IMG/VR virus record: IMGVR_UViG_3300037187_000003
Span: 7,418-71,417 of that record
Direction: 5' to 3' (one strand)
DNA from: a virus
Length of the DNA: 64,000 bases
The position numbers and the translations under genes were made by a program. Below are positions 1-64,000 of the stretch, piece by piece. Within the stretch, counting starts at the first letter, position 1, and each line of letters begins with the position of its first letter. The notes beneath the pieces are model-generated. The model was not told the origin of the DNA. It worked only from the letters and a program-made list of their open reading frames with translations, and ran no database searches.

Positions 1-48
1 CTTGAGGCCCAGCGTAACGTACAACGCATCAATTACGGTTGCCATCAT
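1..48 (-). CDS. tape measure protein, N-terminus (runs off the window)
   Basis: Reads MMATVIDALYVTLGLK directly after the tail chaperones. Position and N-terminus are typical of tape measure proteins in this myophage group. Confidence 0.6.
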   Translation of the reverse strand, partial: MMATVIDALYVTLGLK

Positions 49-245
49 TCGTCTTTCGGTTGTGTCGCAACCCGCGCGTTGTGACGGTCTACAGCCGCGA
101 TCTCCAACAAACTATAGACATCATCAAGATCGTAGACCGTCTGCAACTCCAGCAACGACGCTAGTTTGGCAGAGACGACGATTCCGAGGCTTGGATGGAT
201 GTTGCTGTATTCTGCCCACTCTCGGCTACTATCGTCGCTATCCAC
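45..245 (-). CDS. tail assembly chaperone, frameshift extension (gpT-like)
   Basis: Contains LASLLELQTVYDLDDVYSLLEI. It is in the -1 frame of 161..685 and stays open back to the slippery site at 290..296. Confidence 0.7.
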   Translation of the reverse strand: MDSDDSSREWAEYSNIHPSLGIVVSAKLASLLELQTVYDLDDVYSLLEIAAVDRHNARVATQPKDE

Positions 246-685
246 GCCCTTCCCATCGTCAGGTATTCGGAGAAGCGCACGGCGAGCGAAAAACCCAAAT
301 GGAGAGAAACCACCTCCTCGTGCATTTGCAAGATCGTGGCTGGCTCTGCGATCTGTTGCAGTATCATCGGCCCGGTCAGGGGGGCCATCGCGCCGGGCGG
401 CTGATACGACTGGATGCAGGACAGAAGATCGTCCAGCAGCGGTTTGACCTCATGCCACGGTGCCTTGCCCAGACCGGTGACAATCGCGCCAATGCCCATT
501 GTCGCGAAGCCTTCGACGCCGTGCATCAGGATATTCGGCGGCAGATCGACGCCGGCCCGTGCCATGAGTTGTGCCGCGCGGAGGAACCATTCGGTCGCCT
601 GATACGCGGGCTTTTCCATGATGGTGAACTGGCCGCCCTTGTCGCGGCCTTCGCGCGTGATGACGATGGTTGCGGTGCGAATCAT
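161..685 (-). CDS. tail assembly chaperone (gpG-like)
   Basis: 174-aa ORF between tail tube and tape measure genes; contains an in-frame G GGT TTT heptamer. Confidence 0.75.
   Translation of the reverse strand: MIRTATIVITREGRDKGGQFTIMEKPAYQATEWFLRAAQLMARAGVDLPPNILMHGVEGFATMGIGAIVTGLGKAPWHEVKPLLDDLLSCIQSYQPPGAMAPLTGPMILQQIAEPATILQMHEEVVSLHLGFSLAVRFSEYLTMGRAWIATIVAESGQNTATSIQASESSSLPN
290..296 (-). other. programmed -1 ribosomal frameshift site G GGU UUU
   Basis: Minus strand reads TTG GGT TTT TCG (L-G-F-S), an X XXY YYZ heptamer. The -1 frame reads GFFARRALLRIPDDGKGVDSDD and joins ORF 45..245. Confidence 0.7.
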
Positions 686-1134
686 CAGCCTGCCAGCCCC
701 ACAGGCGTTCCGAGGATGTTGCCCCAGGTGATCCGGAACGCGCGCCGTTGCAGCGTTTTCTTTGCGTCCGCGATCGGCTTGTAGCGGGTCAGGAAGCCGT
801 TTGTCAGGGCATACGTCACGCCGATGCTGGTCAGCGTGATGACCCCAGTAGCCGGCGCCGCGAGCAGAGCCGCTTGTTGGCCGCCCTGCCAGCTATCGAA
901 GAACGCGCATGACGGCGAGGCGGGAGAAAGCGTGATCGTCATTGGCTTCTCTGTGTAAACATAACCACCAACGAAGAAGCCGTCCACGCCCATCCGCGTT
1001 TCGGTCGGAACCACGTCGTCGGTGTCGAAGATGTCATCCGTCTCGAAACCTTGGATTTGCGTGGGAATTGGCAGCAACAGCGGCACGCTAAGAATGAGCA
1101 CCGCATTGGCTGATGTGATGTTATTGTTCGCCAT
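685..1134 (-). CDS. tail tube protein
   Basis: 149 aa with NITSANAVLIL, MGVDG and ITLSPASPS motifs, directly after the sheath gene. Confidence 0.8.
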   Translation of the reverse strand: MANNNITSANAVLILSVPLLLPIPTQIQGFETDDIFDTDDVVPTETRMGVDGFFVGGYVYTEKPMTITLSPASPSCAFFDSWQGGQQAALLAAPATGVITLTSIGVTYALTNGFLTRYKPIADAKKTLQRRAFRITWGNILGTPVGLAG

Positions 1135-1147
1135 CGCGGCGCGCTCC

Positions 1148-3151
1148 TTACTGGATCAAGACCGAGCCGAGGGTTATTTGCTGAATCGAACCGCCATCGG
1201 TGTAGAACAAGGTCATCGGCGGCGTCTGCCTGGCAGCACGCACTTGCGCTGTGGCGGGTTGAATCAACAGATAGAAACCCACCGTCGATATGATGCCGTC
1301 CACCGTCATGCCGCACGCCGCATTGACATAAGCGGCCTGCGCAGCCGATAGCGGCACGCCCTGGCGGATCACCCCGTTATTGATTGCTTGTGCCACGGGG
1401 CTTGCGGGCGGGAGCGCAATCGTCGCGGTGTCTGCGCCTCCCGTCAGGGCTTGGCGCAGAATGGCATAACCGGCCGGAGTATAGGGGATCGACTTGAAGA
1501 CCGTCAGAACGCCGCCGAGCAAAGTCAACTGCAACTGGTTGTTGAGCCAGATTTGGTTGATGTAGCTATCGAACCACGCAAAGGGTCCGGTGATCTGACC
1601 GGGATAATAGAACTCGAAATCCTGATTGGCCGTCGCATACGTGCCATAGAAGTTGTAGCCGTTTGCGATAAGGTTCGCCGCTGCCATCGCGTTGGTGACA
1701 CTCGACCCTAGGCCGGATTGGCTCTTGAACGCCGCTGTCGCACGCCCGTTAGTCGCATTGAAATCGACTGATGCAGCGAAGCCGCCGAGGAACGCCGCAA
1801 GGTGCAGGTTCGATCCGGTCGGCTCATAGATGCAGGCGGTGCCGGATGAGTTGCTGGCTTTGAGAATCTGGCCGAGGCTCGTGGCCGCATCCGTGCTTTC
1901 GGTCGGCGTGATGTCGTTATCCCACGCGAGATACGCATAGCGATTATTCTGCGCGTTTGTCCACGCGGCGAAAAGCTGCTTCTGCGCATTGCCGCTCCCG
2001 GCATCGGGATCGAACAGCGTCTGGAAGGTGGCCCAATTCTGCGTCTGCGCGGTTATCGCGCTCATGAATGTGGCCGGGACACCAGCAACCGCGCCTTGCG
2101 ACGTGATTGCGCCAGTGACCAGCGTGAGTGCCAGGCCGGCGCTGATCGTGCCTGAGCCATAGCCGATCGTGCTGGATGCTCCGGTTGTGCTGGAAATGAC
2201 CACGAAGGCGCCGGATACGCTGTCATAGGTGACGACCGGCGTGACGGTGGTCATTGCCTCGCTGGCAACGCCCTGCGTCTGCGTGGCGATGTAGGTTCCT
2301 GCACCGCCCGCGCCGGTGCCCAGGGCGGTGACGTAGGTCCCGGCAGTGACGGACGTGCCTTCGATCTGCTGGCCGATGGCGATGGTCCCGCTGGCCACGG
2401 TTGCCACGTCCACGACGTTGCTCGTGCATGTGATAGATGCGGCGCTTGACGTGGTGGCATTGTTGGTCACATAGACGCCTGCGCCGCCGATGGTGCCGCT
2501 GGTTTGGCTGACGATCCACGTGGTTGCCGGAACGCCGGTGCCGGTGATCGTAGCCGATGCTGCGGTGCCGGGATGGATAGTCCCCGTAACGGACGTAACC
2601 GTGAGATTCGTGCCGCTGCCCGTCGCGGTAAACGTCGCCCCGAAAGCCGCGGCGGTGATCGTGGCATCAGTCGGCCCGGTCAGGCCGAGCGCCGTGGTAA
2701 TCAGTTCCGAGGCGTTGGAAAAGCTGGTAGCCGCGGACAGGTTTATGGCGCTCGATGTGTGAGGCGTGCCGTCGATCGTGACCGTCAGCACGCCGGAAAG
2801 CGCTTGTAGCTGTGCCAGGGTGAGGGAGGATACCGGGCCGCCGCGGAGATAGGCACCGACATTCGCGATCGGATATTGCGCGAAAAGCAGCGCGGCGGGG
2901 AGCGCGGTTGATCCGATAAAGCCGTCGCCGTAAACGGTGGCTTCTACCGCTTCGGTTGAAGTGGCGCCGAAATATGCGCCGACAGTTACGTCGAACGGTG
3001 GCGGGAACGACAACACCCTGCCGATGGGCACGCGCGTGTTCGTCGTCAGCATCAGTTCGATCAGATCAAGCGCCGCACCGCCGGCCGAGAGGACGCTCGG
3101 AATGATATCGACGATGGTCGAGGCCGGAATCGTGTTGATCGTGCCGCTCAT
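1148..3151 (-). CDS. tail sheath protein (DUF3383-like) with inserted beta-rich domains
   Basis: 667 aa. N-terminus IPASTIVDIIPSVLSAGG, C-terminus FYTDGGSIQQITLGS and QTQNWATF motif; Thr/Gly-rich insert. Confidence 0.9.
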   Translation of the reverse strand: MSGTINTIPASTIVDIIPSVLSAGGAALDLIELMLTTNTRVPIGRVLSFPPPFDVTVGAYFGATSTEAVEATVYGDGFIGSTALPAALLFAQYPIANVGAYLRGGPVSSLTLAQLQALSGVLTVTIDGTPHTSSAINLSAATSFSNASELITTALGLTGPTDATITAAAFGATFTATGSGTNLTVTSVTGTIHPGTAASATITGTGVPATTWIVSQTSGTIGGAGVYVTNNATTSSAASITCTSNVVDVATVASGTIAIGQQIEGTSVTAGTYVTALGTGAGGAGTYIATQTQGVASEAMTTVTPVVTYDSVSGAFVVISSTTGASSTIGYGSGTISAGLALTLVTGAITSQGAVAGVPATFMSAITAQTQNWATFQTLFDPDAGSGNAQKQLFAAWTNAQNNRYAYLAWDNDITPTESTDAATSLGQILKASNSSGTACIYEPTGSNLHLAAFLGGFAASVDFNATNGRATAAFKSQSGLGSSVTNAMAAANLIANGYNFYGTYATANQDFEFYYPGQITGPFAWFDSYINQIWLNNQLQLTLLGGVLTVFKSIPYTPAGYAILRQALTGGADTATIALPPASPVAQAINNGVIRQGVPLSAAQAAYVNAACGMTVDGIISTVGFYLLIQPATAQVRAARQTPPMTLFYTDGGSIQQITLGSVLIQ

Positions 3152-3163
3152 GCGTAGTGTCTC

Positions 3164-3886
3164 CTACTCGACCGGCTGTAGAATATCGACCGGGTATGGC
3201 GTGACGCTCAGCGTCCCAGCGAATTGCACGGGCACTTGAACGGTTGGGTTGATCTGCAATTCCAAATCGATGGAATACCTGGTCTCGAATTGCATCTCGG
3301 CATTGTCGAAGGCCAGTTGCCGCGGATCGCTGGTGTAGAGCGGCGCTATGGCTGGGTTTGCGGCGGCGAAGGCATCCACCGCATACTGATCGCGGAACAA
3401 CGTTGAGATGATCTGCGCGTTGTCGCCCGAGGCCGGCCCATGCACATCGAGTTGCACCGTGAACCGCGTCATTTGCAGGTTGCTACTCGTGCCTGCGGCC
3501 ATCGGCCCGCTGGGGATCGTCTGGGCCGGCGCTACGGTGTATGTGCCCGTTCCCCCGGTGCCAGAGCCAAATGCCGTGATGACCGTGCCCACGCCTACGC
3601 TGGGGCCGAAGACGGGGGCGTTTGGCAGGATGGTGCCGGATAGCACCGCGGCGACGGTGAGGGTCGGGCCGGAAATCGAGCCGGTGAAGGTGCAGTCGGT
3701 CGGCGTGTCGATGTTGGTGGCGAGGCGCAGTCGCAGCAGGGGCCACATCTCAATGAAGCTGGCCGCGGCCGGTTCCGGCACTCGGTTATCCTGGCCTCGG
3801 ATGATTTCGATGCCGGGCAGCATTCCTTGCAGGACTGTGGTCAGGGCCGTGAAGACGGCTGATTCGGTGAGGGCGACGGTGGGCAT
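3164..3886 (-). CDS. tail terminator/neck protein with inserted beta domain
   Basis: RGQDNRVPEP, VQLDVHGP and PLYTSDPRQ motifs; immediately upstream of the sheath gene. Confidence 0.7.
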   Translation of the reverse strand: MPTVALTESAVFTALTTVLQGMLPGIEIIRGQDNRVPEPAAASFIEMWPLLRLRLATNIDTPTDCTFTGSISGPTLTVAAVLSGTILPNAPVFGPSVGVGTVITAFGSGTGGTGTYTVAPAQTIPSGPMAAGTSSNLQMTRFTVQLDVHGPASGDNAQIISTLFRDQYAVDAFAAANPAIAPLYTSDPRQLAFDNAEMQFETRYSIDLELQINPTVQVPVQFAGTLSVTPYPVDILQPVE

Positions 3887-4060
3887 TCACGCGGCCTTTT
3901 CGTCCTGCGATGCCGGATGCGGCGCAGTCTCGATCAGTTTGGCGTGGATATCGGCGCGCAACCGCCCCGCAATCGTCGCCCGCGGCTCATCATCGTCCGC
4001 CGCAACGCCTGTCAGCAGCGCGCGGGCGCGGACCAGTAGGTTGCGGATATCCGGGTCCAT
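3887..4060 (-). CDS. hypothetical protein (57 aa)
   Basis: Hand-translated [16 protein letters not shown]...DEKAA; fills the gap between neighbours exactly. Confidence 0.5.
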   Translation of the reverse strand: MDPDIRNLLVRARALLTGVAADDDEPRATIAGRLRADIHAKLIETAPHPASQDEKAA

Positions 4061-4326
4061 CACTCCTCCACAATCGCCGCAGCAACCGCCGCCTTGAACT
4101 CGGCCACCGTCTCGGCAAACTGCGCAACGGTGCGTTCCAGGTCGGACGTGTCCAGTTTGAGTTTCATCGTCGCCTTACCACAGCGCGCCGGTTCCAGTTC
4201 CCGCATCGCGGCCCATACTTCTGCGGCCAGTTCATCCGCTGACCACCCAACCGGGCGGAACGTGGCGAGACGATCAATGACCGCCTGCGCGCCGGCTTGC
4301 AGCATTTCCTCGGTCGGTTCAGTCAC
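4060..4326 (-). CDS. hypothetical protein (PTEEML type)
   Basis: GTG start overlaps the upstream stop; reads [11 protein letters not shown]...VWAAM. Confidence 0.6.
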
Positions 4327-4538
4327 ATGCGTCGCCCCGGCCACGCGTCGCCCACGGAGCGCTTGCTGCTTGGCAGGCCGGAACTCGGGGCGGTCGCCAT
4401 GCCGGGGATAGCGTCTTTACCGCGACGCGCCTCGGATTCCGCGATCGCGATTGCTTGCCGTTCCGGCTTGCCCGCATTCCGTTCGGTTGCGATGTTCTTG
4501 GAAATCGTCGCCTGCGACTTTCCCGCTTCAAGTGGCAT
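4323..4538 (-). CDS. small basic head-module protein
   Basis: [38 protein letters not shown], a small motif family recurrent in phage head modules. Confidence 0.65.
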
Positions 4539-4728
4539 TGTCTGCGTCCTGTTCCAGCCGATCCGCAAGCGCGAGTAGATCGGTAATGTCTGCCCACTTA
4601 GTCCCGTCCGCAGCCTCCACGACGGGAATATTCCGGAACGATGCGGCCAGCTTGCGTTGCATCGCGCTTAGTGTTGCGTGGAGTGACGAGGCATCGATTT
4701 CGATTGTGATTGTGTCCACCATCGCCAT
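4528..4728 (-). CDS. hypothetical protein
   Basis: 66-aa ORF coupled within the operon. Confidence 0.5.
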
Positions 4729-4732
4729 CCGA

Positions 4733-5104
4733 TCAACTCCCGTCCTGCAACGTTACGATCGCCTTGCACCAATTTGGCCAGCGCTCCGGTATCGCGGTCA
4801 CCAGCCACGTCTGCCCAAAGAACTTCATCAGATCGCCGCCCTTCCCAGCCGATCGCACAACGCCAGCCACCGCGCCATTCAAGTACACCGCGCGATGCTC
4901 GCCTTGCAGGTTCAACCCGTCCAACTTGCGCAAGTCCGTCGAGGTCAGTTCCTGGACCTGAGCGCAGATCGTGACCGGTGCGGCATAGGTCGGCGTGCGC
5001 GTCGAATCCGGGTTAGTCGTGTATCCCGTGCTTTGCAGCACAGTGATCGTAACCTGCGGATTGACAGCCGAAATCGCCCCAGACGCTATGTTGTGAAGGT
5101 TCAC
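4733..5104 (-). CDS. head closure / head-tail joining protein
   Basis: MNLHNIASGAISAVNP, QVQEL, GGDL, WLVTAIPERWPNWCK; neck-region position. Confidence 0.75.
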   Translation of the reverse strand: MNLHNIASGAISAVNPQVTITVLQSTGYTTNPDSTRTPTYAAPVTICAQVQELTSTDLRKLDGLNLQGEHRAVYLNGAVAGVVRSAGKGGDLMKFFGQTWLVTAIPERWPNWCKAIVTLQDGS

Positions 5105-5808
5105 GCCGATAGCTGATAGCTATACGTGAACTCGTAATCGTTGATGCCGGCCGTGCCGGGCGCCGTGGTCGGAATAACCGAACGTGCCACCGTATCGACG
5201 GTCGCTGTCGAGGCCACGTCATCCGTCACGGCTCGCGCCCATGCCGTAACACCGCCGGTGACGGTGGTGATGACCTTCGTCGCCTTGACCAGCGTCAGAT
5301 TGGTTGGCAAGGTTCCGGTCGGCAGGCCGAACGCATTGGCCTGGCCGATGCCGATGGTATTGCCCGTTCCGCTGCCATTCGCGGCGTATGCGCTGACTGT
5401 CGCTGACGTGATGCTGGCATAGCAGAACGCCGAAGTTTTCGTCGCGCTGGCGTTTTCGATCAGGCTGATGTTCTCAGTGATCGCGTTGCCGTCCTGATCG
5501 GTGCCGATCAACGCAAGGTTGCCCGCCGTGATAGCCGTCGTGGTGGTGGTGCCGACCACGATGCGGATTTGCAGCTTGCGCGCCTGGGGCGGTTGCTCGG
5601 CCAGCGTCAGCGCCACGTTGCTCGGCGTGACGGCGGCGACGATGCTGATAAGGTCCGCCGGCAGCGGCGCCAGGAAGACCGCCTTGGACACCCTGGTCTG
5701 CAACACAGCCGCACTCAGGCCGAGCGCGCCGCCGGGAAGCTCTGGGCAGTCCTGGGTGAAAGCCGTTCCCGCGGCGAGATTGGTGGATTGCAGGACAAGC
5801 GCCGTCAT
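5101..5808 (-). CDS. putative virion structural (decoration-like) protein
   Basis: Thr/Ala-rich beta protein with GTDQDGNAITENI; ATG overlaps the upstream stop. Confidence 0.6.
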   Translation of the reverse strand: MTALVLQSTNLAAGTAFTQDCPELPGGALGLSAAVLQTRVSKAVFLAPLPADLISIVAAVTPSNVALTLAEQPPQARKLQIRIVVGTTTTTAITAGNLALIGTDQDGNAITENISLIENASATKTSAFCYASITSATVSAYAANGSGTGNTIGIGQANAFGLPTGTLPTNLTLVKATKVITTVTGGVTAWARAVTDDVASTATVDTVARSVIPTTAPGTAGINDYEFTYSYQLSA

Positions 5809-6404
5809 GTGGGTTCTCCCGTAGTGACTTCGTGGCCTACCGCGCGCCACATATCTCCGGTGTCGATAAGCGGCTTCGCAAATTTTTTCCGGCGGATCGT
5901 GCTCGCAGCCAGCGGCGGATCGGTCAGCGTCTTGATCGATTCGACAAGCTGGCCAGCAATCGCGGCGCCGACAACATCGAGAGCGGCCGGGCCGTCATAG
6001 TCCTTTGCCTTCAACTGCGTAGCGATGCCCGCTGGCCACTCATGGCTCTTCGCTGCGATCATCCGACGAAAGAACGGACGCGGCGGGATGGTGATGGTAT
6101 AGGACCCGTGCGCGTGTGTGCTGGTGAAGTTGGCCTTGGCCTTCTTCACAAACTGTCCGCCGCGCAGAAACTTGCCGCTCGCGCTTTTCTTTCGATAGAT
6201 CGTCACAGACCCAGCTTGGCGCTGGATCGTCGCGCCGAACTCCTGGATTGCGGCGATGTATGCGACGGGGGTTCCGTCTGGGTATGTCTTGCCAGACAAG
6301 AAGCCGACGCGAACGGTAGGTCCTCCGGTAGTCGCGCCGACGTTTCCCGCGATCTTTGCCAGATAGGCTTGCAGCTTGTCGCCTCCGCTGATCGCGTCAG
6401 CCAT
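5805..6404 (-). CDS. neck / tail-completion protein (HK97 gp10-like)
   Basis: VRVGFL, AAIQEFG, IPPRPFFR and KPLIDTGDM motifs; start placed at MADAISGG. Confidence 0.75.
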   Translation of the reverse strand: MADAISGGDKLQAYLAKIAGNVGATTGGPTVRVGFLSGKTYPDGTPVAYIAAIQEFGATIQRQAGSVTIYRKKSASGKFLRGGQFVKKAKANFTSTHAHGSYTITIPPRPFFRRMIAAKSHEWPAGIATQLKAKDYDGPAALDVVGAAIAGQLVESIKTLTDPPLAASTIRRKKFAKPLIDTGDMWRAVGHEVTTGEPT

Positions 6405-6853
6405 TACCAGCCCCTGCCACCAAACCCAGCCCGCGTCACGCCGAGATACCGCTGCGGCGCTGGCTGATATCGCATCGTCCGATATTGCGCGGTCGCTGAC
6501 CAGAACATCGCCCCATATTGCGTCTGCTGGAACCATGCCCCGTTCGGGTTGGACGGCATATCGAACGCCACCGATACCGAGCCTTCCGATGCATTCGAGA
6601 CCCGTCCGACCGGCGTTCCGGCCGCCGCATTGTTCATCAGCGTGACGATATGCGCGGTCAGCAGGTTCAGCAGCGTGTTGCGCTGGCCGCCGCGCGTGTT
6701 GTCCGTGACGACGCTGCAAGCGCTGTTGTTGAGATATATCCCCGCCAACCCCCAGGCGAACTCGGCCTGATAAGGCGACGTTGATGCAAGCGCCGGAAAG
6801 CACGACTGCCACAGCGAATAGTCGAATGGGACGGCGCCGAGGGTGCCGGACAT
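6404..6853 (-). CDS. head-tail adaptor (DUF4054-like)
   Basis: LLTAHI, GRVSNASEGSVSV and WFQQTQYG motifs. Confidence 0.8.
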   Translation of the reverse strand: MSGTLGAVPFDYSLWQSCFPALASTSPYQAEFAWGLAGIYLNNSACSVVTDNTRGGQRNTLLNLLTAHIVTLMNNAAAGTPVGRVSNASEGSVSVAFDMPSNPNGAWFQQTQYGAMFWSATAQYRTMRYQPAPQRYLGVTRAGFGGRGW

Positions 6854-7341
6854 CAGGCGGCTCGCGGGCCTTCGTGCCGGCTCACGGCGCGGGGTGCGCG
6901 CGGATCGGTTTGTGTGACGCGGCCCGCACCGTCTTGCAGCGTCGGCGTCATCGGCTCCAAGCCGCTGCGAGCGCCGGCATATTCTTTGGCCTGCGCTTGG
7001 GCATCACCCGCCTTGCCGCGCGCAAACACGCCCGGCGGCACGCTGGACAGCAGCGGGTGTCCGGCATTCTGGGCAACCCACTTATCCCAAAAGTCCTTGT
7101 CCACATTTGGTGTCGCGCCATAGCCATTGACCATGACAACGAAATTGCCGTCCTTGTCCACGCGAGATTGCCCGAATGGTGCAGCCGTGCCATTCAGCAC
7201 AACCTCATCGCCTGTCGGGCGGGCGATTTTGTAGGTCCGGGCACCACCGCCGACCACAGGTTCGGACTCTTCGACCACGGCGTGCATCCGCAGCCGCAGC
7301 CCCATCGGCACATTGCAATAGACGGTCACATAGTCGGGCAC
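6853..7341 (-). CDS. conserved phage protein downstream of the major capsid gene
   Basis: GTG start with AGGAG RBS; VTVYCNVPMGL, VDKDFWDKW and SGLEP motifs. Confidence 0.65.
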   Translation of the reverse strand: MPDYVTVYCNVPMGLRLRMHAVVEESEPVVGGGARTYKIARPTGDEVVLNGTAAPFGQSRVDKDGNFVVMVNGYGATPNVDKDFWDKWVAQNAGHPLLSSVPPGVFARGKAGDAQAQAKEYAGARSGLEPMTPTLQDGAGRVTQTDPRAPRAVSRHEGPRAA

Positions 7342-7354
7342 TGGTCGCTCCTGT

Positions 7355-8428
7355 TCAAACGCCAAGCATCGACGCGGCGGCGGCCGGGTAGCGGATCACC
7401 GCGCCCCAGGTGCCTTGCGTCATCTTCTGCTCGAAAGACGACGCCTTGAAGATCATTCGGTGGGTGCGCAGCTTTTCGTTGAAGGCGCAATAGCCGACGT
7501 CCTTGCCTTCCAGCTTGCGCACCCAAAGCTGCACCAGATTGCCGCCCGTGATACCCGCTGGGTTGGTGGTGGAAGTCACGCCGTAGAGCGGGTCCTTGAC
7601 GAACCGCACGCGCGGGTAATTCTCCAGGATCAACTGCTTGATCTTGGTGTTGAACGTGTTTGCGGTCGTCAGTGCGGTGGCGATCGTGTTCGGATAGACG
7701 AACACCATTTCGTCGTTGTCATCCACAACGCCGGCCGTCTGGTTCTGAATCTGCTGAACCATCGCCAGGAAGTCGTTGTAGATTTCATTCGGCGTCGCAT
7801 TGATGACGCCGTTCTTGACCCACTGCACGCCGCCGTTCGCCTTCAGGCTTGGCGTCAGCGCGGCCGATAGGCCCGGTTCGTTGGTCAGGCCGTAGTTCGC
7901 CAACCCCGCTACGCCAAAGTGATAGGTGAGGTTCTGGTACTTGTTGAGCACCGTGATTGCGGCTTGCTGGTTGGACGACGCCCAGGCAAGCCGCGCCAGA
8001 TCGGCTCGCTCCATCTCCCGCTCGCCATACTGGACGAAGATTTGGTAGAGATATGCCTGCCGTTGGGGGAAGTTGGCATTGACGTTCGACATTCCGTTGT
8101 TGGAATAGTCGCCGTAGCTGCTGGTTTCACCCGTCGCCTCGATGTAGGGGAACATGGCCGTATCATCAAGCCACGACCCTTTCTTCACCTCATCCAGGAT
8201 TTCCGCGCCCTTGTTTGGCGAGAAGATGACCTTATAGACCTCGGGGTCAACGATCGTCGTAAGGAACGCGGGAATATCGGAGTTCGCCGTCGTGGTCAGC
8301 GTCGGCAAGGCATCCATCGCCAGCACGTCGCCGCCGACGCCACGCCAGTCGTCGCGCAGCAGTTCAACCGCGCCGCGGAAGATGGCCCCAGCCCGCTCGT
8401 ATTCGACGATCTCGGGATTGCGATACAT
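7355..8428 (-). CDS. major capsid protein (DUF2184-like)
   Basis: 357 aa with KKGSW, SSYGDYS and GTWGAVIRYP; follows the protease and cement genes. Confidence 0.9.
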   Translation of the reverse strand: MYRNPEIVEYERAGAIFRGAVELLRDDWRGVGGDVLAMDALPTLTTTANSDIPAFLTTIVDPEVYKVIFSPNKGAEILDEVKKGSWLDDTAMFPYIEATGETSSYGDYSNNGMSNVNANFPQRQAYLYQIFVQYGEREMERADLARLAWASSNQQAAITVLNKYQNLTYHFGVAGLANYGLTNEPGLSAALTPSLKANGGVQWVKNGVINATPNEIYNDFLAMVQQIQNQTAGVVDDNDEMVFVYPNTIATALTTANTFNTKIKQLILENYPRVRFVKDPLYGVTSTTNPAGITGGNLVQLWVRKLEGKDVGYCAFNEKLRTHRMIFKASSFEQKMTQGTWGAVIRYPAAAASMLGV

Positions 8429-8476
8429 TGTCTCGTCTCCGTGTTGCTGGAGCCATCGCTCCGATGGGTGAAGCGA

Positions 8477-9442
8477 TTAGCCGTATGCGGCGGTATGGCT
8501 CGATATTTTTATCATTTCGCCCGGCGCTGCGTTGGAGACCGCATACCATTTGGTCTCCTGGTTCACCGCCGCAACAGTGATGGCCGTGCTGCTGACGACG
8601 GTGTTGTTGTTGACGACGTAGGTTCCGGCCCCTCCGGTCCCGGTGCCGAGTGCGGTGATCGTCGTGCCAGCAACAACGCTGGAGCCGGAGATGGTCTGAT
8701 TGACCGCGAAGCCGGATACGACGGTGCCACCAACGGTCAACAGGCCATACGTGCCGGAGATCGTAACGCTGGCCGTGGCCTGTTCGGGGATGCTGACGTA
8801 GTAATTGCCGATGCCGCCCGTCGTACCACTAATCTGCGAGACAACCACACTGCCGGTTGTAATGCCGGTGCCGGAGATCGCCGCGCCGGGATAGACCGTA
8901 CCGGAGCCGACCGCCGTCACGCTCATGATGTCGCCGGAGATCGAGCCGGTGACGCTGAACGTCTCTGCCGCGATGCTGGATGCCGATCCGCTGGCGCCGG
9001 TCGTGGGCGACCCTGTTGCGGCGAATGTCGCCTGCCCATTGGCGAGGTTGGCGTACGCCTTCATGCCCCAGGTTGCCACGCCTGAGCCGTTGTTGATGCA
9101 CCAGAAGTCGCCGCCGTTCATGACCTCGACCTCGAACCCGGCCGGCACCAGCAGCCCAGACGACTGCAAGTAGTTCGTCAGCAGACCGTTCATGGTCCGA
9201 TGCACGAATCCAGCCACGTTACCGCTGCCATAGTTGTTGGCGAAGCTCGGCGTGCCATCGGCGTCGACTGGCGGCGTTACCCACGCGAACAGGCCGGTCG
9301 TCAGGCCAAGCGGCCCGGCGACAAGTCCGCCCGGCCCGGCATCAAAAGTGGTCCACACGTTTTTGCTTGCGAAATCACCAACCACCGCAGGCGCTGGTTG
9401 GACATTGACCTGGGACTGGCCCAGCGGAACGTAAGTCACCAT
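8477..9442 (-). CDS. capsid cement/decoration protein
   Basis: QPAPAVVGDFAS, GFVHR, GGDFW and ETKWY motifs; between protease and capsid genes. Confidence 0.75.
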   Translation of the reverse strand: MVTYVPLGQSQVNVQPAPAVVGDFASKNVWTTFDAGPGGLVAGPLGLTTGLFAWVTPPVDADGTPSFANNYGSGNVAGFVHRTMNGLLTNYLQSSGLLVPAGFEVEVMNGGDFWCINNGSGVATWGMKAYANLANGQATFAATGSPTTGASGSASSIAAETFSVTGSISGDIMSVTAVGSGTVYPGAAISGTGITTGSVVVSQISGTTGGIGNYYVSIPEQATASVTISGTYGLLTVGGTVVSGFAVNQTISGSSVVAGTTITALGTGTGGAGTYVVNNNTVVSSTAITVAAVNQETKWYAVSNAAPGEMIKISSHTAAYG

Positions 9443-9468
9443 CGCTAGATTTCCTTATGCTGGGAGGA

Positions 9469-11073
9469 TCAGAGAACCCGGATACGGGCCACGTCAGGAT
9501 GCGCCGCCGCGAACCCCTTGACCGTCGCGGCATCGTTTGCGAGCGCGACGGGCCGCTGCTTGTCGCGGGCGCGTTCCTTGGCCATCTCGATCAGCGCGGG
9601 ATACGCGGACGGATGCACGCCGGCATGCTTCACGCCAACGCTGTCCATCGCGAGCCGATACACGGCTTCGGCGCTCTCCTGCGGCATGGCGAGCTTGCCG
9701 ATCAGCGGCTCAACGGCACGCTCGGCGTCGCGCAGCGCGGCGTGCTTGCGGTTAGATTCGGCCACGGCGTCAGCGATCGCGGCGTCCATCGCGGCCTTGG
9801 TGACCGGCTTTGGCTCGGCGTCGAGGGCTGCCTTGTCGCGCGCGGCCTTGTCCTTGGCCTCTTTCTCTTCCTTCTCCAGCCTTTCCTTCTCGGCAGGATC
9901 GGCGTCACGCGCCGCCTTGTCTTTCGCCGCCTTGTCGGCGGCACGCTTCTCCATGCGAGCCTTCTTCTCTTCCGCGGTCTCGGCTTCTGCGTCCCGCGCG
10001 GCCTTGTCTTCGGCCTCCTTCGCCTCCCGCTTCTTCTTTTCCTCCTCGGATTCCGGCTCGGCGTCCATCGTGTCAGGCTCGCCTTCGCCTTCCTTGTCGA
10101 GAGAATCGAGAAAGGCGTGCATGTCGTCCAGCTTGGCATCCTTCGCCAGCTTGCCAGACGTTGCCGTGGTCAGCCGCCGCGCGATCTCCGGCTTGGCTGC
10201 GGTCCAGTTCGCCGCCGTGGCGCCCAGCAGGACCGGCTTGAGGTCGATCTTGGTGTCGGCGGCCAGCTTCGGCATCAGGTACGCGGACAGAGCGCCGCGG
10301 ACCAACAGGGCCTTACGAGATGCAGGCATGTTGTTCTCCTGGGGGTTCCGCATGCCGGGTGGCATCGCGTCTTCGACAAGTACGTCAGGTCCAGCGCGAC
10401 CGTCCGTGACCGTCGCGAAATGGTTAAACTTGATATTCCGCATCACGCCGTCATAGGGTTCGCCTTCATAAACCCCAGGCGTCATGTCCGGATCGTAGGA
10501 ATAGCTCGCGCTGATCTGGCGCTTTTTGTTCGTCTCGACACCATCGATCCCGTCGCGCGTCCAGAACGCCATCGAGTTCCGCAGATAGGGATGCTCGTAA
10601 TCAGCGTTCGTGCCAGTCGTGCCGACTATTTTGTCCTGGTGTGGATCGTCGGGCGACTGCGCGATGTGCCGCGCCATGACGGGCTGATTGTTGGCGGTCG
10701 GGACGGCCTTCTTCAGTTCGTCGGGGTCGCGCAGCAGCTTGTATTTGCGCTGCGGATCAAGACCCAGCTTTTCGGCGTTCGGTATTTCATGGCCGTAGTA
10801 TTCGTTGACGGCGGCTTTGGTCAGCGGCGTCTGCTTGACGTGCATCCGGCCGAACGTGTCGAAGTCGCGGACCGACTCAGGGTCGAAGTCGAAGGTTAGG
10901 GCCTCGTCGTTGCCGCCGCCGCCGCCTTCCTCTGCCGGGTCAAAGCCGAGCATCATCACAACGTCTTCTGGCGTCTTTATCTGTTCATCGTCTGGATCGG
11001 CGTCCTTGATCTTGCGCCAGTCTACCGGCTTGCTTTCAGCCGATCCGAAGTGTGCATCGGGAAAGTCGCTCAT
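9469..11073 (-). CDS. prohead protease/scaffold (DUF2213)
   Basis: YYGHEIP, LLRDPDEL, ISASYSYD and NHFATVTDGRAGPDV motifs, then a charged scaffold-like tail; ATG overlaps the topoisomerase stop. Confidence 0.85.
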   Translation of the reverse strand: MSDFPDAHFGSAESKPVDWRKIKDADPDDEQIKTPEDVVMMLGFDPAEEGGGGGNDEALTFDFDPESVRDFDTFGRMHVKQTPLTKAAVNEYYGHEIPNAEKLGLDPQRKYKLLRDPDELKKAVPTANNQPVMARHIAQSPDDPHQDKIVGTTGTNADYEHPYLRNSMAFWTRDGIDGVETNKKRQISASYSYDPDMTPGVYEGEPYDGVMRNIKFNHFATVTDGRAGPDVLVEDAMPPGMRNPQENNMPASRKALLVRGALSAYLMPKLAADTKIDLKPVLLGATAANWTAAKPEIARRLTTATSGKLAKDAKLDDMHAFLDSLDKEGEGEPDTMDAEPESEEEKKKREAKEAEDKAARDAEAETAEEKKARMEKRAADKAAKDKAARDADPAEKERLEKEEKEAKDKAARDKAALDAEPKPVTKAAMDAAIADAVAESNRKHAALRDAERAVEPLIGKLAMPQESAEAVYRLAMDSVGVKHAGVHPSAYPALIEMAKERARDKQRPVALANDAATVKGFAAAHPDVARIRVL

Positions 11074-11981
11074 ATCGCGGCCCTCCATTCAGCGAATACA
11101 GCAGGTGAGATATACGATTGCAGCGCAATGACCGGGGTATTCCCAAGCCGCCGCGATACCGCCGTTGCGACCGCCATCACAGCCTTCTTGTAATCTGCCA
11201 TTGTCTTCGGTGGAGACTGCTTTGCAACCAGGGCATACGCCGTTGACGTGCCTACATGGGTGCGGAAGTCTTTGGTCTTGAAACCGCCCCCATTAAGGGT
11301 ATGAACATGAGCCAGGAGCGTCTTGTCGTCCGTCGCGGGAAACAGCTTGCCGGTCTGCCCTGCCGTCATAGCTCTCTCGGCCAGCATTTCAGCCAAGCCT
11401 TCGTCATTGACCTTTAGGTTGAGCGCCACGCCCTTCTTTCCGATGAATCGGAGAGAGACGCCATCTTGGCCTACTACTACATGGCGCCCCTCAAGTGTGG
11501 TAGCGCCATAAGCCTTGACCTTCGCTCCTGTGTCCGTTTCACTTCCCGGACGCACGCCCATCTTCATAATCAGGTCCAGGCAGTCGGCCGAGTCCTTGAT
11601 CTTAGGATTATCAGACCGCTGTGCGTTGGCGTTCTGATCCGAGATGTATCCGAATTTGCCACGCAGTTCTTCTATCCTATCGAACTTAGCGGCGGCCTGC
11701 GTGGCGCTGAATGTCTCGGAGTAGACGGACTGGACGCGGCCTTTAGAGTCCTTGCCAACAGCAAGCAGATCAGCTTTCGGATCATCACTGTAGCGCACAT
11801 CTGTCCAAGCCGGAGGCAGTTTCAAACTCTCAATGTGGGCCGGGAGAGGAGCGCCGCTAACCTGTGTTCGTTTGCCGCCCTCCGTTTTCGTTTGCGTCAG
11901 TGCGGCACGTCCAGAACCGCCGCCCGAGCCGAACTTGCCGTCCGTATCGCGTGGGTGTTCTGACTCGACAAACTCCGCCAT
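11070..11981 (-). CDS. DNA topoisomerase IB (bacterial/poxvirus type) with N-terminal HPR..G.F leader
   Basis: LPPAWTDV and GKDSKGRVQ motifs; catalytic pentad present: R (GVRPG), K (FIGKKG), R (KDFRT), N (LGNTP), Y (QSYI). Confidence 0.9.
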   Translation of the reverse strand: MAEFVESEHPRDTDGKFGSGGGSGRAALTQTKTEGGKRTQVSGAPLPAHIESLKLPPAWTDVRYSDDPKADLLAVGKDSKGRVQSVYSETFSATQAAAKFDRIEELRGKFGYISDQNANAQRSDNPKIKDSADCLDLIMKMGVRPGSETDTGAKVKAYGATTLEGRHVVVGQDGVSLRFIGKKGVALNLKVNDEGLAEMLAERAMTAGQTGKLFPATDDKTLLAHVHTLNGGGFKTKDFRTHVGTSTAYALVAKQSPPKTMADYKKAVMAVATAVSRRLGNTPVIALQSYISPAVFAEWRAAI

Positions 11982-11982
11982 C

Positions 11983-12411
11983 TCACCGGCTCTGCAACAC
12001 AACCGCGACATCAATGGGCGTGGCGGGCGATGCGGACCCGTTCACAATCTCCAGCGTAAACGACTGAAACACGCGGCCATCGTTGTTGTCGATCACCGCA
12101 AGCGTGCCGGAGTTCATCGCGGTGCTGATGAGCGTCCCGGTCGGTATAGCCCCGCCAGCGTCGAGAAACCGCTGCACGCCGAATGTCCCGGCCTGATTGA
12201 TCTCGGCCGATGCGGCAAGGTGCGGCATACCGTTCGCTTGGATCAACGCGCTATTCCATGTGCCGAGGCTGCCGATCGTGCCGGGGACCGTGATCGTGCC
12301 GGGCGTCGATACGGTGCCGGTGTTCTGCGGTATGTCGAGTTGCCATGCGGGACCATCGACGACGATCTGAGCGACGGCGCCGTTACCGAGGGCGGCTTCT
12401 GCGGTGGGCAT
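11983..12411 (-). CDS. hypothetical (possibly virion) protein
   Basis: 142-aa beta-rich ORF coupled to the MuF gene. Confidence 0.6.
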   Translation of the reverse strand: MPTAEAALGNGAVAQIVVDGPAWQLDIPQNTGTVSTPGTITVPGTIGSLGTWNSALIQANGMPHLAASAEINQAGTFGVQRFLDAGGAIPTGTLISTAMNSGTLAVIDNNDGRVFQSFTLEIVNGSASPATPIDVAVVLQSR

Positions 12412-13226
12412 TAGCTAAAGCCTTCCACGATTGGTTTGCTATTGCAACGGCAATTTATGAGTGACCCGGGCCAGACGAATTTCTGTTCCGCCGGATCGAA
12501 CCACCCTTTTGCGATCTCATACGGCTTTCCATCATTCGCGAGATGCGTGGGCCGCGGTTCTTTACCGGCGGTCGAGTGCAGCCACAACGCATGGGTGATC
12601 CCTAGCTCTGTCTGTCGCACCCGAGTCGTGATAGCGAACGCCTTGTTCGTTTGGTCGCGCGCTATAATTGTCGCCCGCCGCCGCGTCACCCCAAACTGCG
12701 ATTCGATCTCCTTGACCATCATCCCGAGATCGCCGCCAACCTGCACGCCGCGCATTACGATGCCTTGCACTTGCGTCAAGTACTGGGCCGGGATCGACTT
12801 AATCAGCGCGATGTTCTCTCCAATCGAACCCTGCAACGCCTGATTCGCCGCCTCGGTCATGCGGAACTTCACAGTCCATCCGCCGCGTTTCAAGATCGAC
12901 TGAAACGCCCCGTCCGCGCGCCGCTGTGCCGACGTTGCGAAGTGTCGCGCCAGTTCCTCTGCCATCGTGTCGAAGCGTTTCCGCCACTGCGCGCCGAGAT
13001 CATCGAACGTGCCGCGCATGCCCATCGCAGGGGAGTCGTTGTCCTGCGCCAGCGATACGGGCGGGTTGCGACGGTATTGCGCGCGAACCCAGTAGAGCAC
13101 CGAGGCGTTCATTGCCGCGATCTCGGCGTCCAGGCGCTTGTGGTAGGCCGCTTCAATCCCCGCATTGGGGCGAACGGGCGGAAGGATGCGCCGCTTGCCC
13201 GTGGGGGAGATAAGCTTGACTGTCAT
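12411..13226 (-). CDS. phage head morphogenesis protein (MuF/SPP1 gp7-like)
   Basis: ENIALIKSI, IARDQTNK, WLHS, RPTH and PGSLINCRC motifs. Confidence 0.88.
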   Translation of the reverse strand: MTVKLISPTGKRRILPPVRPNAGIEAAYHKRLDAEIAAMNASVLYWVRAQYRRNPPVSLAQDNDSPAMGMRGTFDDLGAQWRKRFDTMAEELARHFATSAQRRADGAFQSILKRGGWTVKFRMTEAANQALQGSIGENIALIKSIPAQYLTQVQGIVMRGVQVGGDLGMMVKEIESQFGVTRRRATIIARDQTNKAFAITTRVRQTELGITHALWLHSTAGKEPRPTHLANDGKPYEIAKGWFDPAEQKFVWPGSLINCRCNSKPIVEGFS

Positions 13227-13245
13227 TATGTCACTGGCGTATGGT
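13216..13245 (+). promoter_or_regulatory. putative sigma70 promoter for the antisense cassette
   Basis: TTGACT-N18-TATGGT upstream of the plus-strand ORFs. Confidence 0.4.
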
Positions 13246-13275
13246 CAGGCGGTAACGGCAGAAGGAACACAAATC

Positions 13276-13476
13276 GTGGCAGACCTCAAAGAAGGCAATC
13301 GTGTTGAGCTTACGGTGGATCAGGCGATCATGTTCAAGGACGATACGGTAAAAGCTGGAACATGCGGAACGGTCGGCTATGTCGCTCCCTATGACGACTG
13401 CCTATGGTCGGTACAGTTCGATGACGGCCGTAAGGTGTGGTGTGCTGCGGCCGAGCTTCGGAAGATCGAAACATGA
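13276..13476 (+). CDS. small SH3/KOW-like hypothetical protein
   Basis: GAAGGA RBS and GTG start; LKEGNRVEL...GTVGYV...WSVQFDDG. Confidence 0.6.
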   Translation: MADLKEGNRVELTVDQAIMFKDDTVKAGTCGTVGYVAPYDDCLWSVQFDDGRKVWCAAAELRKIET

Positions 13477-13709
13477 CCACCATTCCCCCGTTCCGCACCA
13501 CCATGTGCGACCCGGTGATTGCCGCCTTGTTCCGCGATGGGTGCATTCCCGCCCCGCCATTCCCCAGTCCGACCGTCTATGTCGATGTGGGCAAATGTCT
13601 CACGCCAACTCCGCGCCAAGCATTACCTTGGACTGACGACTGGCATGCCGACCCGCTTGGATTGGGAATTATCCGGTTGACATACCATAGACTAGGGGTA
13701 GTGTTGTGA
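13473..13709 (+). CDS. hypothetical protein
   Basis: ATGA-coupled ORF. Confidence 0.45.
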   Translation: MTTIPPFRTTMCDPVIAALFRDGCIPAPPFPSPTVYVDVGKCLTPTPRQALPWTDDWHADPLGLGIIRLTYHRLGVVL

Positions 13710-13906
13710 GCGACAGGCCGACGTTGGACGAAGTCGAGGTTACGCCAGAGATGATCGCGGCGGCCGCCGCTGCGATCTGGTGCGGTGATGTCGAGTGGTC
13801 TGTTTACGACAGCCCAACTGGCGCAGAGACCATTGCAAGGAAAGTCATCGAGGCAGCTTTGAAAGTTCGTCGCGAAAATCACGCAGCGCGAACCATAACT
13901 GGTTGA
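13706..13906 (+). CDS. hypothetical protein (VTPEMI type)
   Basis: GTGA-coupled; EVTPEMIAAA...IARKVIEAAL. Confidence 0.55.
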   Translation: MSDRPTLDEVEVTPEMIAAAAAAIWCGDVEWSVYDSPTGAETIARKVIEAALKVRRENHAARTITG

Positions 13907-14154
13907 CTTTGGCGATGTGCGCTTTCACGTCCTCTATTTTCAGGTCCTTCTTTGGTGGCTTCCCGCGCATCTTCTCAGTCCTGCTAACGTAGGACGCCCA
14001 CCATACATCGGTGATGGTGATGTTCGTTGGATCACTGGTTGGGTCGAATGTCGCGTGCGGGGATGCTACGTTGATGATGCCTGCACCAAAATCGCTTTCA
14101 GTCCGATGCAGGATGGGCGCACGCGCGAGACTTGGCTTTGGGAGGAATGAAGCC

Positions 14155-14388
14155 GTGACCCGCGACATCCGCGCCACCCGAGACGCCTTCCATTTGACCA
14201 CCGCCGGCCTCGCCCGCTTAGTCGGCGTGACAGACCGAACCGCGTATCGGTGGATGGCTGGGACACTATCGGTGCCAGAGCCGGTGTGGCGGCTGTTGGA
14301 GTTGGTAGAGTGGGCGGCAGATGGCGATGAGAGCGGGCAACCCTTCTATGAGTGCGTTCGAGATGTCGCTTGCCGGGTATTTTCATGA
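14155..14388 (+). CDS. XRE-like HTH protein
   Basis: GGAGG RBS; LTTAGLARLVGVTDRTAYRW...VPEPVWRLL. Confidence 0.65.
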   Translation: MTRDIRATRDAFHLTTAGLARLVGVTDRTAYRWMAGTLSVPEPVWRLLELVEWAADGDESGQPFYECVRDVACRVFS

Positions 14389-14555
14389 CCGAAGAACAAC
14401 TCGCTCTGCTAGAATACATCGGCCGTTGCCTTATGGAACAAGCGACTGATGTAAAGTTTCGGCCGGACTTTCAGCGCCTGCTCATATTAATGGCAAAGAA
14501 TGGATTCGATATAGGAATGCCAGACCCCGCCTGCCCGATCACGCCCCCGAGTTAG
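14385..14555 (+). CDS. hypothetical protein
   Basis: ATGA-coupled 56-aa ORF. Confidence 0.45.
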   Translation: MTEEQLALLEYIGRCLMEQATDVKFRPDFQRLLILMAKNGFDIGMPDPACPITPPS

Positions 14556-16113
14556 CCCCACTCTCCGAACCTTCTTCCGCCTGATTATCCACGCGCTCGC
14601 TCGGGTCCGTCAGGTCTGAGCTGCCCGGCATCTCCGGTGGTCCAGGCGCGTCACCCTTCAAGCCGTGATAGGGGCTTTCCGGATCAGCCGCGAGCACGGC
14701 GCGGCGCTCATCCGGACTGATCGCGCCGCTTTCGATATCCACCGCTGCTGCGTCCGCATCCGTCTTCCGAACCGCCGCACGTCCGGCTTCGTCCAACTCC
14801 CAAAGCAACTCCCAGTCGTGGGTAATCTCTTCGTCGATCTCGCCGAACTCGTTTAGTTGCAGAATGTCGAGGATGTATTTGACCGGATCGTCCAGCAAGC
14901 GCTCTTGCTTGGAATGGACAACGTCATACCAGACCCGGATTTCGTCCTCGGTGGTGGCGTTGAGGCCGGATGGTGTGATGCCGAACGCCTTGACCAGCGG
15001 CTCGCCGGTCACCGCGGCCATGTGCTCCTGCGCCTGCGCTTGCAGCTTATCCAGCGTGCCCAGCGGCGCGGACACGTTGGACAGCGCCTCCCGTTCCTTA
15101 TCGACCGCCATCAGGCCGAGGTTGTTGCGCCAGATCGTGAAGAGCGCGATACGATCCTCAAGACTTGTGCCGGAACCACCACCCAACACGGTGTCCATGT
15201 CCGTTTCCAGCACGAACACGGTAAACGCCTGAATCAGATCGGACACCGATTGCCGCGTTCGGAGCCAGTTATCCACGTACGGCTTTAACATCTGCGACAG
15301 CGACAGCCCGCCGAAATTATAGGCGGGCTTCAGCAGATCGGGGACCGGATGCGGCACCATCGTAATGAGCCGCGTTACGTGTATCTGGTCGCCCATCACG
15401 AACCAGATTTGCGGGCGATAGAACGTCGGGGCGCGTGGGTTGTTTGAGTTGTAGACGTTCGGCGCAACCCATGTCGGGTCGATGATGGTGAACCCGTTCA
15501 GCGAACCTTTTGCGATCTTCGCTTTATTCAACAACAGTGGCGACCGCATTTCGTCCCTATCGTCTCGGTCGCCAACATCAACGAATAACTGCGCCAACCC
15601 CATCATCTCGGCGAGTTCTATCCACTCGCGCAACAGGTGCCGCACGCGGAACCGGTCCAGGGCGGCGTTCAGCGTGGCGATCTTTGCAGTCTTGTCCTTC
15701 TTCCCAACCGCCTTGAGCGTGAGCCACTTCCGCGTCATTTCCTCTGCGATGACTTCGGCGGGGCGGCGGTATTCGGCACGCTGCGCCAGAGCGGCGAGAT
15801 AGGGATAGCCCTCGAATCCGATGCCCTCCTGCCACATGCCTTGCGCGCCGGCATATGCGTAGGGCGATCCGGACTGCACGCCCCACGCACCGTCCATCGC
15901 GAGCTTCGCGGCCGGCGGAACAACGCCCGGCGCGTACTGAGGCAGGACGTACGGGTTGCGACCGGCGTTGTGGTGGCCCTGCGCGCGAGCCAGGAGGCTG
16001 GGCGATATGGAAAGCGCTTGCCGGACTGGCGCGGAGGCAACGGGCTCCTGCCGCGGCCTGGGCGCCTCTGTGGTACGAAGTGTAGGCCACCGGAGCCACG
16101 GGAGCTTTGCCAT
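14539..16113 (-). CDS. portal protein (DUF1073 type)
   Basis: Follows TerL; GYPYLAALAQRAEYR, IHVTRL, KPAYNFGGLSLSQ and GITPSGLNAT motifs. Confidence 0.9.
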   Translation of the reverse strand: MAKLPWLRWPTLRTTEAPRPRQEPVASAPVRQALSISPSLLARAQGHHNAGRNPYVLPQYAPGVVPPAAKLAMDGAWGVQSGSPYAYAGAQGMWQEGIGFEGYPYLAALAQRAEYRRPAEVIAEEMTRKWLTLKAVGKKDKTAKIATLNAALDRFRVRHLLREWIELAEMMGLAQLFVDVGDRDDRDEMRSPLLLNKAKIAKGSLNGFTIIDPTWVAPNVYNSNNPRAPTFYRPQIWFVMGDQIHVTRLITMVPHPVPDLLKPAYNFGGLSLSQMLKPYVDNWLRTRQSVSDLIQAFTVFVLETDMDTVLGGGSGTSLEDRIALFTIWRNNLGLMAVDKEREALSNVSAPLGTLDKLQAQAQEHMAAVTGEPLVKAFGITPSGLNATTEDEIRVWYDVVHSKQERLLDDPVKYILDILQLNEFGEIDEEITHDWELLWELDEAGRAAVRKTDADAAAVDIESGAISPDERRAVLAADPESPYHGLKGDAPGPPEMPGSSDLTDPSERVDNQAEEGSESGANSGA

Positions 16114-16131
16114 TACGTGTCCCGTTGCTGT

Positions 16132-17634
16132 CTACCGGCGCACCCCGGCGCGAGCCAGGAGCGAGGGGGCGATCTGGATCGGCGGTCGGTTCATGCCGAC
16201 CACCTCGAACGCTCCGGATAGCCCGTCAACCTGATCGTCATGCCCACCGGCCGGGAACGATGCCAATTCATCCCGTAGCGCTGCATTCCACGACGCCTTG
16301 ACCATCGCCACGTTGCCGACGTTCACCTGGCTTGCGACCGGCGCGGCGCGGGTTGCCTTGTCGCCCGTCTCACGCTGCGACTGCACCTGATAGCCAGCCA
16401 GTTTCCGGGTATAGTAAAGCACTTGATGCTTGCCGGCCTGCCCAGGGTCTTCCGATAGCCTGATCTGCACCGCGCGCCCGTCTTGCGTTGCTGTGTTCAC
16501 AACAGCCGCCTCGATTTCGTCAGGGCCGCCGCGCAACCTCACCACATCGATGATGATGTAACGTCCCTCTTTCGTGCGACCCAACTTCAGTCCGACCGTC
16601 CAGTCCGGGTTGTTCGTGCCCATCTGTTTCGTCGCGGCCATGTCCCAGGATCGGACGATACTGACGCAAACGGGGGCGGCGTCGAGGACTTCGATCAGGA
16701 AAGGCTTGAAGAGCGCGCCTTCGTTAGGGCGTGGGCGCTGTTGGTAGAGAGCGGCCCATTCTCGCTCGCCAGTTTCAATCCTGGTCCCGGCCAGCATCTC
16801 GGCCGAAAAACGCTCTGGCCAAAGCGCTTCTCCAGGCGCCCGACCCATTTGGTCATTGTCTTCGGCAATGGCCGGAAGATTAGCAATCCGCCACTGCGTT
16901 CCGCCCGTAGCTGCGGCATCCAGCAGCCTTCCAGCCAAATCGTCTTCGTGCCATCGAGTCTGAATTAAAATCAATCGAGCGCCTGGATTTAGGCGAGTAA
17001 TTACTTCTGCCCGATACCAGTTCCAGACGGTATCGCGGATGGCCGGGCTATCAGCATCCTTGCGACCTCGGATTGGATCGTCAATGATGAAAAGATCGGC
17101 GCGGCGGCCGGTTATGGACCCTCCCGCACCAGCCGCCCGGTAGACTCCACCTGTCGTGGTGCGCCATAGACTCGATGACTCATTCCGAAGTCCATAACCA
17201 AGCGTTTCGCTATTCTGCTGGATGTAGCTGATAACTCTTCCACTGAGGTCTTCGGCATATTCGCTGGCATGACTGGCTCCGATGACGTGTTGATTGGGAG
17301 CCAGACCCAGAAACCATGCCGCGAACAAGATTGAGGCGTACGTGGTCTTCGCGCTGTTCGGCGGCATGAAAACCATCAATCGCGTCGTCTCGCCGCGCGC
17401 CACAGCCTCTAATTCGCGGATCAAAAACCGATGGTGCCGGGCCGGGGTTTGGTCGAGAGGCGCAAGTGCCTCAATGCACCACGCCGTGAGGCTCCTCCGG
17501 CAATCGCGGCGCCAGAGTTCCCGCTCTATCTCCAATTCCCTCAGAGCCAACGATCTCAATTCGTCGGCGGGAGATTTCCTCGCGCTCGGCCCGTAGAGCG
17601 GCCTCGTCACGCTGACTGTCATCGGTGCGGACAT
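16132..17634 (-). CDS. terL: terminase large subunit
   Basis: RLMVFMPPNSAKT, ITGRRADLFIIDDP, QTRWHEDDLAG, RSWDMA and HDDQVD motifs; exact start uncertain. Confidence 0.95.
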   Translation of the reverse strand: MSAPMTVSVTRPLYGPSARKSPADELRSLALRELEIERELWRRDCRRSLTAWCIEALAPLDQTPARHHRFLIRELEAVARGETTRLMVFMPPNSAKTTYASILFAAWFLGLAPNQHVIGASHASEYAEDLSGRVISYIQQNSETLGYGLRNESSSLWRTTTGGVYRAAGAGGSITGRRADLFIIDDPIRGRKDADSPAIRDTVWNWYRAEVITRLNPGARLILIQTRWHEDDLAGRLLDAAATGGTQWRIANLPAIAEDNDQMGRAPGEALWPERFSAEMLAGTRIETGEREWAALYQQRPRPNEGALFKPFLIEVLDAAPVCVSIVRSWDMAATKQMGTNNPDWTVGLKLGRTKEGRYIIIDVVRLRGGPDEIEAAVVNTATQDGRAVQIRLSEDPGQAGKHQVLYYTRKLAGYQVQSQRETGDKATRAAPVASQVNVGNVAMVKASWNAALRDELASFPAGGHDDQVDGLSGAFEVVGMNRPPIQIAPSLLARAGVRR

Positions 17635-17923
17635 TCAAGGTTTCGCTGGACAGCTTAGGGTGCTCATACGGCCCCCACGCCTCTGCCGCCTTCAACATCA
17701 ACGGCACGTGACCCATCTTGACCGCGGCATGGGCAACCATGCGGAAGATATCACGCGGGAGAAGGGTGGCGATTTCAGCATCGGTCAGATGGCCAAGCGC
17801 CAGTTGGCGGGATTCGGCTACTTTACCAGCGAGTTCGGCAAGTTCCGCCGTTCGCTTGGCTGTTGGCTTGTTCGGCGCACCCGGCGGCCTCCCCCGCGGC
17901 CGTCCTGTCCGTGGCGTGGCCAT
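17471..17923 (-). CDS. terminase small subunit (putative)
   Basis: GRPPGAPNK N-terminus and PYEHPKLS motif; directly upstream of TerL. Confidence 0.7.
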   Translation of the reverse strand: MATPRTGRPRGRPPGAPNKPTAKRTAELAELAGKVAESRQLALGHLTDAEIATLLPRDIFRMVAHAAVKMGHVPLMLKAAEAWGPYEHPKLSSETLNVRTDDSQRDEAALRAEREEISRRRIEIVGSEGIGDRAGTLAPRLPEEPHGVVH

Positions 17924-18008
17924 GATTGGTTGTCCGAATTTCTTTCCCGATTATCCACCCGCACAAAACCGCAGGATATTCGTTCTTTCCCCTATTCCCG
18001 GCCCGTTG

Positions 18009-18836
18009 TCAACCCCCTATCGCGATTCCCGTTTCCCGGCCCGTAGGCTGCCGCCAGCGGGCGATCTGGACCAGGGGCACGTTTCCCGCATCTGGGAGCG
18101 CGATCGGCCCCAGCGGGGCTGTGGCGGCTCGCGTGGGGGCTTCTGGCCAATAATGCCCGCACAGCCGATCCATCGCGGCTGAAATCGCGGCGGTTGCATC
18201 GGAGTCCCGGATGGCGAGCCACCTGGCAATGCGCTCTCGGCCCCAGTCAAGCAGGACGACTGCGCTGACGATAGGCTCGTACTCCCCGAGCGCGGCGCGG
18301 GCTGCGTCATTGCGAGCGATGGCGGCGAACTGGCGATCGACGGTGCCGCCGTTGTCGGGATTGTCGATACGCTCGGAGGCGCCTGATTTGGCCGGGGAGG
18401 CGCCGTTTGCGATCTGGAAATCATCGAGAAACTGGCGAGCCGCTTTGACGTGGTGGCGGGTGATGTGACGGGAGTGGGTGTAGAGGCCCCAGATCGCGGA
18501 TGATGCGCGGAAGCTGGACACGACGGTCCCAGCGCGGTCGGGGTCGTGCCATTGGGCTGCGGCGAGGAGGGCGGGGCGGAGTTCGGCAGGTTCCGGGTCG
18601 AGACCGGCGGCGATGCGCTTGCGGTTCGCTTTGGTCGATCGGCTTGCGGCAGTGTGCCCCTTGACCGCGTTCCGCAGCAGCGCCGGTGCGATCTTCTCCG
18701 CCTGGGCCTCGCGGTAGTCCGCCTCGCGCTTCGCCGCTTCGTCTTGTAACCGCTGCGCTTCTGCCAGGGCGGCGGCTCGTTTTGCCTCGCGGCGCGCGGC
18801 TTGCTCGGGGGTGATGGGCTTGCGGCGGCGCGGCAT
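18009..18836 (-). CDS. putative late-gene regulator / DNA-binding protein
   Basis: 275 aa just upstream of the terminase genes, with a C-terminal helical HTH-like segment; function inferred from position. Confidence 0.5.
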   Translation of the reverse strand: MPRRRKPITPEQAARREAKRAAALAEAQRLQDEAAKREADYREAQAEKIAPALLRNAVKGHTAASRSTKANRKRIAAGLDPEPAELRPALLAAAQWHDPDRAGTVVSSFRASSAIWGLYTHSRHITRHHVKAARQFLDDFQIANGASPAKSGASERIDNPDNGGTVDRQFAAIARNDAARAALGEYEPIVSAVVLLDWGRERIARWLAIRDSDATAAISAAMDRLCGHYWPEAPTRAATAPLGPIALPDAGNVPLVQIARWRQPTGRETGIAIGG

Positions 18837-19081
18837 CAGGACAGCGGCCCGTGGATTATCCGGAACGCCACTGCCGCGCCCATAGCGGCGATACAGAGCG
18901 CATAGAACACAACGGCTTGTCGCATCCTACGACGGAACAGTTCTTCGGGCATGTGATATCTGCTGTGCGGGACGATCATCGGCGGCTCCTGTTCGCGTCG
19001 CACCCTACCGGCTACCGGCTGCCCTGCGCAAGAGGTTCCACGCGGGGCATCGTTTGTGTGCGAATGAGGGGGGTGTGTCAC
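18836..19081 (-). CDS. hypothetical membrane protein
   Basis: C-terminal hydrophobic helix; start uncertain. Confidence 0.4.
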   Translation of the reverse strand: MTHPPHSHTNDAPRGTSCAGQPVAGRVRREQEPPMIVPHSRYHMPEELFRRRMRQAVVFYALCIAAMGAAVAFRIIHGPLS

Positions 19082-19446
19082 GCTAATTCCGTTGACGTGC
19101 CGTAACGTGACGGGCTGCGTGACGCCCCTCGCCTTACTTACTTACTTGTACATATCTATATGTAAGTAAAAGTAAGTAGGGGTATGTCACGTTGTCACGC
19201 TCTTATCTCCATATACCCATGCGTGCATGCGCGCTCGCATGTGAGTGTATCGCGGAAATGGCGTGACAACGTGCCGTTGCGAACAGGGAACGGCAGCTAA
19301 ACCCTTGGGTTTGCTGCGAAATGTGACGGTCAGATGCCTGTCACGTTTTGCGTCACGCCGCGTCACATATCTACGTGCCGCGTGACGTATGTCATTGATT
19401 TATCGAAGATAATTCGGAAATGTGCCGCCGTCAATAGGCGCGTGAC
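19077..19446. repeat. putative replication origin: GTCAC/GTGAC iterons around an AT-rich palindrome
   Basis: 12 copies of GTCAC/GTGAC in about 370 non-coding bp. A 13-bp inverted repeat pairs CACGTTGTCACGC (19188-19200) with 19261-19273. An AT-rich TACTTAC...GTAAGTA palindrome lies at about 19134-19178. The region abuts the helicase stop codon. Confidence 0.65.
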
Positions 19447-19452
19447 GCGCGC

Positions 19453-21189
19453 TTATTCCCCCTGGTCCAGCACATTGAGCGGCAGCCACACGGCCCGGCT
19501 CCTGTGACCCAGCGCAAATCGGATCACCTTCTCGGTGGCGGATGTAGCGCCCGGCAGTCGGGATAGCGTGCGGGACCAGTTCGCGGCCCATGGCGTGCCA
19601 GCCAGCGCCTTGGCGAGCGCGGGGTGGCTGGTGCTCACCCAGGCACCGAACGGCGCTGTGCGGTGGGCTCGGACGCCGTATTCGCGCAGTTCGAAGTCAG
19701 CGGTATCGACTGGGATACGGTCATCCGACCCGAACGCCGCTGACATCAAGCGACCAAGCGTCACGTCGATGGTCGGACCATTACCCAGCGACACGCGGAT
19801 GCGGGCGGCAGACAGGTGCGAGAGCAGCCGGTCTTCGTCCTTCTGGGTATCCGACGTGACGCTATCGCCCCAATCCTGCCGGTCCAGATACGCAGATGCT
19901 TCGGCCTGCGTGATCGGTCTCCCGCTGTGCAGCGAATACGCCCCGGCCAGGAGTGTGCCAACTTGGTCCCCCAGCCGCCGCGTTCCGAGCTTGGCGGCGA
20001 CCGCGACGGCGAACACCTCGGCATTGTCTCGGATCACCGGCAATAAGCCAACGCTGCGCGCCAGAAGGCCGGCAGCATAGGCCGGGGTGATAAGCAAGGC
20101 AGCTTGCGCGGCCAGGTCGCGGAACGCCTCCTGATCGTTGGAGATGGCGGTAAGGGGGGGTTGCAAGGCGAGGATCGAGACGCGGGACTCATCGGCCGCG
20201 AACGCCAGGCCGACATTGATGGACGAGAATGCGAACGCCGAGCGAATGCGGAAAGAGCGGCCGGAAGTCTGCTGCTGCGTGCCTTTGATGATCTTTTTCT
20301 CGGACTCGCTGGATGCCTGACGCATCAGGTCCAGCACGCCCTGGACCCGGATAGCCGCTGCGCTGTCCTCGCGCTCGAACTCATCGAACACGACGGGCAA
20401 AGCATCCGAATTGAGGGTCTGGCGGATGCCGGCTTCGGATGTCTTGGACTGGACCTGTAGGGCGATCGGCCCGACGAGGGGAGCCAATACATTGTCCAGA
20501 AGCCACGACTTGCCGGAGCCGGACGCGCCGGTCACCCAGATCGACGGGCGCCATCGGAGCGCGCCACACACCATCGCGCACACAATCCATCCGGCGAATA
20601 ATGTGCCGCTGATCGGTCTGACCCATCGGAGTTTGGCGGAAATTTCACATATTCGGTGCGCGTCCGCGTTGGAGAGCGGCGCAGCGTCGTGGATCGAAAG
20701 CGGGAGCGCGGCAGGATAGATCGAGGTAGAGCCTGGCAGCATGAGCGCGCACGATCGGCCATCGACCAGGAGGCGGTCGCCCATGTGTAGAACTGCGCGG
20801 CCATGGTCGAACCACGCGCCGCGGCCTCGGACACGCTCCGGGTTGTAGATGCCGGCGCTGCGGCACTCCGTCATGAGCCAGTCAGCCGCATCGTCCCAAA
20901 AGACCTGTCCCTTCTCGGAAACGAATTTGGTGCGCTGCCAGAAGTGCGGGACAGCGGCCATCGCCATGAGGGCGCGCTTGGTATGCTGGTCCGCAGTCAG
21001 GGTGTGGACTTGCCGGGATGAGCGGGACAGGTAAAAAAAAGTCGAGTGGTCATAGCCGAGCGGGATGATGCCTTCGCTGGGTTGGGGGGAGAACTCCACG
21101 ACGTTGTCCTCTCCCTCCATCGGGATCGGATTGGCGCGGGCATGGGCGGCGGACGCGACGGCATCAGGATCGAACGGGAGCCCGCTCAT
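19453..21189 (-). CDS. replicative helicase (SF3/primase-associated P-loop ATPase)
   Basis: Walker A GASGSGKS, Walker B VVFDE and motif C-like AFAFSSIN; coupled to the prim-pol gene. Confidence 0.8.
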   Translation of the reverse strand: MSGLPFDPDAVASAAHARANPIPMEGEDNVVEFSPQPSEGIIPLGYDHSTFFYLSRSSRQVHTLTADQHTKRALMAMAAVPHFWQRTKFVSEKGQVFWDDAADWLMTECRSAGIYNPERVRGRGAWFDHGRAVLHMGDRLLVDGRSCALMLPGSTSIYPAALPLSIHDAAPLSNADAHRICEISAKLRWVRPISGTLFAGWIVCAMVCGALRWRPSIWVTGASGSGKSWLLDNVLAPLVGPIALQVQSKTSEAGIRQTLNSDALPVVFDEFEREDSAAAIRVQGVLDLMRQASSESEKKIIKGTQQQTSGRSFRIRSAFAFSSINVGLAFAADESRVSILALQPPLTAISNDQEAFRDLAAQAALLITPAYAAGLLARSVGLLPVIRDNAEVFAVAVAAKLGTRRLGDQVGTLLAGAYSLHSGRPITQAEASAYLDRQDWGDSVTSDTQKDEDRLLSHLSAARIRVSLGNGPTIDVTLGRLMSAAFGSDDRIPVDTADFELREYGVRAHRTAPFGAWVSTSHPALAKALAGTPWAANWSRTLSRLPGATSATEKVIRFALGHRSRAVWLPLNVLDQGE

Positions 21190-22019
21190 GCGGCACGCCG
21201 AGATTTCAGGCCGCTGTCGATGGTGGCGAGCGCGGCCCGGATGCCTTCTTCGCTGATAAAGCCATTGGCACGCGCGGCGGCCAGCATCGACTCGCGGACC
21301 TCGGATTCGGTCAGAGAACCCTCATCAACAAACCGTGCGAGCGAGTATGTTTCGGCGTTCAGAGCATTGTTCCGGCCGCCTTTGCCGAGCGCCGCGACGC
21401 GGCGGATAGCGTTGCGCAGCGCGCCGACCGCGTAGTTTCTGGCCTGGTCGCCGGTGCGCAGGACTGGCTGTTTGCGCTCTGGCTCCGGTGGGGGCGCCAT
21501 AAGGCGAGCGAGCCACCCAGGTAGAGGCGGGGGTGATGTCTCCCACGGAGCCGTCAGCCAACGATACGGACGGCGCGTGCGCCAATGCAGCGAGGGCGGC
21601 ACAACCTGGGACTGTCTGCCGCGCCTTGGGTCTATGCCGAGTGCCGGGCAGCCGTCGTGGCCAACGATCCGCTCGCCGTTGTTCTGGAAAAAGAGGGCCA
21701 AGCCGCCGCCGCCGGAGCGTAACTGCGGACGCGGCGGCAACGGCCCATGCTCAACCACGAGAGCGGCGAGGTTGGCGATGCCGTCGTGCGCGTGGCCCGG
21801 GGGTGTGTCACAGTCGAGGCCCAGCAGGCGAGATGGACCAAACACCACGCGCCATCCGCATCCAGGAAACAATCCGCACCACGTGGCGAGTTGATCAAGG
21901 TCGCATGTAGCCGCGTCCGTGGGGGCTTTGATGCACGCCTTTTTGGTAGTTGGCGAAACCGGATATAGGTGCCAGCCGATCAGCGCCAGCCGCTCAATTT
22001 CGTCAGGAATTGAGGCCAT
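21186..22019 (-). CDS. bifunctional DNA primase/polymerase
   Basis: GWHLYPV, LLGLDCD, RSGGGG, VVPPSLH and GGRNNALN motifs. Confidence 0.85.
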   Translation of the reverse strand: MASIPDEIERLALIGWHLYPVSPTTKKACIKAPTDAATCDLDQLATWCGLFPGCGWRVVFGPSRLLGLDCDTPPGHAHDGIANLAALVVEHGPLPPRPQLRSGGGGLALFFQNNGERIVGHDGCPALGIDPRRGRQSQVVPPSLHWRTRRPYRWLTAPWETSPPPLPGWLARLMAPPPEPERKQPVLRTGDQARNYAVGALRNAIRRVAALGKGGRNNALNAETYSLARFVDEGSLTESEVRESMLAAARANGFISEEGIRAALATIDSGLKSRRAA

Positions 22020-22341
22020 CCAGCGCCTCCTGTACCGATCTCGCTGGCAAATACAACCCGCCAGCGCGGCGCCACGCTGAAGCAAACCTAATCTGCTCGT
22101 CGGAAAACCTGCCGCCGCGCGGGCGTTTGGTTTCGATCGCCACAGGACGGCCGCCGACCGCGCCGATGATGTCCGCCGAGCCGATCAGTCCGAAACTTAC
22201 CCATCGGCCAAAACGATCCGGCAATTTTCCGGTGTTGTTGCGCCAAATGCACGCTTCCTGCAGTGCCGATACGGCCACCAGGACCGCGCTCAGGACCGGC
22301 GTCTCGGTTAGCGGTTCATCGCCAAGGTCAAGCCTGTTCAT
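22003..22341 (-). CDS. VRR-NUC family nuclease
   Basis: WRNNTG, GSADIIG, AIETK and FSDEQ motifs. Confidence 0.8.
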   Translation of the reverse strand: MNRLDLGDEPLTETPVLSAVLVAVSALQEACIWRNNTGKLPDRFGRWVSFGLIGSADIIGAVGGRPVAIETKRPRGGRFSDEQIRFASAWRRAGGLYLPARSVQEALDGLNS

Positions 22342-23761
22342 GGCTCCGGTTCCCCCATGCGTGCTTGGTCCACCCATAGTGATACCCTCGCACTTTGCGG
22401 ATTTGATCCATCTTTTCGTACGTATCGGCGTGTTGCATCAAAGCCTTGAACTCCGCCCCGCGCGCCGTGAGAATGTCGCAGCCGCGCGCCCAGACCGGAG
22501 TTGTCGTGACCTGAATCAGCTGACCGTCAACCTGCTCTGGGCCTTCTGCAATCCCACGCTCAGCCGGATCAGGCGTGACCAACACGCACCCATCGGGCGA
22601 GCCGTCAGGACATTCCTGACCATCGCGCCATCCCGGACCGGCGGGAAATATCCGGTAGCACACCTCGCATTGCTTGACGGGAGCGGATTCGGACTTGCGT
22701 TTCTTGTCGTCGAGAGACCATCGGCGCGGCGCATCCGGTAGACCGTGGCGGTGGATGTTACCGACATGGTCGAGGATCGTGGCGCGCGAGCCGTCTGCCT
22801 TGGGTCTGAGTGCTCGGCCGATCGTTTGAAGGTGCAGTGCGAGGGACTTTGTCGGGCGCAACAGGATGACGCCGCCGACCGAGGGTACGTCGAGACCCTC
22901 GGAGATTAGCGCGCATGACGTGAGAACTTGATACTTCCCATTGCCGATACCCTCAATTCGGTCGCGTCGCACAACGCGGTCCATCGTGCCATCCACGGAC
23001 GCGGCAGAGATTCCCGATGCGCAGAACTGTTCCGCAACGTGGCCGGCATGATCGATGCGAACGGCAAAGACAATGGCGGAGCGGGGGGCGATGTAGTCTT
23101 TATAGTGTTGAACTGCATCCCCGGTGATTACTACCTTGTCTATCGCTTCCGACAATTCGTCGGTTGCATAGTCCCCGGCCTGTGTGCTGATTTTTGACAG
23201 ATCGACTGACGATGGCGGAGCGAGGTAATCATAGGGTGCAAGCCATCCGGCCTTGATAAGCTCGCCCGGCGTCGGACCAAGCACCATATCGTCAAACATC
23301 CGGCCCAAACCGCGCCCATCAAGACGTTGCGGGGTTGCTGTGACGCCAAGGATTTTTGCCTGGGGCCATCGCTTGAGGATCGCTTGATAGCTGTCGCTGA
23401 TCGCGTGGTGCGCCTCGTCCACAATTATCAGATCAGGCGCGTCCGACATATCCAGTCGGCGCGCAAGAGTTTGGATCATCGCAATTTGGGTGCGATCGTT
23501 TGTGTGCCGATGTCCCGGCTGTATGCGGCCGTGCCGCACGCCGAATCCGTCCAAGGCTTCGCCAATCTGCGCGACAATCTCGGTGCGATGCGCGATAACG
23601 AGAGTTCGTTTGTTCTTTTCTGTTGCGCTTGCGGTAATGTAGGCGAAGCAGGCGGTTTTGCCGCTGCCGGTCGGGCTGACGGCGAGCACGCGCCGGTGGC
23701 GCGCGAATGCCTCACGGATGCGGGCAACAAAGCCCTCTTGATAGTCACGAAGGGAGATCAC
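22328..23761 (-). CDS. SF2 DEAD/DEAH-box helicase
   Basis: LRDYQ, PTGSGKT, DEAHH, TATP and QTIGRALR motifs, plus C-terminal CxxC. Confidence 0.92.
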   Translation of the reverse strand: MISLRDYQEGFVARIREAFARHRRVLAVSPTGSGKTACFAYITASATEKNKRTLVIAHRTEIVAQIGEALDGFGVRHGRIQPGHRHTNDRTQIAMIQTLARRLDMSDAPDLIIVDEAHHAISDSYQAILKRWPQAKILGVTATPQRLDGRGLGRMFDDMVLGPTPGELIKAGWLAPYDYLAPPSSVDLSKISTQAGDYATDELSEAIDKVVITGDAVQHYKDYIAPRSAIVFAVRIDHAGHVAEQFCASGISAASVDGTMDRVVRRDRIEGIGNGKYQVLTSCALISEGLDVPSVGGVILLRPTKSLALHLQTIGRALRPKADGSRATILDHVGNIHRHGLPDAPRRWSLDDKKRKSESAPVKQCEVCYRIFPAGPGWRDGQECPDGSPDGCVLVTPDPAERGIAEGPEQVDGQLIQVTTTPVWARGCDILTARGAEFKALMQHADTYEKMDQIRKVRGYHYGWTKHAWGNRSHEQA

Positions 23762-23770
23762 GGCGCGCGT

Positions 23771-23983
23771 CTACAGCGCGGGGATTACGAGAATATCCTT
23801 CGGCGCCACATGGTCAGTGAGGACCAATGCGCGACCGCTGCCGTGCCGGTGGATTTTACCAGCCATGCGAATTGCAGCGCAGGCTATCGCGGACCGCGAG
23901 TAGCCTGTCTCCTTCGCAAGCCAAGCGAGAGTCTCATCCACATCAGGATTGAGTTGCAGGCTCAGACGCGGCGCTTCCGGCAT
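23771..23983 (-). CDS. ribbon-helix-helix DNA-binding protein
   Basis: RLSLQLNPDVDETLAWLAKETGYSRSAI. Confidence 0.55.
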   Translation of the reverse strand: MPEAPRLSLQLNPDVDETLAWLAKETGYSRSAIACAAIRMAGKIHRHGSGRALVLTDHVAPKDILVIPAL

Positions 23984-24166
23984 GACGTGGTCCCCTGGAC
24001 GTGCGGCCACTGTGCAACTCTTTGACGGTTGCTGTCAACCCCGCCCTACCCCGCGCGGCCCGGCGCGCAATAGGCTCGGGCGCGCACCTCACCGCGGGCC
24101 GCGCATCAGCGTGACCAGGTTCCACACGCGCTTGGCAGCGGCGTCGGCCCGTCGCGCAATAGAGCA

Positions 24167-24682
24167 TCAAGGGGCGGGTGCAGCCCCGCCATACCGCTTC
24201 CCGAGCGTCGCCATGTTCCAAACCCGTTCCGCCGCCGTGACAGCGGGCCACACGAACTGGTCCAGCCCGATCCGTTCCATCGCGGCCTCGATCGCCTCGC
24301 GCCGCCGATCATCGACATCCTCCCATTCCCACGGCGACCGATCCGCGCGCCGCTCTGCCAGCACTCGGTTCCGCGGCTGCGGCATTTGCGTCGCGATAAG
24401 GCCGAGACGCCACTCCCGGATGATGTCGCGCCGACCCGTTTTGCGGCTCTGTGCCACGGCCTCGACGCAGGCCAACGCGGCGACGCAGTGCCCCACCGTT
24501 CCGAGCAGGATGTTGCACTGGCGACACATGACGCGGCGGTTGTTGGTGTCGCCATGGATCACGAACGATCCGCCCCATGCGCGCGGCAGGATGTGATCGT
24601 CGGATATGCCGTGGCTGCTGGCGCGGCGGGGGTGGAGCTCGGCTCGGCAGCGCGGGCATGGGTCGCCTGGGAGGAGGGTCAC
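24167..24682 (-). CDS. HNH endonuclease
   Basis: CPRC...DDHILPRAWGG...NRRVMCRQCN. Confidence 0.7.
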   Translation of the reverse strand: MTLLPGDPCPRCRAELHPRRASSHGISDDHILPRAWGGSFVIHGDTNNRRVMCRQCNILLGTVGHCVAALACVEAVAQSRKTGRRDIIREWRLGLIATQMPQPRNRVLAERRADRSPWEWEDVDDRRREAIEAAMERIGLDQFVWPAVTAAERVWNMATLGKRYGGAAPAP

Positions 24683-24936
24683 GCCGGCCTCTTCGGCGGC
24701 GTGGGCTTCGGCAGGGCGCGCTCATATTGGGCCACGCCGCCATCAGGCGCGATCCGGTCATCCACGCGCCGTTCAATCCCCAGCTTCGCCAGGATGGCGT
24801 CGGATGCCTCGCCGCGCGACAGGTAGAGGCCCAAGGACTGCCGGGCGATGCCACACGCCTGGGCCAAGGCAGACTGGCTCGCGCCCTCCTGGCGGCAGAT
24901 GCGGCGGATGTGGGCGCGGAGACGGGCGGGGGTCAT
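24679..24936 (-). CDS. small HTH protein
   Basis: SQSALAQACGIARQSL...ILAKLGIER; resembles 37527..37733. Confidence 0.65.
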   Translation of the reverse strand: MTPARLRAHIRRICRQEGASQSALAQACGIARQSLGLYLSRGEASDAILAKLGIERRVDDRIAPDGGVAQYERALPKPTPPKRPA

Positions 24937-25520
24937 GCTGGTACCTTGGCGGTTGCGGCGATTGACAGGAGAAGGTCGCGGAACTCGGGCGGCGTGGCGG
25001 CTGCCTCGGATTTTCCAATTCGGCGCAAGTCACCTACAAATCGGTTTCTGCACCAACTCACAACTGCGGATGACGGATGTTTTCCCCACCGAAGCTGCGG
25101 CAGATCAACACCATAGGCATAAAGCCAAGTCGCTTTGCGGGCAGGGCAGCCATAGGCGGCCTGCTCAATGTGGCATGTCCATCCCCCCTGCCAGTCCGCC
25201 GTAGCCCACCCACTCGTCTTGGATGGCGTCAGAAGCCCATGAGATCGCCACGCCCAGCTATCGGCGGGATGTTCGAGAATGCCACCCCAGCGGCGCACCG
25301 AATCCAGAGCGGCAGCAAAGCATCCGCCGTCCTCTCCACGCTTATGCCCCCATCTGGCTTCGACCAGCCCGGCAAGGCGACACCAAGCAGAACACGGAGG
25401 GTGCGCCACGACCGGATGCGGGCCAGCGTATAGCCGCGCGTCGCGGCTCTCGTCCCACAGGTCAACGTCTGGCAGCCCGCTGTAGCAGCCGCCCTTTTGG
25501 ACGTAGAGCGCGGCGATCAC
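24933..25520 (-). CDS. short C5-cytosine methyltransferase-like protein
   Basis: VVAHPPC (motif IV-like), ILEHP (motif VI-like), YG..ARKATWL and TPPEF motifs. Confidence 0.6.
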   Translation of the reverse strand: MIAALYVQKGGCYSGLPDVDLWDESRDARLYAGPHPVVAHPPCSAWCRLAGLVEARWGHKRGEDGGCFAAALDSVRRWGGILEHPADSWAWRSHGLLTPSKTSGWATADWQGGWTCHIEQAAYGCPARKATWLYAYGVDLPQLRWGKHPSSAVVSWCRNRFVGDLRRIGKSEAAATPPEFRDLLLSIAATAKVPA

Positions 25521-25687
25521 TTCCGCACCGCGATGGCGAAGACGTGCAACTCGCCGTCTCTGCCCGCCTGCCGGAGGGCGTCTTCCGCGTAGGCCCGTGC
25601 CGCGGCTTCATCCGGCTGGCGCGTGACCATCGACGGTGCGGTGCGGCCGGTGGCGATCTCTTCCAGGGTGATCGTGTAGACGTTCAT
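25517..25687 (-). CDS. hypothetical protein (56 aa)
   Basis: Hand-translated MNVYTITLEEIATG...; GGAGA RBS; stop overlaps the next start. Confidence 0.55.
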   Translation of the reverse strand: MNVYTITLEEIATGRTAPSMVTRQPDEAAARAYAEDALRQAGRDGELHVFAIAVRK

Positions 25688-25803
25688 CGTCGCGTCTCCG
25701 GTTTCGATGAAACGTATATAAGGCGCCCATCCTGGCGATGCAAGAAAAACCTTTCATCCCCCGGCGGGAGAGCCTATATCTCCCTCAGAGGCGAGGAGCC
25801 GAT

Positions 25804-26149
25804 CCCCGCCGGATCAGGAGAGACGAAGATGACCATCAGCATCGCCCCGAACGGCAGGCACACTTCCCAAGTTGACGCCGAAGACATCGGCCGGGCGCGC
25901 GACGCAGCGGAAGCCGTTCTCGCCCAGCGTGGCGTCACCGCCGAAGCGGCCTACGCGGCCTATCAAGCGCAGTGGCTGGAATTTGACGACGAAGACCCGA
26001 TGACCGGCGACGCGCTGGCATGGATCGCGGCAGGCAAGGCAGCCGACATCGCAATCACCGCCGGCTGGGCGAACGAGAATGCAGAAATCTTCTGCGACAT
26101 GAGCGCCTGACCCCCACGCGGGGCTTCGGCCCCGCCGGATCAGGAGAGA
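25804..26149 (+). repeat. 20-bp direct repeat CCCCGCCGGATCAGGAGAGA (25804-25823 and 26130-26149)
   Basis: Exact duplicated RBS-containing leader ahead of two consecutive genes. A related CCAACCGGAG leader occurs at 26407 and 26837. Confidence 0.8.
25829..26110 (+). CDS. early hypothetical protein
   Basis: AGGAG RBS; 93 aa. Confidence 0.7.
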   Translation: MTISIAPNGRHTSQVDAEDIGRARDAAEAVLAQRGVTAEAAYAAYQAQWLEFDDEDPMTGDALAWIAAGKAADIAITAGWANENAEIFCDMSA

Positions 26150-26153
26150 GACG

Positions 26154-26396
26154 ATGGCCACCACCGAATACCGCATCACCAACGCCCGCACGCTGGCCGA
26201 GACATGGACGCCCGCGGCCACCTGTGCGCAGGCACTCGTGGCGCACGAGACGGCACGGCGTGCGGCTGATGGAGACGCGCTGCTGCCTCGGAACTGCCGC
26301 GTGTCGCATGGCGGCGACGGTGGGATCATCGACATGTCGATTGGCGACAGCTTCATCCGCGGGCGCGTCGAGAACGTGATCCGGCGCGTTGCCTGA
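26154..26396 (+). CDS. early hypothetical protein
   Basis: AGGAG RBS; 80 aa. Confidence 0.65.
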   Translation: MATTEYRITNARTLAETWTPAATCAQALVAHETARRAADGDALLPRNCRVSHGGDGGIIDMSIGDSFIRGRVENVIRRVA

Positions 26397-26424
26397 CCCG
26401 CCCCCCCCAACCGGAGTGAGAACG

Positions 26425-26604
26425 ATGGCTACCTACATCCGCATAGCTTGTCTGGCTCTGGAACGCGCCTGCGACACGCCGGCAGTTGAAAGCGTTGATT
26501 ATGCCCTCTATCGCTGCCGGTTGTACTATGCGCAATCCGGCTCAAAGGCGTCAATCGACATGCTGCGGGAGGCGACGGCGCTTGCAGACAAAAAGGCCGC
26601 ATAA
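26425..26604 (+). CDS. early hypothetical protein
   Basis: GGAG RBS; 59 aa. Confidence 0.55.
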   Translation: MATYIRIACLALERACDTPAVESVDYALYRCRLYYAQSGSKASIDMLREATALADKKAA

Positions 26605-26605
26605 A

Positions 26606-26833
26606 ATGCGCAGCACCGACACCCAAGCTAGAATCCTTACCCTAAAAAATCGGGCGCGCGTCGCGCTCCAGCATTATCGCCTGATCGGATCATGGGCCGA
26701 CTGCGGCAACGCACTCTTGCAGCACATATCTCCAGAGGCAGCCGAGGCTGCCGCCGAAGTTGATGCAGCGATGGCGGAACTGGCCAGGATCGACCCGGCT
26801 TGTCCGAAATGGACACCGCTGAGTGCGGGCTGA
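26606..26833 (+). CDS. early hypothetical protein
   Basis: Starts 1 nt after the previous stop; 75 aa. Confidence 0.55.
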   Translation: MRSTDTQARILTLKNRARVALQHYRLIGSWADCGNALLQHISPEAAEAAAEVDAAMAELARIDPACPKWTPLSAG

Positions 26834-26851
26834 CCTCCAACCGGAGCAACA

Positions 26852-26986
26852 ATGATGACCGACACCGAACGCCTGACCATCGCCAAACTAGTGCAAGCAA
26901 TCCGGTATTATCTAGCAACCGCCACCAAGGATCGTTCGCATACAAACGGTCTGGCCGCCACCTCCCGATGCGGAGGTGCCCTGTGA
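26852..26986 (+). CDS. early hypothetical protein (44 aa)
   Basis: GGAG RBS; hand-translated MMTDTERLTIAKL. Confidence 0.4.
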   Translation: MMTDTERLTIAKLVQAIRYYLATATKDRSHTNGLAATSRCGGAL

Positions 26987-27031
26987 TCGCCGGGCTTGAC
27001 GTTACGGTTATGGTGCTGTCCGAATCCGCGA

Positions 27032-27631
27032 ATGGACTCGATGGATTTGGGCCTCGGTCGGTTTCTCGAAATGTTTGAGGCCCGATTCGGCCGCAAGGCC
27101 ACGACCGTACTCCTTGCTATGATTGGTCTCGGGATTGTGGCGTTCACAGGCAGACTGATCCTAACCGGGATGGTCTTTCCAATTTACGATGTGCTAACCG
27201 CAATCATAAACCGCCACGAAACCCTTAAGAGCATTGTGGAAGACTCCCACAGCCAGACTAGCCATATAATATTCCTAATAATACAAGGGCTTTTTATAGG
27301 GTGGATTACGAACAACTTTCTGCATGATGTCTACGCGTTCGTGAGAAGGCGCCAAATCATGCGTGAGGCTGAGACAAGGCTTTTCACGCGCATTGAGCGT
27401 GTCAACATATGGAAATGGATTCAGGACAATAAGGCAGACGTGAAGGAGATCATCACCCGCTTGGACAACGAAGAGAAGGGTGTAGGGCCGATCATTGATG
27501 ACGCCTTTCTTATACCCTTCCTCACCCGCCCAGACGTATCGCCGCTACGAGCGGCGATACCGCCAGCAGAGGCGCCGGAGCCTACAAGTCCGCCAGTCGG
27601 AATCCCTCCATTTCCAATGCCGCCAGAGTAG
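27032..27631 (+). CDS. membrane protein (2-3 TM helices), moron-like
   Basis: Hydrophobic segments, visibly lower GC and a Pro-rich tail. Confidence 0.6.
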   Translation: MDSMDLGLGRFLEMFEARFGRKATTVLLAMIGLGIVAFTGRLILTGMVFPIYDVLTAIINRHETLKSIVEDSHSQTSHIIFLIIQGLFIGWITNNFLHDVYAFVRRRQIMREAETRLFTRIERVNIWKWIQDNKADVKEIITRLDNEEKGVGPIIDDAFLIPFLTRPDVSPLRAAIPPAEAPEPTSPPVGIPPFPMPPE

Positions 27632-27708
27632 GAATAACTGCAACTTGTGGTTGCTGGTACGGCAACAGATACCCAGGTATGCAGGCGATTCGTATTCAGG
27701 GGGCTGCT

Positions 27709-27906
27709 ATGGCTGATTTTGTTGTCGAGGTTACGTTGATGCTCCAAGACACGAGGCCACTCTCGTGGGCGGTGGAAGCCGTCAACTCAGATGGTGACGG
27801 CGGCATAGATACAACCGTATTCGCTGGCCCATCGGGCGAGCAACGGGCCAGAGAATACGTGCGATGGAAGTATGGGATCACCCAGCCAAAACTGGTTGCC
27901 GCCTAA
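27709..27906 (+). CDS. hypothetical protein
   Basis: WAVEAVNSDGDGG...FAGP...RAREY. Confidence 0.6.
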   Translation: MADFVVEVTLMLQDTRPLSWAVEAVNSDGDGGIDTTVFAGPSGEQRAREYVRWKYGITQPKLVAA

Positions 27907-28063
27907 ACCGTTGTGGTGTCTATATCGACATCCTTTACGCAAGTTTGACGCCGGGTGTGACGCATTCCTGTGAACCATTGCCCCGCCCGACAGAAGCCCT
28001 CGACACCGCGGTCGCCAAGGCGCGAGCGCTCTACGCCGCGTAGTCCCAGCAGGAGCAACAACG

Positions 28064-28393
28064 ATGACCCAATGGATAACCGGACCCTGGACGGCGAGAT
28101 ACATAGACCGTCAGTGGTACATCATGTCGAGACCAACCGAGCGTTTCCCGGACGGGAAAGCGCTGGCTGCGATCAATCAGGCCATGATCGGAGATGATGG
28201 GGTTGCGTGCCTAATGGCCGCGGCACCTGAGATGGCGGCCGCCCTGCGGGCCATGATCTACGATACCACGCACTTTTCTGCGGTGCGCGACGACGGCTCG
28301 CACGACTGCCGCATCGGAGCCGAAGCGCTGGCGAATGCCCGCGCCGCGCTGGTCAAGGCCGGAGTCGATCAAGTGCCCTGCGACCCCGCGTAG
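28064..28393 (+). CDS. hypothetical protein (TPGPW...AAAP type)
   Basis: AGGAG RBS; TGPW, LMAAAPEM and ARAAL motifs. Confidence 0.65.
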   Translation: MTQWITGPWTARYIDRQWYIMSRPTERFPDGKALAAINQAMIGDDGVACLMAAAPEMAAALRAMIYDTTHFSAVRDDGSHDCRIGAEALANARAALVKAGVDQVPCDPA

Positions 28394-28902
28394 TTTTCCT
28401 CACGCTGGGCGCGCACGCGGACATAGGCTCGCTTATCGTGGGTGCCACAATAAACCGAGCCAGCCTTGGTCGGATCGCCGCAGAACCTCCACGGGCGCCC
28501 GTCGTTCATCGGCCACAGGCAGTGAGGCACTTTGCCCGGCACGGGTGGCGCCTGGACGGGCTGTGGCGCGGGGAGGGAAGTCCGGACAGGCAACACGGCT
28601 ACTCCCGCTATGGCCAGGGAGGCAGGCCACGCGATGGGGGTAGCTACCACGGGCGCTGCGTCGCTCGCCAGCGGCGGCAACGTGGGCACCGGAGTTCGAC
28701 GGACGTAGGGCGTGGGCGCCTTGCGCTCCCCGCCGCGGGGGATCGGGGATGGGCGCGGCGGTAGGTCGAGACGGTGCGCCTTCCCGACGACGGCATTCTT
28801 CGAGATGCCCATGCGCCGGCCGATCTCGGCGGTCGAGTGTCCCTCGTCCCACAAATCGCGCAACCGCTGTATCGTGGCGGCGTCCCACGGGCCGGACATC
28901 AT
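28369..28902 (-). CDS. gcrA: GcrA cell-cycle regulator homologue
   Basis: LRDLWDEGHSTAEIGRRMGISKNAVVGKAHRL and C-terminal CLWP...FCG...YCGTH. Confidence 0.9.
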   Translation of the reverse strand: MMSGPWDAATIQRLRDLWDEGHSTAEIGRRMGISKNAVVGKAHRLDLPPRPSPIPRGGERKAPTPYVRRTPVPTLPPLASDAAPVVATPIAWPASLAIAGVAVLPVRTSLPAPQPVQAPPVPGKVPHCLWPMNDGRPWRFCGDPTKAGSVYCGTHDKRAYVRVRAQREENYAGSQGT

Positions 28903-29192
28903 GGCTCAACCTCCACCCAACTCGCCGCCCAGCAGGGAGCACCCCAGCCCCGATCCGGTCGCTCGTCAATGGCGTCTTGCTCGACGGACCCGATAGCCGA
29001 GCCGAACAGATCGTATTGCACCGCAGCGGCAGCGAACGCGATGCTGCCTGGCGCAACTGCCACAATGTCCGACGCCCCACATTCGCAGCACACAATCGGC
29101 GCTGTCGGGATGCACACGCGCTCGCCTTCGTCGCCCAGCACGATCCGCATGCCCTGGCACCAGGGCCGGGGTGGTTGCGCGCCGCCGGTCAT
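28899..29192 (-). CDS. hypothetical protein with CxxC
   Basis: Coupled ORF in the operon. Confidence 0.5.
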   Translation of the reverse strand: MTGGAQPPRPWCQGMRIVLGDEGERVCIPTAPIVCCECGASDIVAVAPGSIAFAAAAVQYDLFGSAIGSVEQDAIDERPDRGWGAPCWAASWVEVEP

Positions 29193-29830
29193 GCTTCTCC
29201 CCTCTCCGCGAACAGGTCGGGCAGGCGCGCTGGCTCGGGGGAGGGTGGGGCTGGGGCGAATATCGGCGCGTCAACCTCGTCGCCCCACGCCGTCCATCCA
29301 TTCCGACTCTGGCGTGCGTACATTTCCAGACGCGGCTCCGGCGACAGCCGCTCAACCAAATCGAAGAACTCATCTGGCTTTTCGCTATGCCTGCCGCGTG
29401 GCCACTCGAATAATGTGCCGCCGGTTGCCTGCGCGTGCCTGCCGCCCTGGCCGAACGGATTGCCGATGCGATCACCCACGCGCGCCACCAAGACGTGCTC
29501 TGTGTTGCAGCGAAAGCGGCCAGCACCTAGGCCCGGCTTTTTCCACGTTAACAGTGTGATGGGCATCGCGCCCCACGCTCGCGCCAACTGGTAGCCCCAA
29601 TCGACATGCTGCGTCAGGCACCAAACATACAGATGGGCTTGGGCATCGAAGGCTGGCCGGATGTCAATGATCTCAGCAACGGTCATCGTCTTATAGTGCC
29701 GCTGCGGACTCGCCTTTGGTGCGCCACCATTCACAATGGCCATCGTCGGCTGCCACGGCGGGTCGACAACCACCGTGCGCCACGGCTTGGCGGTTAGCCG
29801 CGCCGACCCGATGACCTCCTCCCGCATCAT
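29189..29830 (-). CDS. MT-A70 family adenine methyltransferase
   Basis: DPPW, HYKTM, LYVW, TEH, HSEKP, LEMYAR and WGDE motifs. Confidence 0.88.
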   Translation of the reverse strand: MMREEVIGSARLTAKPWRTVVVDPPWQPTMAIVNGGAPKASPQRHYKTMTVAEIIDIRPAFDAQAHLYVWCLTQHVDWGYQLARAWGAMPITLLTWKKPGLGAGRFRCNTEHVLVARVGDRIGNPFGQGGRHAQATGGTLFEWPRGRHSEKPDEFFDLVERLSPEPRLEMYARQSRNGWTAWGDEVDAPIFAPAPPSPEPARLPDLFAERGEA

Positions 29831-31101
29831 ACCGCGTCCTGCGTGATATCCGCGAACATGCCGGCGTCCTTCACGATGCGGCGTTCGATCATGGCGCAAT
29901 AATCCTGGTTCAATTCGATGCCGACGGAGTCGCGCCCGAGGCGGTCGGCAACCATCAAAGTCGTGCCTGCTCCCGCGAAACAGTCCAGCGCGACGCATGG
30001 CACCGGGTCGGCTGGCGGGCAGGCGCACGACTGGCGCCACGCGCTGATCCGCTCCCGCATCCCGGAGAGGATGCGCGCCTTGACCGCGCTGGCGTCCTGT
30101 ACGCCCGCTGCGGCGTGGCCCTTGCTGGACTGGCCGTTGTAGCCCCCATTTGCATCGGCGCCGCACGCGGCCTTGTGGGCTTCGTCTGGTGCGCCTTTTG
30201 TGACGATCCGGACATGCGGTGCGCCGCAGTGGGGACAGGCGCCACGTTCGGATGTGGCGGCGCGGATCAATGGCTCAATCAGGCGAGGAGGGAAGCTGGC
30301 GAAGTGGGCTTCGGCCAGAGGCATCGGGTTCACGTCGAGCGCCAGTGGATTGCCGTCGTTGTCTGCGATCAGGCCGTGAGGGGCGTTGAGGCTTTCGAGG
30401 AACAAGTCCGAGTTGCGGAAGTTGCGCTTAGTCACAAGCGCCCGGAACGATTCTTCCCTGGCTGCCTTAGTCGCATTCTTGCCTTTGAAAAATCCCTTGG
30501 CACGTTCTGGATGCGATCCACCAGGAGGATAAGCCGCCGGTCTCCGAATATCTTCGGCATCCCAAAAATATTGCTCCTGCTTCGTCAGCAGATAGACATA
30601 TTCAACCGCCGAACTCGGCCGATCCGTCACGCTCTCCGGCATACATGACCGCTTGATCCACGGCATTTGTGACCGCAGCCACCAGCCGTCCGCTTGCAGC
30701 GCCATCGCTACGCGGGCCGGTATCATAACCAAGTCTTTCGGCTTCCCGTCAAAGCGCCCGACATTCGGCGATACGCCAGCCTGCTTCCACCCGGCTTCCG
30801 AGTGCATCGACCTTGGCGCGTTGTAGGTTGACGACGAGGCATAGGAGTCGCCCAAGTTTACAAGCAAAATGCCGTCGTCACGCAGCACGCGTTTCACTTC
30901 CCGGAATACAGCAACCAATGCGCCGATGTAACTCGTTGCCAGCAATTCATTGCCGATTTCCTTCTCGGCGTCAGGGTGGCCCTCCGGCAAATAGCGACGT
31001 AACCCTCGGTATGGAGGGCTGGTGATACAGCATTGCACGCTATTCGGCGCAAGCGTCCGGAGCACCGCAAGCGCGTCGCCTTGCAGGACCCGGATCGTCA
31101 C
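29827..31101 (-). CDS. N4-C/N6-A DNA methyltransferase (beta class)
   Basis: TSPPY, VNLGDSY, HFASFP and LDCFAGAGTT motifs; Cys-containing insert. Confidence 0.92.
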   Translation of the reverse strand: MTIRVLQGDALAVLRTLAPNSVQCCITSPPYRGLRRYLPEGHPDAEKEIGNELLATSYIGALVAVFREVKRVLRDDGILLVNLGDSYASSSTYNAPRSMHSEAGWKQAGVSPNVGRFDGKPKDLVMIPARVAMALQADGWWLRSQMPWIKRSCMPESVTDRPSSAVEYVYLLTKQEQYFWDAEDIRRPAAYPPGGSHPERAKGFFKGKNATKAAREESFRALVTKRNFRNSDLFLESLNAPHGLIADNDGNPLALDVNPMPLAEAHFASFPPRLIEPLIRAATSERGACPHCGAPHVRIVTKGAPDEAHKAACGADANGGYNGQSSKGHAAAGVQDASAVKARILSGMRERISAWRQSCACPPADPVPCVALDCFAGAGTTLMVADRLGRDSVGIELNQDYCAMIERRIVKDAGMFADITQDAV

Positions 31102-31286
31102 GTCACCCCCACCGCCAAACCGTCGCCCCCGAACGCGGCAGCCCGCACCGGCACAACCTCCGCGATCATCGCCGCAAGCAGTTCGAGATCGGCGCGGTCC
31201 AGCACATATTCGGAGCCGGAGATCGTCACTCCCCAGGCGCCGTCGCGGATCGGGCGCACGCGCATGGTGTCGGAATAACGCATCAC
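31098..31286 (-). CDS. hypothetical protein
   Basis: Coupled small ORF. Confidence 0.5.
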   Translation of the reverse strand: MMRYSDTMRVRPIRDGAWGVTISGSEYVLDRADLELLAAMIAEVVPVRAAAFGGDGLAVGVT

Positions 31287-31510
31287 GCCACCACAACCCC
31301 CTCGCGAGCCAGCGCGAGATGCACCAGCGCATCGAGCGCCTCGCCGCTGACGGCCAGCCGCGTCACACGATCGCCGTTGGTGAATCGGATCATGTAGATA
31401 CCATCGACTTGCCCGAGGAAAACGCTGCGGTCGTCGGCTAGTTTGATGAGCGAGCCAGGCACCATATCGGCGGGGGCGGCTTCGGCGGGGAGGGAGGGTT
31501 CGTCGGTCAT
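31283..31510 (-). CDS. hypothetical protein
   Basis: ATGA-coupled ORF. Confidence 0.55.
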   Translation of the reverse strand: MTDEPSLPAEAAPADMVPGSLIKLADDRSVFLGQVDGIYMIRFTNGDRVTRLAVSGEALDALVHLALAREGVVVA

Positions 31511-31818
31511 GACATCACCATAATTTCGTCTGTCCACCTCTCCTGTGTCATTCCGCCGCCGAGCGCGTTGTCCTCACTCCACAACTCACCAAAGCACGGG
31601 CGACAGTCACCGCGAGGCAGGCAAAGGAAATATGCCTCGCGCACAGCGAAGCACATTGCGCACGTCTTAAAGTCAGCGCCCCGATGGTCCCACACGCCGG
31701 AGAAATATTCATATTGTTCACCGGGCAGGATAGGATTGCCGCACTCGCAACAGGCATGGATTTTACGCGCAGTCCGCCATGTTTGATATGACCCCTGCGG
31801 CTCATCGCAGTCACACAT
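31507..31818 (-). CDS. zinc-binding phage protein
   Basis: ARKIHACCECG...PGEQY...KTCAMC. Confidence 0.7.
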   Translation of the reverse strand: MCDCDEPQGSYQTWRTARKIHACCECGNPILPGEQYEYFSGVWDHRGADFKTCAMCFAVREAYFLCLPRGDCRPCFGELWSEDNALGGGMTQERWTDEIMVMS

Positions 31819-31821
31819 AAC

Positions 31822-32058
31822 TCACTCCGCCGCCGCCTTCGACGCCCCCAGATGCCCCGCGACAGCCGCGCGTACGCCGTGCGCCACGTCGCCGGTTGCG
31901 GGGTCGATGCCCTGCGCGGGGGGTAACGGCTCCAGCCGGAACCCGTTCGCGTGCAGCGCGTCGAGGAACGCGCCGAGCTTGTCAATCTTATCTTTTCTGC
32001 CGGCGTCGATCGCGGCCAGGACGGCGAGGCGAAGGCGGGTGTGGTCGTTGCTGTTCAT
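31822..32058 (-). CDS. hypothetical protein
   Basis: AGGAG RBS; 78 aa. Confidence 0.55.
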   Translation of the reverse strand: MNSNDHTRLRLAVLAAIDAGRKDKIDKLGAFLDALHANGFRLEPLPPAQGIDPATGDVAHGVRAAVAGHLGASKAAAE

Positions 32059-32255
32059 GGTGTTGTCTCCTGTTGGTTTGGTAGTTCTTTCACAAGAATG
32101 CGTCGGTATTCAGCCAGGATACACGCCACCTCGCTGGTTCGTAGGTTGCGACCAAGCGTGCTAAGCCCCTGCTTCCGCGCCTGCTTTAACGGCAACGGCA
32201 GGCAGCGCCTCACCGCCAGGTCCAGCGCGGCGCGCTCGCGGTCAGTGTGGATCAT
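32055..32255 (-). CDS. hypothetical protein
   Basis: ATGA-coupled; MIHTDRERAA. Confidence 0.5.
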   Translation of the reverse strand: MIHTDRERAALDLAVRRCLPLPLKQARKQGLSTLGRNLRTSEVACILAEYRRILVKELPNQQETTP

Positions 32256-32506
32256 TGCTCGCTTCCCATCGGCGCTTCCGCCGCCAACTCCACGAGCCAC
32301 GCCGGCCAGCGCCGCGCGCACGGCACACACCGGGCCAGTCGCGGCGCGCAGCTTTCGCCCGCGCCTGCCCGACCGGGCTCCGGCGGGGAGGATACGCCGG
32401 GGTGCATCGTGGGGGCTACTTCGTTGGTCATGCTGACAAGTGAACGCGGGTCGTGCCGGATGCGCGACAAGGCCGCGTCGATCAATGCCAGGGTTGCGGG
32501 TCTCAT
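32252..32506 (-). CDS. hypothetical protein
   Basis: AGGAG RBS; ATGA-coupled. Confidence 0.45.
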   Translation of the reverse strand: MRPATLALIDAALSRIRHDPRSLVSMTNEVAPTMHPGVSSPPEPGRAGAGESCAPRLARCVPCARRWPAWLVELAAEAPMGSEQ

Positions 32507-32751
32507 GCTGCATTCTCCTGTGTTGGCGCCGGCCTGCTGCACCAACAGTCGCGGCTAAACTCGACCAACCCAGATCGGCTCATCTGCTGCAACAGCCGGT
32601 CTGCGGCGCGTTTTGCGACGGCATACGGAACCCCGGCCCGCGACAATTCGAGCGCGACCCTGCCAAACGTGAACCCGCCGGGCTGGCGCGCGATCCACGC
32701 CTTCACGGCGTCCAGCGCGGCTTCGGAAATCTCTACGCCCTGTACCTTCAT
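32503..32751 (-). CDS. hypothetical protein (winged-helix-like)
   Basis: RAADRLLQQMSRSGLVEF motif. Confidence 0.6.
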   Translation of the reverse strand: MKVQGVEISEAALDAVKAWIARQPGGFTFGRVALELSRAGVPYAVAKRAADRLLQQMSRSGLVEFSRDCWCSRPAPTQENAA

Positions 32752-33146
32752 GCTGCATCTCCTACCCGTGGGGCCGGCAACGGCTCGCCGCGGACGCACC
32801 GCTGCTGGCGGCGGCAGATCGACGGGTCGGGGCAGACGGGGCAGATGTCGAGTTCCGCGGGGCGGGTGGGCGTGTCCTCTTTCGGTGGCGCAGCATCAAT
32901 CGCACCCCGCAGTGGGGCGGCGGCAATCGCACGTTCGAAGATAGCCCGGCATTCTTCCGCAATCGCCGCAGGGTCTTCGCCGCGAGCGATGCAATCGGCC
33001 ACGATCTCTTCATCGCTCATGGCAAGGACGCGCTCAACCTCGGCGTCTACCGCCTGCATCGCGCGCTCAAAGCATATCAGAGGATCGCCGCAGCACTGGC
33101 CGGGAGCGGGTCGCCCGGCGTCCCAGCATTCGGAAGAGGGCATCAC
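32748..33146 (-). CDS. hypothetical Cys-rich protein
   Basis: VLAMSDEEI...GEDP motif; coupled ORF. Confidence 0.5.
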   Translation of the reverse strand: MMPSSECWDAGRPAPGQCCGDPLICFERAMQAVDAEVERVLAMSDEEIVADCIARGEDPAAIAEECRAIFERAIAAAPLRGAIDAAPPKEDTPTRPAELDICPVCPDPSICRRQQRCVRGEPLPAPRVGDAA

Positions 33147-33394
33147 GCAGCCCTCCGCTTTTTCCTGGCCTCAATCCTCTGCGCTGCCTCATACGCTGCC
33201 AGTAAGTCGTTCGCCGTGACCTCGCCGCGCGTTGCTTTCGTGACGGCAGCGGCAAACGGCATGCTCGGCAACTTGCGGTAGGACAGGCATTCAGAGAGGT
33301 AGGATTGCGACACGCCGTGTTGCGCGGCAAACGCCATTGCGGTCTGCTGACGCTCGAACAGCCAACGCCGAAGGGGGTGGATCGGTGGTTCCAT
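33143..33394 (-). CDS. Cro-like HTH regulator
   Basis: FAAQHGVSQSYLS...ATRGEVTANDL; first gene of the leftward operon. Confidence 0.8.
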   Translation of the reverse strand: MEPPIHPLRRWLFERQQTAMAFAAQHGVSQSYLSECLSYRKLPSMPFAAAVTKATRGEVTANDLLAAYEAAQRIEARKKRRAA

Positions 33395-33534
33395 GCACGC
33401 TAATCTAGTGCGGCGAAAAACTTTCGTCAACGGCAATTAGTTGCCTTGCACGTTTTCGCGGAAAGGCGATATATACGCGCCCACACCCCGCGCGCCTCGG
33501 CGGGACGGCAACAGACGGGCACGGGAGAACCGGC
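33395..33534. promoter_or_regulatory. divergent early control region
   Basis: Strand switch. Plus strand has TTGCAC-N17/18-TATATA at 33446-33475; minus strand has TTGACG (33425-33430) ahead of the Cro-like gene. Confidence 0.55.
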
Positions 33535-33723
33535 ATGACGAACCATCCGCATCGGAAGGCAAAAGTGAAGCCAATCCGATTTGCAATCCGCGACGCATCC
33601 ACCGGCAAGATGGTGCGCAACGGTCACGGCGAGCCAGTCTATATCATGGCTTACACGGCGAAAGCCGCAAAGCATCAGGCCAAACCGCTCCACGACAGGC
33701 AAGTTATTGCGGAGCCCGTGTAA
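33535..33723 (+). CDS. hypothetical protein
   Basis: GGGAG RBS; starts MTNHPHRK. Confidence 0.6.
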   Translation: MTNHPHRKAKVKPIRFAIRDASTGKMVRNGHGEPVYIMAYTAKAAKHQAKPLHDRQVIAEPV

Positions 33724-33748
33724 TGCGCCTCGGCGGGGAATATCTGAC

Positions 33749-33925
33749 ATGCACTACACAGTGAGATACCGTGAAGGCACCGAGCCCGACGCCCGCACCG
33801 GCACCCAGGTCATCTCGGCCGACAGCGATGCGGAAGCGGAACGCATCGCGGCCAAGGTGTGCCGCGCCGGTAAGTTCAACGGTGGTGCGCGGCGCGTGAT
33901 CCTCTCCGTCGATCCGGTGCGGTAA
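33749..33925 (+). CDS. hypothetical protein
   Basis: MHYTVRYREG; 58 aa. Confidence 0.55.
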   Translation: MHYTVRYREGTEPDARTGTQVISADSDAEAERIAAKVCRAGKFNGGARRVILSVDPVR

Positions 33926-33998
33926 TGCAATACGTCATTCGCATCGCTGAGCCAGGCCGCGACCCACAGAACTGGCGGCGATGCGGAGGACCGCTGAC

Positions 33999-34379
33999 AT
34001 GAGCCATCGGGAAATCACGCTTGACCAGTTCCACGCAGAAATGAAAGCGCAAGGCGTCAGCGGTCACGAGCACGTCGCGTTTAGATGTGTTGTATGCGGC
34101 ACCATCCAGTCCGGGCACGATTTAATTCGTGCCGGAGCGGGTCCTACGTTCGATGATGTGGAGCGTTACTTGGCTTTTTCCTGTGTTGGCCGATGGACAG
34201 ATGCCGGTGACGCTCCTGGTCGCGGGTGCGATTGGACGCTCGGCGGCCTATTCGGTTTTTCTGATCTGGTGGTCGTCACACCAGACGGGAAGAAGCACCC
34301 GAGATTCGAACTCGCCACGCCCGCAGAGGCGCAGGCGCACGAGCGGGCGCAGCGTGACAGCATCAACGGGGAAGGATGA
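33999..34379 (+). CDS. VVA0879-like zinc-binding protein
   Basis: FRCVVCGTIQS, FSCVGR and GCDWTLGGLF motifs. Confidence 0.75.
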   Translation: MSHREITLDQFHAEMKAQGVSGHEHVAFRCVVCGTIQSGHDLIRAGAGPTFDDVERYLAFSCVGRWTDAGDAPGRGCDWTLGGLFGFSDLVVVTPDGKKHPRFELATPAEAQAHERAQRDSINGEG

Positions 34380-34380
34380 C

Positions 34381-34776
34381 ATGATTGAACTGCCGAGGCG
34401 GTTACGGCTGAGCGAAGTCCGCCGTTTGGCCGGCATTGTTTTCGCAAATGACACAGGGCTAGTCGTGGCAGATTGCCGTGGGACCCTTGGTGGGCACGCG
34501 ATAGCCGCCGAGATTGTGCGACGATGGAACGCGATGATGGCGATAGACGAGCAGATGGATGTCTTTCTCGGCTCGGGACATGCCATCGCCGCGCTGACGC
34601 AGGAGCCGCCCGATGCGCCGCCCAGTGATCCGCTGCCGTGGGGTGAAGATCAGGCGACCGACGCAGCCCTTGCCCGAGAGATGGACGCGGACACGCTTTG
34701 GAAAGCGCGTCGTGGTCGCGCCGACCCGCCGCCGCTTGGCACGTTCATTCCAGGGAGTCCGCATCGTGGGAGATGA
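34381..34776 (+). CDS. hypothetical protein
   Basis: AAEIVRRWNA motif. Confidence 0.5.
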   Translation: MIELPRRLRLSEVRRLAGIVFANDTGLVVADCRGTLGGHAIAAEIVRRWNAMMAIDEQMDVFLGSGHAIAALTQEPPDAPPSDPLPWGEDQATDAALAREMDADTLWKARRGRADPPPLGTFIPGSPHRGR

Positions 34777-35074
34777 TAAACTGAACCTGAAAGCCGCCGA
34801 CGACAACTTTCTAGAGTGGTGGTCTAAGCTCAAACTCGAAGGCAAAGGCCGTAGCGAGGTGGGGCATCAAGCTTTCCTCGCCGGCTGGACTGCACGGCAC
34901 GCCGGCGATGCGGTTAATCCCGATGCTACGCGTCTGATCCTGCGTAACCAGATCGCAATCATGGAAGCCCTGCAACGCTTCGGCGGCTGGCGTCAAGACA
35001 CGCAATCAGAGGCCATCAAGTGCGGCAAGGCTGTCGCGGAGACCAAAGCCTTTCTCGAAGGGACAACGGCATGA
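34766..35074 (+). CDS. hypothetical protein
   Basis: GGGAG RBS and GTG start; AFLAGW and ILRNQIAIM motifs. Confidence 0.55.
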   Translation: MGDDKLNLKAADDNFLEWWSKLKLEGKGRSEVGHQAFLAGWTARHAGDAVNPDATRLILRNQIAIMEALQRFGGWRQDTQSEAIKCGKAVAETKAFLEGTTA

Positions 35075-35271
35075 CCCGCGACCCGATCACCCACCGCGTC
35101 ACGCCGCGCGTTGCCGATGCCTGGATTGCCGGCAGCGCGCGACCGCCCGGCGACGGGTTCGAGAAGCTGCGCAATCATCACCGCAGCCAGAACATAAAGT
35201 TCGTGGTCCGGTATGTGATGTTCTGCCTCGCCGTTTGCGCGCTGTCGTTCGCGGCTGGGTGGTGGCTGTGA
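35071..35271 (+). CDS. small membrane protein
   Basis: ATGA-coupled; C-terminal TM helix. Confidence 0.55.
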   Translation: MTRDPITHRVTPRVADAWIAGSARPPGDGFEKLRNHHRSQNIKFVVRYVMFCLAVCALSFAAGWWL

Positions 35272-35285
35272 TGGAGGGATAGGAG

Positions 35286-35495
35286 ATGGCACGCAAACAG
35301 AAACGCCCGCTGCATCCGTTGCGGGTGGTTGAGGCGGTGCAAGATTGGGAGGAAGCCGCGTCGCTGTTCTACGCAAAAGTGGATGCGCTCGGCACTATAC
35401 TGGCCGACGGGGCGGCGGTTGCTATCGGCAAGGACCTGTTGACGGCAGCCGAGGCGTTCCGCGCCGCGTTCTGGCCAGAGGTCTCGATCCCATGA
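35286..35495 (+). CDS. hypothetical protein
   Basis: RBS present; 69 aa. Confidence 0.6.
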   Translation: MARKQKRPLHPLRVVEAVQDWEEAASLFYAKVDALGTILADGAAVAIGKDLLTAAEAFRAAFWPEVSIP

Positions 35496-35635
35496 TGCTC
35501 GCCATCTACATCGCCGCCGGCCTGTGCATCGTGCTCGCGCTGATCGGCGCCGCGCTGGTGTTCGGATCGCCGCGCAACCCAGACGACGACCGACCCGACC
35601 AGGCCGACCCGTCCGATTTGCAGAGGATGCCATGA
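35492..35635 (+). CDS. small membrane protein
   Basis: N-terminal TM helix; ATGA-coupled. Confidence 0.55.
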   Translation: MMLAIYIAAGLCIVLALIGAALVFGSPRNPDDDRPDQADPSDLQRMP

Positions 35636-35844
35636 CCCCGCAAGCCAAAGCGGTCGCCGCAGAGATGCGCCGCCTGGATGATCGAACGCGCGCCCGCGCC
35701 GTCGATATCCTGCGCCGGCTTGGCCGCGGCGAGATGCAGTCCGGCTTTCCTTGCTTTGCGGCCGGCATCAAGGAATTGGAACGGCTCGGAGTGCCAGGCG
35801 TGGGCCTTCTGGTCGAGAGCGAGAGGCGGGAGATTGCGCCATGA
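35632..35844 (+). CDS. hypothetical protein
   Basis: ATGA-coupled. Confidence 0.55.
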   Translation: MTPQAKAVAAEMRRLDDRTRARAVDILRRLGRGEMQSGFPCFAAGIKELERLGVPGVGLLVESERREIAP

Positions 35845-36233
35845 CGGACGCCGAGAAATTGGAGGATGCGCTCGAACTGCTAGGACCGGAGACACCCACG
35901 ATGGCTGACATCAAGGTCGGGCAGAATATGGTGCTGGCCACACCGCCGCGTCATGGCGAGGAATGGAAGGTCTCCGACATCACTATTACAAAGGTCGGCC
36001 GCGCATACGCATACTTCGGCGATTTTCGGCGGTTCGGCCTTAAGACCATGAGGGACTACAGCTACCCAGGATGTAGGGTTTTTGTCTCGCGTGAAGCGTT
36101 TGAAGAAGACCGCAAGCGTTCGGCGCGGTGGGCTACTTTCCACGCCAAGGTACGGCGCATGCTTGACCCTCCGGACCACATCACCACGCAGATGATCGAG
36201 CGCGCGGCTGCGGCGCTGGAGATTGAACTATAA
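35841..36233 (+). CDS. hypothetical protein (ITKVGR type)
   Basis: IKVGQ and ITKVGRAYAY motifs. Confidence 0.65.
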   Translation: MTDAEKLEDALELLGPETPTMADIKVGQNMVLATPPRHGEEWKVSDITITKVGRAYAYFGDFRRFGLKTMRDYSYPGCRVFVSREAFEEDRKRSARWATFHAKVRRMLDPPDHITTQMIERAAAALEIEL

Positions 36234-36248
36234 AAGGAAAGGCACGTC

Positions 36249-36491
36249 ATGATAAACTTTATACCAGTCGTCGGCTGGGGAATATCGCTCTTCTTTTCCA
36301 TCAGCCTAGCAGTGCCGTTCTGGTTTGTCTGGACCGTTTGCGGTATCGGCGCAACCTACTTCTATTTCCTTCCGCCAGTCTGGCAAACCCCAGGGTTCTG
36401 GTCGTGCGTCGGTATCTCCATGGTCATCTCGATTATCAAGGTGGTGTTCGTCCCACGGTTGATCTCGGTTACCACCAAGACAAAGAACTGA
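36249..36491 (+). CDS. membrane protein
   Basis: AAGGA RBS; two hydrophobic helices. Confidence 0.7.
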   Translation: MINFIPVVGWGISLFFSISLAVPFWFVWTVCGIGATYFYFLPPVWQTPGFWSCVGISMVISIIKVVFVPRLISVTTKTKN

Positions 36492-36495
36492 AACG

Positions 36496-36753
36496 ATGAG
36501 CCAGACAACCGGAGACATCCACGCCCGCCACGACGCCTACCGCGAGGCGACGCCGTCCACGCTGGAACGGATGGCGACGCTCGACCAGTTGTGCGCCACG
36601 CTCCGAGGCGAACTCGCGCGGCCGGACTGGCAGTTGGGCGTGCGTAATCCGGCCGAGACGCGGCGCGGGATGCAAGATCAACTCGCGGGGCACGAGGCCG
36701 CGCTCGCGGAACTGTTGCGGCCGGGCGAAGTATCGAGAGGGGGGCGGGTATGA
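36496..36753 (+). CDS. hypothetical protein
   Basis: 85-aa ORF in the operon. Confidence 0.55.
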   Translation: MSQTTGDIHARHDAYREATPSTLERMATLDQLCATLRGELARPDWQLGVRNPAETRRGMQDQLAGHEAALAELLRPGEVSRGGRV

Positions 36754-36948
36754 GCCCTCGCCTCCACTCCATCTACACCTGTTACGAACCGCCCGACGTG
36801 GACGCCCCCGAGGTCGAGCTCGAAATCTTCTTCACGTTTCTGGGGGCCGGCCAGCCGATGGGGCGGACGTCGCCGCCATCCCAGACTTGACTTTTCCGAC
36901 CGAATCCGACAATTGACTTAATATGTCAGGCCGATGAAGGGAGAGGGT

Positions 36949-37104
36949 ATGTTCCCCAGCGTGGAGCGGCTGCTCCAGATTGGGACTGGCCGCCACATCT
37001 ACCCCTGGAAGCGTCTTGCCGACACTCTCGGCGCCGACCAAAGGGCTGTGCAACGCTGGTACGCGCAGGCGATTGAGATCATCGCAGCAAAGGTGGCCCC
37101 ATGA
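36949..37104 (+). pseudogene. C-terminal fragment of a DUF6362-like HTH protein
   Basis: GRHIYPWKRLADTLGADQRAVQRWYAQAI resembles the C-terminus of that family; the N-terminal part is absent. Confidence 0.4.
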
Positions 37105-37305
37105 GGCTAGAACTCGATATGCCGGACGATCTGGCGGATCAGATTTCTGATGGAACTTGTAGACCTCGCAGAGAAGCGGGACGAGGAATACAAGTTCGAC
37201 GCCGGAATCGCAGATAAGCTCCGAGACGCTAGAGCTTTCGGAACGGCATAACTGCCGCTCCGCAGCGTGGGGATCGCCCGCTGCACAGATCAAAGGACGG
37301 AAGCC

Positions 37306-37494
37306 ATGAAACTCGTTCTGGACATACCGGATGAGATAGCCGAGTCGCTTGCCGAACACGCCATTAACATGGCGCGGAACGAGAAGGACGGCGAACAGTA
37401 CTTTATCTTCCCGTCAGGAAAGCAAAAGGCCCGGCTGCGCGAAATGTTCTGGCGCTCTCTCGCCGCGCAATGCGAGGCAAAGAACGGCAGTTGA
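37306..37494 (+). CDS. hypothetical protein
   Basis: AAGGA RBS; MKLVLDIPDEIA. Confidence 0.55.
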   Translation: MKLVLDIPDEIAESLAEHAINMARNEKDGEQYFIFPSGKQKARLREMFWRSLAAQCEAKNGS

Positions 37495-37526
37495 CACCGA
37501 CGCAACAACACGCTAGTTGACACAAC

Positions 37527-37733
37527 ATGAACGTTGATGCAGTCAGAAAAGCGCTGGCCAGACTCACCGACGCCGAGGGCGTCCCCGCGCTTGCCGAGCG
37601 GATCGGCGTGGTGCCGGAGGCGGTTTACATGGTTTTGCGCGGAACGAGGCCGCCCGGACGTGCCATCCTCGCCGCGCTTGGGTTGGAACGCGAGCCGCCA
37701 CGGTATCGGCGCGTCGGAGGGAAGAAGCCATGA
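37527..37733 (+). CDS. small HTH protein
   Basis: ALAERIGVVPEAVYMVLRGTRPPGRAILAALGL. Confidence 0.7.
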   Translation: MNVDAVRKALARLTDAEGVPALAERIGVVPEAVYMVLRGTRPPGRAILAALGLEREPPRYRRVGGKKP

Positions 37734-37963
37734 AAGACCCCATCTCCCGCGCGCTCGCGCTGGCCGATACCGTCGAGGTCCGGGCGTTGCTAGACCCGCT
37801 GTCTCCCGCCGAGCAACTGGCCGTCGCGACAACGATCCGGTCCATCGTGGCCGAGTTGCGTGCGGACGGCGCTGCGGAGAACGGTCGCCTCGTGGCGCAG
37901 GCGGCGCGCGTGGTGCGTTGCAGGCCGGTGTTGAGCGTGATTGCAGGAGGAATGGCCCGATGA
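37730..37963 (+). CDS. hypothetical protein
   Basis: ATGA-coupled. Confidence 0.55.
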   Translation: MKDPISRALALADTVEVRALLDPLSPAEQLAVATTIRSIVAELRADGAAENGRLVAQAARVVRCRPVLSVIAGGMAR

Positions 37964-38136
37964 GCGACACAAACAGCCTGCCAACCCCACAAGAAATCGC
38001 GGCAACGCTCGGCGTGACGGACCCGAAGAAGATCGCCTACCTGAGCGCCGTACTTAAAATGGAGCGTTGCTTTGGGCACGTAGTCGGGCTGGCCGATGCG
38101 AAAGATGTGTTGGAGAAGTTGGGGGCCGCGCTATGA
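37960..38136 (+). CDS. hypothetical protein
   Basis: GGAGG RBS; ATGA-coupled. Confidence 0.55.
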   Translation: MSDTNSLPTPQEIAATLGVTDPKKIAYLSAVLKMERCFGHVVGLADAKDVLEKLGAAL

Positions 38137-38813
38137 GCGAACTGACCGACGAAATGCTGGGCGCCGAGGATGCCGGACCGGCGCGCGAGCAACTGGCCGA
38201 TGCGGTGCGGAAGGGCGCGCCGAGCGCATGGCGCATCGGTGCCGTCATGGAAGCGTGGCAGCAGGCCCGCAACCGCATCCTGACCGAAGATAGCGAGATC
38301 GAGATCGACGAAGCAGAACTCGCAGCACTTCTCGGTCCCGAACAAGATGATGCCGATCAAATTCTCGCTCGGCTGCTTCGCGCCACGATCCATGCCGAGG
38401 ACATGGCAGCGATGGCGGATGCACGCATCATCGAGATCATTCAGCGGCGCGACCGCTACTTGCGCCGCGCCGAGGGTACCCGCACCGCAGCCTATCACGT
38501 CATGGAGGCGATGCAACTCAAGAAGCGCGAACTCCCCGAGTTGACCGCAACAGTGCGCGCGGGGTCTACATCGGTATTTATCATTGATGAAGACCTGATC
38601 CCTGACGGCTGCAAGCGCCTGATCCCAGAGAAGAAAGAGCCGGACAAGAAGATCATCGGAGCGCGGTTGAAGGCGCTCAAGAAGTGGGAAGAGGACGCGG
38701 CAGAGGCGCGGGCGCGGGGATTGGACGAGGACACAATCCCCGATGCGCCGCCAGGGGTGCCGGGTGCTTCTCTATCGAACGGCATGACGACTATTCAAAT
38801 CCGAAGGAAGTAA
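38133..38813 (+). CDS. Siphovirus Gp157-like protein
   Basis: Coiled coil followed by VFIIDEDLIP, EPDKKII and VPGASLSNG; next to Bet. Confidence 0.8.
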   Translation: MSELTDEMLGAEDAGPAREQLADAVRKGAPSAWRIGAVMEAWQQARNRILTEDSEIEIDEAELAALLGPEQDDADQILARLLRATIHAEDMAAMADARIIEIIQRRDRYLRRAEGTRTAAYHVMEAMQLKKRELPELTATVRAGSTSVFIIDEDLIPDGCKRLIPEKKEPDKKIIGARLKALKKWEEDAAEARARGLDEDTIPDAPPGVPGASLSNGMTTIQIRRK

Positions 38814-38816
38814 CCG

Positions 38817-39863
38817 ATGGCCAGCCAAGCCCTAGCAATATCCGCTCGCCTGCCGATGCCCGCTAATGCGGAGATCAAACCGCAGCAGTGGCGCGTCCTG
38901 ACCGACGCCATCTTCCCGAACGCCAAAACGGCAGAGTCGGTGATGATGGCGCTGGAATACTGCCGCGTCCGCAACCTTGATCCGTTTAAACGCCCCGTCC
39001 ACATCGTTCCGATGTACTCGACCGCATCGAGAAAGATGATCGAAACGGTCTGGCCCGGCATCAACGAGTTGCAAGTCACCGCTGCGCGCTCCGGCGCGTG
39101 GGCCGGGATGGATGAGCCGGTATGGGGTCCTGAACAAACGCTGACGTTCGAGGGCGCTGGTGACCAGGACGAAAACGGCGACCCGGTGGCCGCGCGAAAG
39201 ATCACGATCCATGTCGCGGAGTGGTGTTCCGTCACCGTATATCGGATCGTCGGCGGTCAGCGGGTGGCATTTTCTGAGCCGGTTTATTGGTCCGAAGCCT
39301 ATGCGCGGGCGGCCCGCAATACAGACATGCCGAACGCGATGTGGTTGAAGCGACCCAAGGGCCAACACATCAAATGCGCCAAGGCGGCATCCCTGCGTGC
39401 GGCCTTCCCGGAGGACCTTGGCAGCACGTATGCGGCCGAAGAAATGGAAGATCGGGAAACTGATGCGACTGGTCCGGTGATCGACGGGAAGGCCGAGACG
39501 CAACAGCGAACCGCGCCTATCGAGGAAGAAAGCGAGTTCATGGTGCGGGCAGTCGAACGGTTGGATGCCAACATTCAGAACGCCAGCGCATGGCTCAAGG
39601 CGCTGATCGGTCTGTTAGGCGAATGCCCGACCGCCGCTGATCTAGCGTCGCTGTGCGCCTTCCATGGGGTCCAGAAGGCGCGCAAGGATGCGCCGATCCT
39701 GATCCGCGCGCAAATCGAGGACGCCATCACGGCGGCCGGTAGTAGGCTGGCAGAGGCGGTGCATCAGCCTATCCTTGATGGGGAGGCTGTCACACAGGAC
39801 CGCGCGCCGACAGGCATCGCCACAACACAGGCGCCGGCCGACCAAGCCGGCGGAGGGGGTTAG
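38817..39863 (+). CDS. bet: phage recombination protein Bet (RecT family)
   Basis: YCRVRNLDPFKRPVHIV, WPGINE and W.KRPKGQ..KCAKAASLRAAFP motifs. Confidence 0.9.
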   Translation: MASQALAISARLPMPANAEIKPQQWRVLTDAIFPNAKTAESVMMALEYCRVRNLDPFKRPVHIVPMYSTASRKMIETVWPGINELQVTAARSGAWAGMDEPVWGPEQTLTFEGAGDQDENGDPVAARKITIHVAEWCSVTVYRIVGGQRVAFSEPVYWSEAYARAARNTDMPNAMWLKRPKGQHIKCAKAASLRAAFPEDLGSTYAAEEMEDRETDATGPVIDGKAETQQRTAPIEEESEFMVRAVERLDANIQNASAWLKALIGLLGECPTAADLASLCAFHGVQKARKDAPILIRAQIEDAITAAGSRLAEAVHQPILDGEAVTQDRAPTGIATTQAPADQAGGGG

Positions 39864-39864
39864 G

Positions 39865-40332
39865 GTGAGAGTAATCGAGGAGATTGACGCTGAGTGCGCC
39901 CGACAAGTCGAAGTAGAGGGTTGGACGGTCGAGCATGATGACGGGCACCGGAAAGGCGAGTTGGCTGATGCTGCCGCTGCCTACGCCGTAGGCCCGGGGC
40001 GGTATCCATTCAGCGTAGGCGTGGTGGAACATCCGGCGCAGTCGCCGCCGATGTTCTGGCCGTGGTCATTGCGCTGGTGGAAGCCAAAGACCCGGCGGCG
40101 CGATCTTGTGCGCGCCGCCGCTTTGATTGTGAAGGAGATCGAGAGGATAGATAGAGCCTCCGGCGCCTGCAAAACGTGCGGCTCTCGGCATCCACATCTC
40201 CATCCGGCCGTACAGTTCGAGGGAGAGGTCGGGATATGCGTCGATGATTTCCACTTGCGGCCGACACCGCAGAACCTGCCTACATATATCGAAGCCGTTC
40301 TGGCAAAGAGAGCCGCGTCGTCAACAGCATAG
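39865..40332 (+). CDS. conserved phage hypothetical protein
   Basis: RQVEVEGWTVEHDD, GELADAAAAY, WPW..WWKP and RRDLVRAAALI motifs. Confidence 0.75.
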   Translation: MRVIEEIDAECARQVEVEGWTVEHDDGHRKGELADAAAAYAVGPGRYPFSVGVVEHPAQSPPMFWPWSLRWWKPKTRRRDLVRAAALIVKEIERIDRASGACKTCGSRHPHLHPAVQFEGEVGICVDDFHLRPTPQNLPTYIEAVLAKRAASSTA

Positions 40333-40340
40333 GTCAGAAG

Positions 40341-40715
40341 ATGCGGCCCACCGAAACCCTCCGCGTAACCCGCGAAGCAGAGGACTACTGCAAGATGGAC
40401 CTCGGCCAACGCGTCGTGGCCACTGCCAAGACCGTCACTCCTGACGAATGCGCCGAACTTCTGGCTGTGCGTCTTGCAAACATGCACGCCTCACAGACAC
40501 CAACCCACGGGTCGCACTGGCGCGGAGATGGAATCTTTGTTCGCCTAGTCAAAGAGAAGATCATCCTGCCGGAGAGTGTGCCAGATTGGCCGAGAGGGTG
40601 GAAGCGAGCTCGACTGACGGAGTTTGGCGAGCGTGTGCTTTTGCATATCGCGGAGGAGGCGATGGTCCAAGCCGGGCGCATGGTGTCGATGGATGGGGAG
40701 GCAAGCGAGAGATGA
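40341..40715 (+). CDS. hypothetical protein
   Basis: 124-aa ORF with a winged-helix-like LTEFG motif. Confidence 0.55.
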   Translation: MRPTETLRVTREAEDYCKMDLGQRVVATAKTVTPDECAELLAVRLANMHASQTPTHGSHWRGDGIFVRLVKEKIILPESVPDWPRGWKRARLTEFGERVLLHIAEEAMVQAGRMVSMDGEASER

Positions 40716-41125
40716 CTACTGTTCGCGTCCCGCGAGCCATGCGCCAGTTGGCGGTGTTTTGCCGGGAACATCTCGGCCTCACCAATGAGCAGATGAACGC
40801 CCTCGCGGCGATGCTTGACGATGCAGGCTACGTCATCATGCCGATTGAGGCTACTGCGCCGCTTCTGGACGCCGCGACGATGGCCATGCGCCATATCGGG
40901 ACGCTTGCGGGCACCAAGGAAGGCGCACAGCGGCTCAAGCACGCGGCCCGGTATCGTGCGATGGTCGAAGCGCAACGGGCGCTGCTGGGCTTCACGCCGC
41001 GTGGGAATGGCCCGTATGCCGCTGTGGTGCGCGCAGTGGCCGCACAGGGCGAAGATATGCATCTAAAGCGCGTCAGGCAGATGCCGGCTTCGTTTCGGCC
41101 CGCACAGGAGCATCCCAAGCCATGA
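40712..41125 (+). CDS. hypothetical protein
   Basis: ATGA-coupled; GYVIMP and RYRAMV motifs. Confidence 0.55.
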   Translation: MTTVRVPRAMRQLAVFCREHLGLTNEQMNALAAMLDDAGYVIMPIEATAPLLDAATMAMRHIGTLAGTKEGAQRLKHAARYRAMVEAQRALLGFTPRGNGPYAAVVRAVAAQGEDMHLKRVRQMPASFRPAQEHPKP

Positions 41126-41475
41126 CCGAATCGCACACTCTCGAACACTGGCAGGCCGCGAACCAGCGGCAGGCCGAGACGATACGGGAGCAGGACGCGG
41201 AGATTGCGATACTGCGCACCGCTCTGTCCAAGGTCTGCACCGCCATCAGTGCGGTAGTCCAGAACCACGCATTGACGATCTTGTCGTCGCGACAACCGCT
41301 GACTGAGACAGACCTTCAACTAGGCAACACGCGCGAGCGGCAGGACGGGTTTGAGGGGGCGCTGGTGATGGTATCAACAGACTACATAGCGCCTCTGATT
41401 GCGGCGCATGATGAGGTCGCCCCGCTGCTGGTGCGCCGGGCGGAGATCGCGCGGGAGGCGCTGAAAGATGGATGA
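41122..41475 (+). CDS. hypothetical protein
   Basis: AGGAG RBS; ATGA-coupled. Confidence 0.55.
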   Translation: MTESHTLEHWQAANQRQAETIREQDAEIAILRTALSKVCTAISAVVQNHALTILSSRQPLTETDLQLGNTRERQDGFEGALVMVSTDYIAPLIAAHDEVAPLLVRRAEIAREALKDG

Positions 41476-41911
41476 CGAACAAGACGCCGGGGAAATTGCT
41501 GTCATGTCGCAAGACGCCGAGATCACCCGCCTACGCGCCGAGGTCGCCAACCGAGATGCGCGTATCGCGGCCTACCGCGAGGAACTAGCGCACGAACGTG
41601 AGTTTTCACTGGCCGGCGCGAATGCCTTTGCCAGCAAGGAGGAAGCCTATAGGTCGTGCTGGGAAGCCGCCGAAGCGGAGCACGAGCGGCTGAAGGCCCT
41701 GGTCCCGAAACTTCAAGCGGAGATCACCCTCCTACACGCCGAACTACAAGCCGCGCTCGAAGACTTCCGCGGCGCGGAGAAACAGCTTTCTGATGCCGAC
41801 CGCGCCCTGAATGAAATCCGCACGATTTGCAGCCTGACGCACACCGGAAAGCCGGCGGCGCACACGGCGCTGTCGCAGATTGACCAGATCGCACGGAGGG
41901 GGTTGGGATGA
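41468..41911 (+). CDS. coiled-coil hypothetical protein
   Basis: EITRLRAE and heptad pattern. Confidence 0.6.
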   Translation: MDDEQDAGEIAVMSQDAEITRLRAEVANRDARIAAYREELAHEREFSLAGANAFASKEEAYRSCWEAAEAEHERLKALVPKLQAEITLLHAELQAALEDFRGAEKQLSDADRALNEIRTICSLTHTGKPAAHTALSQIDQIARRGLG

Positions 41912-42381
41912 GTGACAGAAATATCGCCCCAGGGCTTGACATGCTTTCAGCGCGTGGAAGGCGACGACCCCAAGATCGTCGAGACTTGGATATGACCGAA
42001 CCCGCTGTCCTTCGATCCTTGGCAGACCGCGTGGAGCGCGAGCCTCCGAGCCGGGAGTTGCAGGAAGCCATAGCGACTGCGCTCGGCTGGGAATGCGGCG
42101 CAGACGGGCAATCTGTGTTCTGGCGCGACCCGGCAACCGATGCCTGGCAGATGGGGTTGCCTGAGTGGCTGACCAGCATCGACGCTGCCGCGAGCATGAT
42201 GCCCGAGGGATGGCGCGTTGCATCGCTGTTCATGTGGCCGGACCCGAAAGAATGGCGCTGCACAATGATCCGCAGCGGCGAGAGTGAATGCGGCATCGCC
42301 CCGACCGAGCCACAGGCTCGCGTCGCAGCGGCGCTCCGGGCACGCGCGGCAGAGGGAGGCGGGGATGCCGATCCGCGCTGA
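41908..42381 (+). CDS. hypothetical protein (TSIDAA type)
   Basis: LTSIDAAASMMPEGW and AAALRARA motifs. Confidence 0.65.
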   Translation: MSDRNIAPGLDMLSARGRRRPQDRRDLDMTEPAVLRSLADRVEREPPSRELQEAIATALGWECGADGQSVFWRDPATDAWQMGLPEWLTSIDAAASMMPEGWRVASLFMWPDPKEWRCTMIRSGESECGIAPTEPQARVAAALRARAAEGGGDADPR

Positions 42382-42655
42382 GCGAGCGCACCTATACCCA
42401 GCGGACTGGATGAAACGCCCACGTGACCCCATCAATCCCCCAGGAATGGGTCGCGGCTACCGCATACGCCGCACCCTCACCCCCAGGGAGGAAGCCGATC
42501 GCGAGCGCCAGTTCATCGCGTGGTGGCTGTTGTGGAAGCCGACGCAACGCGAGATCGAGGACCTGATCCGCGCCGCTCGACAGCATCCTACCGTAGGAAA
42601 TTTGGAACTCACCCCGACCGATAGAACCGCTGCCCAGCCACCCGCGACCAGCTAA
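42365..42655 (+). CDS. hypothetical protein (MPIR..YP.DW start)
   Basis: GGAGG RBS; N-terminus of a common phage family, with a divergent remainder. Confidence 0.45.
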   Translation: MPIRAERAHLYPADWMKRPRDPINPPGMGRGYRIRRTLTPREEADRERQFIAWWLLWKPTQREIEDLIRAARQHPTVGNLELTPTDRTAAQPPATS

Positions 42656-43131
42656 GCGCCGCCCAGAAACAACGCGCGCTCAGCCTCACGACGCTTCAGC
42701 AGTCCAGGCAGCGTGACAAGCTGGCCATCCACATGCGCCTTATCCCACACAAGGAACTGATCGGCAGCGCCTTTCACATCCCCTGCGATCAACAGCCGCA
42801 GCAGAGTGGATGACCGGAAGTTTCCCAATCCGATATTGTAGGCTAGATCAAGGCATGCTGCGGCTTGCGAATCTGTGGTTCCGGATGGCAACCACATGAT
42901 TAAGCCCTTACACCGGTCAGCCATATCGTCGAACAACCACAGGTCGGCCTGATCCTGAGTGCATACATCCCCTTCACGCACCAGACGACCAATGCGGTCA
43001 GCATCCGACCAGTACCACGTCTCACCCCAAGCTATTGTCCATATGCCGGCCGGGTCCTGATAGGCCGCAAGGCGACAACCCTCGAACTGCTTGGCGAGCG
43101 ATACCGCTTGGGCTATTGGGCCGTCGCTCAT
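42652..43131 (-). CDS. endolysin, GH24 lysozyme
   Basis: FEGCRLAAYQDPAGIWTI (E-8-D-5-T), YNIG and LPGLLKRREAERALFL motifs. Confidence 0.92.
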   Translation of the reverse strand: MSDGPIAQAVSLAKQFEGCRLAAYQDPAGIWTIAWGETWYWSDADRIGRLVREGDVCTQDQADLWLFDDMADRCKGLIMWLPSGTTDSQAAACLDLAYNIGLGNFRSSTLLRLLIAGDVKGAADQFLVWDKAHVDGQLVTLPGLLKRREAERALFLGGA

Positions 43132-43790
43132 GCGAGCGCCGCGTCCAGCGCCCCCAGAGAGGCCAGCACGGCAGGCCACTCGTGCTTTTGCGCGATCCCG
43201 TATGCGTCAGGCACCGTCAGCACCGTCTGGACGCCCTGGTGTTCCCACATAGGACCGTCCGGGATCTGCGTGACGATATCCGCCCCGGTCTGGTTCATCG
43301 TTGTGGTCCCGAAGATCGGCACGTTGCGCGCCTTGAAGAATGCCGTGAGGAGAGGGCCGCCAACGCAAGGCGTCTCATAGTTCGCGAGCGCAAGCGGAGG
43401 GTGGCCCTCGCTCGTAAGCTGTGCCGCCGCCAGTTCGCCCTCGCCACCCTTGCTGTGCCACGCACCAAACCAGGGCGGCCATCCGAGATCGGCCAGCGCA
43501 TGCCGGACGGCAACCAGGGATGATTGCATGTCGTTCCAGAACCCCAGGTGCACCGGCCCGAAATCCGGGTGATCATGCACCGGAATCTGCACCGCCATGA
43601 AATCGACGGCCCACTCCTGCCAGTCCTCGGTCGGGCCGAACGTAAAGCAGTTCACGTCGCCAACCAGGAACCGGAAAACTTGGCACGTCCCGCTTTCGCT
43701 GACGAACCACGGCTTCTGCTTGGCAGCTATCGCCGCATAGCTGGCCGTTACTGGTGGGGCCAGGAGTTGCAGGAGGGTGGTGGCGGTCAT
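43128..43790 (-). CDS. lipase class 3-like alpha/beta hydrolase
   Basis: VHLGFW, WHSKGG nucleophile elbow, DIVTQIP and a C-terminal His. Confidence 0.75.
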   Translation of the reverse strand: MTATTLLQLLAPPVTASYAAIAAKQKPWFVSESGTCQVFRFLVGDVNCFTFGPTEDWQEWAVDFMAVQIPVHDHPDFGPVHLGFWNDMQSSLVAVRHALADLGWPPWFGAWHSKGGEGELAAAQLTSEGHPPLALANYETPCVGGPLLTAFFKARNVPIFGTTTMNQTGADIVTQIPDGPMWEHQGVQTVLTVPDAYGIAQKHEWPAVLASLGALDAALA

Positions 43791-43996
43791 CTCCAACCCC
43801 TATCCGCTACCACCACCTCCGTCCGCCGCTTCGCCAGCGCTGTCTCGACATCTCGTATCGCGTCCATCGTTGCCTCCGGTGAGAGGGTGGTGTCGTAGAC
43901 GCGATCGAGCGCAGCCTTGGCGGCGGCGTATTGCTCGGCGTTGGTCGGCGGCAGCGCGCCGCCGGGCCAGGTGGTGCCGGGTTCCGGCGCGCTCAC
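43787..43996 (-). CDS. hypothetical protein
   Basis: Coupled ORF. Confidence 0.55.
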   Translation of the reverse strand: MSAPEPGTTWPGGALPPTNAEQYAAAKAALDRVYDTTLSPEATMDAIRDVETALAKRRTEVVVADRGWR

Positions 43997-44532
43997 GGCA
44001 GAATGCCAATCAAGGACTGCTCCGCCGTCAGCACGATCTGCCCGACGCCGGCCACCGCGGCGATCCCCTTGGCCTTGCTGTCCGCGATGTAGATATTGCC
44101 CGTCGATACCACTCCCATAACCAGTGTCGTCAGCGATGACGGCGTATTAGACACCGCGCGCCGCAGCCCCTCGGCAGTGGTAAGCAGACAAACCGGCAGC
44201 CCGCATGCAGAGACATTCCCAGCGCCGTTCGCACCTTGCGCATTGAGCGCGTCGTTCAGGTTGGCGATGGCGGTATAGAAATTGACGCCGATCGTGTCTG
44301 GGGGGGTCACCAGCGCGGCGTTGAGCGCATTCGCGTCATCCACAGCCGCAGCATTCAGCAGCTCAGGCAGAGACCCCACCGCGGGCGCGACTGAGGGAGC
44401 CGCCACTGACGCCGCACCGGTTGTGGCATTGATTGCGATGGCTGGTGGGGGTGGAATGAGCGTCTGGCCGTTGATGCTGCACCCCGCTAGGGCGATTGCG
44501 GCGAGCGCGGCGATTGTTCGGGTCATGGTCAT
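43993..44532 (-). CDS. lipoprotein
   Basis: Signal peptide with lipobox LAGC. Confidence 0.7.
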   Translation of the reverse strand: MTMTRTIAALAAIALAGCSINGQTLIPPPPAIAINATTGAASVAAPSVAPAVGSLPELLNAAAVDDANALNAALVTPPDTIGVNFYTAIANLNDALNAQGANGAGNVSACGLPVCLLTTAEGLRRAVSNTPSSLTTLVMGVVSTGNIYIADSKAKGIAAVAGVGQIVLTAEQSLIGILP

Positions 44533-44716
44533 TGTCCTTGTGAGGTTCAGTCGACGTTAAGCAGATTGCCGTTGATGACGCCCGTTGCGAGCGCATTCAC
44601 CGCGCCCATGAACTTGTCCGGGGCATCGGTAGCCCGGGCCAGCCTGCCACACGGGGCGCAAACGATCATCAGAAACTTGAGCGCCTCGCCTAGCCCATCG
44701 AGCATGTGTCCGTCCA

Positions 44717-44941
44717 TTATGCCTCCCCGCTCAGCACCGGCGACGGGGCTCGCGGACGCGGCTCCGACTCGACCGGCTCGGACGGCGGATCATGGCGCGG
44801 TCGAGTGGCGGCGTAGGGCCAATGGTCCTTGACTGCGTCTACGCAGAGGCGCCTGGCTGCGATCGCGTAGATTTCGGTGCGTGTCTTCGCCAGGGCGATT
44901 GCCGCGAGCGCGGCGATTGGTGTCTTACCCACCCCGGTCAT
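44717..44941 (-). CDS. hypothetical protein
   Basis: ATGA-coupled. Confidence 0.4.
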   Translation of the reverse strand: MTGVGKTPIAALAAIALAKTRTEIYAIAARRLCVDAVKDHWPYAATRPRHDPPSEPVESEPRPRAPSPVLSGEA

Positions 44942-45318
44942 CGTGCTACCGCCTGCCCGCGCATCGGGTCCTTTCTTGGACACGCCGGGTTCTCGCATTG
45001 CAGGTTCGCGCCCGGCGGACAGATGCAGCCTACGGAGGGTCTGGATTTACTATCTTGTACAGCGCGCGACGGCGCTGGAATTAGGACACCTTCTGGCGAA
45101 ACACGCAACTCTCCCGCTCCCTTCACAATCACCGGATAAGGCGAACTAGCCGTCCCAAATATGCCGTACAGCTTAGTGCCCTCGGATTTAGCGGATGTGG
45201 TCATGATGCTTCCTCCAGCCTTTGGCTGCCGATCATCATGGGCGCTGTGGGAATCGGTGGTGCCGGGTACCAATGGAGGCCAATATCCACCGCGAGGGCT
45301 GATTGTGCCGCCCATCAC
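44938..45318 (-). CDS. hypothetical protein with C-terminal Cys cluster
   Basis: GCICPPG..CENPACP; start uncertain. Confidence 0.45.
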   Translation of the reverse strand: MMGGTISPRGGYWPPLVPGTTDSHSAHDDRQPKAGGSIMTTSAKSEGTKLYGIFGTASSPYPVIVKGAGELRVSPEGVLIPAPSRAVQDSKSRPSVGCICPPGANLQCENPACPRKDPMRGQAVAR

Positions 45319-45707
45319 ACCTTCCCCGTCACCGGCGCCACAGCCGGCGTCTTCCCGGTCGAGAACCAGGCCGTGATCGGCGCCGAGGTCGCGAGGCGCA
45401 GACAGATCAGCACGACGGCCCCGGCGACTTCGGCAACCACGTCCGGCGCCCACCCCCACCCCATGTAATGCACCAGCGCGGTCAGTCCTTGCACGGCGAT
45501 GATGCCGTAGAGCGTCTTGCTTTGGGCAAGCGCCTTGTCGGCCAGCGCGGGGTTAAGCTGCGCGACGGCACGGATCGCGTCCGGCGCATCCCGCGCGCCA
45601 GATGCCAGCGCGTCGCCAAGGTTCGTGACGAGCGAGGTCTTGCCCGTCGCCTGCGTGATCGCGTTGGTCGTCGTGGCTGTGGGGGGAACGGGAACGGTGG
45701 CGCTCAT
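45315..45707 (-). CDS. holin-like membrane protein
   Basis: SKTLYGII followed by two TM helices and LRLATSAPI; in the lysis operon. Confidence 0.6.
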   Translation of the reverse strand: MSATVPVPPTATTTNAITQATGKTSLVTNLGDALASGARDAPDAIRAVAQLNPALADKALAQSKTLYGIIAVQGLTALVHYMGWGWAPDVVAEVAGAVVLICLRLATSAPITAWFSTGKTPAVAPVTGKV

Positions 45708-45931
45708 GCGAACTCACTCCGATCGTAGTGTCGCCAGCAAAGTGGCTTAACGGGCGTATCGTTGGCGTCACGCCATTCGCCGCCCCAGAAGGAAACGTAG
45801 CAGTCGCTCGCCTCTCCCTCGATGCACGCCAGAACGCAGGAGTTCTCCTCGGTCGGCGCTTTGTCCATCAGTTGCCAGCCACGGAGTGTGCCCGTCGCAT
45901 TGGCTGGCGGGGTTGTGAGCGTATCGCTCAC
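45704..45931 (-). CDS. DUF551-like protein
   Basis: AGGA RBS and GTG start; WQLMDKAP...PLCW. Confidence 0.55.
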   Translation of the reverse strand: MSDTLTTPPANATGTLRGWQLMDKAPTEENSCVLACIEGEASDCYVSFWGGEWRDANDTPVKPLCWRHYDRSEFA

Positions 45932-46101
45932 GTCCTGGAGTCCTCCCGTTGCGCAGCGCGGCGCGGCGCCAACCGAGCCAGCGCATCGGTCCGCAGCATG
46001 GCCCCGAGCTTCAGCCCGCGCATGGCGGCTGCTGCGGCAAGGCGCGTCCACTCGTGCGGAGTGAGTCTCACAGCGATCTTGACCGTTCGTGTTTCCGCCA
46101 T
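45928..46101 (-). CDS. ribbon-helix-helix DNA-binding protein
   Basis: RTVKIAVRLTPHEWTRLAAAA...G...LR. Confidence 0.6.
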   Translation of the reverse strand: MAETRTVKIAVRLTPHEWTRLAAAAAMRGLKLGAMLRTDALARLAPRRAAQREDSRT

Positions 46102-46122
46102 TTCGCCGCCTATTGTGTGGCA

Positions 46123-46150
46123 TTGACATGCGGCGCGCAAGAGGTATGGT
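46123..46150 (+). promoter_or_regulatory. sigma70 promoter of tRNA-Arg
   Basis: TTGACA-N16-TATGGT, ending 6 nt before tRNA G1. Confidence 0.65.
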
Positions 46151-46156
46151 GGCGCC

Positions 46157-46233
46157 GCCTGATTAGCTCAGTTGGATAGAGCGCCGCGCTTCGGACGCGG
46201 AGGGCGCACGTTCGAGTCGTGCATTGGGCACCA
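46157..46233 (+). tRNA. tRNA-Arg(UCG)
   Basis: Full cloverleaf: acceptor GCCTGAT/ATTGGGC; D-arm GCTC/GAGC with A20; anticodon arm CCGCG-CTTCGGA-CGCGG; T-arm GCACG-TTCGAGT-CGTGC; encoded CCA. Confidence 0.93.
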
Positions 46234-46275
46234 TTTCTCGTGCGCCTCGACGGACATGGGGCAGGGAGACCACCG

Positions 46276-47901
46276 ATGGTCAATCATCCGCACCGCAAGC
46301 GTCGCGCAACGGCCACCGCCGCAATGGCGACCGTTGCCGAATATGACCACGAAGCCGACTACAGCAACCTACGCAATTCGGTGCGGGAGGCATTCGCCGC
46401 CGCGCTCACCGCCGGCCGCCTGTTCACCACCGATGCGTCCGACCTGTTCGGCCTTTACCTCGATAAACTGCCGGGCGAGCGACAGGTCCACAACTGCACC
46501 GCCTGCCGCCGCTTCGTGAAGGACTACGGGGGGCTAGTTGCTATCGACGCGGCTGGCCGGGCTATCCCTGCGATGTGGGATGTTTCGGCGGCGCCGGACT
46601 ATTACGGTGTGACTGTGCTTACTCTGCGATCTGCCGTTCGGAAGGCGCGTGTCACTGGCCCATTCATGTCCCGTGAAGGCGTGTGGGGCATCCCGCGCAC
46701 CGGGGAATGGTCGCACTTCGCCGTCGAGCCGCCGGCCAGCATGAAGTTCCGCCACGGCATCTTGACGCCGAATCAGGCGATGGCGGCCAAGCGTGAGGAT
46801 TTCCGCACTGTAGCAACGGCGCTGGCTGACTTCACCCCGGCGATGCTGGTGGAAGCCCTACGACTGCTGGAAGCCGAGACGCTGGCACGCAGCGAGCATT
46901 TCATCGGCCCAGTGAAGTGGCTGGCCGATCTGCACGCGGCCCGCTCGGCGGCGAAGGATAGCCGCATCCGCGACAATCTGCTGTGGCGCGCGGTTGCTGC
47001 GGCGCCGGACGGCTTCTGCCATCCACGCGCATCGGTGGTTGGTTCACTGTTGGAGGACATTGCCGCCGGGCTGGCCTTTGCCGACATCAAGGCGCGGTTC
47101 AACGCCAAACTGCATCCATTGCAGTATCAGCGTCCGCAGGCCGCGCCATCCGCTGGCAACATCGCCGCTGCTGAGAAGATCGTTGAGCAGATGGGCATTG
47201 CGCCATCGCTGGAACGCCGATTCGCGAGGCTGGACGAATTGGAGGCTATCTGGAAGCCGAAGGCTCCGCACGCAGCGCCGAAGGGCGCTGGCGTGTTCAG
47301 CCATTTGCAGTCCAAAGATGCCGCCGAATCTGTCGCGGTGGACATGCCGGCGCTGACGATGACGTGGGCCAAGTTCGTGGCGACAATTTTGCCGGGAGCC
47401 GAAGCGATGCAGTTCGCTGTGCCAGCGCACGGCAGCTTCATCGCCTTCACGTCCGCCGCCAACATGGACGCGCCGCCGATCCTCAAATGGGACCGGGAGG
47501 ACAAGCGCAACCCCGTCGCATGGTACGTCTACCATAACGGATCGGGCGCGTCGCAGTGGGGGTTGCGCGTTGGATGGTGCAAGGTGAATGCCGCGTGCCT
47601 TCCGCCGTCACAGTGGGGCGACAAGCCGATGCCGGAACTTGGGACCGGCGTCGTCCTCGTGCTGGACGGCGCTGCCGACACACGCAGCGGACAGGGCAAT
47701 GCGCTGTTTCCGGAGACCCTTCGCGGCGAGTTGCATGCCGTGCGGGCGACCATCGAAGCATACTCCAAACGCGCCGAAATTGGCGGTCGCGAGGAAGCGT
47801 CGGCGTGCGGCTATCATCTGGGAAAGGGCCGCATCGACGTGATGTTGCGCGTCACCAGCGGTGGACGAGCGACGGACTATCGGATTGATCGCTGGGACTG
47901 A
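46276..47901 (+). CDS. large conserved phage protein of unknown function (541 aa)
   Basis: GGGAG RBS; HNCTACRRF metal-binding motif; WSHF, YQRP and ATIEAYS motifs. Confidence 0.85.
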   Translation: MVNHPHRKRRATATAAMATVAEYDHEADYSNLRNSVREAFAAALTAGRLFTTDASDLFGLYLDKLPGERQVHNCTACRRFVKDYGGLVAIDAAGRAIPAMWDVSAAPDYYGVTVLTLRSAVRKARVTGPFMSREGVWGIPRTGEWSHFAVEPPASMKFRHGILTPNQAMAAKREDFRTVATALADFTPAMLVEALRLLEAETLARSEHFIGPVKWLADLHAARSAAKDSRIRDNLLWRAVAAAPDGFCHPRASVVGSLLEDIAAGLAFADIKARFNAKLHPLQYQRPQAAPSAGNIAAAEKIVEQMGIAPSLERRFARLDELEAIWKPKAPHAAPKGAGVFSHLQSKDAAESVAVDMPALTMTWAKFVATILPGAEAMQFAVPAHGSFIAFTSAANMDAPPILKWDREDKRNPVAWYVYHNGSGASQWGLRVGWCKVNAACLPPSQWGDKPMPELGTGVVLVLDGAADTRSGQGNALFPETLRGELHAVRATIEAYSKRAEIGGREEASACGYHLGKGRIDVMLRVTSGGRATDYRIDRWD

Positions 47902-47939
47902 CGCTTGACGCGGCGGCTCGGGCGCGGGATGGTGCGGGC

Positions 47940-48091
47940 GCTGCGGCTGCTACAGCAGACGGCGGGAACCCGGTGCGCAGATCGGTCCGCCCTGGACGGA
48001 AATCGTTGCTGCGACGCACGATACTACCTCTCCGCAGTTTATCACGTTCCCCGACAAGCGGCGACCCGGCTCCGGCTGGGCCGCCGCTCTT
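47940..48091 (+). ncRNA. candidate small structured RNA
   Basis: Preceded by TTGACG-N17-GATGGT. Crossing helices 47941-46/48032-37 and 47964-69/48046-51; terminal cUCCGg hairpin at 48057-48088. Confidence 0.4.
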
Positions 48092-48129
48092 GCGGAACGG
48101 CGTGGACAAATATACATTCCACGAACTGA

Positions 48130-48205
48130 TGCGGCTGTAGAGGACCGGCACCTCGGGAGTCTCATAAACTCCAAATAGCGGGTTCGATTCCCGCCGCCGC
48201 TACCA
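48130..48205 (+). tRNA. tRNA-Met(CAU), initiator-like but atypical
   Basis: D-stem GAGG/CCTC; anticodon arm GGAGT-CTCATAA-ACTCC; T-arm GCGGG-TTCGATT-CCCGC; ends ACCA. The acceptor stem has a 1:72 mismatch and one bulge. Confidence 0.85.
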
Positions 48206-48207
48206 AT

Positions 48208-48549
48208 CCAGCCACCCCGCCTCACCACGTTGCGGACTGACGAGCCGGACCTTGCGAACCGGCGTGGGAGGGTGGTATTACCGCCTCGCCGTGAGGACGC
48301 TCACAGCCGCCAGTTATCTGCCGGTCCGGACCGGACGCTGGCGATTATCGCGAAAGTCGGGAGCGCGGCACATTGCGCGCCGGGACTACGGTCCCGCCCG
48401 ACGGCGCGGTGTGGCAACCTGGCCGGAGTTTCTGTTTGCAACCCCACGAGTTGGGTGGCATAGTCGCCGGGCTGCGGCGGTAAACTGGCGATGTACGGGA
48501 TGAACCGAAACACGTAGTCCGCGACCAGAGAAGCGACGCGGGTGGCTGG
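48208..48549 (+). ncRNA. candidate large structured ncRNA (about 340 nt)
   Basis: Nested long-range helices 48208-20/48538-49, 48229-38/48516-25 and 48278-85/48476-83. Local GGGAC-UACG-GUCCC hairpin; no convincing ORF. Confidence 0.6.
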
Positions 48550-48650
48550 TATAAGTGGTGCATAGCACAGGAGCGATGGACGGGGCGGGAATCGCACGAG
48601 CCGGTGTCCAATACCTAAACGAAAACCGCGGCATCTTGGTCCCGCGCAGC

Positions 48651-48695
48651 ACAGAACGGCCCCAGGCGCCTCGCGCTTGAGGGCCGTTTCTGTTT
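48651..48695 (+). terminator. rho-independent terminator between convergent units
   Basis: Long hairpin ACAGAACGGCCC...GGGCCGTTTCTGT followed by T residues. Confidence 0.7.
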
Positions 48696-48698
48696 GGC

Positions 48699-48884
48699 CT
48701 ACCAGCGATGGTAGCCGAAGCCGCCGCCCAGACCTCCGAACAAAACGGCCAATACCAAAATCAGCACCAGCAATCCAACGATGCCGCCCATGCCGTTGTA
48801 GTTGCCCCCCGGCCCGACCCAGCCGGAGCGGTAGCCCCAGCCTCCTCCGCAGAGCAAAAGTATGAGGATTATGAGCAGGAGCAC
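48699..48884 (-). CDS. DUF3309-like small membrane protein
   Basis: LLLIILILLL.GGGWGY...GGIVGLLVLIL. Confidence 0.7.
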   Translation of the reverse strand: MLLLIILILLLCGGGWGYRSGWVGPGGNYNGMGGIVGLLVLILVLAVLFGGLGGGFGYHRW

Positions 48885-48905
48885 AGCACGCCTCCCTTGC
48901 CGGGG

Positions 48906-49226
48906 TTACGGTGCGGCTGCGACAGCCGCCGCCAACGCCGGTGTGCTGGCGACCAGCGAGGCGTTCAGCGCGGCGAACGCGGCAAGCTGGGCAGGCGTGG
49001 CGCCCGCTGCCGTGGCCGCGTTGACCGCCGCGGTAATGAGCGCGGGAATGCCCTGGATCAGCACGATCGCGGACGCTTCGCCGGCCTGGGCAGCCGCCAC
49101 GTTGGTTTGCAGCGCGGCAAGTTCGGCGGCGACGGTATCGACGGTTGCGGACATGGCGGCGAGGTCCTTCCTGATGGCGGCAAGCGTCGCCTGGATGGAA
49201 GCGAGGGCGGCGCGGGTTCCGAACAT
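48906..49226 (-). CDS. Ala-rich helical hypothetical protein
   Basis: SAIVLIQGI and LAAAVAA motifs. Confidence 0.65.
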   Translation of the reverse strand: MFGTRAALASIQATLAAIRKDLAAMSATVDTVAAELAALQTNVAAAQAGEASAIVLIQGIPALITAAVNAATAAGATPAQLAAFAALNASLVASTPALAAAVAAAP

Positions 49227-49384
49227 GGCCTGTATATGGTCATGCCTCGCCGGATTGCTACGAGGTCGGCCCGGCCCTCAATCGCTGAAGGATTTTGGGA
49301 CAACACCACCGACATGCTGGCTGGACTCCGGAAATCAGCCCCGAATTATGCGTGATTTTATGCGGCGCGATATGTAATATACCG

Positions 49385-49413
49385 TTGCATAGTGCGGGGA
49401 TGCGAGATATATC
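49385..49413 (+). promoter_or_regulatory. putative promoter of the RAMP cassette
   Basis: TTGCAT-N17-TATATC in an AT-rich intergenic region; TTATGCG occurs twice just upstream. Confidence 0.5.
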
Positions 49414-49445
49414 TAGCGGCACCAATATCTGCACGAGGTGCTAGG

Positions 49446-49691
49446 ATGGAGCCTGTGGAAGTTACCAGGAGACCCCGGCGCAAGTTGGAATATGTCCCCG
49501 ACGATCCGCTTTTGACGGCCGCCGAGACGGCCGCCGAACGCGGCCAAGCAGTCAGTACATTCTGGCGCGATGTGAAGGCAGGACGCCTTCCGCCGGCCTA
49601 TTATGTGTCGCCCCGGTGTCCACGGTGGCGCCGTTCGGAAGTCTTGGCCGGGATAGAGGCGACCCGCGCAGCGCCTGTTGCACAGAGGTAG
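49446..49691 (+). CDS. AlpA/excisionase-like HTH regulator
   Basis: GAGG RBS; LLTAAETA...VSTFWRDVKAGRLPP...RWRRSEV. Confidence 0.8.
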   Translation: MEPVEVTRRPRRKLEYVPDDPLLTAAETAAERGQAVSTFWRDVKAGRLPPAYYVSPRCPRWRRSEVLAGIEATRAAPVAQR

Positions 49692-49693
49692 AA

Positions 49694-50368
49694 ATGGCCC
49701 GCACTCCTAAGCCACTTACCGAAGCCCCCGCCGAGCAGATCACCATCAAACCGCCCAATATCAGGTCTCTTGAGATCGGGATTATCGGGATTGCCCCGCT
49801 GATGATTTGTCGGTTCAGCGCAAAGGCGATGGAACAGATGATGGCTACCCATCAAGCGGGTTCCACGGGCCGCACGAAGAAAGTGCGGGTAGCTCGCGAC
49901 TTCGATGCCGACTTCAACGGAGCGCGACATATCGCTGCCGATGGCTGGGATGGCATCCATGCTGCGGCGTTTCGCAATGGCATGATTTCGGCGTGCCGTC
50001 TGGTCGGCTTCAAGATGACGATCGCCAAACTGTCGGTTTTCGTTGACCCGGATGGTTTCGACGTGGTGGACGGCGTGCCTCTGGTCCGGATCATCAGCGA
50101 CAGCGCTCCGGCGAAGCGCATCATGCACACGCGCAACGCGACCGGCGTCATCGACCTTCGGGCGCGGCCAGCGTGGGATAAATGGTCCTGCAATCTCCGC
50201 ATCAACTATGATGCGGATCAGTTCACGGCGACGGATGTCGTCAATCTGCTTTCCCGCGTCGGCGCACAAGTCGGCGTTGGGGAGGGGCGGCCAGATAGCC
50301 GCTCAAGTGCCGGGATGGGGTTTGGTATGTTCCGGCTGGCTACCGCCGTCGATGAGGCGGCGGCGTGA
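49694..50368 (+). CDS. solo RAMP/Cas7-like RNA-binding protein (Vipr-like)
   Basis: N-terminal strand IGIIGIAPLMI; helix GIHAAAFRNGMISA (compare Cas7/Csm3 IPGSSLKGALR); C-terminal Gly-rich loop GVGEGRPDSRSSAGMGFGMF. The repeat array starts at the next base after its stop codon. Confidence 0.8.
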   Translation: MARTPKPLTEAPAEQITIKPPNIRSLEIGIIGIAPLMICRFSAKAMEQMMATHQAGSTGRTKKVRVARDFDADFNGARHIAADGWDGIHAAAFRNGMISACRLVGFKMTIAKLSVFVDPDGFDVVDGVPLVRIISDSAPAKRIMHTRNATGVIDLRARPAWDKWSCNLRINYDADQFTATDVVNLLSRVGAQVGVGEGRPDSRSSAGMGFGMFRLATAVDEAAA

Positions 50369-50618
50369 GGCAGGCGGCGTGGGGTTATGCGTCGTTCGGC
50401 GCCGCACCGCACGCATCGGCACGGCAGGCAAGCCACGACATCGGAGGGCACCATCTGGCCTGGCTCGGCAGGCGTCGCTTCGATTCGCGTCGCACGTCGC
50501 GGAGGGGCGTGGCAGGCGTGGCTTCGGATCGCGGCGCACGGAACGCCAACGCTCGGCAGGCTGCGCTTGGCAACGGACAGCGTTGCCCGGCGTGGCGTGG
50601 CTCGCTGCGGAATAGCAC
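50369..50618 (+). ncRNA. phased pentamer array: 5 units of GGCA + (SGY-NN)x8-12, putative guide RNAs
   Basis: GGCAGGC at 50369, 50423, 50467, 50511 and 50555 (spacing 54, 44, 44, 44, all 4+5n). Of 46 pentamers, position 1 is G/C in 42, position 2 is G in 39, position 3 is C/T in 38; positions 4-5 vary freely. Confidence 0.85.
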
Positions 50619-50623
50619 CAGGA

Positions 50624-50645
50624 GGCGGGAACCGCCGCGAGGCGG
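50624..50645 (+). other. GC-rich hairpin closing the array
   Basis: CCGCC-GCGA-GGCGG with a GNRA loop (50632-50645); alternative fold GGCGG-GAA-CCGCC. Confidence 0.55.
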
Positions 50646-50685
50646 GCAACGTCCATAAGTCCTTCCAATTTACAAGTTATTAAGA

Positions 50686-51327
50686 ATGCTAACTCAGACC
50701 CAGCGTGAACATCTGGAACTGATCCGCGCCTCCGCTGGCGGCACGCTGGCCCCGCAGGATGTGCTAACCGACGCACGCAATCCGAACTCGCCGCTGCACG
50801 ATCTGTTCCTCTGGAACGACAGCGAGGCGGCGGAAGCATATCGGCTGATCCAGGCACGCGAGGTTGTTCGCGTCGTGGTGCGGATGGCTCCGCGCCCCGC
50901 CCAGGAGACGACGCGGGTTGTGGTGAAGCGCGCCGAGCCACGAGCGTCACGCCCAGCCGTAACTGTGGTACCACGAGATCGAGAGGCGGCGACCTTCAAG
51001 GCGATCAGTGAAGGTATTGATCGTCTTGCAGCGGACCACGAAACTCCGCATTGGCAATTATTATTCGCTGAATTTCGCACATTACTGGCGAAACACACCC
51101 CAGCATCTTTGCTGCCTAGAATCCGCAATCGCAAGGATGGCGCATCCAATTATGCCGAAGGCGAGCCGGAGGCTGCTGATCTGGACCGCATCACGGCTTG
51201 GACAAAAGCAAACGCCCCAGACCTAAGATTCCGCGACTGGGAGGATTTGCGCCGGGTGAATGCACGCCGAGAAATGATGGGTTTCCCATGGTTCAAGCGA
51301 CCTTTGGGAAGGGGCGCAAGAACATAG
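50686..51327 (+). CDS. conserved partner protein of the RAMP/array locus
   Basis: GGTLAPQDVLTDARNPNSPLHDLFLWNDSEAAEAYRLIQAR domain, co-oriented directly after the array. Confidence 0.8.
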   Translation: MLTQTQREHLELIRASAGGTLAPQDVLTDARNPNSPLHDLFLWNDSEAAEAYRLIQAREVVRVVVRMAPRPAQETTRVVVKRAEPRASRPAVTVVPRDREAATFKAISEGIDRLAADHETPHWQLLFAEFRTLLAKHTPASLLPRIRNRKDGASNYAEGEPEAADLDRITAWTKANAPDLRFRDWEDLRRVNARREMMGFPWFKRPLGRGART

Positions 51328-51338
51328 GCCGCAGCATG

Positions 51339-51515
51339 TCACCCCACCCGATCCACCCACACCGGCCCGTCGCGCGTCATAGCGCGATCCTGCACCCGAT
51401 CGCACCGCGTGCACCAGCGGAGGTCGCCGTCCTCGATCCAGTCGTGACCATGCGCCCGGCACCACATGGCTTTGCCGGCGCCGGTCAGCATGTCGAGGCA
51501 GTCGGTGAGGGGCAT
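51339..51515 (-). CDS. small zinc-finger protein (DUF1660-like)
   Basis: Hand-translated WCRAHGHDW...WCTRC. Confidence 0.6.
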   Translation of the reverse strand: MPLTDCLDMLTGAGKAMWCRAHGHDWIEDGDLRWCTRCDRVQDRAMTRDGPVWVDRVG

Positions 51516-51516
51516 G

Positions 51517-51966
51517 TCAAGGCGTCGCCTCTGTCGCCGCGATCAGTTCCTCCGTCGCCCGGTCGCTCTCTGCCGCAGCGCGCCGTAACTCCTCTTTCGC
51601 CGCCGCCGTTGGATGGCCGTCCATAGCCGCCAGCGCCCGCTCGGCCAGCAACACCCGCCGCACCGCAGCACGCGCGGCAAGATCGGCCTGGTGGATGCGG
51701 TTCACGGACGCTGCGGTCGCCGTCCCGTTCGCCACGGTCGCGTTGATCGCGGGCACCTCGCCACGCTCGGCCTTGTCATAGGCGCGCGTCGCCGTGGTGG
51801 TGGCCTGGGATGGTATGTGCGCGGTCGGCTCGGGGGCTGGCGCTGGCTCCGGCGGATCGGCCCGCATCAGGTGCGCGGGAGGCGGCAGCGCCGTGTGCGG
51901 GGGCGTGGCGGGGGTGCAGGAGGCCAGGGCGAAGATCAAGGCGGACAGGTTGAGTGGTGCTCTCAT
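51517..51966 (-). CDS. lipoprotein, possible o-spanin
   Basis: Lipobox LASC, Pro-rich linker and helical tail. Confidence 0.6.
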   Translation of the reverse strand: MRAPLNLSALIFALASCTPATPPHTALPPPAHLMRADPPEPAPAPEPTAHIPSQATTTATRAYDKAERGEVPAINATVANGTATAASVNRIHQADLAARAAVRRVLLAERALAAMDGHPTAAAKEELRRAAAESDRATEELIAATEATP

Positions 51967-52382
51967 CTCACGCCCCCCTTCGGCTGCGACAGCGGCTCCC
52001 GAGCCGTCCGGTCCGCGATGGTCCCGAGGACGGCTTGCAACACCTTTACCTGCGTATTCGCGTCGTTAATTTTCTGTATGATATCCGCCTCGGCATCATG
52101 CTCTTTGTCGCGAAGGTCACCGATCCTTTGCGTGATGTCCGCTTCGGCTTGGCGCGCTTCGGCAGCGACAGTGTTAATCCGACGGTCAACATCCACGATG
52201 TTGCCTTGCAGCACGACGATCTTCCCGGCCGAGTCTGCAATGTCGCGCTGGACCGTCGTCACCTTGGCCGTCGTGGCGATCAGGAACCCGATCGAGCCGA
52301 ATATCAGTGAGCACACGAATATCGTCAGAGCCAGATTGTCCCTGATCCACGCTTTCAGAGGGGATGGCTGACGGTCGCTCAC
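51963..52382 (-). CDS. TM plus coiled-coil protein, possible i-spanin
   Basis: One N-terminal TM helix then heptads; ATGA-coupled to the lipoprotein gene. Confidence 0.55.
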   Translation of the reverse strand: MSDRQPSPLKAWIRDNLALTIFVCSLIFGSIGFLIATTAKVTTVQRDIADSAGKIVVLQGNIVDVDRRINTVAAEARQAEADITQRIGDLRDKEHDAEADIIQKINDANTQVKVLQAVLGTIADRTAREPLSQPKGGVR

Positions 52383-52672
52383 CGCGCCGCCACCCACCAG
52401 CACAGCAGCATCTCCGCCATGGCAACCGCGACGCACACTACGGACAGGAGGCGCGGCGACGGCATCAGTGGTGCCCCACATACATGAACACTGCCGCGAC
52501 CAGGGCGATGGCGAGCATCATCAGGAGGACGGCACGCCATTCCGGTGGCACGGCGGGGTTCTCCGCAGCGGGGATCAGCATCCTACCGCGTCAGGCGCGG
52601 CGGGGCAACGGGATTGCTACAGCCGTTCGACATATGTTGCAATACGCGCAACCTTGTGCTATCCGGTTGCGT

Positions 52673-52879
52673 ATGAAGACAGATGGCATAATAGGCTTCC
52701 GAGCAACGGCCAAACTGCGTAAAGCGCTGGAGACGGACGCAGCGGCCGAGATGCGTACGCTGTCAAACATGATCGTCGTGTTGCTGATGGAAGCGCGGGC
52801 GGCTCGGGCAAGCGCGGAAGCGGTCGAGGCGTTGCGGGTTGCCCGTGGCGCACCGCTGGCGACGCGGGAGGGGGAGTGA
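52673..52879 (+). CDS. Arc-like ribbon-helix-helix protein
   Basis: IGFRATAKLRKALETDAAAEMRTLSNMI. Confidence 0.65.
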   Translation: MKTDGIIGFRATAKLRKALETDAAAEMRTLSNMIVVLLMEARAARASAEAVEALRVARGAPLATREGE

Positions 52880-53076
52880 TGCGCTACGCCGCTATCATTG
52901 GGTGCGCGCTTCTCTACATTTCCGGTAGCATTGGCGCGCGACGCGCTCTCGATGTTGCGGACCCAACGAATAAGGGCGCCCTTAGCCATGTCGTCGCTTC
53001 CTACTTCTGGCCTATTTTGATTACGGCTGAAGTTGTGGAGCGACGCATGTTGTCGCTTCGGACATTGGAGAACTAA
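52876..53076 (+). CDS. small membrane protein
   Basis: Hydrophobic N-terminus and FWP motif. Confidence 0.55.
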   Translation: MMRYAAIIGCALLYISGSIGARRALDVADPTNKGALSHVVASYFWPILITAEVVERRMLSLRTLEN

Positions 53077-53079
53077 CCC

Positions 53080-53505
53080 ATGCGCGCACTCCTGATCGCG
53101 GCGATGCTGGTGGCGAGCGGGGCGGCTTGGGGGCAGGCGCCGTCGCACCCTGGGCTTATCGGCGGCGACCAATCAGATATGGGCTGGCTATCCGGCGAGG
53201 CCAGTTTGGGCGGCGGGATCGTCACAGGAGGTGCCGTTGAACAATCTTGCTTTGGCTCCGGCCACGACGGCCCGTGCAGCATGGACCCGTCGCTGGCTTA
53301 CGATGTCGGGCTCAAACAAGGCCGCGCGGACGCTTTGCCCCGCACCTACACCCTGGCCGAGATCGACCGGATGCGGAAAGCGATCTACCGCGCCTTGCCG
53401 GTTGGTGGCGGCCTTGAACTGCAAATCCTGGCCGAGACTCGCCTCCAAACAAATATCATACTCGGCATCGCGCCCGAGGCGCTGGAAGCGGCGGCACCCA
53501 AGTAA
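53080..53505 (+). CDS. exported hypothetical protein
   Basis: Signal peptide MRALLIAAMLVASGAAWG. Confidence 0.6.
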   Translation: MRALLIAAMLVASGAAWGQAPSHPGLIGGDQSDMGWLSGEASLGGGIVTGGAVEQSCFGSGHDGPCSMDPSLAYDVGLKQGRADALPRTYTLAEIDRMRKAIYRALPVGGGLELQILAETRLQTNIILGIAPEALEAAAPK

Positions 53506-53625
53506 TTTACAGCAGCCGCTCGATCCACCACGGCGCCGACGCCATGCACGCCACGACGGCCCAGCACGCCGTCAGTGGCCACCAATGCCGATGGTACCAG
53601 TCGATAGCCCGCATGTGCCGTCCAA

Positions 53626-53886
53626 TCATTGTCCGTGGATCAGTTTCAGCAACCAAGGCACCCATAGCATCACGGTCCCGACGATCGCGCCGACGATGAT
53701 ACTCTTCCAAATGCCGAAGCAGCCCCGGAATACCCATAGAGCGGCCTTTACTTGTGCTGTCTCATCCGGCGAAAGCTCCCATGTCTGGTTGGGATACGGC
53801 CTATTGACGCGCGTGTCACGTTTTCCGTATGGGCGTCGATCAGGCAGGAGAGGTCGGCCGGTGTCGTTCTCGGTATCATCGCCCAT
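53626..53886 (-). CDS. small membrane protein (holin-like)
   Basis: PDRR motif and C-terminal TM helix, after the fibre genes. Confidence 0.55.
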   Translation of the reverse strand: MGDDTENDTGRPLLPDRRPYGKRDTRVNRPYPNQTWELSPDETAQVKAALWVFRGCFGIWKSIIVGAIVGTVMLWVPWLLKLIHGQ

Positions 53887-54042
53887 TAACGTCCCCGCGC
53901 GCTGTGCGTTGGTTCACACTAGCGGCAACGTGTAGCAGGTATTGTCTCGTTCCGTCAGCATCGGCGGGTTGCTCCGTCGGGGTTGGGTCTGGGCGGCGCG
54001 CGCCCCGGTGTCAGGCCGGGGCGCGGCGGTGGGCATACGCAA

Positions 54043-56430
54043 TCACGGCACTGGAGCCGCCAACAGCAGCCCACTGCCGGACGAGATCGCCGGGCTGAAC
54101 AGACTCGTCAGACCAACCTCGCCCATAGTGTTATCAGCACCCGAGTTGTTTGGCGATCCGAAGAAATATCCTTGTGGTATTGCCCCGTTCCCATCTCGCA
54201 GGTTTAGCACCGCTAATTCGCTGCAATATGTGCTCACCGACTCCCAGTGGTTCGCAGAGATGGGGCCTATGATCGGTCCCCATGTTTGGTAGTTCGAGCC
54301 ACCAGTCGGATCAAACAGCATCATAACCCAGCCATTCGAGCCAACATACGGCAAGTATACAGTGGTCAAGCATGTGCTTCCGGGCGGGACAAGGGTCGTG
54401 TTGTGGCCTGTGATAAACTGCGATGGATTCCCGATCGCATAAATTGTTGATGGTTTGGTAACAAGCGTCGTCTCGCCGCTCCATGACGCCGCCGAGGATG
54501 GAGTCATACTGGACCGCTGGACGATGCGACTGTTTAATCTATGATAAGTTAGAACCATCGCGCCAGAGGCATTAATCGACAGATAAGGGTCTCCGCTGTT
54601 ATCACTGTTTGCTACCAGATTATTACATACCACCGTCCAACTCGAACTAAGATAGTTTCCAGGTGTTGTGCGCCATATTGAAATAGTTGTATTTGTGAAA
54701 GCCGAAGCAGCGTATTCTAAAGACATGTAAACATAGCCATCAGAATAAAGGCACAAACCACAACATTCGTATCCGTAGTTGGTACCCGTAGGTGCGATTG
54801 TAGAACCAGTGACCTGCGTCCAGGTCAGCCCCTTTCCGGAATATGGGCATGTGAAGAATGTCACCGCCTCTTGTGGCGTGGCATTGCCGATAGTGGATAC
54901 GCCAACGAATTGTGTGCCGTCGTCAATTACCATCATGCCGTTGACTTCGTTAGCAGAAAAACCATCCCAGGGTACCGGTTTTATCAGAGGATTGGCCGGG
55001 CACTGCGTCCAAAATGGCAACGCATTAGCAACTTGATAGGTATAAAGCACTGCGTCGGATGCCGATTGATAGAAGACTACCGCAGTTCCACCCTGTAGCG
55101 CGTAAGGCGACGATGAGTCAGTTGCGGTGAGCGCTACCTGTTGCAATGCAGACCATGTTGCTGAAGAGGTAAGCCACTTGCCGTCCGAAGCGCGGTTAAT
55201 CGAGACTCCAAGTGAGACGGTCGTTGTGCCGGATGCCGTGAAATAGCAAGTATAAACGTCTCCGGTGGTCAGTGTGGTGTTCGATGTGCCGAGAGATGTA
55301 ATTGTCGTGAACGTCGAGCCTAATGCGCTGATCTTTTGTAAATAGACGGAGTATGTTTGGCTGCTACCCCTGGCAATTCCGACATTGTAACCGTTTAATG
55401 ACGCACTACCATTTACCGTCTGCACTCCGCACGCTACATTCATAGCGCTGTTGCTTGGTTGCGTTGTGCTAACGAATGCCATGGAAAAAGTAATGGCTAC
55501 GCTGGAAGCGTTCGTGCCCGGTAACAGCGCCATAGGGTTTGTGGAGTTTGTGCTCGAATTGTAAAGGTATGCTGTGTATTTTGGGTTTCCAGTATTGCCG
55601 CACAAAAAGTTCGAGGTCATCGCTATTATCTCAGGTGGCAATGCCGGAGCCATTGTTGACGCCAAATTCATCGTGTAGGTAGAAGGCGGCGGGGATGTGG
55701 TGGCGGGCTGAAACACAGCTATGACTGCCGCCACATCGCTGGAGCCAGTCCAACTCCATGTGGGGGATATCGTTGAAGGCGACGTGCCAGGTTGAACCAG
55801 ATAAGCTGCACACGACCCGATATTTTTACCTCCTGATAGCGTGGTTTGTCCAAACGCTGTGAAGCTGTCATTTATGGCGAATGTTCCAGTCCCTCCCGTT
55901 CCTAGCGCAAGACCAGCGACAATCAATGACCTTGGGTTTGTCGGCGTAATAGACGGGAAGGTGACTGAGGTCGCCGACGCGGCAATTACGCCGGTCTGCA
56001 CGTCCGCCGCTATGGCTGCGGCCCCGGCCCACGCCTGGACCTGCATATTGCCGTAGATGTTCGATGCTCCGACAATGGTTAGTGTAAAGGTGTGGCTGCT
56101 ACTGGTAGCCGGATTTTGGCAATAATATATCGTCGCCTGAGACGACTGGGACGCGGACTTGACGACTTGCCGTGGTGTCCAAACATTTGCCTGGCTGTCG
56201 GATAGGACGCCTGGCATGTCTGCACCATACTGTGTGCAGAGAATTACAATTAACCCTGCGCCTATCGTATTTGCGCCGGAGGTGGTAAATGTTCCGCCAC
56301 CAGATGGTGAAGAAGCAAACGTGGTTGAAATCGGAGATGATCCGAATCCAGCCTCAGCTTGCTTCGGCATGGCCGCAAGTACAGCGCCGGCAGCAACACT
56401 GGCCATCAGGGATCGGCGGGAGATGTCCAT
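54043..56430 (-). CDS. Tat-signal, Ser/Thr-rich protein with C-terminal beta-propeller glycosidase-like domain
   Basis: MDISRRSLMASVAAGAVLAAMPKQAEA (twin-arginine plus AxA); WTQCPANPLIKP..WD, LTWT and GDP motifs; lower GC. Confidence 0.7.
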   Translation of the reverse strand: MDISRRSLMASVAAGAVLAAMPKQAEAGFGSSPISTTFASSPSGGGTFTTSGANTIGAGLIVILCTQYGADMPGVLSDSQANVWTPRQVVKSASQSSQATIYYCQNPATSSSHTFTLTIVGASNIYGNMQVQAWAGAAAIAADVQTGVIAASATSVTFPSITPTNPRSLIVAGLALGTGGTGTFAINDSFTAFGQTTLSGGKNIGSCAAYLVQPGTSPSTISPTWSWTGSSDVAAVIAVFQPATTSPPPSTYTMNLASTMAPALPPEIIAMTSNFLCGNTGNPKYTAYLYNSSTNSTNPMALLPGTNASSVAITFSMAFVSTTQPSNSAMNVACGVQTVNGSASLNGYNVGIARGSSQTYSVYLQKISALGSTFTTITSLGTSNTTLTTGDVYTCYFTASGTTTVSLGVSINRASDGKWLTSSATWSALQQVALTATDSSSPYALQGGTAVVFYQSASDAVLYTYQVANALPFWTQCPANPLIKPVPWDGFSANEVNGMMVIDDGTQFVGVSTIGNATPQEAVTFFTCPYSGKGLTWTQVTGSTIAPTGTNYGYECCGLCLYSDGYVYMSLEYAASAFTNTTISIWRTTPGNYLSSSWTVVCNNLVANSDNSGDPYLSINASGAMVLTYHRLNSRIVQRSSMTPSSAASWSGETTLVTKPSTIYAIGNPSQFITGHNTTLVPPGSTCLTTVYLPYVGSNGWVMMLFDPTGGSNYQTWGPIIGPISANHWESVSTYCSELAVLNLRDGNGAIPQGYFFGSPNNSGADNTMGEVGLTSLFSPAISSGSGLLLAAPVP

Positions 56431-56437
56431 GTTCGTC

Positions 56438-58333
56438 TCAGTGCGAGAAGTTTGTTGATGGAGAAAGCAGAATATGCGTCGAGTCCTTGACCACGTATGC
56501 CAAGGCGTCGATCGCATTCGCGCCGGTTGACAGCGTGATCGCTGCCGTGCCACCTGGAGCAAGATAACTGTTGCCCCAGATGTTGATCAGATCACTGCCG
56601 GTCGGGGACTGGATTACGTAGATCACGCCGTGCGTTCCAGCAACCGGCGTCGCACTGGGATTTGCCAGCGTGCACGGGCACGACGCATGGACGAGGGTAA
56701 TCGAGTAGTCGTTGTTGGAACCGTCCGGCGTGAAGGTCACAGTCGAGATTGATAACGTGGTAATGCTGGCGGACTGCTGGGCAGACCAGACGTTGGTGCC
56801 GTTCAGCAGCCCGCAGTTGGCGCCTGACGTGCCCACCGGGCAGATTCCGCCAGTTGCTCCTACGTTATCGCCCAGCGCCGTCGTGACGCCCGCCCCCAGG
56901 CTGGTGAGCCCTGTGCCACCGTTTCCTGCACCAAGCGTGCCCGTCACGCCACCATTGCCTGAACTGCCCAATGCAACTGCGGCCATATAGGAACCGCTGA
57001 TGGTTCCGCTGGTGATGATCGAGCCCGGAAGATTTGGTATCACGGAAGTTGCCAATAGACCGCCAGAGCCGAGCACGGGGATCGTGCCGATCGTAGTTCC
57101 GGTTGCCGTCGAGCACCCCGTCGCGCCGTTGGATAGATCACCACACGCGATCGCCTGCGTACCGCCCAGGCTGACGGAGTGCCCGGCCAGGGTCATACTG
57201 CTGTTCGCGAGCGCGGCATTCGGCACAGCCTCGTAGGTCACCGTGCCGCCACCGCTCGCGCTCGTGACTACTGGAACCGTGTTGACGCTCGGGCCAGAAG
57301 GATAGGCCACGCCATCGACCTTGCCCGTCGTGGTGGTGATCGCGGTAGCGCCCGATCCGGTCGTATCGCCCGAGAGGGTGATCGTCTGATTACCGGTCAG
57401 ATAGCTCTGATTGCTCGCCGCGGTGACAAGGCCCTTCGCGTTGACCGTCAGTCCTTGGAACGTGCCGACGTTGGTGTTGACCGTCGCGAGCGTGGTGGCG
57501 AGCGTGCCGGATGTTGTCAGATCGCCAGACAAGTTGCCGCTAGTGATTGATGTTGTGCCGCTGAATACTGCCAGGTTTCCGCTGACTGGACTACCCGTCG
57601 TGGTAACATTTCCGCCACCCGCGCTGCCGTTCGCCGCCGCGGTAATGCGACCCTGCTGGTCAACCGTGATATTCGCTGCGGTGTAGCTGCCCGGCGTGAC
57701 GGTAGTGCTGGCGAGATATGACGCGGCGATCGGCGTGCCCTGCCATACGCCTGTCCCGATCGTGCCCACGCTGGTCAGCGACGATGCGGTCACCCCCGCC
57801 GCCAGCGTCGATCCCGTCAGCGTGCCGGCGGGCGCAGCGCTCAGTGTGGCGAGCGATCCCAGGCCGCCGATCTGCCCCGCCGTGATGCCCGTCAGCGCCG
57901 CTCCAGAGCCGCTGGGCGTCAGGTAATCCGTCCCGGCGGTTGCTGCTGCCAACGCGCCCGCAGAGCCTTTCAGCACGCCACTGGGCGTGACGGATAGGGT
58001 CAATGCGGGCGTGGTGGTGGGGTTGGCGATCGACCACGAAAAGCCGTTGGTATTGACCCCCGAGGCGCTGGTGACCGTGCCTGATCCGCCGCCGAGCGAA
58101 ACCTGCACCGTGCCGTTGTAATACTGCGGAACGTGCGTGCTCTGATTGAGGCTGAGATCACCGAGTTGTGGCGTCGGATAGCCGGTGTTACTGGGCGGCC
58201 CGAGGTTGATCGGGCCGCCCATGACCAACGAGCCGAACGTGACGCCGCCGCAATCGCTCGGCGTGGTCGGGCAGACAGCGCCGGCCTCGCCAGCCAGGAG
58301 GCACAGCAGCGCGGCTATCCAGAAGAGGCGCAT
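56438..58333 (-). CDS. tail-fibre-like protein with N-terminal signal peptide
   Basis: Starts MRLFWIAALLCLLAGEAGA; fibre repeats GTVTS, VTPGSY..ANITVDQQGRITAA, TVNAKGLVTAA, LSGD and NGGTG. Confidence 0.75.
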   Translation of the reverse strand: MRLFWIAALLCLLAGEAGAVCPTTPSDCGGVTFGSLVMGGPINLGPPSNTGYPTPQLGDLSLNQSTHVPQYYNGTVQVSLGGGSGTVTSASGVNTNGFSWSIANPTTTPALTLSVTPSGVLKGSAGALAAATAGTDYLTPSGSGAALTGITAGQIGGLGSLATLSAAPAGTLTGSTLAAGVTASSLTSVGTIGTGVWQGTPIAASYLASTTVTPGSYTAANITVDQQGRITAAANGSAGGGNVTTTGSPVSGNLAVFSGTTSITSGNLSGDLTTSGTLATTLATVNTNVGTFQGLTVNAKGLVTAASNQSYLTGNQTITLSGDTTGSGATAITTTTGKVDGVAYPSGPSVNTVPVVTSASGGGTVTYEAVPNAALANSSMTLAGHSVSLGGTQAIACGDLSNGATGCSTATGTTIGTIPVLGSGGLLATSVIPNLPGSIITSGTISGSYMAAVALGSSGNGGVTGTLGAGNGGTGLTSLGAGVTTALGDNVGATGGICPVGTSGANCGLLNGTNVWSAQQSASITTLSISTVTFTPDGSNNDYSITLVHASCPCTLANPSATPVAGTHGVIYVIQSPTGSDLINIWGNSYLAPGGTAAITLSTGANAIDALAYVVKDSTHILLSPSTNFSH

Positions 58334-58689
58334 ACCTGCACTCCATTGAGCCAGAGTTGATTCAGCACCAACGGATCGACCAAAGGCAGATTGCCCGCGC
58401 CAAGCGCGAGCAACGCCGCCGCCGTGATGATCCCGAAATAGATAGGCGGCGCGCTCGGGTTGGGCGTGGTGCCAGGGGTCACATTGACGAAGATGCCGTT
58501 CGCCCAGAGGGCGCCCGCCGTCAGCGGCTCGATGGTGGGCCATCCGGCCGGGCTGGTGAGGATGAGCGCGATGCCGTTCAGTCCCAGCCCCGTGCCAATA
58601 GCGGGCCGCGGCCGATACCACAGCATCGCAGGCGCGTGGATCGTCCGGCGCTGGCGGCCGACCGTGATGGTGGCAGGGAGGGTCGTCAT
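58315..58689 (-). CDS. hypothetical tail-region protein
   Basis: 124 aa with repeated LW.NG motifs. Confidence 0.6.
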   Translation of the reverse strand: MTTLPATITVGRQRRTIHAPAMLWYRPRPAIGTGLGLNGIALILTSPAGWPTIEPLTAGALWANGIFVNVTPGTTPNPSAPPIYFGIITAAALLALGAGNLPLVDPLVLNQLWLNGVQVCASSG

Positions 58690-58784
58690 GGCTTCGCGGA
58701 TTCAGGCGCGGGGGCTTTCGCAGCCTCCCGCTGTCGCGCCACGTCCTGCATCGCCGCGATGGCGAGGCGTTTCATGGGCATGTC

Positions 58785-61700
58785 CTATCCACCATTTGTG
58801 ACTGCGACAACATATCCAGGGCAGCCGTTGCCGCCCGCGCCACCGGCCACCGATCCGGCGCCCCCACCACCGCCAGCGCAGCCATAGGCCCCCGCAGCTC
58901 CTGTGCCACCAGCGCCTCCTGTGCCACCACTGTTGGCGCCGCCGCCTCCCGCGCCGCTCGTGTTCGGATAAAGGCCACCTGAACCTGTGGCGCTGCCACC
59001 AGCCCCCGCTGTGCCTGTTGTGGCGCTGGTTCCCGCTGAGGCCGCCGATGTCCCTATTGCGACCGCGCCTGCGCCGCCGTTGACCACCGAACCAACCAGC
59101 ATGGTGCCGCCAGAGCCAGAACCACTGATGCATGGAGCGGCTTGGCCGTTGCTCGCGGCGGTCAGTGACGAACTGCTGCCAGCCGTGGACTGCGTGCCCT
59201 GAATGTTCCCTGATCCAACGCTACCAGCGCTTCCTATGATTGAGCCGTAGGCTCCGTTCCCAGCGCCCGCCGCCGATGATGTCGCATCGCTGCCGTCAAT
59301 TCCGACACCAGCGCTCGCGCCACCATAACTCTGTGCAGAAGGCTGGCCTGGGTAGCCTCGTCCGCCTGTGTAGGCCGTGTAGTAGCTGCCGAAGGTGGTA
59401 TCATGCCCGACAGCACCCACAGTTCCAGCACCGCTCGTGCCTCCTGCTCCTCCAGTTCCACCAGAGCCAACCGTTACTGAGACCGGCGAACTGAACGTGG
59501 ATGTCAGAGCGGTCACATCCATGCACCCCCCACCGCCGCCGACAGCGCCGCCAGAAACGGCCGCTAACCCGTACGTTCCCTGTCCGCCTCCTGGTCCTCC
59601 CGGACCGCCAGCGATCAAACGAAGCCGCGTCACGCAGGTAATGCCTACTTCACTGCACCAACTAGGCACGGTCCATGTGCCGCTGGTGGTGAAGGTCTGC
59701 ACATCCTGGAAGGGGACGACCACGGGCGGCGCCGCAATACCGAGCGCCGGGTCAACGCCGACGACTGTGTTGCCCGTGGCGACAATCGCCCCGGCCTGCA
59801 CGTTGTTGGTCACGCCATTGTAGTGATGGATGCCATATGCCTGTGTCGCAGTTGCTTGATCGTCGCTGGCATCGAGGCCGTCGATTGTGACATTCTCCTG
59901 CAAGCCGGGCTGTCCGAACGTGCAGCTTCCAGCGAGGTTGATTCCCACCGCGCCAGTCGTTCCGGGGAGGCCGGTTGCCGGCCAATTGTAAGCCTGCCCA
60001 TTATTCTTCATGTGGACCCCAGCGAACGAAATGTCCCGGCCTCCGCAGATGAACACCCCGCCCGATCCGTTCCCGCTGTAGGAGTCTCCGACAAACTTTA
60101 CGCCGATATTGTGATCGCCCTCCCAGCCATTACCAGAGGCGCCTGAGCAGTCTTCTCCGATGAACTCGGGGTTGAAACTATATGAAATCCCCTCGCACGC
60201 AGATGGGGCGAGGTTGTATGCCTGGAATTCTAGGCCATCTTCCTTGAAGATATTGTTCTGGAAAATGAAGCCAGATGTCGCCTCTATAAACAGCGGGCTC
60301 GACCATGTGTGCCGGAACGTGTTGTGGATGAATCGTCCGTCTGTGTTCGCGAACCATGCGCCAAACGCCACCCACACTGCGTAGCCCGACCCTGATCCTT
60401 GTCCCACCGTGAACGGAATGGAGATACCGGTGGCCATCGCTTGCGGTGTGGACACGGTTGCACTGCTCGATATTGTCCAGGGACCGCTGCCACTGACAAT
60501 CGTTGTGCCGCGTGGAATACCCGTTCCAGGGCCGGTCAGAATCTGGCCCGCAACAACCGCACCGCTCGTCACGGTGCCGCTCAACGTGGTGCCGCTGATT
60601 GTGGCTCCGCTCAGAACTGCACCGGCCAGATTGCCTGTCAGCGGCGATGCCAATGTCGCCGCGTATGTCGCCGTGGCCGAGGCTATTGTCGGGCCACTTG
60701 TCACGAGATCAGCAGCCGGAACGCCAGCGGGCGTCCCGCTTACAGCGGTGAGATTACCGGGGATGACACCAATTGCCGAGCAGTTGAATGTAACATTGGT
60801 GTAGCACGAAAACGTCAGTGTGCTGCTGCCGGACGACTGTGGGCCTGACGTGGTTGCTGCGCCAGAGCCAGTCGTAAACAGATTCATTCCGAGATTGTCG
60901 AATCTGTTATTGATGAAGGTCGGCTTCTGGATTCCGGTCTGAGCGGCGATGCCGGTTCCGGAGTTTATCGGGCAGCGCAGAGGTGCGGTTATGTTTATCG
61001 TATAAGGAGCAGTAGACCCGACGATGCTGCTGATCTTTGTTCCTGGCGTCAGACATCCGATGTTGCTTCCGATCTGAAGCACGTCCTGTGCAACCAGATT
61101 GAGAATGCTTGAAGTCTGGAATGACGTGTCACCTCCGACCTGGTTCTGCGTCGTCACGAAAGCTGGTGTGAACCGCACTGTGCCAACTGCCAGCGTATCC
61201 GCAAGCGGCTTCTGAAAGCAGACCACTCCGGTTCCGGAGTTGATTGAAGTCACATAGAGGTCAGGGTCCTCCTCGGTATCGACAAGATAGGCGCCCACCA
61301 CGAGACCAGTCGGAACGCTGGTCAGCGTCATGCAGGATGGTGCCGAGACCATCGTTGTGCTGGCCACCAACTGACTTGCCGATACGGTCCAGCTTGATCC
61401 ACTACCACTGCTGATCGTCGTTCCGGCCGCTACTCCGAGTATGATCGTCTGGGTGGCAGAGATCGTCCCGGAGACGCCACTCACAGAGAGCGCAGTCCCA
61501 GCACCTCCAGAGCCGTTAGAGATGGTGCCTGTGAACGACGCAAGCTGAACCGATGACGCCAGTGTACCCGCAATGAGGCTGCCACCACCAGCCCAGACCG
61601 CCGCGCCACCAGCCGTGTTGATGAACTGATCGTCCACAAATCGCGGCTCGACCATCGGCGGATTGAGCCCGATCAGGCCGTTTTCATTCGACGTGACACC

Positions 61701-62333
61701 AACATTGCCATCAAATATGAGTCCCTGAAACGTGAGGTAATTGTTGCCCGTCGCATTGAACAGCGGGCGGTTGGAGGCGTTGGTGGCGCCAATGCGGATC
61801 GTCGCGGTGCCGTATGCAGCATACAGCGTCAGATCGTTGCAGCCACTCGGTATCGTCGCTGCCTCGTTGAATACATAGAGACCGGCAGGGAAGAACACCG
61901 CCAGCGGCGGCGATGCAGCACAGGCCGTTGTCAGGGCGGCGGCAACGGCAGGCTCGGCGTCAGTGGCGCCTGTTCGGTCGGCATTGACCGCGACGCTACC
62001 ATTAAGCGTGGTTGCGCCGGCAAAATAAGCGTTGCCGCTGCTGTCCAGCGTGGCGGCGCTGGTGCCCGCAAACCCGCCATTGTTGAACTGGATCGCGCCT
62101 GGGTTGCCGCTCGGCCCGGCGGGGAGACCGGATGCGGATAGCGTTTGGTTGGGATACGTGCCACCGAGCGACAGCCCCGCACCGATCGCCACGCCGCCCG
62201 GCTTACAATTCTGCGCGCCGCCCATCAGTGCCGTCGTGGGGAATCCGCGGCTATCGAACGGCCCGCCGCACGTCTGCGCCGCCGCCGCAACCGGGACGAG
62301 CCACAGCAGCAGTGCAACTACGAAACGACCCAC
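58785..62333 (-). CDS. tailspike/fibre-like protein (pectate-lyase-like beta-helix, Gly-rich C-terminus) with signal peptide
   Basis: Starts MGRFVVALLLWLVPVAAAA; D.TGATD..A and VFFPAGLY beta-helix cap; TFTTSGTWTVP followed by a Gly-rich domain. Confidence 0.8.
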   Translation of the reverse strand: MGRFVVALLLWLVPVAAAAQTCGGPFDSRGFPTTALMGGAQNCKPGGVAIGAGLSLGGTYPNQTLSASGLPAGPSGNPGAIQFNNGGFAGTSAATLDSSGNAYFAGATTLNGSVAVNADRTGATDAEPAVAAALTTACAASPPLAVFFPAGLYVFNEAATIPSGCNDLTLYAAYGTATIRIGATNASNRPLFNATGNNYLTFQGLIFDGNVGVTSNENGLIGLNPPMVEPRFVDDQFINTAGGAAVWAGGGSLIAGTLASSVQLASFTGTISNGSGGAGTALSVSGVSGTISATQTIILGVAAGTTISSGSGSSWTVSASQLVASTTMVSAPSCMTLTSVPTGLVVGAYLVDTEEDPDLYVTSINSGTGVVCFQKPLADTLAVGTVRFTPAFVTTQNQVGGDTSFQTSSILNLVAQDVLQIGSNIGCLTPGTKISSIVGSTAPYTINITAPLRCPINSGTGIAAQTGIQKPTFINNRFDNLGMNLFTTGSGAATTSGPQSSGSSTLTFSCYTNVTFNCSAIGVIPGNLTAVSGTPAGVPAADLVTSGPTIASATATYAATLASPLTGNLAGAVLSGATISGTTLSGTVTSGAVVAGQILTGPGTGIPRGTTIVSGSGPWTISSSATVSTPQAMATGISIPFTVGQGSGSGYAVWVAFGAWFANTDGRFIHNTFRHTWSSPLFIEATSGFIFQNNIFKEDGLEFQAYNLAPSACEGISYSFNPEFIGEDCSGASGNGWEGDHNIGVKFVGDSYSGNGSGGVFICGGRDISFAGVHMKNNGQAYNWPATGLPGTTGAVGINLAGSCTFGQPGLQENVTIDGLDASDDQATATQAYGIHHYNGVTNNVQAGAIVATGNTVVGVDPALGIAAPPVVVPFQDVQTFTTSGTWTVPSWCSEVGITCVTRLRLIAGGPGGPGGGQGTYGLAAVSGGAVGGGGGCMDVTALTSTFSSPVSVTVGSGGTGGAGGTSGAGTVGAVGHDTTFGSYYTAYTGGRGYPGQPSAQSYGGASAGVGIDGSDATSSAAGAGNGAYGSIIGSAGSVGSGNIQGTQSTAGSSSSLTAASNGQAAPCISGSGSGGTMLVGSVVNGGAGAVAIGTSAASAGTSATTGTAGAGGSATGSGGLYPNTSGAGGGGANSGGTGGAGGTGAAGAYGCAGGGGGAGSVAGGAGGNGCPGYVVAVTNGG

Positions 62334-63043
62334 TGGGTTGCTCCTGCCGGCAGGTTGACCGTGAGATAGCCCGTCAGGGCCGGGATGGTGATTGGCTCGC
62401 CGGGCGTGCCGAGCGCTATCGAGTCCGATCCGTTGGGATAGAGCAATTCGTCAACCGCGTTCGGGTTGATGATCGTCAGGGACGCGCCGGCCGAGCACGC
62501 CAGCGATGCCGGCAGCCGAACGCCGGTCCCGGCCGCACCCGCGTTGATGATGCTCGTTTGCGCGGTCAGCACCGCAGCCGTCGCCTGATTGGTGCCGAGC
62601 GCCGTGATGTAGGCCGGGCCGGGCGATACGATCGGGCTGGGATTTGTGCAGATCACTTCCGCTCCGAACCCGGCTGACGGGGCCGCCGGAATGGGGTAGT
62701 TCGCGATGGCGAAGTTGACGGACTGGTCAATGAGGAAGGTGTAGGTGTTTCCCTCATTCGTCGTCACCAGCAGTTCATAGACATAGGCACGCCCTGGCAC
62801 GCCGCCGGTCGGCAGGAACGTGATGATCGTGCCCGCGACCGAAAGGCCGCTGATCTGCATCTCGCCGGCGCCGGACGGCGCGAGCGCGACTTCGGCGGAG
62901 GAGATCGCTTCGCCTGACGCCAGGGCGCAGGATACGTCGATGCTATAGGCGAGGCTGTCCGTGGCGTAGCGCGCCGGGAAGACGTTCGGCGTGCCGAGGG
63001 CGGCGGTGCAGCAGTAGGGGGAGGGTTGGGGGCCGTCATACAT
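62318..63043 (-). CDS. fibre-tail adaptor-like protein
   Basis: DSLAYSID and GGVPGRAY...TTNEG motifs. Confidence 0.6.
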   Translation of the reverse strand: MYDGPQPSPYCCTAALGTPNVFPARYATDSLAYSIDVSCALASGEAISSAEVALAPSGAGEMQISGLSVAGTIITFLPTGGVPGRAYVYELLVTTNEGNTYTFLIDQSVNFAIANYPIPAAPSAGFGAEVICTNPSPIVSPGPAYITALGTNQATAAVLTAQTSIINAGAAGTGVRLPASLACSAGASLTIINPNAVDELLYPNGSDSIALGTPGEPITIPALTGYLTVNLPAGATQWVVS

Positions 63044-63052
63044 GGTTGGGGC

Positions 63053-64000
63053 CTACCACTTAATCTTGACGTAGCCCGGCGCTCCGGCGCCACCAGCATT
63101 CGATCCGCCCGCACCGCCGCCGCCGCCGACCCCACCAAACAGCCCGGTGACACCAACTCCGGAACCGGCGGCGCCTGATCCTCCGACCCCGAAAACGGTG
63201 CTACCGCCCGCGCCGGCAAATGACACACCAGCCGCCGACACATCGCCGTTGACGCCAGAGGTCGCGCCACCCCCGCCGGCCGCCCCGCCTGATCCGCCGC
63301 CGGCCCCTGCTGTTCCTCCGGACCACGTGATCAACGCGCCGACGTTGGTGCTACTGCCATTGACGCCGTTCCGGCTGCCTGATGTGCCGCCAGCACCGCC
63401 CACACCGATTGTTATCGTATAGGCGGTCCCTGGCATAACGGTTGCGGAATAACCGCGGATGCTATCGCCACCACCACCACCGCCGCCGCCGTTGCTGCCA
63501 CTATTGCCGCAACCCCCACCCGCCCCACCGCCCGCACCGTCAATCAAGGCCGACGTTACGCCCTGGGGGCATGTCCACGAATAGGTTCCGGGTGTCGTCC
63601 AACTCGCTTCACCATGCGGAACCGCCGACAGATTCGCCCACCCCGCCCCACCCGTATCCGGGTCCGTCACATTCGCATCGACCAGCGACAGCCACCAATT
63701 CGTCTGCGACGCTGCGAGCAACAGCGCGCCCTTGGGATAGCCGGTGATATTGGTCGAAAGCGTCGCGTCATAGAAGATCGGACCCCCGACTTGCTGCCAC
63801 TGGTTCCAGAGCGAGAAATACTGAAACGCCGCGTTGAAATCCGCGATGTCGGGCGGAATGCCGCCCGCGCCTGGATTGTATGAGTTGATCGGATTGAAGC
63901 CGGTCGATTGTGAAGGCGCGGCGCCCGTCCCGGTCGCCTGTACCGGCGCGTTCACATAGCCGGATGTCGCGTTGATGCCCCAGGCATACGCGAACTTATA
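63053..64000 (-). CDS. Gly-rich tail fibre protein (5' end outside the window)
   Basis: Frame is open to 64000 (YKFAYAWG...); GGIPP..DFN, GYPKGA and TPGTYSWTCP motifs, then a Gly-rich domain. Confidence 0.8.
   Translation of the reverse strand, partial: YKFAYAWGINATSGYVNAPVQATGTGAAPSQSTGFNPINSYNPGAGGIPPDIADFNAAFQYFSLWNQWQQVGGPIFYDATLSTNITGYPKGALLLAASQTNWWLSLVDANVTDPDTGGAGWANLSAVPHGEASWTTPGTYSWTCPQGVTSALIDGAGGGAGGGCGNSGSNGGGGGGGGDSIRGYSATVMPGTAYTITIGVGGAGGTSGSRNGVNGSSTNVGALITWSGGTAGAGGGSGGAAGGGGATSGVNGDVSAAGVSFAGAGGSTVFGVGGSGAAGSGVGVTGLFGGVGGGGGAGGSNAGGAGAPGYVKIKW

What the first reader, a model, noticed from the sequence alone, without database searches (positions are those of the whole stretch)
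49446..51327. Phage-encoded RAMP/Cas7-like protein plus pentamer-repeat RNA array: candidate RNA-guided system that is not CRISPR
Seen: a compact plus-strand cassette interrupts a minus-strand late region. It has a promoter, an AlpA-like HTH gene, a 224-aa gene, a 250-nt phased array starting at the base after that gene's stop, a hairpin, and a 213-aa partner gene. Established: RAMP/Cas7 proteins have an N-terminal strand ending in P-L-x-I, a helix like IPGSSLKGALR and a Gly-rich loop before the last strand, and they polymerise on guide RNA with a fixed nucleotide period. All three motifs are recognisable here. No cas1/2/3/5/6/8 gene or CRISPR array is in the window. Inference: a solo Cas7-like subunit coats the array RNA, one subunit per pentamer, binding the constant SGY and presenting the variable NN for target pairing. 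From memory, this architecture matches the recently described VIPR (viral interference programmable repeat) systems; that link is unverified.
Basis: partly seen in the sequence, partly recalled or inferred. Interest (0 to 1): 0.97.

Follow-up and report, generated by a model that had tools for sequence, protein, structure and literature searches.

The report
Phage VIPR RNA-guided silencing system
This peat-soil phage carries a copy of the recently described VIPR system, a small CRISPR-like protein plus five short guide RNAs written in five-letter units, probably used to switch off genes of rival phages; it is real, but its family was already published in 2026.

Summary

The 250 nt after its stop codon is the strongest 5-nt-periodic stretch of the window (z 7.3, next 3.3). 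It parses into five units of 54/44/44/44/54+ nt, joined by GGC-A-GGC one-base slips. This fits the "staggered" vrRNA arrays named in the VIPR preprint.

In 39 relatives' loci, 30 have strict YNNGG runs on the gene's strand and 35 have the same partner gene.

This array is unusually loose: GGY in only 16 of 44 units.

Read by the published 1-nt-skip rule, two guides hit the capsid start and a tail-fibre gene of one rival phage lineage. Two others hit a VapE-type primase-helicase gene. There is no self-hit.

VIPR was published in three 2026 preprints, and this scan already noted it in at least 410 genomes. Verdict: a new member of a known kind. Function here is inferred, not shown.

The parts
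49446..49691 (+). Small HTH or excisionase-like gene (81 aa). Its stop lies 2 nt before the vipr start. It is not part of the conserved module.
   Evidence: phrog_66 'excisionase and transcriptional regulator', E 9.8e-6. Pfam HTH_17 E 0.14, below cut-off. tblastn found it next to the Vipr homologue in 0 of 39 relatives' loci. Stop/start spacing read.
49694..50368 (+). vipr: 224-aa stand-alone RAMP (Cas7-like) protein
50372..50425 (+). vrRNA unit U1: AGGC junction plus 10 pentamers (54 nt)
   Evidence: Parse. The junction GGCAGGC at 50369 abuts the vipr stop codon. No convincing target was found.
50426..50469 (+). vrRNA unit U2: AGGC plus 8 pentamers (44 nt)
   Evidence: Parse. By the 1-nt-skip rule it matches 16/16 across the probable start codon of a major-capsid gene (PF05065, phrog_10) in 12 G+C-rich IMG/VR contigs.
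50470..50513 (+). vrRNA unit U3: AGGC plus 8 pentamers (44 nt)
   Evidence: Parse. Exact in 4 GpA-type terminase genes. Also 15/16 and 14/16, antisense and in frame, inside VapE-type genes of L062 and L046. The only variant seen in other metagenomes, 50493 C>T, lies at the Y position.
50514..50557 (+). vrRNA unit U4: AGGC plus 8 pentamers (44 nt)
   Evidence: Parse. Exact 16/16, in frame, on the VFIGTTNS motif of 7 VapE-like primase-helicase ORFs among 25 exact IMG/VR hits.
50558..50611 (+). vrRNA unit U5: AGGC plus at least 10 pentamers
   Evidence: Parse. The first 10 NN pairs match 20/20, antisense and wobble-aligned, in a tail-fibre-like gene in 14 IMG/VR contigs, with a 15th at 1 mismatch. 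A shuffled 10-pair control gave 0 hits.
50612..50685 (+). 3' end of the array region: degenerate pentamers, a small hairpin (50624-50636) and an A+T-rich spacer before vap
   Evidence: Sequence. Fold not better than shuffles (z -0.72). No terminator-like site here. No Rfam family, ribozymes included.
50686..51327 (+). vap-like accessory gene (213 aa). The N-terminal domain (about 1-66) is conserved; the C-terminal half is divergent.
   Evidence: tblastn found its N-domain beside the Vipr homologue in 35 of 39 loci. Alignment A2 shows the motif LH..FxWDD..AA..YRL.QAR. phrog_15946, E 4.4e-13. No Pfam family in any of 32 members. AF2 N-domain pLDDT 89-98; whole model 70.9, pTM 0.40.

Best explanation
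This is a VIPR (Viral Interference Programmable Repeat) locus on a roughly 71-kb tailed-phage contig from peat metagenomes.

It has three parts:
- vipr (49694..50368), which encodes a minimal Cas7-like RAMP.
- An array of five guide RNAs (vrRNAs) in the 317-nt gap after vipr.
- vap (50686..51327), the conserved accessory protein.

The guides are made of NN-SGY pentamers. They are joined by GGC-A-GGC one-base phase slips, which makes this a 'staggered' array.

By homology with the SUSP1 system, the likely mechanism is as follows. The array is transcribed with vipr and cut into units. Vipr protomers polymerise on each unit, one per pentamer. They bury the constant triplet and display the NN dinucleotides. 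The filament binds double-stranded DNA that matches NNxNNx..., skipping one base per repeat, and blocks transcription.

Read this way, the guides are aimed at rival phages and not at this phage. U2 covers the start codon of a major-capsid gene and U5 a tail-fibre gene of the same G+C-rich phage lineage. U4, and probably U3, cover conserved motifs of a VapE-type primase-helicase gene.

Shown here: fold, family membership, array anatomy, conserved gene pair and matching sites.

Inferred: RNA processing, filament formation, DNA binding, silencing, and that the matched phages meet this phage in one host.
For: Protein:
- RAMP fold: Foldseek gave 45 PDB matches at E<=0.001, the top ones Csm3.
- Family profiles hit 'SUSP1 Vipr protein' 36pp_D at E 4.7e-5 and 7.2e-7, and no other chain below E 0.3.
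- In that alignment, SUSP1 RNA-contact residues named have counterparts here: R138 = R158, D177 = E197, R179 = R199, M72 = M97. All four are invariant or nearly so in the family.

Array:
- It is the top period-5 signal of the window and of the contig.
- Five GGCAGGC junctions are spaced 54, 44, 44 and 44 nt apart.
- NN positions are 52% A+T against 38% for the window.
- The legend of fig. S18 of the preprint describes staggered arrays with 1-nt overlaps.

Relatives:
- 30 of 39 loci have at least 4 tandem YNNGG on the gene's strand (961 units). On the other strand it is 1 of 39 loci (5 units).
- The vap N-domain lies beside vipr in 35 of 39 loci.
- Cyanophage Cy-LDV1 shows the same vipr-array-vap-array layout.

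Context:
- The contig is held as a virus record.
- It has terminase, portal, major head, tail sheath and primase genes by PHROGs.

Targets:
- No site of >=80% NN match in the phage's own contig.
- U5 matches 20/20 in 14 contigs, against 0 hits for its shuffle.
- U2 and U5 both match exactly on one 39.8-kb viral record, G001. 0 of 1500 shuffles of U2 come within 1 mismatch there.
- U4 is exact and U3 15/16 in the same VapE ORF. 1 of 1500 shuffles does as well.
- The phage has no homologue of these target genes.

Persistence and RNA:
- The same cassette, 7 differences in 1936 nt, occurs in three other peat or permafrost runs of three studies.
- One metatranscriptome contig (50186-50443) runs from vipr across its stop into the array.
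Against: - The preprint's own search criterion (at least 4 tandem YNNGG) is not met in this array. The longest strict run is 3, and GGY occurs in only 16 of 44 units. One unit (U2) has GCC, GAC, CGG and CAT as 'constant' triplets.
- SUSP1 W178, which stacks on the second G, is Gly198 here. It is Gly throughout this family.
- The significant sequence match to SUSP1 Vipr covers only 47 residues, from thumb to G-loop. The N-terminal part aligns collinearly but without significance.
- No promoter was found by the scan.
- The RNA-library contig may be DNA carry-over, as the tool's note warns.
- Target evidence is weaker than it looks for single guides. A 16-base pattern gives 11-33 exact IMG/VR hits, and shuffled U2 still gives 11.
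- U2 also matches 11 RegA translational-repressor genes in contigs of 46-52% G+C.
- U3 has two candidate targets and U1 has none.
- G001 has no U3 or U4 site.
- Nothing shows that the matched phages share a host with this one.
- A similar 'guides aimed at conserved motifs' claim elsewhere in this scan partly failed a later check (note e1-5709135).
Confidence: 0.85

Rival explanations
1. A decaying VIPR remnant. The genes are intact, but the array has drifted away from GGY so far that Vipr no longer assembles on it. The locus would be a fossil carried by the phage.
For: GGY in 16 of 44 units here, against 0.49-0.88 in six relatives' arrays parsed the same way. The strict YNNGG x4 criterion fails. 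The Vap C-terminal half departs from the family and lacks its FVSL..DR..GGYR block.
Against: - All five GGC-A-GGC junctions and the exact 44-nt spacing are intact.
- Drift that ruined the constant triplets should also have ruined the NN positions. Yet U2, U4 and U5 keep 16/16, 16/16 and 20/20 matches to phage genes, and pairs of guides converge on one record or one gene.
- The middle G is kept in 37 of 44 units.
- Vipr keeps every family-invariant residue.
- The one array variant seen in other samples is C>T at the pyrimidine position.
Confidence: 0.08
2. A working VIPR whose real job is not inter-phage conflict. It might time the phage's own genes or silence host genes, and the database matches to other phages would be coincidental.
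For: - The cassette is translationally coupled to an excisionase or regulator-like HTH gene.
- In Cy-LDV1 the homologous module lies between a cI-like repressor and an excisionase.
- The host genome is unknown, so host targets could not be searched.
Against: - No site of >=80% NN match in the phage's own 71.4-kb contig.
- Two independent convergences on foreign phage genes, each rare among 1500 shuffles.
- 0 of 401 sampled genomes of the class of a Roseococcus relative hold the U5 pattern within 1 mismatch.
- The published systems target satellites and prophages.
Confidence: 0.05
3. Not a guide array at all. The tract would be G+C-rich sequence with chance periodicity or a hidden coding region, next to a RAMP-fold protein with another role.
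For: - Several ORFs of 77-190 aa are open across the tract.
- Fourier power at period 5 over the whole tract is low, 0.17.
Against: - The low Fourier power follows from the four one-base phase slips. Lag-5 identity is 0.45-0.46 and is the window's extreme.
- Period 5 is incompatible with coding, and lag-3 identity is ordinary at 0.31.
- 30 of 39 relatives have arrays at the same place on the same strand only.
Confidence: 0.02

Closest known systems
Type II VIPR of Escherichia phage SUSP1 (Vipr, vap1, four vrRNAs; PDB 36pp). Sources: bioRxiv 10.64898/2026.04.26.720920, .720927 and 10.64898/2026.10.15.759431.
   Same: - Phage-borne two-gene module of a minimal RAMP plus an accessory gene, with pentamer-coded guides beside it.
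- Profile-level homology of the proteins.
- RNA-contact Arg, acidic residue, Arg and Met are kept.
- Candidate targets are wobble-aligned sites in genes of rival elements, and there is no self-target.
   Different: - Protein identity is too low for pairwise detection (E 0.094).
- Trp178 is replaced by Gly.
- Guides here have 8-10 repeats, against 9-16 or 10-12 in SUSP1.
- Guides are joined head to tail by a one-base slip. No conserved pseudoknot tail is evident and no structure beyond shuffles was found.
- The constant triplet is loose SGY, not GGY.
- The Vap here has no detectable family name, and its relation to vap1 could not be tested.
[quoted passage not shown]
   Same: The legend says individual vrRNAs derive from 1-nt overlapping positions, so that the end of one marks the start of the next. 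Units here are 5n+4 nt long (54, 44, 44, 44) with a GGC-A-GGC junction. The same junction occurs in relatives L003, L008, L010, L035 and in Cy-LDV1.
   Different: The figure and the type assignment (I-VII) are not visible to me. Identity of the architectures is therefore inferred from the legend. The preprint states that staggered arrays, unlike the ribozyme and single-guide forms, were not among those confirmed by sRNA-seq.
Csm3 / Cmr4 / Cas7-11 (Cas7-family RAMPs of type III, III-E and VII CRISPR-Cas)
   Different: - 8-15% identity.
- No cas genes found among the three cassette proteins and no CRISPR array in the window.
- The guide period is 5 nt with three bases hidden, not 6 nt with one base flipped (as stated in the preprint).
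- The target is double-stranded DNA bound without cleavage in the studied VIPR.
Cyanophage Cy-LDV1 (BK059895.1) genes g34-g33, annotated hypothetical
   Same: The Vipr homologue is 58.9% identical. The order is the same: vipr, staggered GGC-NN array, vap homologue. A second array and an excisionase follow.
   Different: Its array is much cleaner GGC-NN, with strict YNNGG runs of 4-8 units. It lies next to a cI-like repressor in a temperate phage.

Membership tests
VIPR | Vipr protein is a minimal RAMP: RRM core, glycine-rich loop, thumb | tested here: met
VIPR | Sequence homology to an experimentally studied Vipr | tested here: met
   Profiles A1 and A3 hit 36pp_D 'SUSP1 Vipr protein' at E 4.7e-5 and 7.2e-7. 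The significant stretch is 47 residues (154-200). The single sequence gives only E 0.094.
VIPR | Residues that hold GGY in SUSP1 Vipr (H17, R138, D177, W178, R179, M72) | tested here: inconclusive
   By the HMM alignments, R138 = R158, D177 = E197, R179 = R199 and M72 = M97 are kept. W178 = G198 is not kept. The H17 counterpart lies in the non-significant part of the alignment.
VIPR | At least 4 tandem YNNGG units beside vipr (the preprint's search criterion) | tested here: not met
   The only strict run in the window lies elsewhere, on the minus strand at 48808-48827. The longest run in the array is 3 units. This is a search heuristic of the authors, who also accept NNNGG, YNNNG and NNNNG arrays.
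VIPR | Pentamer array with constant and variable positions, 'GGY/NN or a related consensus', on the gene's strand | tested here: met
   Period-5 z 7.27, the window's maximum. Per-position information is 0.18 and 0.24 bits at NN, against 0.68, 1.15 and 0.67 bits at the triplet. G at the middle position in 37 of 44 units. 30 of 39 relatives have strict arrays on the gene's strand.
VIPR | Adjacent vap accessory gene | tested here: met
   The Vap N-domain lies beside the Vipr homologue in 35 of 39 loci. Which of vap1-6 it is cannot be told, because the figures and tables were not available to me.
VIPR | No cas genes or CRISPR array; viral genome | tested here: met
   TRF found no array in 64 kb. 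No PADLOC or NCBIfam hit for the three cassette proteins; other ORFs of the contig were not scanned with these libraries. The contig is a virus record with terminase, portal, head and sheath genes.
VIPR | Guides match foreign DNA by the 1-nt-skip rule, wobble-aligned, without self-targets | tested here: met
   No self site at >=80% NN match. U5 20/20 and U2 16/16 lie on one viral record. U4 16/16 and U3 15/16 lie in one VapE ORF, all in frame. Other skip rules were not compared.
VIPR | vrRNAs are expressed, processed and co-purify with Vipr; the complex silences matching DNA | not testable with these tools
   The only hint is one metatranscriptome contig covering 50186-50443. It is kept as contigs and DNA carry-over is not excluded.
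CRISPR-Cas (Cas7 of class 1) | Cas7-type RAMP encoded with other cas genes and a CRISPR repeat-spacer array | tested here: not met
   The fold is shared. There is no repeat-spacer array in the window, the neighbours are an HTH gene and vap, and there is no PADLOC hit.

The most novel reading that the evidence does not exclude
The Vipr of this locus works on guides in which only the middle G of the 'constant' triplet is dependable (GGY in 16 of 44 units). Register would then be set by the GGC-A-GGC junctions and by protomer-protomer contacts, not by each repeat.

The five guides would also be organised as pairs. Each pair would pin one rival at two essential genes or motifs: capsid start plus tail fibre of one phage lineage, and two motifs of a VapE primase-helicase of another element.

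That would make this a natural example of relaxed guide grammar and of redundant two-site targeting in VIPR.
Probability: 0.3. Interest if true: 0.5.

Novelty: new member of a known kind. Interest (0 to 1): 0.3.

Why it matters
The locus adds little to the concept. VIPR, its 1-nt-skip code, wobble-aligned targeting, staggered arrays and variant consensus repeats are all in the 2026 preprints, and this scan has already met the family in at least 410 genomes.

It is useful as a worked environmental example:
- It is a soil or peat phage far from the E. coli and Pseudomonas models.
- Its array is compact at five guides, and four of them have concrete candidate targets: a capsid start codon, a tail fibre and a VapE-type helicase.
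- Its constant triplets are unusually degenerate. If the array is active, this bounds how much of GGY Vipr really needs, which matters to anyone reprogramming these guides.
- The same cassette persists nearly unchanged in four peat or permafrost data sets, so the phage and its rivals could be followed in the field.

Tried and rejected
- Close relatives' DNA. Single-protein scans of viral and metagenome contigs returned only 42-58% relatives. This question stays open.
- VIPR type (I-VII) and vap class. The text names no criteria that I could apply, and figures and supplements are not held. No assignment was made.
- U1 target. 16 exact hits for its last 8 pairs, with no cluster larger than 3 and no extension into the first two pairs. 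Nothing within 80% NN match on G001 or on the VapE loci.
- U3 on terminase versus VapE. This remains unresolved.
- U4 on G001. No site within 3 mismatches.
- Host or prophage targets. The U5 pattern was not found within 2 mismatches in the two genomes behind L003 and L010. It was not found within 1 mismatch in the 401 genomes searched of one class. These are samples, not proof of absence.
- Rfam found no family in the array. The local TRF scan missed the array and the whole-window scan listed only two short rows elsewhere; TRF cannot see units this variable.
The 1-nt rule is taken from the preprint.
- Parts of the cassette without cover in the RNA run X14 are not evidence of silence.
Full report
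**What is there**

On the plus strand lie an 81-aa gene (49446..49691), a 224-aa gene (49694..50368), a 317-nt gap, and a 213-aa gene (50686..51327). The first gene's stop is 2 nt before the second gene's ATG. The gap begins with GGCAGGC directly after the TGA.

Base identity at lags 5, 10 and 15 is 0.446, 0.420 and 0.432. At other lags it is 0.23-0.33. In 250-nt sliding windows this is the strongest period-5 signal of the window (z 7.27, next 3.27). It is also the strongest in the whole 71,417-nt contig (z 6.93, next 3.76). Fourier power at period 5 is low because the phase slips by one base four times.

Split at those slips, the tract reads AGGC plus 10 pentamers (54 nt), then three times AGGC plus 8 pentamers (44 nt each), then AGGC plus at least 10 pentamers.

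Within the 44 pentamers, positions 1-2 carry 0.18 and 0.24 bits. Positions 3-5 carry 0.68, 1.15 and 0.67 bits. The triplet is GGY in 16 units, SGY in 27, and has a middle G in 37.

Its hairpin (50624-50636) is real but unremarkable.

**The protein**

Pfam, NCBIfam and PADLOC give nothing. PHROGs gives an unnamed family (phrog_4652).

The family is large. It has 4442 relatives at E<=1e-3 in the 90% clusters and 2247 clusters at 50% identity.

By sequence, the single protein's best PDB hit is 'SUSP1 Vipr protein' (36pp_D) at E 0.094. A 38-sequence profile brings this to 4.7e-5 and an 80-sequence profile to 7.2e-7. No competitor scores below E 0.3.

The significant stretch runs from the thumb to the G-loop. 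Three of the base-contacting residues described for SUSP1 have invariant counterparts there: R138 = R158, D177 = E197, R179 = R199. Helix-1 M72 aligns with M97. W178 is Gly198 throughout this family.

**The literature**

A full-text search found three preprints.

Of 10.64898/2026.04.26.720920 I read the outline, all Results, and methods sections 18, 20, 26 and 27. I also read passages found by term, including supplementary figure legends.

Of 10.64898/2026.04.26.720927 I read the outline and sections 5-6. Of 10.64898/2026.10.15.759431 I read the outline and passages. Figures and supplementary tables were not available.

These preprints establish several points:
- The Vipr plus vap plus vrRNA module.
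- GGY/NN repeats, or NNNGG, YNNNG and NNNNG variants.
- One protomer per repeat.
- The 1-nt-skip DNA code and transcriptional silencing.
- Wobble-aligned targets in rival elements.
- Seven types, and 'staggered arrays' whose vrRNAs overlap by 1 nt.

The 5n+4 unit lengths here fit that last description.

**Relatives**

I obtained 39 loci with Vipr homologues of 42-61% identity.

30 of the 39 have at least one run of 4 or more YNNGG on the gene's strand, 961 units in all. On the other strand it is 1 of 39 loci with 5 units. The nine without strict runs include loci with other constant triplets (AGC-NN in L035, GTC-type in L028) and some short or degenerate ones.

The N-terminal domain of the 213-aa protein is encoded beside vipr in 35 of 39 loci. 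The HTH gene is there in 0 of 39. The conserved module is therefore vipr plus vap plus array, and the HTH gene is local.

Cyanophage Cy-LDV1 has vipr (58.9% identity), a staggered GGC-NN array, vap, a second array and an excisionase.

The Vap here keeps the family's N-domain. Its C-terminal half is shared only with one other protein. Its fold gave no significant match.

**Context and persistence**

The contig is held as a virus record. It encodes terminase (phrog_38), portal, major head (phrog_264), tail sheath, primase, helicase and a RecT-like protein.

The cassette recurs with 7 differences in 1936 nt in three further peat or permafrost runs from three studies. The only array difference, 50493 C>T, is at the pyrimidine position.

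One metatranscriptome contig spans 50186-50443, from vipr into the array. This is a weak hint of co-transcription, because DNA carry-over is not excluded.

**Targets**

I scanned IMG/VR for exact matches.

U4 (8 pairs):
- 25 hits, 7 of them in frame on VFIGTTNS..TGNRR of primase-helicase ORFs.
- All 5 that I tested carry PF05272 (VapE-like domain).

U3:
- 18 hits, 4 of them in GpA-type terminases, of which 2 were tested.
- It also matches 15/16 and 14/16, antisense and in frame, inside the VapE ORFs of L062 and L046, 113-115 codons upstream of the U4 site.
- 1 of 1500 order-shuffles does as well on those seven loci.

U5:
- Its first 8 pairs give 32 hits. 15 are in contigs of 62-68% G+C, antisense and in frame in a gene of about 290 codons (PF21722; tail-fibre PHROGs).
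- The match extends to 20/20 in 14 of them.
- A shuffled 10-pair pattern has 0 hits.

U2:
- 33 hits. 12 lie across the probable start codon of a major-capsid gene, with GGAG 11 nt upstream (PF05065, phrog_10).
- Another 11 are in RegA genes of lower-G+C (46-52%) contigs, probably by chance.
- Shuffled U2 gives 11 hits, none in contigs of G+C 0.60 or more.

U2 and U5 both lie on one record, G001 (39.8 kb, G+C 0.654), at about 30.8 kb and 5.9 kb. 0 of 1500 U2 shuffles come within one mismatch there.

The phage's own contig has no site at >=80% NN match. It has no homologue of the target genes.

U1 has no convincing target. Single 16-base hits mean little at this database size. The weight lies in the two convergences, the U5 extension and the reading-frame alignment.

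**Verdict**

It is a new member of a published family and not a new kind of system.

Its distinctive points are the degenerate constant triplet, the compact five-guide array between vipr and vap, and concrete candidate targets in rival phages. Activity, processing and targeting remain inferred.

This scan had already reported VIPR loci on other DNA: 554 notes in at least 410 genomes.

Noticed in passing
window 46157-46233, 48131-48201, 48356-48402: tRNA-Arg(TCG) and tRNA-Met(CAT) lie on the plus strand just upstream of the cassette. There is a sub-threshold Rfam match to DUF3800-VI RNA at 48356-48402 (26.2 bits against a gathering score of 35, E 0.027).
   Followed up: no
L035:4300-4400; L028:3700-4000: Two relatives' arrays use other constant triplets with the same 5-nt period: AGC-NN with GCAGGC junctions in L035, and GTC/TCNNG-type units in L028.
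   Followed up: partly
L177 (BK059895.1, Cyanophage Cy-LDV1) 2501-4106: Genes g34 and g33, annotated hypothetical, are a Vipr (58.9% identity) and a Vap homologue. Staggered GGC-NN arrays follow each, and the module lies between a cI-like repressor and an excisionase.
   Followed up: partly
phage records H2-H25: 27 Mycobacterium-phage and 5 Gordonia-phage records encode 33%-identical homologues of the Vipr-like protein. All those listed are annotated hypothetical. Their flanks were not examined for arrays.
   Followed up: no
L116, L118, L119, L123, L125, L128, L133, L134, L137, L145, L146: The U2 pattern also matches exactly inside RegA-type translational-repressor genes (PF01818, phrog_242; one tested) of 11 viral contigs of 46-52% G+C. 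This is probably a chance hit multiplied by an abundant lineage.
   Followed up: partly
window 50686-51327: The Vap here keeps the family's N-domain but lacks the family's central FVSL..DR..GGYR block. It carries a C-terminal extension shared only with P0272 (52% identity over 48% of the query).
   Followed up: partly
window 54046-56562 and 58788-62333 (minus strand): Two very large ORFs (839 and 1182 aa) downstream of the cassette have no PHROG family at E<=1e-5.
   Followed up: no
window 48699-48884 (minus strand): A 61-aa Gly-rich, hydrophobic ORF holds the only strict YNNGG x4 run of the window, on the minus strand at 48808-48827. The run looks like a by-product of Gly codons, not a guide.
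   Followed up: no

What the first reader, a model, noticed from the sequence alone, without database searches (positions are those of the whole stretch)
50369..50618. Array grammar: GGCA + n x (SGY-NN), five units each with a different NN string
Parsed by hand. U1 (50369): GGCA GGCGG CGTGG GGTTA TGCGT CGTTC GGCGC CGCAC CGCAC GCATC GGCAC. U2 (50423): GGCA GGCAA GCCAC GACAT CGGAG GGCAC CATCT GGCCT GGCTC. U3 (50467): GGCA GGCGT CGCTT CGATT CGCGT CGCAC GTCGC GGAGG GGCGT. U4 (50511): GGCA GGCGT GGCTT CGGAT CGCGG CGCAC GGAAC GCCAA CGCTC. U5 (50555): GGCA GGCTG CGCTT GGCAA CGGAC AGCGT TGCCC GGCGT GGCGT GGCTC GCTGC GGAAT AGCAC. The 4-nt GGCA breaks the 5-nt phase at each boundary, as expected of a processing or cap signal. 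The NN positions are 49/92 A+T, well above the GC-rich surroundings, so they look information-bearing rather than slippage-derived. Constant and variable information are interleaved, unlike the repeat-spacer blocks of CRISPR.
Basis: seen in the sequence. Interest (0 to 1): 0.9.

Follow-up and report, generated by a model that had tools for sequence, protein, structure and literature searches.

The report
Phage VIPR guide-RNA array
The pentamer array is the guide-RNA array of a phage-encoded VIPR system, a CRISPR-related RNA-guided DNA silencer first described in 2026, and at least two of its guides appear aimed at genes of a rival phage family.

Summary
The 5-nt period, the 44/54-nt units and the 49/92 A+T count all reproduce, and no shuffle reaches the signal.

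It is the guide-RNA (vrRNA) array of a VIPR system, described in bioRxiv 10.64898/2026.04.26.720920. It is of the "staggered" kind, in which neighbouring guides overlap by 1 nt; that explains the GGCA phase break and the 5n+4 unit lengths.

- **Conservation.** 16 of 16 IMG/VR loci and 41 of 44 genome loci with a homologue carry same-strand pentamer arrays.
- **Targets.** Under the published 1-nt-skip rule, U5 matches a tail-fibre gene (15 exact hits against 1 for a control). U2 matches the start of the major-head gene of the same GC-rich phage family. U4 and U3 fall on VapE-primase and terminase motifs. U1 has no hit, and there is no self-target.

Processed RNAs were not shown. This scan found VIPR arrays before on other DNA. 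Verdict: a new member of a known kind.

The parts
49392..49691 (+). Small HTH/excisionase-like gene (99 aa), co-oriented and ending 2 nt before vipr. It may belong to the operon, but it is not a defining part.
   Evidence: phrog_66 'excisionase and transcriptional regulator', E 9.6e-6. No Pfam, NCBIfam or PADLOC match.
49694..50368 (+). vipr: a 224-aa Cas7-like RAMP protein that would coat the guide RNA, one protomer per pentamer. The start is taken at the ATG that follows the upstream gene.
50370..50424 (+). vrRNA unit U1: GCAGG plus 10 pentamers. NN string: GG GG TA GT TC GC AC AC TC AC. It starts 1 nt after the vipr stop codon, and its last G is shared with U2.
   Evidence: No target found.
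50424..50468 (+). vrRNA unit U2: GCAGG plus 8 pentamers. NN string: AA AC AT AG AC CT CT TC.
   Evidence: The 1-nt-skip pattern hits 33 IMG/VR stretches. Twelve of them lie at the start codon of a major-head gene (phrog_10) in GC 0.63-0.67 contigs.
50468..50512 (+). vrRNA unit U3: GCAGG plus 8 pentamers. NN string: GT TT TT GT AC GC GG GT. The 44-nt repeat copies that span U3 and U4 are 70% identical.
   Evidence: Of 18 exact hits, 5 lie on a large-terminase motif (phrog_15). The total count is at chance level.
50512..50556 (+). vrRNA unit U4: GCAGG plus 8 pentamers. NN string: GT TT AT GG AC AC AA TC.
   Evidence: Of 25 exact hits, 7 lie in frame on the VFIGTTNS motif of VapE-like primase-helicase genes (PF05272).
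50556..50620 (+). vrRNA unit U5: GCAGG plus 12 pentamers. NN string: TG TT AA AC GT CC GT GT TC GC AT AC. The 3' end is uncertain.
   Evidence: The first 9 NN give 15 exact IMG/VR hits, all in one tail-fibre(-assembly) gene. All 12 NN match 20-23 of 24 bases. A reversed-order control gives 1 hit.
50621..50685 (+). Non-periodic spacer between the array and the next gene, holding two 13-nt direct repeats (50622-50634 and 50639-50651). Its role is unknown.
   Evidence: No terminator-like or promoter-like site in the scan.
50686..51327 (+). Candidate vap (vipr-accessory protein), 213 aa. Its N-terminal three-helix domain of about 67 aa is conserved.

Best explanation
The stretch is the guide-RNA array of a phage-encoded VIPR (Viral Interference Programmable Repeat) system of the staggered kind.

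**Inferred from the published mechanism.**
- The array is transcribed with vipr and cut into five vrRNAs at the GG-C-A-GG junctions, where two fixed triplets are separated by one base instead of two.
- Vipr protomers (49694..50368) polymerise along each vrRNA, one per pentamer. They bury the fixed triplet (here S-G-Y) and present the NN pair.
- The NN pairs base-pair with double-stranded DNA, skipping every third target base, and the bound complex silences transcription.
- The 213-aa downstream gene is the accessory Vap.

**Shown here.**
- The grammar of the array.
- The Vipr homology and fold.
- The conserved linkage of gene and array.
- Sequence matches of guides U5 and U2 to a tail-fibre gene and the major-head gene start of one GC-rich phage/provirus family.
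- Matches of U4 and U3 to conserved VapE-primase and large-terminase motifs, with the skipped base on the codon wobble position.
- The absence of self-targets.

The likely biological role is to silence rival phages or proviruses in the same host.
For: 1. **Grammar.**
   - Period 5 and period 44 exceed all 1000 shuffles.
   - Fixed and variable positions are as described above.
   - All four unit lengths equal 4 mod 5. So do 95 of 136 GCAGG-to-GCAGG intervals in the window plus the 14 IMG/VR loci parsed (L002 and L012, printed as the same sequence as L001 and L011, were left out), and 186 of 311 in the genome loci.
   - This matches the 1-nt overlap in the Fig. S18 legend.
2. **Protein.**
   - Profile A1 hits only the SUSP1 Vipr chain, E 3.1e-7.
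   - The G-loop reads GxGxGRP, and the thumb Arg-Pro is invariant in the family.
3. **Linkage.**
   - 16 of 16 IMG/VR loci and 41 of 44 genome loci with a homologue carry period-5 arrays.
   - GCAGG against its complement CCTGC in the arrays: 149 to 2 and 375 to 6. The arrays are therefore always on the vipr strand.
   - The same grammar stands beside the homologue in Cyanophage Cy-LDV1 and Mycobacterium phage Brocalys.
4. **Targets under the 1-nt-skip rule.**
   - U5 (18 specified bases): 15 exact hits, all in one gene family (phrog_863/6202 in the two ORFs tested). The full guide matches 20-23 of 24. The reversed-order control gives 1 hit.
   - U2: 12 of 33 hits lie at the start codon of a phrog_10 head gene.
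   - Records G001 and G002 carry both the U2 site (0 and 1 mismatch) and the U5 site (2 and 1 mismatches). The tool's backwards controls give 0.
   - U4: 7 of 25 hits are in frame on VFIGTTNS of PF05272 genes with differing wobble bases.
   - U3: 5 of 18 hits are on a phrog_15 terminase motif.
5. **No self-target.** The best own-genome matches are 69-75% of NN bases, within the permuted-guide null and below the preprint's 80% threshold.
6. **RNA.**
   - Contigs of two metatranscriptome runs from different studies are identical to 50186-50443 and 50263-50422. They bridge the vipr 3' end into the array.
   - The array RNA has no fold beyond shuffles (z 0.17), as expected of a protein-held guide.
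Against: - **No processed small RNA was seen.** The RNA evidence is contigs only, without strand, and DNA carry-over in those libraries cannot be excluded.
- **The array is the most degenerate of its clade.** Only 16 of 46 pentamers are strict YNNGG, and position 4 is C in 41% of the 34 pentamers of units U1-U4.
- **The sequence link to the solved Vipr is short.** It rests on 55 aligned residues, and SUSP1 W178, which stacks on the second G, is Gly throughout this clade.
- **U1 has no target.**
  - 0 exact hits in IMG/VR and in the metagenome contigs.
  - 0 hits with up to 3 mismatches in five target records.
- **The U3 and U4 hit totals are near chance.** 18 and 25 are about what 16 specified bases give by chance. 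Only the concentration on one motif argues for meaning, and I ran no control scan for them.
- **The Vap candidate is unplaced.** It has no recognisable fold or family, so its role and the VIPR type (I-VII) could not be assigned. The type tables are in supplements that I could not read.
- **No promoter-like site** was found.
Confidence: 0.9

Rival explanations
1. It is a relic VIPR array. The locus descends from a VIPR system, but the guides have decayed and no longer work, so the periodicity is a fading inheritance.
For: Conformity to YNNGG is low (16 of 46) and is the weakest position-4 G (55%) among 44 arrays compared. U1 has no target. No processed RNA was shown.
Against: The vipr and vap ORFs are intact. 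U5 and U2 keep exact or near-exact matches to one phage family. Each unit still ends in a well-formed CNNGG followed by GCAGG. The one strain difference seen in the array (50493 C>T) keeps the pyrimidine at position 1.
Confidence: 0.06
2. It is a double-stranded DNA site: iterons, a partition site or a packaging site to which a phage protein binds cooperatively every 5 bp or every 44 bp.
For: A 44-bp spacing is about four helical turns. The stretch is intergenic, and arrays of short repeats are typical of such sites (established knowledge, recalled).
Against: - The variable NN positions match foreign genes under a rule that has no meaning for a DNA-binding site.
- The strand is always that of vipr (149 to 2 and 375 to 6).
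- Unit lengths vary from 19 to 84 nt in relatives but mostly keep 5n+4 (95 of 136 intervals).
- The portal and probable terminase genes lie about 35 kb away.
- The neighbouring protein has a Cas7 fold.
Confidence: 0.02
3. It is a TRAP-like regulatory leader: an RNA of triplets spaced by two bases that wraps an oligomeric RNA-binding protein to control translation of the downstream 213-aa gene.
For: Triplet plus 2-nt spacer is the TRAP binding grammar (recalled knowledge). The array lies directly upstream of the 213-aa gene.
Against: In relatives the arrays lie upstream of vipr, between the two genes, or after the second gene, so the position relative to the downstream gene is not kept. Target matches explain the NN content. 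The partner protein is Cas7-like, not TRAP-like.
Confidence: 0.01
4. It is a neutral slippage-derived repeat or an unrecognised coding region.
For: Several spurious ORFs cross the stretch in this GC-rich DNA.
Against: - A+T is 49/92 at NN against 18/138 at fixed positions. Slippage would copy whole units.
- The grammar is conserved across loci whose record titles name several phyla, with unrelated NN strings.
- No ORF passes GC3 or has a family match.
Confidence: 0.01

Closest known systems
VIPR systems with staggered vrRNA arrays (bioRxiv 10.64898/2026.04.26.720920, Fig. S18 legend; I read the Results, methods sections 18, 20 and 27, and the figure legends)
   Same: A phage-encoded two-gene locus with a RAMP-like Vipr. 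The array has a fixed triplet alternating with a variable dinucleotide. Adjacent guides overlap by 1 nt, which gives 5n+4 units, and there is no structured tail between units. NN strings match other mobile elements by the 1-nt-skip rule with the skip on codon wobble positions. There is no self-targeting.
   Different: - The preprint says only the ribozyme-interspersed and single-vrRNA architectures were confirmed by small-RNA sequencing; staggered arrays were not.
- Here the fixed triplet is relaxed to S-G-Y.
- I could not see the figure, the type table or the locus list, so I cannot say whether this clade, its GCAGG junction or its Vap is the one shown.
Type II VIPR of Escherichia phage SUSP1 (same preprint; structures in 10.64898/2026.04.26.720927, section 5 read; PDB 36pp)
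   Same: Vipr homology (E 3.1e-7). The thumb Arg (R138) and G-loop Arg (R179) are conserved. One protomer is expected per pentamer. There is a vipr plus one accessory gene.
   Different: - SUSP1 vrRNAs are separate transcripts of about 100 nt, with 9-16 YNNGG repeats and a conserved pseudoknotted 3' tail of about 40 nt. Here the units are 44-65 nt, abut each other and show no structure.
- W178 is Gly and D177 is Glu.
- The protein is not found by tblastn at the level of SUSP1 relatives (no Escherichia phage among 33 hits).
- The Vap is unrelated by any test I could run.
Class 1 CRISPR-Cas backbone (Cas7/Csm3 filament on crRNA)
   Different: There is no repeat-spacer array and there are no cas genes nearby. 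The guide information is non-contiguous (2 of every 5 nt) and the periodicity is 5 nt rather than 6. No PADLOC model matched the three proteins tested.
Non-canonical VIPR arrays found by entropy periodicity (bioRxiv 10.64898/2026.10.21.760802; passages only)
   Same: 5-nt periodic arrays with non-GGY triplets (for example GAC/NN, WGT/NN) next to Vipr-like folds. Relatives of this locus show AGC/AGT and GAC variants.
   Different: That paper reports ten repeats per array for its 21 non-canonical clusters. Here the repeat number runs from 8 to 12 and the units are chained.

Membership tests
VIPR system | Vipr protein: a RAMP fold (RRM core, thumb, glycine-rich loop) related to published Vipr proteins | tested here: met
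VIPR system | Tandem pentanucleotide repeats (YNNGG or a related consensus, at least 4 units) beside vipr, with a fixed triplet and a hypervariable NN | tested here: met
   46 pentamers in 5 units. Strict YNNGG 16 of 46, YNNSG 29 of 46, NNNNG 38 of 46. NN A+T is 49/92 against 18/138. The preprint accepts the related consensuses NNNGG, YNNNG and NNNNG.
VIPR system | An accessory vap gene in a minimal two-gene locus | tested here: inconclusive
   A conserved neighbouring ORF is present in 51 of 62 loci. Its identity with vap1-6 cannot be checked because the supplements are closed. The fold search is inconclusive.
VIPR system | vrRNAs are expressed, processed and bound by Vipr | not testable with these tools
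   Only weak support exists: RNA-library contigs of two studies bridge the vipr 3' end and U1. No ends, strand or binding could be shown.
VIPR system | NN strings match mobile-element DNA by the 1-nt-skip rule, and the system's own genome is not targeted | tested here: met
   U5: 15 exact hits in one gene against 1 for the reversed control, and 20-23 of 24 over the whole guide. U2: 12 hits at a head-gene start. Both sites occur in records G001 and G002. U4 and U3 are suggestive, and U1 has none. Self matches are 69-75%, below the 80% threshold.
VIPR staggered array architecture | Adjacent vrRNAs share 1 nt, so the end of one marks the start of the next | tested here: met
   Each unit ends CNNG-G-CAGG. 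The unit lengths 54, 44, 44 and 44 all equal 4 mod 5. The actual cleavage was not tested.
VIPR type II (SUSP1-like) | Separate vrRNAs, each with a conserved structured 3' tail of about 40 nt | tested here: not met
   Units abut without tails. The RNA fold energy equals that of shuffles, z 0.17. No Rfam family matched.
CRISPR-Cas | A repeat-spacer array with contiguous spacers, plus cas genes | tested here: not met
   The only repeats are 5-nt periodic units. No PADLOC model matched the three proteins tested.

The most novel reading that the evidence does not exclude
This widespread GCAGG-punctuated clade is found in cyanophage, mycobacteriophage and Gordonia phage records and in assemblies labelled with several bacterial phyla. 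It may work differently from the characterised type II systems in three ways.

- A vipr-array co-transcript may be cut at the single-base GG-C-A-GG junctions without any structured handle.
- A G-loop lacking the stacking Trp may tolerate S-G-Y triplets.
- Some guides may be written against codon positions 1-2 of invariant protein motifs (VapE VFIGTTNS, terminase VLLVTAGV). One 8-pentamer guide would then silence whole families of rival elements whatever their synonymous divergence.
Probability: 0.3. Interest if true: 0.5.

Novelty: new member of a known kind. Interest (0 to 1): 0.35.

Why it matters
It places a peat-metagenome myovirus-like phage in the newly described VIPR class. It also extends that class's targeting rule, by sequence evidence alone, to a clade distant from the characterised E. 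coli and Pseudomonas systems.

The predicted targets give a concrete, testable picture of phage-against-phage interference in an uncultured community. They are the head-gene start and a tail-fibre gene of one phage family, plus conserved primase and terminase motifs.

The same grammar sits unannotated in cultured, named phages (Cyanophage Cy-LDV1 and Mycobacterium phage Brocalys). In those the untested staggered-array processing could be examined at the bench.

It does not reveal a new kind of system.

Tried and rejected
- **First idea, before the literature search.** I considered a TRAP-like RNA wrapping a ring protein, or a small-terminase/pac site (note). I dropped both once the Cas7 fold, the Vipr hit and the target matches were in hand.
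- **RNA families and nearby RNA genes.** Rfam at gathering level found only two tRNAs, far from the array.
- **Tandem Repeats Finder.** It did not report the array, because the copies are too unlike.
- **Neighbour annotation.** Pfam, NCBIfam and PADLOC gave nothing on the neighbouring genes.
- **DNA-level search.** A DNA similarity search of 49400-51400 against phage records gave one weak hit, inside the vipr homologue of Cy-LDV1.
- **Single-protein search with the 213-aa gene.** It found no IMG/VR relative; tblastn on the loci in hand did.
- **Vap.**
  - No PDB relative by sequence or profile.
  - Foldseek gave nothing at E <= 0.001.
- **U1.** No exact hit in IMG/VR or the metagenome contigs, and none with up to 3 mismatches in five target records.
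- **U3 and U4 in the five target records.** No site with up to 2 mismatches.
- **Own tail-fibre-like gene (63053..63955).** It is not similar to the U5 target protein. The phage's own primase lacks the GTTN motif. So I saw no self/non-self contrast at a shared gene.
- **G-loop against triplet.** I looked for a link between the G-loop residue (E or A) and the array triplet (GG or AG). L010 and L013 fit, but L004, L033, L034, L039 and L046 do not, so I dropped the idea.
- **Strain variants.** Contigs of runs X2 and X5 differ from the window at one array position only, so they say nothing about NN turnover. The parts of the stretch without RNA-contig cover prove nothing.
- **Promoter scan.** No site found.
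- **Not in print.** I cannot say whether this clade, its Vap or its GCAGG junction is listed in the preprints, because the supplements are closed. 'Mycobacterium' and 'cyanophage' do not occur in the main text of 10.64898/2026.04.26.720920.
- **Rows dropped.**
  - In one search the duplicate loci L002 and L012 were left out.
  - In one search intervals over 100 nt were left out.
  - In one search only units of 19-100 nt with length 4 mod 5 were used, and loci with under 15 pentamers are shown without a logo.

Full report
**What is there.** The stretch 50369-50618 fills most of the 317-nt gap between two co-oriented genes, 49616..50368 and 50686..51327.

- Identity at lag 5 is 0.465 against 0.296 in 1000 dinucleotide-preserving shuffles (z 5.8). 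At lag 44 it is 0.50 (z 6.6). No shuffle reaches either value.
- Lags 39, 49 and 59 are high while 40, 45 and 50 are not. That is the signature of a 5-nt period reset by a 4-nt step.
- It is the only such stretch in the window and in the 71,417-base genome.
- Parsed from each GCAGG, the 46 pentamers have C at position 1 in 33, G or C at position 4 in 42, and G at position 5 in 38.
- The stretch is not coding by GC3 or by family search. As RNA it folds no better than shuffles (z 0.17).

**Relatives.** The upstream protein has homologues in 16 IMG/VR loci.

- All 16 carry period-5 arrays within about 1.5 kb. They are built of CNNGG, CNNAG or CNNGA pentamers punctuated by GCAGG.
- Of 136 GCAGG-to-GCAGG intervals in the window and 14 non-duplicate loci, 95 equal 4 mod 5.
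- A profile scan of one genome per species found 44 further loci in assemblies labelled with several bacterial phyla. Of these, 41 have arrays, and 186 of 311 intervals equal 4 mod 5.
- GCAGG outnumbers its complement in the arrays 149 to 2 and 375 to 6, always on the strand of the gene.
- Among named phage records, 33 hold a homologue annotated as hypothetical: 27 Mycobacterium, 5 Gordonia and 1 cyanophage.
- Cyanophage Cy-LDV1 and Mycobacterium phage Brocalys show the same grammar beside it.
- So the fixed parts and the strand are conserved while the NN strings and the unit number change.

**Identification.** My first idea was a triplet-plus-spacer RNA wrapped around an oligomer.

- A look-up of earlier notes of this scan and a full-text search, made in the same turn, both pointed to VIPR systems.
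- I read the Results, three methods sections and the figure legends of bioRxiv 10.64898/2026.04.26.720920. I also read section 5 of 10.64898/2026.04.26.720927 and passages of two October 2026 preprints.
- VIPR consists of three parts:
  - a RAMP-like Vipr protein;
  - one accessory gene (vap);
  - vrRNAs made of YNNGG repeats.
- One Vipr protomer binds each repeat. The GGY bases are buried and the NN pairs read double-stranded DNA while skipping every third base.
- The legend of Fig. S18 describes staggered arrays in which processed vrRNAs overlap by 1 nt. That is exactly what CNNG-G-CAGG and the 5n+4 lengths show.

**Tests of membership.** The true start of the upstream gene is most likely the ATG at 49694, giving 224 aa.

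- A 15-sequence profile hits a single PDB sequence, 'SUSP1 Vipr protein' (36pp_D), at E 3.1e-7. The single sequence gives E 0.11.
- The AlphaFold model (pLDDT 79) matches only CRISPR effector-complex entries (types III and VII) among the Foldseek rows with E <= 0.001.
- SUSP1 R138 and R179 are conserved. D177 is Glu or Ala, and W178 is Gly in every member.
- The downstream 213-aa gene has a conserved N-terminal domain and lies beside vipr in 51 of 62 loci. It has no family or fold that I could establish. I call it a candidate vap.
- The structured 3' tail of type II vrRNAs is absent, so the locus is not SUSP1-like. Its type could not be assigned without the supplements.

**What the guides read.** I turned each unit's NN string into a 1-nt-skip pattern.

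- **Own genome.** The best matches are 69-75% of NN bases. That lies within a permuted-guide null and under the preprint's 80% threshold.
- **U5 in IMG/VR.**
  - The first nine NN (18 specified bases) hit 15 stretches. All are in GC 0.62-0.68 contigs, at the same place of one gene, and antisense. The skipped base falls on the wobble position of ..DTTGTVFNQ...
  - The two ORFs tested are tail-fibre(-assembly) proteins.
  - All twelve NN match 20-23 of 24 bases.
  - The same dinucleotides in reversed order hit one stretch.
- **U2.**
  - It hits 33 stretches.
  - Twelve span the start codon of a gene of about 460 aa. The two ORFs tested are major head proteins.
  - Eleven are near-identical contigs hit in a translation-repressor-like gene.
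  - Ten are scattered.
- **Co-occurrence.** Records G001 and G002 hold both the U2 and U5 sites, and the backwards controls give none.
- **U4.** It hits 25 stretches. Seven are in frame on the VFIGTTNS motif of VapE-like primase-helicase genes with different wobble bases.
- **U3.** It hits 18 stretches. Five are on a large-terminase motif, with three ORFs tested.
- **Weight of U3 and U4.** These totals are near what 16 bases give by chance, so only the clustering on one motif is suggestive.
- **Double hit.** One VapE contig (L085) has U4 at 16/16 and U3 at 15/16.
- **U1.** It has no hit.

**Expression.** The phage occurs in peat and permafrost metagenomes. Contigs of two metatranscriptome runs from different studies are identical to 50186-50443 and 50263-50422, running from the end of vipr into the array. 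This fits co-transcription but is weak evidence: contigs carry no strand, and DNA may be present in such libraries. Two DNA runs differ from the window at one array position, 50493 C>T, which keeps the pyrimidine.

**Verdict.** The element is a VIPR guide-RNA array of the staggered kind, in a clade distant from the characterised systems and with a relaxed S-G-Y triplet. Its mechanism is inferred from the preprints. Shown here are the grammar, the protein homology and fold, the conserved linkage, and the target matches. The kind of system was published in 2026, and this scan has met it before on other DNA. The finding is therefore a new member of a known kind.

Noticed in passing
L011 3560-3940 and 4340-4680 (L012 is printed as the same sequence): Here the arrays use NNAGY pentamers, and 6 of the 7 GCAGG-to-GCAGG intervals equal 0 mod 5 (60, 65, 65, 70, 45, 60) instead of 4 (the seventh is 68). 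The 1-nt overlap therefore seems absent in this relative.
   Followed up: no
L010 4100-4700; L013 2140-2660; L015 4040-4540; L005 4200-4760: Relatives use other fixed triplets. Position 4 is A in 89% of pentamers in L010 and L013, and position 5 is A in 30-38% in L005 and L015. The G-loop residue at the SUSP1 D177 position (Ala or Glu) does not track this cleanly.
   Followed up: partly
L017 (Cyanophage Cy-LDV1) 3647-3860 and 4454-4615; L018 (Mycobacterium phage Brocalys) 2109-2340: These named phages carry unannotated GCAGG-punctuated pentamer arrays beside a 'hypothetical protein' that is a Vipr homologue. 27 Mycobacterium and 5 Gordonia phage records hold such a homologue.
   Followed up: partly
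window 50462-50549: The two 44-nt repeat copies that span U3 and U4 are 70% identical and share the first NN pairs. This looks like a duplicated guide that has since diverged.
   Followed up: partly
L085 1735-1757 and 2074-2096: One VapE-like primase gene matches U4 at 16/16 and, 339 nt upstream on the other strand, U3 at 15/16. My rough estimate of the chance of this after multiple testing is about 0.03.
   Followed up: partly
L107, L109, L110, L114, L116, L119, L124, L125, L128, L136, L137: Eleven near-identical GC 0.46-0.52 contigs match U2 exactly, inside a gene of about 150 aa (phrog_242 'translation repressor' in the one tested). This may be chance amplified by redundancy, or a second target.
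   Followed up: no
window 50493: This is the only difference in the array seen in two other metagenome runs. It is C>T at pentamer position 1, which keeps the pyrimidine. The vap gene has four differences over the same contigs.
   Followed up: no
window 46157-46233 and 48131-48201: There are two tRNA genes (Arg-TCG and Met-CAT) a few kb upstream of the VIPR cassette. Between them lies a 560-aa gene of phrog_1735, function unknown.
   Followed up: no
window 54043-62333: Three very large minus-strand ORFs (839, 727 and 1182 aa) have no PHROG match. They lie in a region whose GC falls to 0.52.
   Followed up: no

Follow-up and report, generated by a model that had tools for sequence, protein, structure and literature searches.

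The interval 50369-50608 of the window, that is, of the 64,000-nt stretch analysed here (IMG/VR virus record IMGVR_UViG_3300037187_000003, positions 7,418 to 71,417), is very probably an array of VIPR guide RNAs (vrRNAs) in a phage from peat soil, the host probably being an alphaproteobacterium. VIPR is a CRISPR-like system first described in 2026; its mechanism is already published, and the locus is one more instance of it. The array is flanked by the gene for a Cas7-fold Vipr homologue, its grammar is kept in relatives, two of its guides (U5 and U2) have perfect matches in a single unrelated prophage family, and no guide matches the phage itself. Coordinates and guide sequences are collected in Table 1.

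The reference type II VIPR is that of Escherichia phage SUSP1, described as Vipr, vap1 and vrRNAs (10.64898/2026.04.26.720920, 10.64898/2026.04.26.720927, 10.64898/2026.10.15.759431), and its mechanism was backed by biochemistry and cryo-EM (10.64898/2026.04.26.720920, 10.64898/2026.04.26.720927). Published vrRNA genes are given as tandem GGY-NN pentamers of 9-16 units, with related consensus forms, and follow a '1-nt skip rule' under which the two NN bases pair and one target base in three, that of the codon wobble position, is left out (10.64898/2026.04.26.720920). The structural basis of this rule was described separately (10.64898/2026.04.26.720927). The VIPR papers list 664 loci, with types I-VII and accessory genes vap1-6. 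If the 224-aa Vipr works like its homologue in the solved SUSP1 system, its copies would coat each transcript with one protomer on every pentamer, holding the conserved triplet and presenting the two variable bases. In pairing with a double-stranded DNA target, these bases would leave every third base of the target flipped out, so that a guide of 8 or 10 units would read 16 or 20 bases over 23 or 29 bp. The bases read would usually be codon positions 1 and 2, and guide binding would be expected to block transcription of the target. For the present clade it is likewise predicted that the array is transcribed, processed where GGCA joins the units, assembled into RNPs and active in silencing.

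The vipr start was placed at the ATG at 49694, which is preceded by AGAGGTAGAA and yields an N-terminus that aligns with homologues. At E <= 1e-3, 4,442 homologues were found, all unnamed, with P0005-P0013 among them at 77-83% identity. A profile of 59 family members matched PDB 36pp_D ('SUSP1 Vipr protein') with an E value of 4e-6 over the thumb and G-loop region. The AF2 model (pLDDT 89) had Csm3, Cmr4 and type VII Cas7 chains as its best Foldseek matches (E 1e-5, prob 1.0). RNA-contact residues described for SUSP1 Vipr are R138, D177, W178 and R179, with W178 stacking on G2 (10.64898/2026.04.26.720927). In the HMMER alignment R138 corresponds to R158 here (invariant in the family), D177 to E197 (at least 90% conserved) and R179 to R199 (invariant), and the Trp is replaced by an invariant Gly, G198.

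The array consists of five head-to-tail units, each made of GGCA followed by 8 or 10 triplet-NN pentamers (unit length 4+5n nt), and sits between the 224-aa Cas7-like gene and the conserved partner gene. U1 begins at the base directly after the vipr stop codon. The NN strings of U2, U3 and U4 were found exactly as first described, each following GGCA and alternating with a G+C-rich triplet. GGCAGGC occurs five times in the array (50369, 50423, 50467, 50511 and 50555; spacing 54, 44, 44, 44) and is the only element common to the units, which are 44 or 54 nt long and at most about 70% alike. Over the whole window it was counted 35 times, where shuffles gave 18.6 ± 4.1. Triplets depart from strict GGY: 17 of the 44 are GGY, 28 are SGY and 37 have a middle G. 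In relatives the grammar is RGCA + (RGY-NN)n, with units of 4+5n nt (39-79 nt) beside the homologous gene; the loci retrieved by way of the protein include L010, L011 and L014, with 12, 9 and 8 units respectively. Clean GGY, AGY or GAC/GGC versions of the same grammar occur among them, L010 and L005 having far cleaner GGY. With AGC/AGT or GAC triplets in other clades, the scaffold differs from clade to clade. Strong arrays were also seen in relatives by a period-5 power scan, in which the slip of 1 nt at every unit weakens the signal of the array in the window. Outside the array, SGY-NN runs in the phage were at chance level. Rfam returned nothing relevant in 49000-52000 at E up to 10, TRF detected no CRISPR repeat-spacer array in 48000-53000, and no cas family was matched in 9 neighbouring ORFs (Pfam, PHROGs). 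Three other metagenome runs have a single listed difference across 50369-50608, C>T at 50493, which exchanges pyrimidine for pyrimidine in a scaffold triplet of U3. One metatranscriptome-library contig covers 50186-50443; this could be DNA carry-over, and the parts left uncovered are uninformative.

Table 1. Features of the vipr locus (window coordinates) with the targets or candidate targets of the guides.
Feature	Position	Strand	Description	Target or candidate target	Basis
vipr gene	49694..50368	+	224-aa Cas7/RAMP-like protein, C-terminal glycine-rich loop (GVGEGRPDSRSSAGMGFGMF)		homology, model
U1	50369..50422	+	GGCA + 10 x (triplet-NN), NN = GG GG TA GT TC GC AC AC TC AC		
U2	50423..50466	+	GGCA + 8 units, NN = AA AC AT AG AC CT CT TC	HK97-type major capsid gene, 6 nt upstream and first 17 nt (ATG AGC ACA CTG CTG TC)	
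U3	50467..50510	+	GGCA + 8 units, NN = GT TT TT GT AC GC GG GT	Candidate 1: GpA-type terminase motif VxxVTAGV; candidate 2: VFFVTAG beside P-loop, primase/polymerase-like gene of the U2/U5 prophage	
U4	50511..50554	+	GGCA + 8 units, NN = GT TT AT GG AC AC AA TC	Candidate: VapE-type primase-helicase motif VFIGTTN(S)	
U5	50555..50608	+	GGCA + 10 units, NN = TG TT AA AC GT CC GT GT TC GC	Tail-fibre-like gene, codons 11-20 (ADTTGTVFNQ); guide-like sequence on antisense strand	
3' stretch	50609..50685	+	77 nt from last guide to next gene; pentamer phase decays		
vap-like accessory gene	50686..51327	+	213 aa, N-terminal ~70-aa helical domain conserved (LHxxFxWDDxxAAxxxRLxQAR)		

U5 supplied the decisive test and has the clearest target of all guides. 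Its 20 specified bases matched exactly 14 times in IMG/VR; about 0.1 matches were expected, given that four 16-base patterns gave 18-33. All 14 fall at one site of one gene, on contigs of GC 0.62-0.68. The site was present in 8 DNA versions that differ at skipped bases only, the frame of the tail-fibre-like gene puts the skips on the wobble position, and the match ends exactly after the 10th NN. The tail-fibre-like gene also accounted for 10 of the 12 matches in genome_contigs, 9 of these 10 being in MAGs titled Alphaproteobacteria or Acetobacteraceae. The original prediction had found no recognisable motif for either U1 or U5, which held for U1 and failed for U5. No exact NNx match to U1 was found in IMG/VR (viral_contigs) or in metagenome_contigs, and its best partial match, 16/20 in a baseplate-hub-like gene of the G013 prophage, was not significant.

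U2 had 33 exact matches in IMG/VR, of which 12 were at the start of an HK97-type capsid gene, 11 in a T4-type RegA gene and 10 elsewhere. The SNF2 helicase motif once proposed for this guide was dropped, as 0 of the 33 had SNF2-like GLGKT context; the start of the capsid gene took its place. Record G002 carries both a U2 match of 16/16 and a U5 match of 20/20, and neither score was reached by any of 200 permuted guides. Both sites are also present, about 24 kb apart, in the MAG prophages G012:C1 and G014:C20, and prophage G013:C171 has U5 at 20/20 and U2 at 14/16. In the five target-host MAGs, U2 was matched 7 times with up to 2 mismatches, against 1 for the backward-pattern control; with up to 3 mismatches the counts were 9 against 2 for U5 and 1 against 8 for U1. 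The target prophages show no nucleotide similarity to the phage and only 2 weak protein matches each. Pairing of NN with two target bases and skipping of the third, at the wobble position, as proposed at the outset, is thus supported by complete U5 and U2 matches on one unrelated prophage family and by the neighbouring vipr gene. So is the central idea that the guides are directed at essential genes of competing phages, here the tail fibre (U5) and capsid (U2) of a rival prophage. Self-targeting, which the original prediction had judged absent, was indeed not seen: within the phage's own 71,417-bp record no guide reached 80% of its NN bases, the threshold of the published nhmmer or identity-score method, the best matches being 15/20 for U1 and U5 (75%), 11/16 for U2 and 12/16 for U3 and U4 (69-75% for these three).

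Shorter guides were treated with more caution. Targets were scanned by exact NNx pattern search of IMG/VR, with the U4 dinucleotides in reversed order as control. The control had 25 exact matches, against 25 for U4, 33 for U2 and 18 for U3, and was in wobble phase in 20 of 25, against 18 of 25 for U4. As it equals U4 in both respects, these two tests do not discriminate, and neither an excess over shuffled guides nor a codon-phase bias, both of which had been put forward as support, can be claimed for the 16-base guides. Weight in target calling comes only from longer guides, from several guides converging on one element and from variation confined to skipped bases. A scan with 41 guides from 10 related loci gave 1 match of at least 88% in 1.7 Mb of DNA, against 14 for permuted guides.

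The motifs first read into U4 and U3 received moderate support. Six of the 25 exact U4 matches encode VFIGTTNS in diverged VapE-type primase-helicases, in six different DNA versions (PF05272 confirmed in 3 of the 3 scanned), and 5 of the 18 exact U3 matches encode V[LF][LF]VTAGVD in GpA-type large terminases (PF20454/PF05876 confirmed in 2 of the 2 scanned). Scores of 14/16, each with the first 7 NN perfect and in wobble phase, were also obtained for U4 on the VapE gene of prophage G013 and for U3 on a primase-like gene of prophages G012 and G014. Of 2000 permuted guides, at least 14/16 was reached by 40 (U4) and 89 (U3), and a perfect run over the first 7 NN, a criterion picked after the data were seen, by 1 (U4) and 3 (U3). 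U3 and U4 thus each match seven NN running, in phase, in replication genes of prophages that carry the U5 site and a U2 site, and target support for the two guides is graded moderate. U4 (VapE primase-helicase) and U3 (terminase or primase) are predicted to be working guides against the same or other rivals. In five more records of the U2/U5 phage group, a single match to U3 with 3 mismatches was found. In record G004 U3 also scored 14/16, within the VapE gene and adjacent to the U4 site; this match was rejected, since 4 of 200 permuted guides equalled it and with 25 guide-record tests such a match is expected by chance.

The 77-nt stretch downstream of U5 gave little signal. Over 50600-50690 its fold was no more stable than shuffles (z 0.76), no promoter-like sites were found and terminator-like sites were at chance level only. 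The vap-like gene that follows adjoins vipr and arrays in 11 related loci besides the window, and in relatives the array can follow this partner gene or flank it on both sides. Its product matches phrog_15946 (function unknown); no Pfam match and no nuclease family were found (Pfam, PHROGs). Foldseek returned nothing for the AF2 model (pLDDT 65) at E <= 0.001, and a sequence search of PDB gave no meaningful match.

The locus resembles SUSP1 VIPR in the homology of Vipr to PDB 36pp, in the Cas7-like fold and in the triplet-NN pentamers beside vipr and an accessory (here vap-like) gene. In both, a phage carries the system and has no target for it in its own genome, and reading NN with one skip leads to coding sequence of other mobile elements, on one strand or the other, the wobble base being the one passed over. 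It differs in having 8 or 10 units per guide, compared with the 9-16 stated for published vrRNA genes (10.64898/2026.04.26.720920), and GGY in only 17 of 44 triplets together with Gly in place of the G2-stacking Trp. Here a 4-nt GGCA joint links one unit directly to the next, and neither an invariant 3' tail nor a pseudoknot could be recognised for the individual guides. A peat alphaproteobacterium is the probable host, and the targets are structural and, as candidates, replication genes of a prophage rather than a satellite's recombinase or lysogeny regulators. Direct adjoining of guides, with the pentamer register slipping one base per joint, appears to be shared with the 'staggered' vrRNA arrays described in the legend of fig. 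S18 of the published description (10.64898/2026.04.26.720920), to whose 1-nt overlap the RGCA joint may correspond. The protein also has its fold (RRM core, G-loop and thumb) in common with the class 1 CRISPR backbone (Csm3/Cmr4/Cas7), and would likewise oligomerise along the guide with periodic base flipping; unlike in class 1 CRISPR, the period here is 5 nt with 2 paired rather than 6 nt with 5 paired, and the target is read 2 in 3.

Several other explanations were weighed. The most serious is that the VIPR array is real and the resemblances of U3 and U4 to terminase and VapE genes are coincidences of short degenerate strings, the true targets being unknown or lost. This is possible, if doubtful. 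It draws on the reversed-order control, identical in count (25) and alike in phase bias, and on the MAG searches with up to 2 mismatches, in which the backward-pattern control gave 7 matches against 9 for U3 and 5 against 11 for U4. In addition, the phages with exact U4 VapE matches have VapE proteins only 31-37% identical to that of the G013 prophage. A U4 match of 15/16 in MAG G011 was itself rejected as chance-level, being in an unrelated ORF without VapE context, so near-matches do arise by chance. Coincidence accounts less well for the six VapE matches being six DNA versions that span GC 0.40-0.64, whereas the control's largest family, of 7 matches, has 2 versions. Nor does it readily explain seven consecutive NN in phase for each guide in prophages with U5 and U2 sites, at the permutation frequencies given above. 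The array might alternatively be a decaying relic, whose guides once worked and whose loosened triplets no longer support Vipr assembly. The low share of GGY triplets beside the far cleaner L010 and L005, and a U1 that lacks a target, would fit such decay. We consider it improbable, however, as U5 and U2 are still perfect on their targets, vipr is intact and modelled with confidence, and the one listed array difference in the other metagenome runs keeps the pyrimidine. Loose GGY is also less telling where the scaffold is clade-dependent, with AGC/AGT or GAC triplets in other clades, and related consensus forms are reported in the published description (10.64898/2026.04.26.720920).

It was also asked whether the units are guides at all. 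They could instead encode a small protein, or serve as a protein-binding leader of another type: a TRAP-like site, a site for packaging or the RNA repeat of a type III antitoxin. TRAP sites have a layout of triplet plus 2-nt spacer, and in ToxIN an array is followed by a hairpin and then a gene; the present order of elements resembles both, and as in ToxI and TRAP sites short tandem RNA units lie ahead of a gene. Two ORFs, 50365-50658 and 50387-50683, are moreover open here. Their products, however, are Arg/Gly/Ala-rich, of low complexity and match no family, and the coding reading was rejected. The units, about 70% alike and variable in length, are unlike the near-identical repeats of ToxI, the partner gene matches no nuclease family where ToxIN has an endoribonuclease toxin, and neither a ToxN-like nor a TRAP-like protein is present. 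Nor would any of these ideas lead one to expect perfect gapped matches in the genes of another phage, and the U5 and U2 matches contradict them. The VIPR literature and the target matches led to four early ideas being dropped (TRAP-like site, pac site, Chi-like decoy, type III antitoxin), and a non-guide nature of the array is regarded as extremely improbable.

The vrRNA array reading can be extended, tentatively, to the whole locus. This widespread Vipr clade (4,442 homologues) may, for want of the guanine-stacking Trp in its G-loop, accept a relaxed N-G-Y scaffold, and may use short guides of 8-10 units that are set head to tail by a 4-nt RGCA joint and lack tails of their own. The five guides would then act as a panel, all against a single family of mosaic prophages in peat Alphaproteobacteria, and would be directed at the capsid start, the tail fibre and, with one guide for each, two alternative replication modules (a VapE helicase or a primase/polymerase-like gene). 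The loose scaffold and the Trp-to-Gly change together suggest a testable link between G-loop sequence and scaffold specificity. The locus provides a VIPR example from the environment that is non-enterobacterial and whose natural targets can be named with strong statistics. A single unrelated prophage family is the common target of two of its guides, perhaps four, through its capsid, tail-fibre and replication genes. This extends the picture of 'inter-phage warfare' past the E. coli and Pseudomonas cases.

Of five units arranged head to tail on the + strand, window positions 50423-50554 contain three. GGCAGGC occurs at 50369, 50423, 50467, 50511 and 50555 (spacing 54, 44, 44 and 44), and each unit (U1-U5) consists of GGCA followed by pentamers of a G+C-rich triplet and two variable bases (NN), with ten pentamers in U1 and U5 and eight in U2, U3 and U4. 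The NN strings quoted in the original prediction for U2, U3 and U4 were exact. The array follows the stop codon of vipr, the upstream Cas7-like gene, without any intervening base, and 77 nt separate its end from the partner gene (50686-51327). Scaffold triplets were GGY in 17/44 cases and SGY in 28/44, with a middle G in 37/44. Two open frames across the array gave Arg-rich, low-complexity translations without a family match, and an Rfam search of the array region returned no match. In U5, GGCAACG and CGTTGCC are able to form a 7-bp hairpin; alternatively, CGTTGCCCG can pair with CGGGCAACG, 53 nt downstream (window 50570-50587 and 50643-50651). Several studies of peat and permafrost had metagenome runs containing the locus, and in three of these runs the array differed at one position only, 50493 C>T. 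The change turns scaffold triplet CGC into CGT, its third base thus remaining a pyrimidine, and all NN pairs are unchanged. One contig from a metatranscriptome library spans 50186-50443 (the 3′ end of vipr, all of U1 and part of U2) and is only a weak hint of transcription.

The most likely start of vipr is the ATG at 49694, giving a product of 224 aa. With a cut-off of E <= 1e-3 there were 4,442 homologues; none of the 120 listed had a Pfam domain, and the few named ones were called 'hypothetical protein'. A profile of 59 homologues matched the thumb and G-loop of PDB 36pp_D ('SUSP1 Vipr protein') with E 4e-6. In this alignment R138, D177 and R179 of SUSP1 correspond to R158, E197 and R199 of the window protein, and W178 aligns with an invariant Gly of the window Vipr family. 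The best Foldseek matches of an AF2 model (pLDDT 89) were Csm3/Cmr4/type VII Cas7 chains (E 1e-5, prob 1.0). The partner gene was conserved in 11 related loci, and its product had no match in Pfam, PDB or a fold search.

VIPR systems are described as combining a small RAMP protein of ancestral type (Vipr) with an accessory gene (vap) and vrRNAs built from GGY-NN pentamers; NN pairs with double-stranded DNA, one target base is skipped per unit, generally at the codon wobble, and the systems naturally target competing phages, satellites and prophages (10.64898/2026.04.26.720920). Cryo-EM in the companion paper places one Vipr protomer on each repeat, with the thumb and G-loop holding GGY and NN presented for pairing (10.64898/2026.04.26.720927). 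A third paper also deals with VIPR (10.64898/2026.10.15.759431). The rule published in the first two papers matches the one originally proposed here, in which two target bases are paired and the third is skipped (NNx), and the proposed rule is therefore the published mechanism. The locus is a member of the VIPR kind, from which it differs locally in its loose scaffold, guides of 8-10 units and GGCA joints.

Sixteen related IMG/VR loci were fetched through Vipr homologues. Many had the same grammar, RGCA + (RGY-NN)n, beside the vipr homologue, with units 4+5n nt long (39 to 79 nt) and freely varying NN pairs; the window scaffold is looser than theirs. Arrays contained 12 (L010), 9 (L011) or 8 (L014) units and always had the orientation of the vipr homologue. 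Their position relative to the partner gene varied: before it, after it (the only place in L010, L016 and L017) or on both sides (see table). In L008 the pentamer region separating vipr from the partner gene (2560-4400) extends over about 1.8 kb, far more than in the window. Scaffold triplets differed by clade (GGC/GGT/GGA in L005 and L010, AGC/AGT in L011-L014, GAC/GGC in L006 and L016) and may co-vary with the G-loop sequence of Vipr. The first triplet after RGCA was nearly always GGC (few GGT), despite these clade-specific scaffolds.

IMG/VR was scanned for exact NNx patterns of U2, U3 and U4 (16 specified bases each), with one control pattern, the dinucleotides of U4 in reversed order. The original prediction expected more hits than for shuffled guides, and a codon-phase bias. 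Exact matches numbered 25 for U4, 33 for U2, 18 for U3 and 25 for the control, and wobble phase was seen in 18/25 for U4 vs 20/25 for the control; neither raw counts nor codon phase is therefore discriminating. The content of the matches, unlike their counts, does differ. Match families of the control were near-identical DNA only, and no control match came from a contig above GC 0.55. Six of the 25 U4 matches encode VFIGTTNS in VapE-type primase-helicases, in 6 DNA versions of GC 0.40 to 0.64 (PF05272 confirmed in the 3 scanned). For U3, 5/18, representing 3 DNA versions, encode V[LF][LF]VTAGVD in GpA-type terminases (confirmed in the 2 scanned). Twelve of the 33 U2 matches fall where an HK97-type capsid gene begins, all in contigs of GC 0.63-0.67, and comprise 6 nt upstream and then ATG AGC ACA CTG CTG TC (PF05065 confirmed in the 2 scanned); another 11 are near-identical T4-type regA genes. 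Two of the three resemblances first noted thus held, U4 to VapE and U3 to GpA terminase; the third, U2 to an SNF2 helicase motif, did not, as none of the 33 exact matches had an SNF2 context.

Whole records behind some matches were scored with all five guides, with 200 permuted guides as control. Record G002 (39.8 kb), chosen for its U2 site, also matched the first ten NN of U5 at 20/20, and 0/200 permuted guides reached its U2 or U5 score. The match extends through the tenth NN and no further, placing the last base of U5 at 50608. Within a tail-fibre-like gene (phrog_863, PF21722), the site covers codons 11-20 (ADTTGTVFNQ); the guide-like sequence is antisense to the gene, with the skipped bases at the wobble position. 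The 20-base pattern had 14 matches in IMG/VR vs about 0.1 expected, all at this one site in contigs of GC 0.62-0.68, in 8 DNA versions differing only at skipped positions. In the genome collection 10/12 matches were in the same gene (9 in MAGs titled Alphaproteobacteria or Acetobacteraceae, 1 titled Actinomycetota); the other 2 were unrelated, low-GC and at chance level. U5, originally said to give no recognisable motif, is the decisive guide for the NNx reading. MAG G011 has four identical U5 sites on four contigs (C42:172934, C82:62952, C83:4238 and C84:736), which may be several target-prophage copies or an assembly split.

Several guides converged on one prophage family, with sites located in three MAG prophages (see table); G014:C20 repeats the three sites of G012:C1 in mirror-image order. 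For G013:C171, the U2 match falls on the homologous capsid start, and the U4 match on a VapE gene (PF05272), where it reads VFIGTTNK. The prophage U3 site is VFFVTAGR, beside the P-loop of a 704-aa primase/polymerase-like ORF (phrog_19930). Both of these sites, for U3 and for U4, match the first seven NN perfectly in wobble phase, with a mismatch only in the last NN. Scores of 14/16 or better were reached by 89/2000 (U3) and 40/2000 (U4) permuted guides, and perfect first seven NN, a criterion picked post hoc, by 3/2000 and 1/2000. VapE proteins with exact U4 sites were only 31-37% identical to that of G013, so the exact matches reflect a deeply conserved motif, not one target lineage.

Coordinates of cassette neighbours, two-sided arrays and prophage target sites
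Feature	Position	Details
tRNA-Arg (TCG)	window 46157-46233	same strand as cassette, upstream
tRNA-Met (CAT)	window 48131-48201	same strand as cassette, upstream
171-aa ORF	window 52364-52879	downstream of cassette; weak ribbon-helix-helix match PF07878, E 5e-4, below curated cut-off
Arrays flanking partner gene on both sides	L005:3665-3800 and 4374-5000	
Arrays flanking partner gene on both sides	L011:3590-3680 and 4166-4650	
Arrays flanking partner gene on both sides	L012:3629-3900 and 4434-4650	
Prophage G012:C1	148856; 124453; 104159	U5 20/20; U2 16/16; U3 14/16
Prophage G014:C20	51495; 75268; 97074	U5 20/20; U2 16/16; U3 14/16
Prophage G013:C171	6127; 29927; 45788; 12756	U5 20/20; U2 14/16; U4 14/16; U1 16/20

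Five MAGs were also scanned with guides and backward-pattern controls. With up to 2 mismatches, hits were 7 vs 1 for U2, 11 vs 5 for U4 and 9 vs 7 for U3; with up to 3 mismatches, 9 vs 2 for U5 and 1 vs 8 for U1. U1 had no exact match in either collection scanned, and no target was identified for it. Two candidate sites were rejected: a 15/16 match of U4 in G011, in an ORF without any VapE context, and a 14/16 wobble-phase match of U3 within the VapE gene that carries an exact U4 site (G004:C1:16460-16482 (-), 16805-16827 (+)), which was at chance level after multiple testing.

No guide reached 80% in the phage's own 71,417-bp record, in agreement with the original view that no self-targeting is evident. 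The target prophages are unrelated to the phage of the window, having no nucleotide similarity to it and only two weak protein matches each. The natural targets of U5 and U2 are firmly identified, and those of U4 and U3 are plausible. The gapped, codon-like reading against essential genes of rival phages is supported, and coincides with the mechanism published in 2026.
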